Source: a virus (Duplodnaviria; Heunggongvirae; Uroviricota; Caudoviricetes). From it: a stretch of 19,570 nucleotides of DNA. How positions within the stretch are numbered: the stretch's first letter is position 1; each line of letters begins with the position of its first letter. Both the position numbers and the translations under genes were made by a program. The notes under the pieces are model-generated. The model ran no database searches and had not been told where the DNA came from. It saw only the letters and a list, made by a program, of their open reading frames with translations. The stretch lies in the IMG/VR virus record IMGVR_UViG_2541047862_000007. The stretch is one strand, 5' to 3'. Of the stretch, positions 1 through 19,570 are shown piece after piece.

Positions 1-1197
1 TTATGACGCCTGCGGGGTATAAAAAGTCCCGTCGCGCATCATGGCGAACAGAACGTCGCAGCGTCGTCTCGCCAGGGCGATAAGCGCCTGATTGTGTCGT
101 TTTCCCTGACTCATTTTGCGGGTGTAGTAAGCCCTGGAGAGCGGATCCCTGAGCGCGGCGAAGGCCGACAGGAACAACGCCCGTTTGAGAGCTTTATTAC
201 CCCGTCGCGAGGGATGCTCACCGCGTATTGACGAGCCGGATCGCCGAGTTACCGGCGCAAGGCCAGCATAAGCAGCGAGATGTGCGGCAGAGGCGAAGGC
301 GCGGCAGGCGACCTCGGTGAGGAGTCTGGCTGCGGTCCTGACACCGACTCCGGGCATACTGGTCAGGACCGGGTAAAGAGGGTGAGCAAGAACTCGCTGT
401 TCTACCGCAAGCGCCACCTCGTCTCTTTGCTTACGCAGCGTGATGAGCTGGAGTGCCAGACGTGGCAGTACTACGGCAGCGGCATTCGTGCCGGGAACGA
501 CGACGGTTTGTTCGGCCAGTGCCTGAGCTATGTCTGCTGCAAGGCGTTTACCCAGACGAGGCGCAAGTTTGCAGAGCTGGGCTGCCAGCTTCTTCTCACC
601 CAGCGAAGCGAGTTTTTCTGGTGAGGGATATCGCTGGAGAAGATCGAGTACCGCCGGGTGATCAAGTCTCGGACCGAGAACGCGCTCCAGTGCCGGATGT
701 ATCTGGGTCAGAAGGCCGCGGATACGGTTGCTGGCCTGCGTTGTCTGTGCGGCAAGATCATCATCGAAGCCGCAGAGCATGGAGAGTTCGGCGATTTGCT
801 CGTCAGCCAGTTTCAGCGTGCGTAGCGCGTGAGGCAGGGTACGGGCAGCTTCGGCAATGATGGCAGCGTCACGAGCATCAGTTTTAGCTTCACCGGCGTG
901 TAAGTCGGCTATGCGGCGCATGGCCAGTCCAGGGAGGTATCCGACAAGGACTCCTTCTGAGCGGGCAACGGCGACAGGTAACGCACCGATGGTAGCTGGC
1001 TGATCAACAACCAGCAGTATCTGACCATGTTGTTTCAGGTCAGATATTAGCGACCTGAGTTTGTTTTCGTCGTTGGGTAATGCTTTATCGAACAGGCGTT
1101 TACCTGAACGATTAATGGCTACAGCGTGATGCGTATCTTTACCGACATCAACGCCGATAAAGACCTGGACGGATTCGTAATCGCTGGATTCGGTCAT
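1..1197 (-). CDS. IS110-family transposase (DEDD/RuvC-like N-terminal domain plus C-terminal Tnp domain), 398 aa
   Basis: Full-length ORF; N-terminal FIGVDVGK motif and C-terminal SGSSIRG...RRGNKALKRAL segment typical of IS110-family transposases; GC-rich relative to neighbouring island DNA. Confidence 0.88.
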   Translation of the reverse strand: MTESSDYESVQVFIGVDVGKDTHHAVAINRSGKRLFDKALPNDENKLRSLISDLKQHGQILLVVDQPATIGALPVAVARSEGVLVGYLPGLAMRRIADLHAGEAKTDARDAAIIAEAARTLPHALRTLKLADEQIAELSMLCGFDDDLAAQTTQASNRIRGLLTQIHPALERVLGPRLDHPAVLDLLQRYPSPEKLASLGEKKLAAQLCKLAPRLGKRLAADIAQALAEQTVVVPGTNAAAVVLPRLALQLITLRKQRDEVALAVEQRVLAHPLYPVLTSMPGVGVRTAARLLTEVACRAFASAAHLAAYAGLAPVTRRSGSSIRGEHPSRRGNKALKRALFLSAFAALRDPLSRAYYTRKMSQGKRHNQALIALARRRCDVLFAMMRDGTFYTPQAS

Positions 1198-1500
1198 TCT
1201 GTCTCCCTTGTATATGGGTTAACCAGATAACCACGGGGAGCAGGTACCGGCATCCACGTTACAGACGGTCCCGGCAAAAGTGCCTGACCTGACCCCTATT
1301 AGCGGTTACCAGCGCCCCACCAGACCCGGTGACATCACCCCCCGGATCATGGACGACTGGGGGCAGTAATCATGCCGGGTCTGGCTGGCTAACACCCCAT
1401 TATAAGGGGTACGAATAAAGTAACGGGGGTAGCGGCATATATCGCGCATATCCACGCCGTTAATCCCGATACCGTCACGGCGCATTGAGATCCACCAGAA
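1..1500 (-). mobile_element. IS110-family insertion sequence, partial (transposase CDS plus its 5' non-coding end; other terminus outside window)
   Basis: Transposase CDS followed upstream by about 300 nt of GC-rich non-coding DNA that gives way abruptly to AT-rich DNA near 1500; exact terminus cannot be set without the other end. Confidence 0.5.
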
Positions 1501-1728
1501 GATTAAGATAGTTTACCTGAAATTATCCAAATAATTGTTTTAACTGATTAATTTTTCGAATATCTATTGTTAGGGAATAAATCATCAGATACACCATAAA
1601 ACGACATCTTTCAGGGTGTAGAAGATGCAAAGCTGGTATTGAAGAAAAGACAAAGAATATGAATGGCTGGCCACACGATGGAAGGATTGTCCATTGAGGG
1701 ATAAATCCCCGTGGTACAAGTTTTGGTA

Positions 1729-1751
1729 AACCCGCGCTGCGGGCTTTTTTG
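1729..1751 (+). terminator. Putative rho-independent terminator (orphan, plus strand)
   Basis: CCCGC-GCT-GCGGG hairpin followed by CTTTTTT; no convincing upstream plus-strand CDS. Confidence 0.4.
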
Positions 1752-1971
1752 TGGACGAAACAAAAGTCAGTGCTACACTCATTGACGCCACATCGAGGTG
1801 GCTTATAGATGGAAATGTCACAATGAAAAAAGCATTTGCTGCACTGTTCTCTGGTGGCTTCAACTCAGGCCTTTGCCGGTCGTTGTCAGCACGACAGCGA
1901 TACTGCCGCTGACGGCTCCCGCTGCGGTGGGCGTTCTGCTGATTCCCGCCCGGGCGGCGGTGGCATTCGTT

Positions 1972-1996
1972 AAAAACAAGGCCGCGAAAGCGGCCT
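1972..1996 (-). terminator. Putative rho-independent terminator closing the cargo operon
   Basis: Minus strand reads AGGCCGC-TTTC-GCGGCCT followed by TGTTTTT, about 9 nt after the stop of the 104-aa gene. Confidence 0.55.
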
Positions 1997-2004
1997 GTGA
2001 CATG

Positions 2005-2319
2005 TCACGATAGTTCCGTTTTGTTGAATTCAATTATATCAAGGTCAGAACTTTCGTAATCCTTACCGAATAAAGCAAAACATATCGCGTCAAGTTCTCT
2101 CTTATGTTTGGACGCCCGATCATAATTACCACCCCAACAGCAAATGAATCCACCAAGTACTGCTGATTCAAAAAGTAATGATGCTGCATCAATATGTCTG
2201 AACCAGGAGTCTATAAGTAAAGCAGAGAGTGATATTAATGTTCCCCACCCGCCAATCCTTCTCCATTTCTCAGCTTCATATTTAAGAGAAGCAATATATT
2301 CAATTTTATCTCTCGTCAT
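2005..2319 (-). CDS. Small membrane protein, 104 aa, two predicted transmembrane helices; function unknown
   Basis: Start codon overlaps the stop of the upstream large gene (ATGA); hydrophobic segments GGWGTLISLSALLI and AVLGGFICCWGG; followed by a terminator. Confidence 0.6.
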   Translation of the reverse strand: MTRDKIEYIASLKYEAEKWRRIGGWGTLISLSALLIDSWFRHIDAASLLFESAVLGGFICCWGGNYDRASKHKRELDAICFALFGKDYESSDLDIIEFNKTELS

Positions 2320-5075
2320 CAGTTCCCCACCGCCTTTCCAAAATCCGGTGCTCTACGTGGCGCAATAGCACCCGGTTCCCACCAACTCGTTATGTCGAAC
2401 TCCCGTTGCGAGCGGTCCCTTACTCGATCATTGTAACCAGGGTTTGCCATCTCCTGAAGTTGTTGCAATATCAGGTGATTGGTTATCGCTTTCGCATACC
2501 ACAGGTTTGCGAATGGGGTGATCATGCGGGCTGTTTTCAGTGCATCGGCACCGAATGATGTTTCTTCACCCTGTAGAGCCTTCTGTGGGTTAGTAATCAG
2601 TAATTTTGTTAACTGCTCTGCAAAGCTCAACACAGGGCCCCCCATAGTGGCACCGATGCTGGAGCCATATTGCGTATGGTCCTGGAAAATAAAATCACCG
2701 TAGATACCGAACGAACCACCTTTCAGTAAAGCCTGAACCCATGTGGTTGGTTTTGTCATATCCAGCGGATCATTACCATTTAACAAACTGTTCATCTGGA
2801 TCGCAAACATACCAGCAAGAGTTGTTCCCCCGATATATGAGGCCAGAAATTTAATGGCCGGAACGGTGTCCAAATCCCGTGTTCTGTTAACAAGTTGCCG
2901 AAATCCAGCAAATGGGGTTGTTTTGAAGAGCATGAAGCTCTTCATTAACTCGCCAGCATCATCACGGGCATATGTATCAATACCCGTAGCGGTGGTCACA
3001 GCATTGGTCATCTCACCGTGCGTAATTCCCAGCAATTTCTGGGCTGCTTCAGCGCGTGCATTACGAATCATGCGCGTGATGGTCTGCTCAGCCTCAGCGT
3101 CGAATGCTTCTTTCATCCGTTTCAGGCGTTCTGGAGGGAGATCTCCAAGGGCTGCCAGTGCCTTTTCACTCCCGGCACGAATCCGGGTAATACGGTCTGC
3201 CATAATGTCGGCTATTACGTTATCGGGCACAGCGTAAATCGCGTCTGGCGTCATCCCCATATGCCCGGCAGTAGTCATCGGCCTGAGTTCTGCCGCTGCC
3301 ATGATGGCCCAGTCCTCATTGCTCCATCCCTTGTTAGCCAGAATGGTTTTATCGGTTCCTTTCATATCGTCCAGCGTCTTAAATTTTCTGGTCAGCTCGC
3401 CAATGTTTTTGTACATCAGGAGACCAAACGACGCTTTGTTTGCGCGGTCCATAGCGATCAGCCCGGACCACTTCAGTGTCTTCTCTGCGAACCAGCCAGT
3501 TATGCCGCGAGACAAGTCAAACCCGCCCATTTTCGAAACCACAGCAGCATGTGAATCCACCAGCAGACCGAGTTCAGCATTCGCCTTTTTGGCATCTCCA
3601 CTAAACAGGTTTTTGATAGTGTTAACGGAAAGCCGCATTCCACCACGGGTAAAGCCCAGCGCCTGCGCATTTGCCCGCATAATTGCCTGGTCGCTGGTTG
3701 CTGTCAGTACGCTGGTGCCAAGCATGGCGCTGGTCATCAGGTTACGCAGACCACCAACTGCTGAAGAGAACACACTCGATGAAGCGACACCATTTAGGCC
3801 AGCCATTGAGTTGAACATACGGGCAACTAATTTGGCCTCATCCTCCATTTCTTTTTTGCGTTTCCCGCCTGTTACTGCGCGCTTATAGATGCGATCCAGT
3901 ACCAGGGAAAAGTTTCTTTCGGCGTCCGGACCAAAGGCTTTAACGACGCCCAAATCCCTGGATGATGATTGCAGGTGCGACATCATCACCCCCACCAGCG
4001 GCTGCTGAGTGTATCGCTCCATATAGGCGAAGTGTGACTGCGCATCCTTGAACGCCATCACCCTGTGCTGAGAACCACGGCTCTTTATTCCTCCGGCTCC
4101 CATAAATGTACCAGGCTCAATTTTGTTTGCCCCATCAGTGGCCTTCGTTTCAAAGATCGCTTCCAGTGCCTGACGGTACTCGACGTCATTCATAATGCTG
4201 CCGTCAGGATTAACGTAATTGCTGCGATCCTGCGTGTTGTAAGCGTCATCAACCCATTTCTGGCGGGCAAACTCAATCGGTGGCTGGCGACCTGAAAGAC
4301 GTGCTGTAGCTTGCTCTGCCACTGGTAACGATGCCAGCCATTCTTCGCGCCCGGCATTGCGAATAAGGTCAGCATCATCCACATATGGCGTATGCCAGTC
4401 TTCTCGCAGGCCTATGTCAAAGCCATTGTCGTTCATCTCATGACGAACACGGCCTGTTACATCCTTCCAAATCTGTGCAATTTTCTTCGCCAGGGGATTC
4501 CCGGTATCTTCGCCATATATTTCTTTCAGGATCTGGAGTTGTGCAGACTTTGCCGCCTGCCTGTCGAATACACTCCGAAACCGCTGCTCTCCAAGCGCCC
4601 TGCTCTGCTCGAAGAATTTGCGGACGTCATCACCTGCTTTTAGAAGTTCAGCACTGAGCTGACGGGACCAGTCCTGATATGCCCCAATTGCAAGCTCTTC
4701 AGCAGAAGTAACGGAGATATCAGCTTTGTCTCTCGATCGTCGGCCAGCAAAAATAAACTGCTGCAAATTAACAGGTGTCTGCTGATCAGGCGGGATGTTA
4801 GCATCGAGAGTGTCAGTAATTTTACTGATGGCGATCGCATTCTGGGCAACACGCTGTCTTTTCTTGTACACATCATGAACCACACGCTGGCGAACCAGTT
4901 CTGCAGCATCCATGTATGTTTGAGCATCAGGAATACCACTTTTGCCTTCCATTGCATTCTTTCTGTGCACTTGCCGCACAGCTTCTTTGATACGATCTTC
5001 GATATTTTTCAGCTCATCAGCCTTTGGCTGGCGACCAAGTGTCTGCGCAATAGCTTCAACACATGCCTGTTTCAT
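2319..5075 (-). CDS. Large hypothetical protein (about 918 aa from the ATG at 5075; 925 aa if the alternative start at 5096 is used); Ala/Gly/Ser-rich, no signal peptide, no P-loop
   Basis: Long uninterrupted ORF; ATG at 5075 has a GAGGAA Shine-Dalgarno 7 nt upstream and overlaps the upstream stop as TAATG; stop overlaps the start of the downstream membrane-protein gene. Confidence 0.85.
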   Translation of the reverse strand: MKQACVEAIAQTLGRQPKADELKNIEDRIKEAVRQVHRKNAMEGKSGIPDAQTYMDAAELVRQRVVHDVYKKRQRVAQNAIAISKITDTLDANIPPDQQTPVNLQQFIFAGRRSRDKADISVTSAEELAIGAYQDWSRQLSAELLKAGDDVRKFFEQSRALGEQRFRSVFDRQAAKSAQLQILKEIYGEDTGNPLAKKIAQIWKDVTGRVRHEMNDNGFDIGLREDWHTPYVDDADLIRNAGREEWLASLPVAEQATARLSGRQPPIEFARQKWVDDAYNTQDRSNYVNPDGSIMNDVEYRQALEAIFETKATDGANKIEPGTFMGAGGIKSRGSQHRVMAFKDAQSHFAYMERYTQQPLVGVMMSHLQSSSRDLGVVKAFGPDAERNFSLVLDRIYKRAVTGGKRKKEMEDEAKLVARMFNSMAGLNGVASSSVFSSAVGGLRNLMTSAMLGTSVLTATSDQAIMRANAQALGFTRGGMRLSVNTIKNLFSGDAKKANAELGLLVDSHAAVVSKMGGFDLSRGITGWFAEKTLKWSGLIAMDRANKASFGLLMYKNIGELTRKFKTLDDMKGTDKTILANKGWSNEDWAIMAAAELRPMTTAGHMGMTPDAIYAVPDNVIADIMADRITRIRAGSEKALAALGDLPPERLKRMKEAFDAEAEQTITRMIRNARAEAAQKLLGITHGEMTNAVTTATGIDTYARDDAGELMKSFMLFKTTPFAGFRQLVNRTRDLDTVPAIKFLASYIGGTTLAGMFAIQMNSLLNGNDPLDMTKPTTWVQALLKGGSFGIYGDFIFQDHTQYGSSIGATMGGPVLSFAEQLTKLLITNPQKALQGEETSFGADALKTARMITPFANLWYAKAITNHLILQQLQEMANPGYNDRVRDRSQREFDITSWWEPGAIAPRRAPDFGKAVGN

Positions 5076-7135
5076 TATGGGTTCCTCAAGAAGCACGCTG
5101 CCGCTACAGAATAAACCTTCGATTCGTTCTGGACTGTCTTAATCTGTTCATCCAACTCAGCCAGGAGATCAGAAAGTTTTGTCGGGTTTCCGGTTTCCGG
5201 GTGAGCTATAGTCAGCTCAGGATTGGCAACAGCCATGTCCCTAGCAGCCATAAGGTCATAGCTGTTGGATGAGAGAACCTGCCCTGTATCTGGATCAACG
5301 CTGACGTCCCCTCTGTGTTCACCAGCCGATGAGAAAGCACTTTCAGCACGAGGGACAGGCGATTCACTAATTGGCTCTGATGATGTTTCATATCTGACAC
5401 CATTTTCTTCAAAAACCTTTTGTATTTCATGGTATTGCTCTTGGTAAGTATCAGATATATCTGATCGCAATGGACCATCAAGCCCTCGCGCCATCCCCCC
5501 AACATTTACAGGCTGACCATCATTAAGTTGCCTGTATGCTTCATCCATGGCGTCAACATGGCTGTTGATGCTCTCATTGCTGGTGTGAAGCACTGGTGAC
5601 GATTCAATATCGTAATGAAGCCCCTCATTCAAAATGTGGGCTGCATCAATATCGCTTGGTTTTATTCTTTCCCTCGCCCGGATACCAAAAACTTTTTCTA
5701 CTGCGGCTTCCAGTTTCATATTGCGAAGACGCATACTTACGAGTAACCGTAACTGCTCAGGTGTAACGGTTCCAACCTGAATACCACTGTATCTGAATAT
5801 ATAGGCTTTAAAACCTGAAATAATTTTTTCCCATGATGAAACGCTTGTCTTTAGAGATGGATTTACTGCATGTGCGGCAACTTCTTCAGCGTACAACCAC
5901 TCAGGATATGTTTCAGGGTACTCACCCCTTTTCTTATATTCATAATATTGTGACATCCCATATGCAAATTCAGGATAGTCAGAATGCTTGTTTGCAGATT
6001 TAAGTACAGCATTAGCTAGCTTTCTGGCCTTCCAGTCAGGGTAATGGCGCTGCTCAAGATGAAGCGCCTCGTGATGAAGGGTTTCTAACAGTTCTTCATG
6101 GTCTTTTAATCCATTAATATTTATTCTTATTATTGGTTCTTTTCCAGAAGCTACTGTCACATGACCTTTATTCAGAAGTATTTCTCCATCACTATTTTTT
6201 ATTGCTGGTTCATTAATAAGTTCTATTACTCCTGAATCAGATAAATCACGAACCATTGACTCAATGTTACCATCAGGAGATTGCTGATAATGTTCACCAA
6301 AAGTTGATTTTATTTCTTCTGCAGAAATGTTCGACTCTGTACCATCATGGTTATTATGGGTAGTCAGGTGATGAACGCCACCAAAGACCCCGCCTAAAAC
6401 GGCATCGACTAACATCGCCTGACCGTCAAATACCCGGTACTGTTTTGCCATCTCCGTGTAGCCTTTTTCCTCCAGTGTTGCGCCGACAGAGTAACGGTTC
6501 AGTCCACCGAATCCGGTGTTGATTGCCACACCTGAGGCAATGCGCGTTGCCAGTGTGGTGCCGACGGCAGCGGGTAAGGCCATACCCACAGCATTGAAAA
6601 GGCTTTGCTGCGTTGCCAGGTTACGCGCCGTAGCCTCGTCTACTCCCTTCCCTTTAAAATCCTGATAGGACTGCTCATACGTAGAACTGAAAGCTGTAGC
6701 AGCGCCGATGAGGGGACCGCCAAACATAGTTGTTCCGATTGCAGGAACAAATTTACCAAGCTCATTTAATACCTCAGCCGCCATTCCCTGACTGCCTGCA
6801 TCAGGCTTCACATAGCTGCGGGCATCCTGTAACTGTTTTCCGATCGTGTCGTATGTATCATTCAGTGTTTTGTCAGCATCAGGGAACATCTCCCGAAAAA
6901 TATTAACAGTCGGTGCCACGTCTGCGGTAAATGCCGGATCGCTAATCAGGCGCTTGCTGAATCCGACGGCAGACTGCGCGAGACCGAGAGTCCCCTCCGC
7001 CACGCCGCTCAAAAGTGCAGTACCTGAACCCTGGAAGGGAGTCGGATCGTAGTCTTCTGGCCTTGCTGGGTTGGCAACTGTTTTGTCGTCAATCCATGCC
7101 TGACCTTCTGGAGCCAAAGAAAAAACATCAGACAT
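5075..7135 (-). CDS. Large hypothetical protein, 686 aa, glycine-zipper-like N-terminal region and a central HEALH (HExxH) motif; candidate zinc metallopeptidase-like domain
   Basis: Long ORF with ATGA overlap to the upstream gene; LHHEALHLEQRHY motif encoded near 6059-6073; central segment markedly more AT-rich than the flanks. Confidence 0.85.
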   Translation of the reverse strand: MSDVFSLAPEGQAWIDDKTVANPARPEDYDPTPFQGSGTALLSGVAEGTLGLAQSAVGFSKRLISDPAFTADVAPTVNIFREMFPDADKTLNDTYDTIGKQLQDARSYVKPDAGSQGMAAEVLNELGKFVPAIGTTMFGGPLIGAATAFSSTYEQSYQDFKGKGVDEATARNLATQQSLFNAVGMALPAAVGTTLATRIASGVAINTGFGGLNRYSVGATLEEKGYTEMAKQYRVFDGQAMLVDAVLGGVFGGVHHLTTHNNHDGTESNISAEEIKSTFGEHYQQSPDGNIESMVRDLSDSGVIELINEPAIKNSDGEILLNKGHVTVASGKEPIIRININGLKDHEELLETLHHEALHLEQRHYPDWKARKLANAVLKSANKHSDYPEFAYGMSQYYEYKKRGEYPETYPEWLYAEEVAAHAVNPSLKTSVSSWEKIISGFKAYIFRYSGIQVGTVTPEQLRLLVSMRLRNMKLEAAVEKVFGIRARERIKPSDIDAAHILNEGLHYDIESSPVLHTSNESINSHVDAMDEAYRQLNDGQPVNVGGMARGLDGPLRSDISDTYQEQYHEIQKVFEENGVRYETSSEPISESPVPRAESAFSSAGEHRGDVSVDPDTGQVLSSNSYDLMAARDMAVANPELTIAHPETGNPTKLSDLLAELDEQIKTVQNESKVYSVAAACFLRNP

Positions 7136-19570: not shown

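What the first reader, a model, noticed from the sequence alone, without database searches (positions are those of the whole stretch)
1198..1500. Structured GC-rich 5' non-coding end of the IS110-family element: candidate bridge RNA locus
Seen: about 300 nt of GC-rich sequence with many short complementary stretches lies directly upstream of the transposase start and ends abruptly at AT-rich DNA near 1500. Established: IS110-group elements such as IS621 encode a structured bridge (guide) RNA in the non-coding end 5' of the recombinase, while the IS1111 group places it 3' of the CDS. Inference: if this element is of the IS110 type, the bridge RNA and the IS terminus are in this interval. I do not recognise the element as IS621 itself.
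Basis: partly seen in the sequence, partly recalled or inferred. Interest (0 to 1): 0.55.

Follow-up and report, generated by a model that had tools for sequence, protein, structure and literature searches.

The report
Bridge RNA gene of insertion sequence ISEc20
The 227 bases in front of this mobile element's recombinase gene encode a conserved folded guide ("bridge") RNA whose loops match the element's own ends and its poly-C insertion sites; this is the expected and already catalogued layout of IS110-type elements, not a new system.

Summary
The element is ISEc20 (IS110 family, IS110 group), 99.9% identical to copies in about 1,700 complete E. coli genomes. Its left end is window 1198-1424 on the minus strand (227 nt). 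It does not reach 1500: 1425-1429 is the C-run at the junction, and 1430-1500 is host DNA that is also present at the uninterrupted site. The right end is only 25 nt and lies off-window.

Sixty distinct orthologous left ends support a 5' stem-loop plus two stem-loops with internal loops. 95% of cells are paired, against 28-50% in slid controls, and 22 pairs show compensatory changes. G-U pairs mark the transposase-sense strand.

The four conserved loop segments have the order and polarity of IS621 bridge RNA guides:
- CCCCC is sense to the left flank.
- GGGGGGUG is antisense to the right junction CA|CCCCCC.
- UAAUAGGGG is sense to the right-end tip.
- GUAACG is antisense to the left-end tip.

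The donor guides covary with the element ends in relatives. Flank specificity (4-5 C on the left, 6 C on the right) equals the guide lengths. A conserved outward TTGAC in the right end could form a promoter on circularisation.

Durrant et al. 2024 already list ISSfl4/ISEc20 as "bridge RNA in LE". Verdict: interpretation supported, boundary corrected, already known. Expression and function are untested.

The parts
1..1197 (-). Complete 398-aa DEDD transposase/recombinase of ISEc20. The window starts exactly at its stop codon, so the 25-nt right end (CATGCTTGACAACTTAATAGGGGCA in other copies) is off-window.
   Evidence: ORF. Pfam PF01548 (6.8e-49) and PF02371 (7.3e-22). 99.9% DNA identity to annotated ISEc20 copies. 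KTD..D and SGSS motifs align with IS621.
1198..1424 (-). Left-end (LE) non-coding region of ISEc20, 227 nt, from the GTTAC terminus to the ATG.
   Evidence: Junction comparison of copies with different flanks. Empty site.
1235..1411 (-). Predicted bridge RNA, about 175 nt: 5' stem-loop, target-binding loop and donor-binding loop. The 5' and 3' ends are inferred, not mapped.
   Evidence: Covariation. Covariance-model hit at 1234-1389, 162.6 bits. About the same length as the 177-nt IS621 RNA.
1393..1411 (-). 5' stem-loop UACCCC-UUAUAAU-GGGGUG.
   Evidence: Stem present in the MFE fold. 3 of its 5 pairs show compensatory changes across orthologs (helix 1). Visible directly in the alignment.
1319..1385 (-). 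Target-binding stem-loop (TBL): outer stem GCCAGACCCGG..UGAU / GUCACCGGGUCUGGU enclosing a large internal loop.
   Evidence: 15 pairs, 98.8% of cells paired, 7 pairs with compensatory changes (helix 2).
1359..1366 (-). Left target guide region CUGCCCCC. The C5 run is sense to the C-run on the left flank.
   Evidence: Near-invariant in 60 orthologs: the five C columns are 95-100% C. Left flank is CCCC at -4..-1 in 55-61 of 61 sites, and C at -5 in 39 of 61.
1336..1343 (-). Right target guide plus handshake-like bases, GGGGGGUG. This is the exact antisense of the right junction CA|CCCCCC.
   Evidence: The six G columns are 98-100% G and the following U and G are conserved. Right flank is C at +1..+6 in 41-46 of 48 sites, with no preference beyond +6. 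Exact match shown. Handshake logic of IS621 from PMC11208158.
1236..1317 (-). Donor-binding stem-loop (DBL): outer stem GGGCGC..GGU..CCG / CGG.ACC.GCUCCC, an internal loop and an inner hairpin.
   Evidence: Outer stem has 12 pairs, 97.4% of cells paired, 8 pairs with compensatory changes. Inner stems are also supported by covariation (helices 4-6).
1293..1301 (-). Left donor guide UAAUAGGGG, sense to the right-end tip TTAATAGGGGCA.
   Evidence: 9-nt exact match, reached in 13 of 5000 shuffles. Position 7 covaries with the RE tip (47 G:G, 12 A:A, 1 mismatch). GAGG in the guide goes with GAGG in the RE in Streptomyces relatives.
1267..1289 (-). Inner hairpin of the DBL, GGUCAGGCA-CUUU-UGCCGGGACC.
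   Evidence: Compensatory changes in helices 5 and 6.
1254..1262 (-). Right donor guide plus following bases, GUAACGUGG. GUAACG is the antisense of C+GTTAC at the LE tip.
   Evidence: Invariant in the 60 orthologs. In more distant relatives, LE tip ATTAC goes with GUAAU and GTTAT with AUAAC, 8 of 8 consistent.
1417..1422 (-). -10-like hexamer TACTTT (TAnnnT). It would face the TTGACA of the right end across the circle junction.
   Evidence: T3, A4 and T8 of the LE are invariant. TTGAC is present in all 42 distinct right ends, 14-15 nt from the tip. Spacer lengths. Promoter function is inferred.
1420..1424 (-). LE terminus GTTAC (right donor half-site).
   Evidence: First bases shared by all copies.
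1425..1429 (-). Five C (ggggg on the plus strand): left target plus core at the insertion junction. They are part of an 8-C run at the uninterrupted site.
   Evidence: Empty site GCCGCTA-CCCCCCCC-TCAACAG in CP122454.
1203..1208 (-). Shine-Dalgarno-like AGGGAG, 5 nt upstream of the transposase ATG.
   Evidence: Read from the sequence.

Best explanation
Window 1198-1424 (minus strand) is the left non-coding end of ISEc20. It encodes, on the transposase-sense strand, a bridge RNA of about 175 nt of the IS621 type: a 5' stem-loop, a target-binding loop and a donor-binding loop.

Proposed mechanism (inferred by analogy with IS621 and ISEc21):
1. The element excises as a circle.
2. Joining the ends places the conserved TTGACA of the 25-nt right end 17-19 bp upstream of TACTTT in the left end. 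This makes a promoter that drives the RNA and probably the downstream transposase.
3. The recombinase binds the RNA.
4. The donor loop pairs with the joined ends. [quoted passage not shown]
5. The target loop pairs with a run of 8-10 C. [quoted passage not shown]
6. Strand exchange at a core inside the C-run inserts the element in one orientation.

Shown here: the element boundaries, the RNA structure and its strand, guide/end complementarity with covariation, and the agreement between flank specificity and guide length. Inferred: transcription, the promoter, protein binding, and the exact core.
For: Identity and layout:
- ISEc20 at 99.9% identity.
- DEDD and Tnp domains.
- LE 227 nt, RE 25 nt.

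Structure:
- 41 proposed pairs on a MAFFT alignment of 60 distinct LEs.
- 95.4% of cells paired, against 28-50% when partners are slid.
- 22 pairs and 178 cells with compensatory changes, against 5-11 pairs and 8-37 cells when slid.
- 0 of 500 shuffles reach the observed values.

Strand: 369 G-U cells against 25 A-C cells, giving 95.4% paired on the sense strand and 81.4% on the antisense strand.

Guides:
- All four segments sit in internal loops, in the IS621 order LTG, RTG, LDG, RDG and with the IS621 polarity.
- The left donor guide matches the RE tip over 9 nt (13 of 5000 shuffles).
- It covaries with the tip: G/A at one position in 59 of 60 loci, in two unrelated lineages, and GAGG/GAGG in Streptomyces.
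- The right donor guide covaries with the LE tip at two positions in relatives of 50-70% identity.
- Flanks are CCCC(C) on the left and exactly CCCCCC on the right, matching the C5 and G6 guide runs.
- GGGGGGUG is the antisense of CA|CCCCCC, as expected for a right target guide plus handshake bases.

Held-out test: a covariance model of TBL plus DBL gives one strong hit in the window (1234-1389, minus strand, 162.6 bits). It also hits the LE of all 8 distant relatives not used to build it (60-114 bits). There is no hit in the empty-site locus.

Promoter:
- TTGAC in all 42 distinct right ends.
- Spacer 17-18 bp with one C at the junction, 18-19 bp with two.
- No sigma-70-like promoter on the minus strand of the integrated LE.

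Literature: ISSfl4/ISEc20 is listed as 'LE, IS110' in PMC11208160, Supplementary Table 5.
Against: - There are no expression, binding or transposition data for this element, so RNA ends and function are inferred.
- Rfam 15 gave no bridge RNA match.
- Every relative found, down to 50% identity, targets the same poly-C motif. Guide/target covariation, the strongest test of programmability, could therefore not be done. The target guides are close to invariant, which does not by itself argue for pairing with DNA.
- Because the target is a homopolymer, C5 and G6 are complementary to each other. Both the MFE and RNAalifold structures pair them. Their conservation could partly reflect an intramolecular helix.
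- In ISEc20 itself the left donor guide does not extend into the CA and core (UAAUAGGGGUCA against TAATAGGGGCAC).
- The core and the circle junction are unresolved.
- With a 4-C junction, as seen in tandem arrays, the -35/-10 spacer would be 20 bp in ISEc20 and 21 bp in most relatives, too long for a good sigma-70 promoter.
- The right end of this particular copy is outside the window.
Confidence: 0.85

Rival explanations
1. The structured region is only a cis-acting 5' leader of the transposase mRNA, for example one that controls translation or stability. It has no guide function. The matches to the ends and flanks would be incidental or reflect protein-binding motifs.
For: No terminator-like site lies between the structure and the ATG, so it would be co-transcribed with the transposase. 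The C5 and G6 runs can pair with each other. The target guides never vary, so pairing to DNA is not demonstrated by covariation.
Against: The single-stranded loop segments covary with the element's termini at four positions, in lineages where the stems also change. A leader function does not predict that. Flank specificity has the same length as the loop runs. The architecture and guide order copy the experimentally proven IS621 and ISEc21 RNAs.
Confidence: 0.07
2. The conserved segments act as DNA: sub-terminal transposase-binding sites or recombination sites in the left end. No functional RNA is involved.
For: The motifs shared with the termini (TAATAGGGG, GTAAC) could be read as internal repeats of end sequences, as in elements with multiple transposase-binding sites.
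Against: Helices are maintained by compensatory changes and use many G-U pairs that are A-C on the other strand: 369 against 25 cells, 95.4% against 81.4% paired. That is the signature of a single-stranded RNA of one polarity. No inverted repeat longer than 5 nt exists between the ends.
Confidence: 0.04
3. The element is of the IS1111 type, with its guide RNA downstream of the transposase gene. The upstream region would be unrelated.
For: None found. The 3' side is off-window, so it cannot be read in this copy.
Against: In identical copies the right end is only 25 nt after the stop codon. Contigs that consist of a related element alone have 30-45 nt after the CDS. No long sub-terminal inverted repeats. 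Listed as group IS110, RNA in the LE.
Confidence: 0.01

Closest known systems
IS621 bridge RNA (Durrant et al. 2024, PMC11208160; Hiraizumi et al. 2024, PMC11208158)
   Same: Encoded in the long left end upstream of a DEDD/Tnp recombinase. About 175 nt. [quoted passage not shown] Same order and polarity of LTG, RTG, LDG and RDG. The bases 3' of the RTG are antisense to the last bases of the donor's left half (handshake logic). A -35 box in the short right end faces a -10 in the left end.
   Different: No alignable RNA sequence similarity. The recombinases share 34% identity over the C-terminal domain only, and the protein is 398 aa against about 326 aa. The target is a C homopolymer, so the two target guides are complementary to each other over 5-6 nt instead of 2. 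The core is not CT and its position is unresolved. Nothing has been tested experimentally for ISEc20.
ISEc21 seekRNA (Siddiquee et al. 2024, PMC11187229)
   Same: An IS110-type element of E. coli with an upstream non-coding region that is required, in cis or in trans, for circle formation and insertion. It has a junction promoter and short segments matching both strands of the target.
   Different: A different clade: transposases of 345-385 aa, and a target inside IS3-family transposase genes. ISEc20 belongs to the 395-455 aa subgroup that contains IS110 itself.
IS110 sensu stricto cluster (IS110, ISAar2, ISBma3, ISSer1, ISSgr1, ISSfl4) as clustered in PMC11208160
   Same: ISEc20 is in this protein cluster. 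Relatives annotated as ISBma3-like and ISSgr1-like carry the same RNA and the same poly-C flanks.
   Different: ISEc20/ISSfl4 is the enterobacterial branch. It has small differences in the left donor guide (UAAUAGGGGUCA) and in the length of the 5' stem-loop.
IS1111-group elements (ISEc11, IS4321/IS5075)
   Same: The same recombinase family and the same RNA-guided logic.
   Different: Their RNA is downstream of the gene, they have long sub-terminal inverted repeats, and the guide order is reversed. None of this applies here.

Membership tests
IS110 family | Recombinase with an N-terminal DEDD RuvC-like domain and a C-terminal Tnp domain carrying the catalytic serine | tested here: met
   PF01548 6.8e-49 and PF02371 7.3e-22. 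AKTDARDA and RRSGSS motifs align with the KTDTVDA and ESGSS of IS621.
IS110 group (as opposed to the IS1111 group) | Long left end, short right end | tested here: met
   LE 227 nt in the window. RE 25 nt in 99.9%-identical copies.
IS110 group (as opposed to the IS1111 group) | No 7-17 bp sub-terminal inverted repeats | tested here: met
   The longest inverted repeat between the RE (25 nt) and LE 1-40 is 5 nt.
ISEc20 (ISfinder name as used by NCBI annotation) | Near-identity of the DNA to annotated ISEc20 copies | tested here: met
   99.9% over window 1-1434. Present in 1697 of 5426 complete E. coli genomes.
Bridge RNA (IS621 type) | Conserved secondary structure: a 5' stem-loop and two stem-loops with internal loops, on the recombinase-sense strand | tested here: met
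   95.4% paired, 22 covarying pairs, controls far lower. Strand asymmetry. Held-out covariance-model hits in 8 of 8 relatives.
Bridge RNA (IS621 type) | Donor-binding loop: 5' guide sense to the right-end tip, 3' guide antisense to the left-end tip, covarying with the ends | tested here: met
   UAAUAGGGG matches TAATAGGGG, and GUAACG matches CGTTAC. Covariation at four positions.
Bridge RNA (IS621 type) | Target-binding loop: 5' guide sense to the left target, 3' guide antisense to the right target | tested here: met
   C5 against the left flank CCCC(C). G6 against the right flank CCCCCC, with specificity ending where the guides end.
Bridge RNA (IS621 type) | Target guides covary with target sites across relatives (programmability) | tested here: inconclusive
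   All 88 relatives examined, down to 50% protein identity, use poly-C sites and keep the same guides. There is no variation to test.
Bridge RNA (IS621 type) | Promoter reconstituted across the RE-LE junction of the circle | tested here: inconclusive
   TTGAC is conserved in all 42 distinct right ends and TAnnnT is conserved in the LE. The spacer is 16-21 bp depending on the unknown number of C at the junction. No junction read was found.
Bridge RNA (IS621 type) | A defined 2-nt core shared by donor and target | tested here: inconclusive
   The crossover lies in a C homopolymer. Flank position -1 is always C and -2 is mostly C. Empty-site alleles have 7 or 11 G. Tandem junctions have 3-4 C and junction-like relics have 1 C.
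Bridge RNA (IS621 type) | The RNA is transcribed, binds the recombinase and is required for recombination | not testable with these tools
   No expression or biochemical data are available here. Shown only for IS621 and ISEc21.
Rfam families | Match to a curated covariance model | tested here: not met
   No family matches window 1198-1424 even at E up to 10. None reaches its gathering score there.

The most novel reading that the evidence does not exclude
In this whole clade, from E. coli to Streptomyces, the bridge RNA is fixed on a homopolymeric C8-10 target. As a result its two target guides (C5 and G6) are complementary to each other and are predicted to close the target loop into a helix. 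This self-masked target loop could act as a built-in brake, or could require the recombinase to open it. The choice of hypermutable poly-C/G tracts, with a donor core (possibly AC) that differs from the target core (CC), could explain three things seen here: variable C counts at the junctions, eroded right-end tips, and head-to-tail tandem arrays. That would make this clade a mechanistic variant of bridge recombination rather than a plain copy of IS621.
Probability: 0.25. Interest if true: 0.5.

Novelty: already known. Interest (0 to 1): 0.3.

Why it matters
Bridge RNAs turn IS110 recombinases into programmable DNA-insertion tools. This locus is a clean natural example, in a very common E. coli and Shigella element, from the large-transposase subgroup that contains IS110 itself. 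As far as I could find, that subgroup has no experimentally characterised member.

For annotation, the practical results are:
- The element ends at 1424-1429, not at the GC/AT transition.
- The region should be labelled as a non-coding RNA gene, not as a UTR or as the 59-aa ORF that crosses the boundary.

For biology, the mildly interesting point is the fixed poly-C target with self-complementary target guides. The existence of the RNA in this element was already predicted in the published ISfinder-wide survey.

Tried and rejected
- **Rfam 15**, with permissive E-values on 1-2400 and at gathering scores on the whole window. Nothing in the LE. The only gathering-score hit is int-alpA RNA, far away.
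- **Promoter and terminator scan of the integrated LE.** No minus-strand promoter and no terminator. The TATAAT in the loop of the 5' stem-loop has no -35 partner and is not conserved in orthologs (GCCTC, TAATT and others). I rejected it as the promoter.
- **Core length from empty sites.** The site occupied in CFT073 is a hypervariable poly-G with 7 or 11 G in other strains. No complete E. coli genome has the window's own insertion. Unresolved.
- **Naturally retargeted relatives.** I looked at 80 genome loci and 8 plasmid loci down to 50% identity. All use poly-C.
- **Metagenome scan** for RE-N0-5-LE junctions. The 120 loci returned were all chance matches without TTGAC or LE features.
- **Tandem arrays in E. 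coli** were found. Their 4-C junction need not equal the circle junction.
- **RNAalifold pairing of the guides.** Its pairing of C5 with G6, and of parts of the left donor guide with the right donor guide region, was not adopted. Those columns never show compensatory change.
- **Pair counts on alignment A3** are not used as evidence. That alignment is fitted to the model and includes weak antisense hits.
- **The 59-aa ORF at 1306-1485 (minus strand)** crosses the element/host boundary, so it is a chance ORF.
- **Literature search** for ISEc20 and ISSfl4 found only inventories, no mechanistic work.

Full report
**What is at the coordinates**

Window 1-1197 (minus strand) is a complete 398-aa ORF with the DEDD_Tnp_IS110 and Transposase_20 domains. 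The window begins exactly at its stop codon. The DNA is 99.9% identical to elements annotated as ISEc20, which occur in 1697 of 5426 complete E. coli genomes, with a median of two places per genome. The stretch upstream of the ATG has 0.51-0.64 GC as far as about 1500, and then GC drops to 0.24.

**Where the element ends**

The GC/AT transition is not the terminus.
- Similarity to other ISEc20 copies stops at about 1430.
- Similarity to the uninterrupted locus in four other E. coli strains begins at 1425.
- Nine copies with unrelated flanks all start GTTACTTTATTCG after a run of C.

The left end (LE) is therefore window 1198-1424, 227 nt. Positions 1425-1429 are five C (in the element's orientation) belonging to the junction. 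Positions 1430-1500 are host DNA that folds no better than shuffles (z = +0.12).

The uninterrupted site reads GCCGCTA-CCCCCCCC-TCAACAG.

In identical copies the right end (RE) is only CATGCTTGACAACTTAATAGGGGCA, 25 nt after the stop codon, followed by CCCCCC. It lies outside the window.

A long LE, a short RE and no inverted repeat longer than 5 nt between the ends place the element in the IS110 group, not the IS1111 group.

**Relatives**

One scan of species-representative genomes returned 80 loci encoding transposases of 73-99% identity. They come from Enterobacterales, Burkholderiales, Microbacteriaceae and others. Several are contigs of 1456-1465 bp that consist of the element alone. These begin CCCCGTTAC and end GGG(G/A)CACCCCCC.

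Eight further relatives of 50-70% identity were fetched from plasmids of Arthrobacter, Streptomyces, Rhodococcus and Corynebacterium.

**RNA structure**

A MAFFT alignment of 60 distinct LEs shows blocks of near-invariant sequence separated by segments that change in a paired manner. I tested a 41-pair structure made of:
- a 5' stem-loop;
- a long outer stem enclosing an internal loop and a small hairpin;
- a second outer stem enclosing an internal loop and a hairpin.

| Measure | Proposed structure | 3' partners slid by 1-3 columns |
|---|---|---|
| Cells forming standard pairs | 95.4% | 28-50% |
| Pairs with changes on both sides | 22 | 5-11 |
| Cells with changes on both sides | 178 | 8-37 |

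None of 500 column shuffles reaches the observed values.

The helices use 369 G-U cells but only 25 A-C cells. The structure is 95.4% paired on the transposase-sense strand and 81.4% on the other strand. That identifies the sense strand as the RNA.

The window's own sequence folds into the same helices (MFE -98.3 kcal/mol, z = -2.55).

A covariance model of the two large stem-loops, built from 35 sequences, gave:
- one strong hit in the 19.6-kb window, at 1234-1389 on the minus strand (162.6 bits);
- hits of 60-114 bits just upstream of the transposase gene in all eight distant relatives that were not used to build it;
- no hit in the uninterrupted-site locus.

Rfam 15 has no matching family.

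**Guide-like loops**

The conserved unpaired segments have the order and polarity described for IS621: LTG, RTG, LDG, RDG. In IS621 the left guides are sense to the DNA top strand and the right guides are antisense to it.

Donor loop:
- UAAUAGGGG (window 1293-1301) equals the RE tip TAATAGGGG. The match is 9 nt and is reached in 13 of 5000 shuffles.
- GUAACG (within 1254-1262) is the antisense of C+GTTAC at the LE tip.

These pairings covary with the element ends:
- The seventh base of AUAGGG(G/A) is G with a GGGGCA tip in 47 loci and A with a GGGACA tip in 12 loci, with one exception. The A form occurs in two unrelated lineages, Duganella and Microbacteriaceae.
- Streptomyces relatives with the tip ATAGAGGC carry CAGAGG in the loop.
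- An element starting ATTAC has GUAAU in the loop. Three elements starting GTTAT have AUAAC.

Target loop:
- CUGCCCCC lies at 1359-1366 and GGGGGGUG at 1336-1343.
- Over 61 distinct left flanks, positions -4 to -1 are C in 55-61 sites, and position -5 is C in 39.
- Over 48 distinct right flanks, positions +1 to +6 are C in 41-46 sites. There is no preference beyond +6.
- Flank specificity therefore ends where the C5 and G6 runs end.
- GGGGGGUG is the exact antisense of the right junction CA|CCCCCC. That is what a right target guide followed by IS621-style handshake bases would be.

**Promoter (inferred)**

No sigma-70-like promoter or terminator is found on the minus strand of the integrated LE. 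TTGAC is present in all 42 distinct right ends, 14-15 nt from the tip, although the sequence between varies. LE positions 3-8 keep TAnnnT.

Joining the ends would give a -35/-10 spacer of 17-18 bp with one C at the junction, or 18-19 bp with two. Transcription would then start at about the first base of the 5' stem-loop and give an RNA of about 175 nt if it ends after the donor loop. The IS621 RNA is 177 nt. This step rests on analogy with IS621 and ISEc21.

**What remains open**

*No natural retargeting.* Every relative targets poly-C, so natural retargeting could not be observed. The target guides are essentially invariant.

*The guides can pair with each other.* Because the target is a homopolymer, C5 and G6 are also complementary to each other. 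Thermodynamic predictions pair them.

*The core cannot be placed inside the C-run.*
- Empty alleles of the CFT073 site have 7 or 11 G.
- Head-to-tail ISEc20 arrays in strain SMN197SH3 have RE-CCCC-LE. An Arthrobacter tandem has RE-CCC-LE.
- Three lineages have an RE tip followed by a single C and then GTTAC, where the sequence after that is not LE.
- GUAACGUG is the contiguous antisense of CA-C-GTTAC (94 of 5000 shuffles).

*No junction sequence.* A metagenome scan for junctions returned only chance matches.

*No experimental data.* No expression or biochemical evidence exists for this element. The RE of this copy is outside the window.

**Comparison with the literature and verdict**

Durrant et al. 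2024 (PMC11208160), Supplementary Table 5, lists the cluster ISSfl4/ISEc20 as group IS110 with the bridge RNA detected in the LE. Another supplementary table of the same paper (supplementary file 4) clusters ISEc20 with IS110, ISAar2, ISBma3 and ISSgr1. Siddiquee et al. 2024 describe this subgroup only by its larger transposases of 395-455 aa. Literature searches on ISEc20 and ISSfl4 found inventories only.

The feature is an already predicted instance of a known system.

The detailed anatomy given here appears not to have been described. That covers the coordinates of the loops, the poly-C target, the self-complementary target guides and the donor-guide covariation. It is the only modest addition.

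Noticed in passing
window 2319-9666 (minus strand), with the small ORF at 2005-2319: Three consecutive, overlapping or abutting large ORFs (925, 686 and 843 aa) and a 104-aa ORF have no Pfam and no PADLOC match. They sit as cargo between the ISEc20 insertion and P4-like satellite genes, and homologous copies in other E. coli are annotated only as hypothetical proteins. This could be an uncharacterised defence or other accessory module.
   Followed up: partly
window 11903-19570: P4-like integrative island backbone: a DUF927 primase/helicase-like protein (11903-14029), an AntA-domain protein (16161-16961), int-alpA RNA (Rfam RF02996, 18244-18311, minus strand, 46.9 bits) and a tyrosine integrase (18356-19570). 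The window ends exactly at the integrase start codon and starts exactly at the transposase stop codon.
   Followed up: partly
L009/L010 position 2416, L047 position 2417, L086 position 1905: In three unrelated lineages (E. coli/Shigella, Cupriavidus, Arthrobacter) a right-end tip is followed by a single C and then GTTAC(C/T)(T/A)C. This resembles the element's own left-end tip, but the sequence does not continue as LE. These could be insertions into donor-like half sites or relics of the circle junction.
   Followed up: partly
L214 (NZ_CP024054, 2 copies), L215 (NZ_CP024056, 3 copies), L086 position 323: Head-to-tail tandem arrays of the element. ISEc20 copies in E. coli SMN197SH3 are separated by CCCC (one junction lacks the tip A). 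An Arthrobacter alpinus plasmid has two copies separated by CCC.
   Followed up: partly
L012, L020, L029, L035, L057 (right ends): In 5 of 64 copies the right-end tip is eroded into the C-run (ATAGGGCCCC.., ATAGCCCC.., ATAGGGACCCC..). This looks as if recombination had occurred out of register in the G/C homopolymers. Assembly error is not excluded.
   Followed up: no
L083-L085 (empty alleles of the CFT073 insertion site): The poly-G/C tract used as the target is hypervariable between strains: 7 G plus TGT in some, 11 G in others. ISEc20 thus inserts into tracts of the kind that undergo slippage.
   Followed up: partly
window 1306-1485 (minus strand): A 59-aa ATG ORF spans the element/host boundary. 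It starts in host DNA and ends inside the target-binding stem-loop of the bridge RNA. It is a chance ORF that an annotation pipeline could call. In CFT073 a different 'hypothetical protein' is annotated across the same junction.
   Followed up: yes

Follow-up and report, generated by a model that had tools for sequence, protein, structure and literature searches.

The window analysed here, the whole 19,570-nucleotide stretch of viral DNA, carries a 686-amino-acid (aa) gene whose product, as judged from homology and gene order, forms the middle subunit of the ejection apparatus of an epsilon15-type podophage. The AT-rich centre of this gene very probably encodes an inserted zincin domain of the MPTase type. 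The centre appears to be a clear case of a module swapped into a variable slot of an ejection protein, and thus exemplifies the modular evolution of phages; it does not represent a novel type of system. We lean slightly towards a model in which the slot holds a zinc-peptidase cargo domain that is delivered during DNA ejection.

Conserved Flanks and an Exchangeable Centre

The ejection-gene trio and the modules of its middle member are arranged as follows:

7135..9666, minus strand: upstream gene for an 843-aa ejection protein with a transglycosylase-like region at aa ~243-364 (PHROG 992, E 1e-289)
5075..7135, minus strand: gene for the 686-aa ejection (internal virion) protein, in the middle of an epsilon15-type trio (PHROG 1145, E 5.5e-137)
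2319..5096, minus strand: downstream gene for a 925-aa ejection/virion structural protein (PHROG 684, E 1.6e-295)
6347..7135, minus strand: conserved N module, aa 1-263, nearly invariant in 17 family members (GC 0.526)
5666..6346, minus strand: exchangeable AT-rich central cassette, aa 264-490, swapped for a linker or an unrelated insert elsewhere (GC 0.385)
5078..5665, minus strand: conserved C module, aa 491-686, kept across the family

Alignment and synteny agree on the PHROG 1145 assignment, since the 686-aa protein has both the conserved N and C modules and the expected position in the trio. The match to PHROG 1145 is itself restricted to the N and C flanks. In the 843-aa protein, aa 244-363 match PHROG 7182, a "tail injection transglycosylase", and the 925-aa gene is syntenic with a 918-aa gene in an epsilon15-type prophage of Salmonella Anatum. 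In that prophage a 521-aa homologue of the middle protein is flanked by the 842-aa and 918-aa genes, and a T7_gp14-like gene lies upstream. The N module is Gly/Ala-rich, with moderately hydrophobic stretches at aa 39-59, 126-150, 173-207 and 235-259 (maximum KD 1.1-1.34). The DNA of the C module is 74.5% identical to Salmonella phage E15 over 5075-5666, which extends one base into the cassette.

Between these flanks, the family alignment reveals three alternative centres: a short Pro/Ala linker (521-aa proteins), a coiled-coil-like insert of ~110 aa (~630-aa proteins), for which a Pfam search returned no match, and the HExxH cassette, found among the aligned family members in only two alleles, the 686-aa allele and P0003. 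The earlier note had proposed that a domain of different origin sits in a larger scaffold, and this view is upheld by the conserved N and C modules, the three centres, the flank-only PHROG match and the deviant codon usage described below. Given a dN/dS of ~0.08-0.11 relative to the P0003 allele, and a P0001 cluster of 339 member sequences, the cassette is by all indications of sequence conservation a functional protein domain under purifying selection. The slot between the N and C modules is permissive, with different lineages carrying different fillings.

Base Composition of the Cassette

An AT-rich centre in this gene had been described in the earlier note, and sliding-window GC and codon-usage analyses bear it out, as composition is far from uniform. 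Positions 5880-6420 have a GC fraction of 0.388, compared with a mean of 0.494 (sd 0.044) for all 541-nt windows, only 1% of which reach so low a value. The minimum over the entire 19.6-kb window (0.362) is a stretch that begins at 5778, inside the AT-rich segment. In 30-codon bins, aa 271-360 have GC values of 0.32-0.34 and GC3 values of 0.07-0.20. When 13 long ORFs are scanned in 90-codon windows, GC3 reaches its minimum of 0.13 in the 686-aa gene, against a mean of 0.50 (sd 0.10), and the ten lowest of the 433 windows all fall in this gene; six start at aa 261-311, in the cassette, and the other four at aa 231-251 or 371.

Two details of the original description need correction. Flanks of 50-55% GC are found on the 5′ side (52.9% for 6421-7135) but not on the 3′ side (45.3% for 5075-5879). 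Furthermore, 5880-6420 is not a natural unit: the cassette spans 5666-6346, so that the proposed interval extends 74 nt into the N module and leaves out the final third of the cassette.

Could the AT-richness arise without a foreign origin, from a domain rich in Lys, Glu, Ile and Asn or from local mutational bias? Residue composition alone does bring the expected GC down to 0.468, from 0.524 for the N module, and the P0003 allele of the cassette is far less AT-rich (GC3 0.23-0.43). However, composition accounts for only part of the dip. The cassette has an observed GC of 0.385 where its residues and local codon usage predict 0.468, and aa 271-360 have 0.333 where 0.45 is expected, which amounts to a deficit of 8-12 points, with GC3 falling as low as 0.07-0.20. 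The shift in composition also falls at the cassette boundary seen in the alignment. We therefore regard an explanation without foreign DNA as very unlikely. The cassette was probably gained horizontally from an AT-rich source by recombination in the conserved flanks, and it retains its foreign codon usage. Searches for an AT-rich donor or closer relatives among GTDB species genomes, IMG/VR and JGI metagenomes recovered only near-identical E. coli copies.

The Cassette Resembles MPTase-Type Zincins

The features of the cassette that bear on metal binding are listed below:

5696..6268, minus strand: zincin-like (MPTase-type) domain core, aa 290-480 (hhalign Prob 98.1%, secondary-structure order)
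6059..6073, minus strand: HEALH, aa 355-359 (H355, E356, H359), putative zinc-binding/catalytic motif, conserved in a 16-sequence alignment
6044..6046, minus strand: H364, the "third His", which is not conserved (Asn in P0003, no counterpart His in the family alignment)
5882..5887, minus strand: E417-E418 in AEEVAAH, putative third zinc ligand on a "Glu helix" (invariant EE..A in relatives)

The position originally given for the motif is exact. By chance, 0.02 HExxH motifs would be expected in a protein of comparable length and 0.17 in the ORFs of the window taken together, and because of these expectations the motif alone would be weak evidence; its weight comes from its conservation in homologues that are only ~25% identical. 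Across the 16-sequence alignment the first His and the Glu are invariant and the second His nearly so, with one member showing HExxxH spacing.

A third His four residues beyond the motif had also been reported. H364 is indeed present, but it is not a ligand, since the one other allele has Asn in its place and the wider family has no counterpart. The more plausible third ligand lies 58-59 residues after H359, where E417 and E418 fall in a predicted helix in models of both the window protein and a homologue. E418 is the better candidate because N4 vRNAP has N-E where the cassette family has E-E. The earlier note was right that the spacing is neither that of a metzincin nor that of thermolysin. 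Its further statement, that the class is unclear for want of a thermolysin-type downstream Glu, holds for the thermolysin spacing but not for the class: the invariant Glu pair at this distance gives the lethal-factor/gluzincin arrangement, which we take to settle the matter. The hedged suggestion of a metal-dependent hydrolase remains sound, with catalysis putative.

Assignment to another HExxH class, whether metzincin, thermolysin-type or a non-peptidase such as an alpha-KG-HExxH hydroxylase or a peptidoglycan hydrolase, is extremely unlikely. An HExxH motif does occur in radical-SAM-associated alpha-KG-HExxH enzymes (N4 structure paper, PMC13434306), and an ability to cut the cell wall would benefit an ejection protein on its way through the periplasm. 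Nevertheless, the metzincin class is ruled out by HEALHLEQRH, which lacks a Gly at +3 and has its third His at +5 rather than +6, this His being Asn in P0003. Likewise, a thermolysin-type gluzincin (M4) should have a Glu ~20 residues on, within NExxSD; here the Glu residues lie at 58-59 in AEEVAAH, and there is no NExxSD. We reject the peptidoglycan-hydrolase reading, too, on motif spacing and conservation.

Assignment to the MPTase-type zincins comes from profile comparisons. The cassette (query alignment A8) is homologous to an unannotated module of giant "DarB-like" virion proteins from Bcep22-type podophages, as hhalign matches it to an alignment of 14 such domains (A9) with a probability of 98.1% and an E value of 6.8e-14 over 159 columns. 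Both tblastn and BLASTP match a 4511-aa protein of Ralstonia phage Gervaise (pairwise E 7e-10), and a profile search yielded seven further members, some fused to ART-PolyVal or PBECR1. The domain is found in 56 phage records; all 40 of the 40 hits listed lie within large ORFs, many of them annotated "DarB-like/PLxRFG", and the nine domain-carrying ORFs examined range from ~1560 to 4840 aa.

The link to a structurally solved domain is one step removed. The MPTase region of N4 vRNAP (aa 2130-2448) is matched by A5 (hhalign 91.6%, E 8e-7) and by A9 (82.1%, E 1e-5), compared with 0.1% for a negative control, and HEALH is aligned with HELVH of N4 vRNAP. The window cassette alone is not detected against the N4 region (0.75%). 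Membership of the cassette in the MPTase group is therefore transitive, passing from the cassette to A9 and from A9 and A5 to N4. The N4 region was previously unified with lethal factor by HHpred (Iyer et al., 2017; PMC5512222), and the N4 C1 domain was solved by cryo-EM in 2026 (PMC13434306). Protease activity has been demonstrated for no member of the MPTase-type domain, including the solved N4 C1.

Predicted structures are consistent with this assignment. The core described by Iyer et al. (2017; PMC5512222) comprises a helix, three strands, an HExxH helix and a Glu helix. The AF2 model of the homologue P0124 (pLDDT 74.8) shows this order, with elements H2-9, E13-16, E32-34 and E40-43 followed by the HExxH helix at H52-69 and then the Glu helix. 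The window cassette is modelled, at low confidence, with the same order of elements, placing HEALH in a predicted helix at H85-99. The N-terminal helix and three-stranded sheet expected before the HExxH helix (PMC5512222) are thus predicted to be present. The most likely layout is that of a lethal-factor-like gluzincin: N-terminal helix, three strands, HExxH helix, a variable helical insert, and the helix carrying E417/E418.

Direct searches found hardly any relatives of the cassette at the sequence level. Pfam, NCBIfam-type and PDB sequence searches gave no significant match for any member; Pfam strays lay below threshold only (Tox-MPTase2 at E 0.1, SprT-like at 0.086, WLM at 0.1), and a PDB profile search reached minigluzincins at E 1.2-1.6 only. 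No member matched PF18818 at E values up to 10, neither the cassette nor its relatives matched Pfam ATLF, and the cassette retrieved nothing usable from Pfam (E up to 10) or PDB sequences. A Foldseek search of the P0124 model against the PDB gave no significant match. With phmmer, 1.84 billion representatives yielded only a 74-aa fragment of the 686-aa protein itself, and a word-indexed protein search with the cassette alone came back empty, missing even its parent protein, which we attribute to a limitation of the tool.

Possible Functions of the Inserted Domain

In the model towards which we lean, the slot of the 686-aa allele would hold a zincin domain of ~190 aa that rides inside the capsid as part of an ejection protein. 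The domain would leave the virion with the DNA and, once inside the new host cell, function as a zinc-dependent peptidase. Counting against this model is the E. coli island around the gene, which has no capsid, portal, terminase or gp14-like gene, so that packaging and ejection of this particular copy are putative. Catalytic activity, though putative, is probable. The likeliest substrate would be a host or competitor protein, and this trans-acting effector role is put forward tentatively. It is favoured because the 686-aa protein offers no further effector domain that the peptidase could set free: relatives of the cassette adjoin LPD3, LPD38, ART-PolyVal and PBECR1, whereas the 686-aa protein consists only of structural modules and the cassette domain.

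This last observation bears equally on the possibility of self-processing, in which the protease would cut its own chain or the 843-aa and 925-aa proteins, either at head maturation or after ejection, to separate or activate the N and C modules. The processing of multidomain polypeptides is the main role predicted for MPTase domains in polyvalent proteins, and P1 DdrB is cut before packaging (Iyer et al., 2017; PMC5512222). The cassette, moreover, is located exactly between two structural modules. However, self-processing would have no other effector domain to free here, and N4 vRNAP is packaged unprocessed (PMC5512222). Because alleles with a linker or a coiled coil evidently function without a protease, cleavage between the N and C modules cannot be a requirement. 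We judge self-processing unlikely.

Alternatively, the domain could be catalytically silent and serve as a structural or packaging element, such as a spacer or an interaction surface, with encapsidation as reported for the N4 region being one example. Its HExxH motif would then be a relic, or would bind metal for stability only. In inactive lethal-factor-like domains, such as domain I of lethal factor, the HExxH motif has been lost. Here, the H, the E and the EE pair are strictly conserved, and the second H almost strictly, in relatives 18-29% identical to the window protein, which come from phages of Burkholderia, Ralstonia, Pseudomonas, Serratia, Klebsiella and Ochrobactrum. This pattern makes a silent domain improbable.

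The E. coli Island

All E. coli copies of the gene lie in a satellite-like island that carries no capsid genes. Copies of the 686-aa gene in 37 complete genomes show 99.3-100% identity, the full island occurs in 26, and the metagenomic and viral-contig copies recovered all share the same arrangement. The element encodes an integrase, an int-alpA RNA, AntA/BRO/Rha regulators, an Icd-like protein, a DUF927 primase, SSB, ProQ/FinO and PerC. An IS110 element lies at the island edge, and a frameshifted variant of the gene, P0002, exists. Related islands have a PARIS-like defence pair at the accessory-cargo position; PADLOC matched neither the trio nor the small ORFs next to it to a defence system. 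Within the 686-aa gene, promoter and terminator scans were no richer than shuffled sequence, and Rfam found nothing. Literature searches turned up no paper that cites the trio by RefSeq accession and none that describes satellite-borne ejection genes.

One reading of this island is that it is decaying: the trio would be left from an epsilon15-like prophage that was deleted and its remains joined to an adjacent integrative element, and the cassette would currently serve no purpose in E. coli. The island lacks gp14-like, capsid, portal, terminase, tail-spike and lysis genes, and both IS110 and the frameshifted P0002 fit this picture. Beside every copy of the window allele the gp14-like and morphogenesis genes are absent, and only the P0003 allele has a gp14-like neighbour. 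Yet the three ORFs, 7.4 kb in total, are intact, and the near-identity and shared arrangement of the copies also speak against decay. In addition, phage-DNA homology stops exactly at the start codon of the first trio gene, which looks like module capture and not like random deletion. A remnant is consequently rather unlikely. A more speculative and quite doubtful reading is that the element is a phage satellite that has captured a precise three-gene ejectosome module at its accessory-cargo position, to be loaded into the capsids of an epsilon15-like helper. If this is true, the satellite's own ejection proteins, one with a zinc-protease cargo, would secure and arm its entry into new cells; alternatively, foreign ejectosome subunits could poison the helper progeny as a form of anti-phage interference.

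Implications

These findings indicate that temperate podophages can tolerate, inside a core subunit of the ejectosome, a slot that is used as a cargo bay, and that one of the commonest yet uncharacterised domains of giant "polyvalent" injected proteins can travel alone in a protein of 686 aa. Such a protein is far more tractable than one of 3500-4600 aa for establishing the function, activity and targets of the HExxH domain. A domain family without a Pfam entry is now defined, and alignments A5 and A9 can be converted to an annotation model. The work also draws attention to an E. coli island that retains ejection genes but lacks capsid genes altogether.

Comparison with Known Systems

The nearest counterpart of the whole protein is the 521-aa form of the epsilon15-type middle ejection protein, whose N and C modules are 75-89% identical to those of the 686-aa protein and whose gene order is the same. 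The Salmonella Anatum form has a Pro/Ala-rich linker of ~60 aa in place of the 227-aa cassette. Its home is a complete prophage that includes genes of the gp14-like, capsid, tail-spike and lysis types, whereas the island of the 686-aa gene has none of these.

For the cassette itself, the closest detectable relatives are the giant "DarB-like/PLxRFG" virion proteins, including Bcep22 gp75, JC1 gp69 and those of Ralstonia phages GP4 and Gervaise, Klebsiella Lastavirus, Serratia phage Parlo and Pseudomonas phages Itty13 and Skulduggery. Their modules are 18-29% identical to the cassette and share with it the motifs LLHExFH, EE[FV]xAY and KAW..R.G.Q.G.VTP.QLR. In these proteins (~3700-4840 aa among those checked for architecture or annotated DarB-like/PLxRFG) the domain is one of many modules; Bcep22 gp75, for example, combines SLT, methylase, SNF2 helicase, LPD3, HExxH and LPD38 modules. 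JC1 gp69 is virion-associated according to mass spectrometry (PMC9144972). The window cassette differs in having an extra insert of ~18 residues before the HExxH helix, and in its AT-rich codons, as the phages with giant DarB-like proteins are GC-rich.

More distant is the HExxH (MPTase/C1) domain of N4 vRNAP gp50 (aa ~2124-2448), whose HExxH and Glu helices align with the relatives of the cassette. There the domain lies inside a 3500-aa RNA polymerase rather than a core ejectosome subunit, but this polymerase is packed in a podovirus head and expelled into the cell with the DNA and the ejection proteins (PMC13434306). The lethal factor-like zincins (MEROPS M34/ATLF-like: LF and PPEP-1/2/3; MtfA) have no sequence-level match to the cassette, and the catalytic Tyr of LF and the PPEPs has no obvious counterpart in it. 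Finally, the MPTase-PolyVal domain (PF18818) of ArdC/TraC1-type conjugative proteins belongs to the same predicted superfamily. Its carriers are plasmid-borne and usually paired with ArdC-N, but they offer a parallel to the proposed cargo domain, namely a zincin that enters the recipient with incoming DNA (PMC5512222).

A compositionally distinct cassette within the 686-aa gene

The earlier note reported a compositional dip in the middle of the 686-aa ORF, and this dip is evident in both sliding GC and codon-level GC3 values. GC content is 0.388 in 5880-6420, compared with a window mean of 0.494 (sd 0.044), with only 1% of same-length windows equally low, and the minimum-GC stretch of the entire 19.6 kb falls within this interval. 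GC3 is 0.07-0.20 for aa 271-360, and this gene contains all of the lowest 90-codon GC3 windows of the long ORFs, in or just around the AT-rich segment (lowest value 0.13, versus a mean of 0.50, sd 0.10). Amino-acid composition explains part of the dip, but GC is still 8 points under the residue-based expectation at local codon usage across the cassette, and 12 points under it across aa 271-360, the first 90 codons. The flanks had been given as 50-55% GC, a range that does not fit the 3′ flank of the gene (~45-47%). Likewise, family alignment and composition define the natural unit not as 5880-6420 but as the cassette listed here.

7135 to 5075, minus strand: 686-aa ORF
5666-6346, minus strand: cassette, aa 264-490
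6059-6073, minus strand: HEALH, aa 355-359, exactly where the motif had been placed

The cassette fills a variable slot in an ejection protein

The 686-aa gene and its upstream (843-aa) and downstream (925-aa) neighbors match virion and ejection PHROGs with E values from 1e-137 to 1e-295. An epsilon15-type prophage of Salmonella Anatum encodes homologues of 842, 521 and 918 aa after a T7_gp14-like gene, with head genes on one side of the set and the tail spike on the other, and the 3′ part of the gene shares 74.5% DNA identity with Salmonella phage E15. From these matches, synteny and identity, we conclude that the 686-aa gene is the middle one in a set of epsilon15-type ejection-protein genes.

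In an alignment of 17 family members, the N (aa 1-263) and C (aa 491-686) modules are near-invariant around three unrelated centers, which supports the earlier proposal of an inserted domain of different origin. Similarly, the PHROG 1145 match covers the flanks of the protein and excludes the center.

Alternative fillings of the central slot
521-aa class: short Pro/Ala-rich linker
629-636-aa class: coiled-coil-like insert, ~110 aa
686/690-aa class: HExxH cassette

The HExxH cassette occurs in two alleles only, the cluster containing the window's own allele (P0001, 339 member sequences) and P0003, which derives from an 11-kb contig with a gp14-like gene upstream. P0003 is 71% identical to the window allele overall and 63% within the cassette. 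Between the two, cassette dN/dS is ~0.08-0.11, a rough value because synonymous sites are saturated, and this ratio indicates an expressed and constrained protein domain. Because the P0003 cassette is far less AT-rich, the extreme codon bias is a trait of the E. coli allele.

The second filling (alignment columns ~265-470; P0004, P0007, P0035 and others) is helical and coiled-coil-like over ~110 aa (…LLSRGDRKVWQSE…YEARADLSRIQQGIIPESMRGLV), has no Pfam match, and is carried by Enterobacter, Klebsiella, Salmonella and E. coli. This insert may be another cargo. A further variant, P0002 (640 aa, from a Logan contig), is a frameshifted form of the window allele, to which it is identical up to aa ~546 before the reading frame is lost; some copies at least of this allele are decaying.

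Relatives of the cassette reside in giant phage virion proteins

Direct searches with the cassette gave no match in Pfam and no sequence match in the PDB, and phmmer, run exhaustively against 1.84 billion representatives, returned only a fragment of the parent protein. A weak tblastn match leads to a 4511-aa ‘DarB-like’ protein of Ralstonia phage Gervaise with the same layout: a strand ending in GTIHMVGANL, LLHEMFH, a helical insert, EEFGAYAIE and W...IKAWLLRRLGTQIGAVTPAQLRAL. A profile search yielded seven metagenomic or genomic fragments of the cassette family, some fused to ART-PolyVal or PBECR1. Profile search and tblastn together place the domain in 56 phage records, and it also occurs in two plasmid records. 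All 40 of the listed phage matches lie inside a large ORF, many annotated ‘DarB-like/PLxRFG’, and nine fetched ORFs span ~1560-4840 aa. The phages include Bcep22-like and Ralstonia GP4-like members and others of Pseudomonas, Serratia, Ochrobactrum and Klebsiella. The copy in Bcep22 gp75 occupies ~aa 3494-3661, a region with no Pfam annotation that has LPD3 and LPD38 on either side. For the JC1 homologue, mass spectrometry shows association with the virion (PMC9144972).

When the two cassette alleles are compared by hhalign with 14 of these giant-protein domains, the probability is 98.1% (E 6.8e-14, 159 columns). The cassette family in turn aligns with aa 2130-2448 of the phage N4 virion RNA polymerase, the archetype ‘zincin-like MPTase’ of polyvalent proteins (PMC5512222), with a probability of 91.6% if the window rows are included and 82.1% if they are left out, versus 0.1% for an unrelated N4 segment. 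The two cassette alleles alone do not detect the N4 region by hhalign, and thus the link from window to N4 is transitive.

Motif arrangement and predicted fold

The chance expectation of HExxH is 0.17 across all window ORFs. A lone motif is thus not improbable, and its weight comes from conservation. Among 16 sequences only 18-29% identical to the window, H355, E356, E417, E418 and A421 are invariant and H359 is nearly so. The ‘third His’ (H364) mentioned in the earlier note is present in the window, but P0003 has Asn there and the other family sequences lack an equivalent residue. The layout is HExxH followed by a Glu on another helix 58-59 residues downstream, an arrangement that, judged from sequence, is that of a gluzincin of the lethal-factor kind. 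This spacing fits neither the metzincin nor the thermolysin reading, both of which had already been doubted.

An AF2 model of the window cassette is unreliable (pLDDT 53.6). From the same shallow alignment, the homologue P0124 reached pLDDT 74.8 and pTM 0.69. That model opens with an N-terminal helix and three strands, continues with the HExxH helix and a pair of insert helices, and closes with the Glu helix plus two more helices, exactly the core given by Iyer et al. (PMC5512222). Fold comparison figures are 6.0 and 5.9 for the lethal factor N-domain, 5.6 for PPEP-2, 5.1 for the edema factor N-domain, 4.6 each for MtfA and PPEP-3, and 4.4 for lethal factor, and every one of these listed matches has the lethal-factor-like zincin fold. 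Because Foldseek gave no significant match, the model is only suggestive of such a fold, in agreement with the independent HHpred link between N4 and lethal factor (Iyer et al., PMC5512222).

The ejection genes lie in a capsid-less island

The window is a satellite-like island of ~20 kb (whole island 1650-19570); in E. coli strain 20, yicC and dinD lie on either side of it.

Gene content: integrase; int-alpA RNA; Rha, AntA and BRO regulators; Icd-like gene
Gene content, continued: DUF927 primase; SSB; ProQ/FinO; PerC; three ejection genes; 104-aa ORF
18244-18311, minus strand: int-alpA RNA (Rfam RF02996; 46.9 bits, gathering score 35.8), just downstream of the integrase gene

The int-alpA RNA motif is typical of integrase/AlpA-type mobile elements, and the half of the island devoted to regulation and replication is common in E. 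coli as a small integrative element. The island genes include no head, portal, terminase, gp14-like, tail-spike or lysis gene. Homology to epsilon15-like prophages spans ~1652-9666, and its upper limit coincides exactly with the start codon of the 843-aa gene (9666). Each of the 11 recovered copies, viral or metagenomic, is collinear with the window throughout the sequence retrieved; eight reach the primase, and none carries a gp14-like gene. The full arrangement occurs in 26 complete E. coli genomes. The island may be a satellite with a captured ejectosome module, or it may be a stable remnant.

In E. coli O104:H4 and the window, the position of the ejection trio looks like a hotspot for accessory cargo. 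PADLOC gave no model match for the trio or the small neighboring ORFs of the window. O104:H4 C227-11 (locus L015, 3067-5023) has the same int-to-PerC backbone with other cargo at this position. The alternative cargo includes an AAA-family ATPase/DUF4435 pair, which we take to resemble the PARIS defence pair.

Several other island features were observed. An IS110-family transposase (DEDD_Tnp_IS110 and Transposase_20) lies at the edge (1-1197, minus strand, element up to ~1424); because the otherwise 99.9% identical island of strain 82.0311 matches from 1425 onward only, this is a strain-specific insertion. The 396-aa ORF (14581-15771, minus strand) is probably an artefactual in-frame extension. 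Its family match (Icd-like/‘repressor’ PHROG 6196) is confined to the last ~90 aa; RefSeq has only a partial Icd-like pseudogene and a plus-strand YlcI/YnfO gene there, and AT skew turns to +0.3 in 15000-15450. The 104-aa ORF (2005-2319, minus strand), after the 925-aa gene, has GC3 of 0.28-0.29, hydrophobic segments and no family match. GC is 0.39 in intergenic 1501-1800 and also in the 267-aa ORF beside the integrase (low-GC patch at 17850-18150), which has strong negative GC skew and weak coiled-coil-type matches only. The PerC-family regulator gene (10000-10340) is visible in the window only as short ORFs, and RefSeq marks it as frameshifted in the identical island (locus L001, 25028-25253).

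A possible role for the cassette at ejection

A foreign, selectively maintained zincin-type domain occupies the variable slot of this ejection protein, and its relatives are parts of proteins that podoviruses pack into their heads and expel along with the DNA. In the mechanism we propose, H355, H359 and E418 would bind zinc with E356 as the general base, and the domain would be delivered at ejection to cleave a protein. Self-processing, as suggested by Iyer et al. for many polyvalent proteins (PMC5512222), is a serious rival. However, the plain-linker alleles show that the N-C connection needs no cutting, and the 686-aa protein carries no further effector domain that cleavage could set free. 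We therefore favor a trans-acting effector role. A second serious rival holds that the cassette is purely structural, as may be true of its N4 counterpart, a domain without known activity. Cell-wall cutting is probably supplied not by the cassette but by the 843-aa neighbor (7135-9666, minus strand), because its aa ~243-364 (GIRNNNPGNL…) match PHROGs that carry endolysin or tail-injection transglycosylase annotations.

Relationship to known systems

This domain type, and zincin modules in injected phage proteins generally, are known from computational work (PMC5512222), and the structure of the N4 copy is now solved (PMC13434306). Our literature search found no description of the window subfamily, of a stand-alone cassette in a core ejectosome subunit, or of the capsid-less island. 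The enzyme class, left unclear in the earlier note, is here resolved by prediction as a lethal-factor-like gluzincin. Relative to the known examples, what appears to be new is a cassette subfamily without a curated model, its use as stand-alone cargo inside a core ejectosome subunit, where it is one of at least three alternative fillings, and its residence in a capsid-less island.
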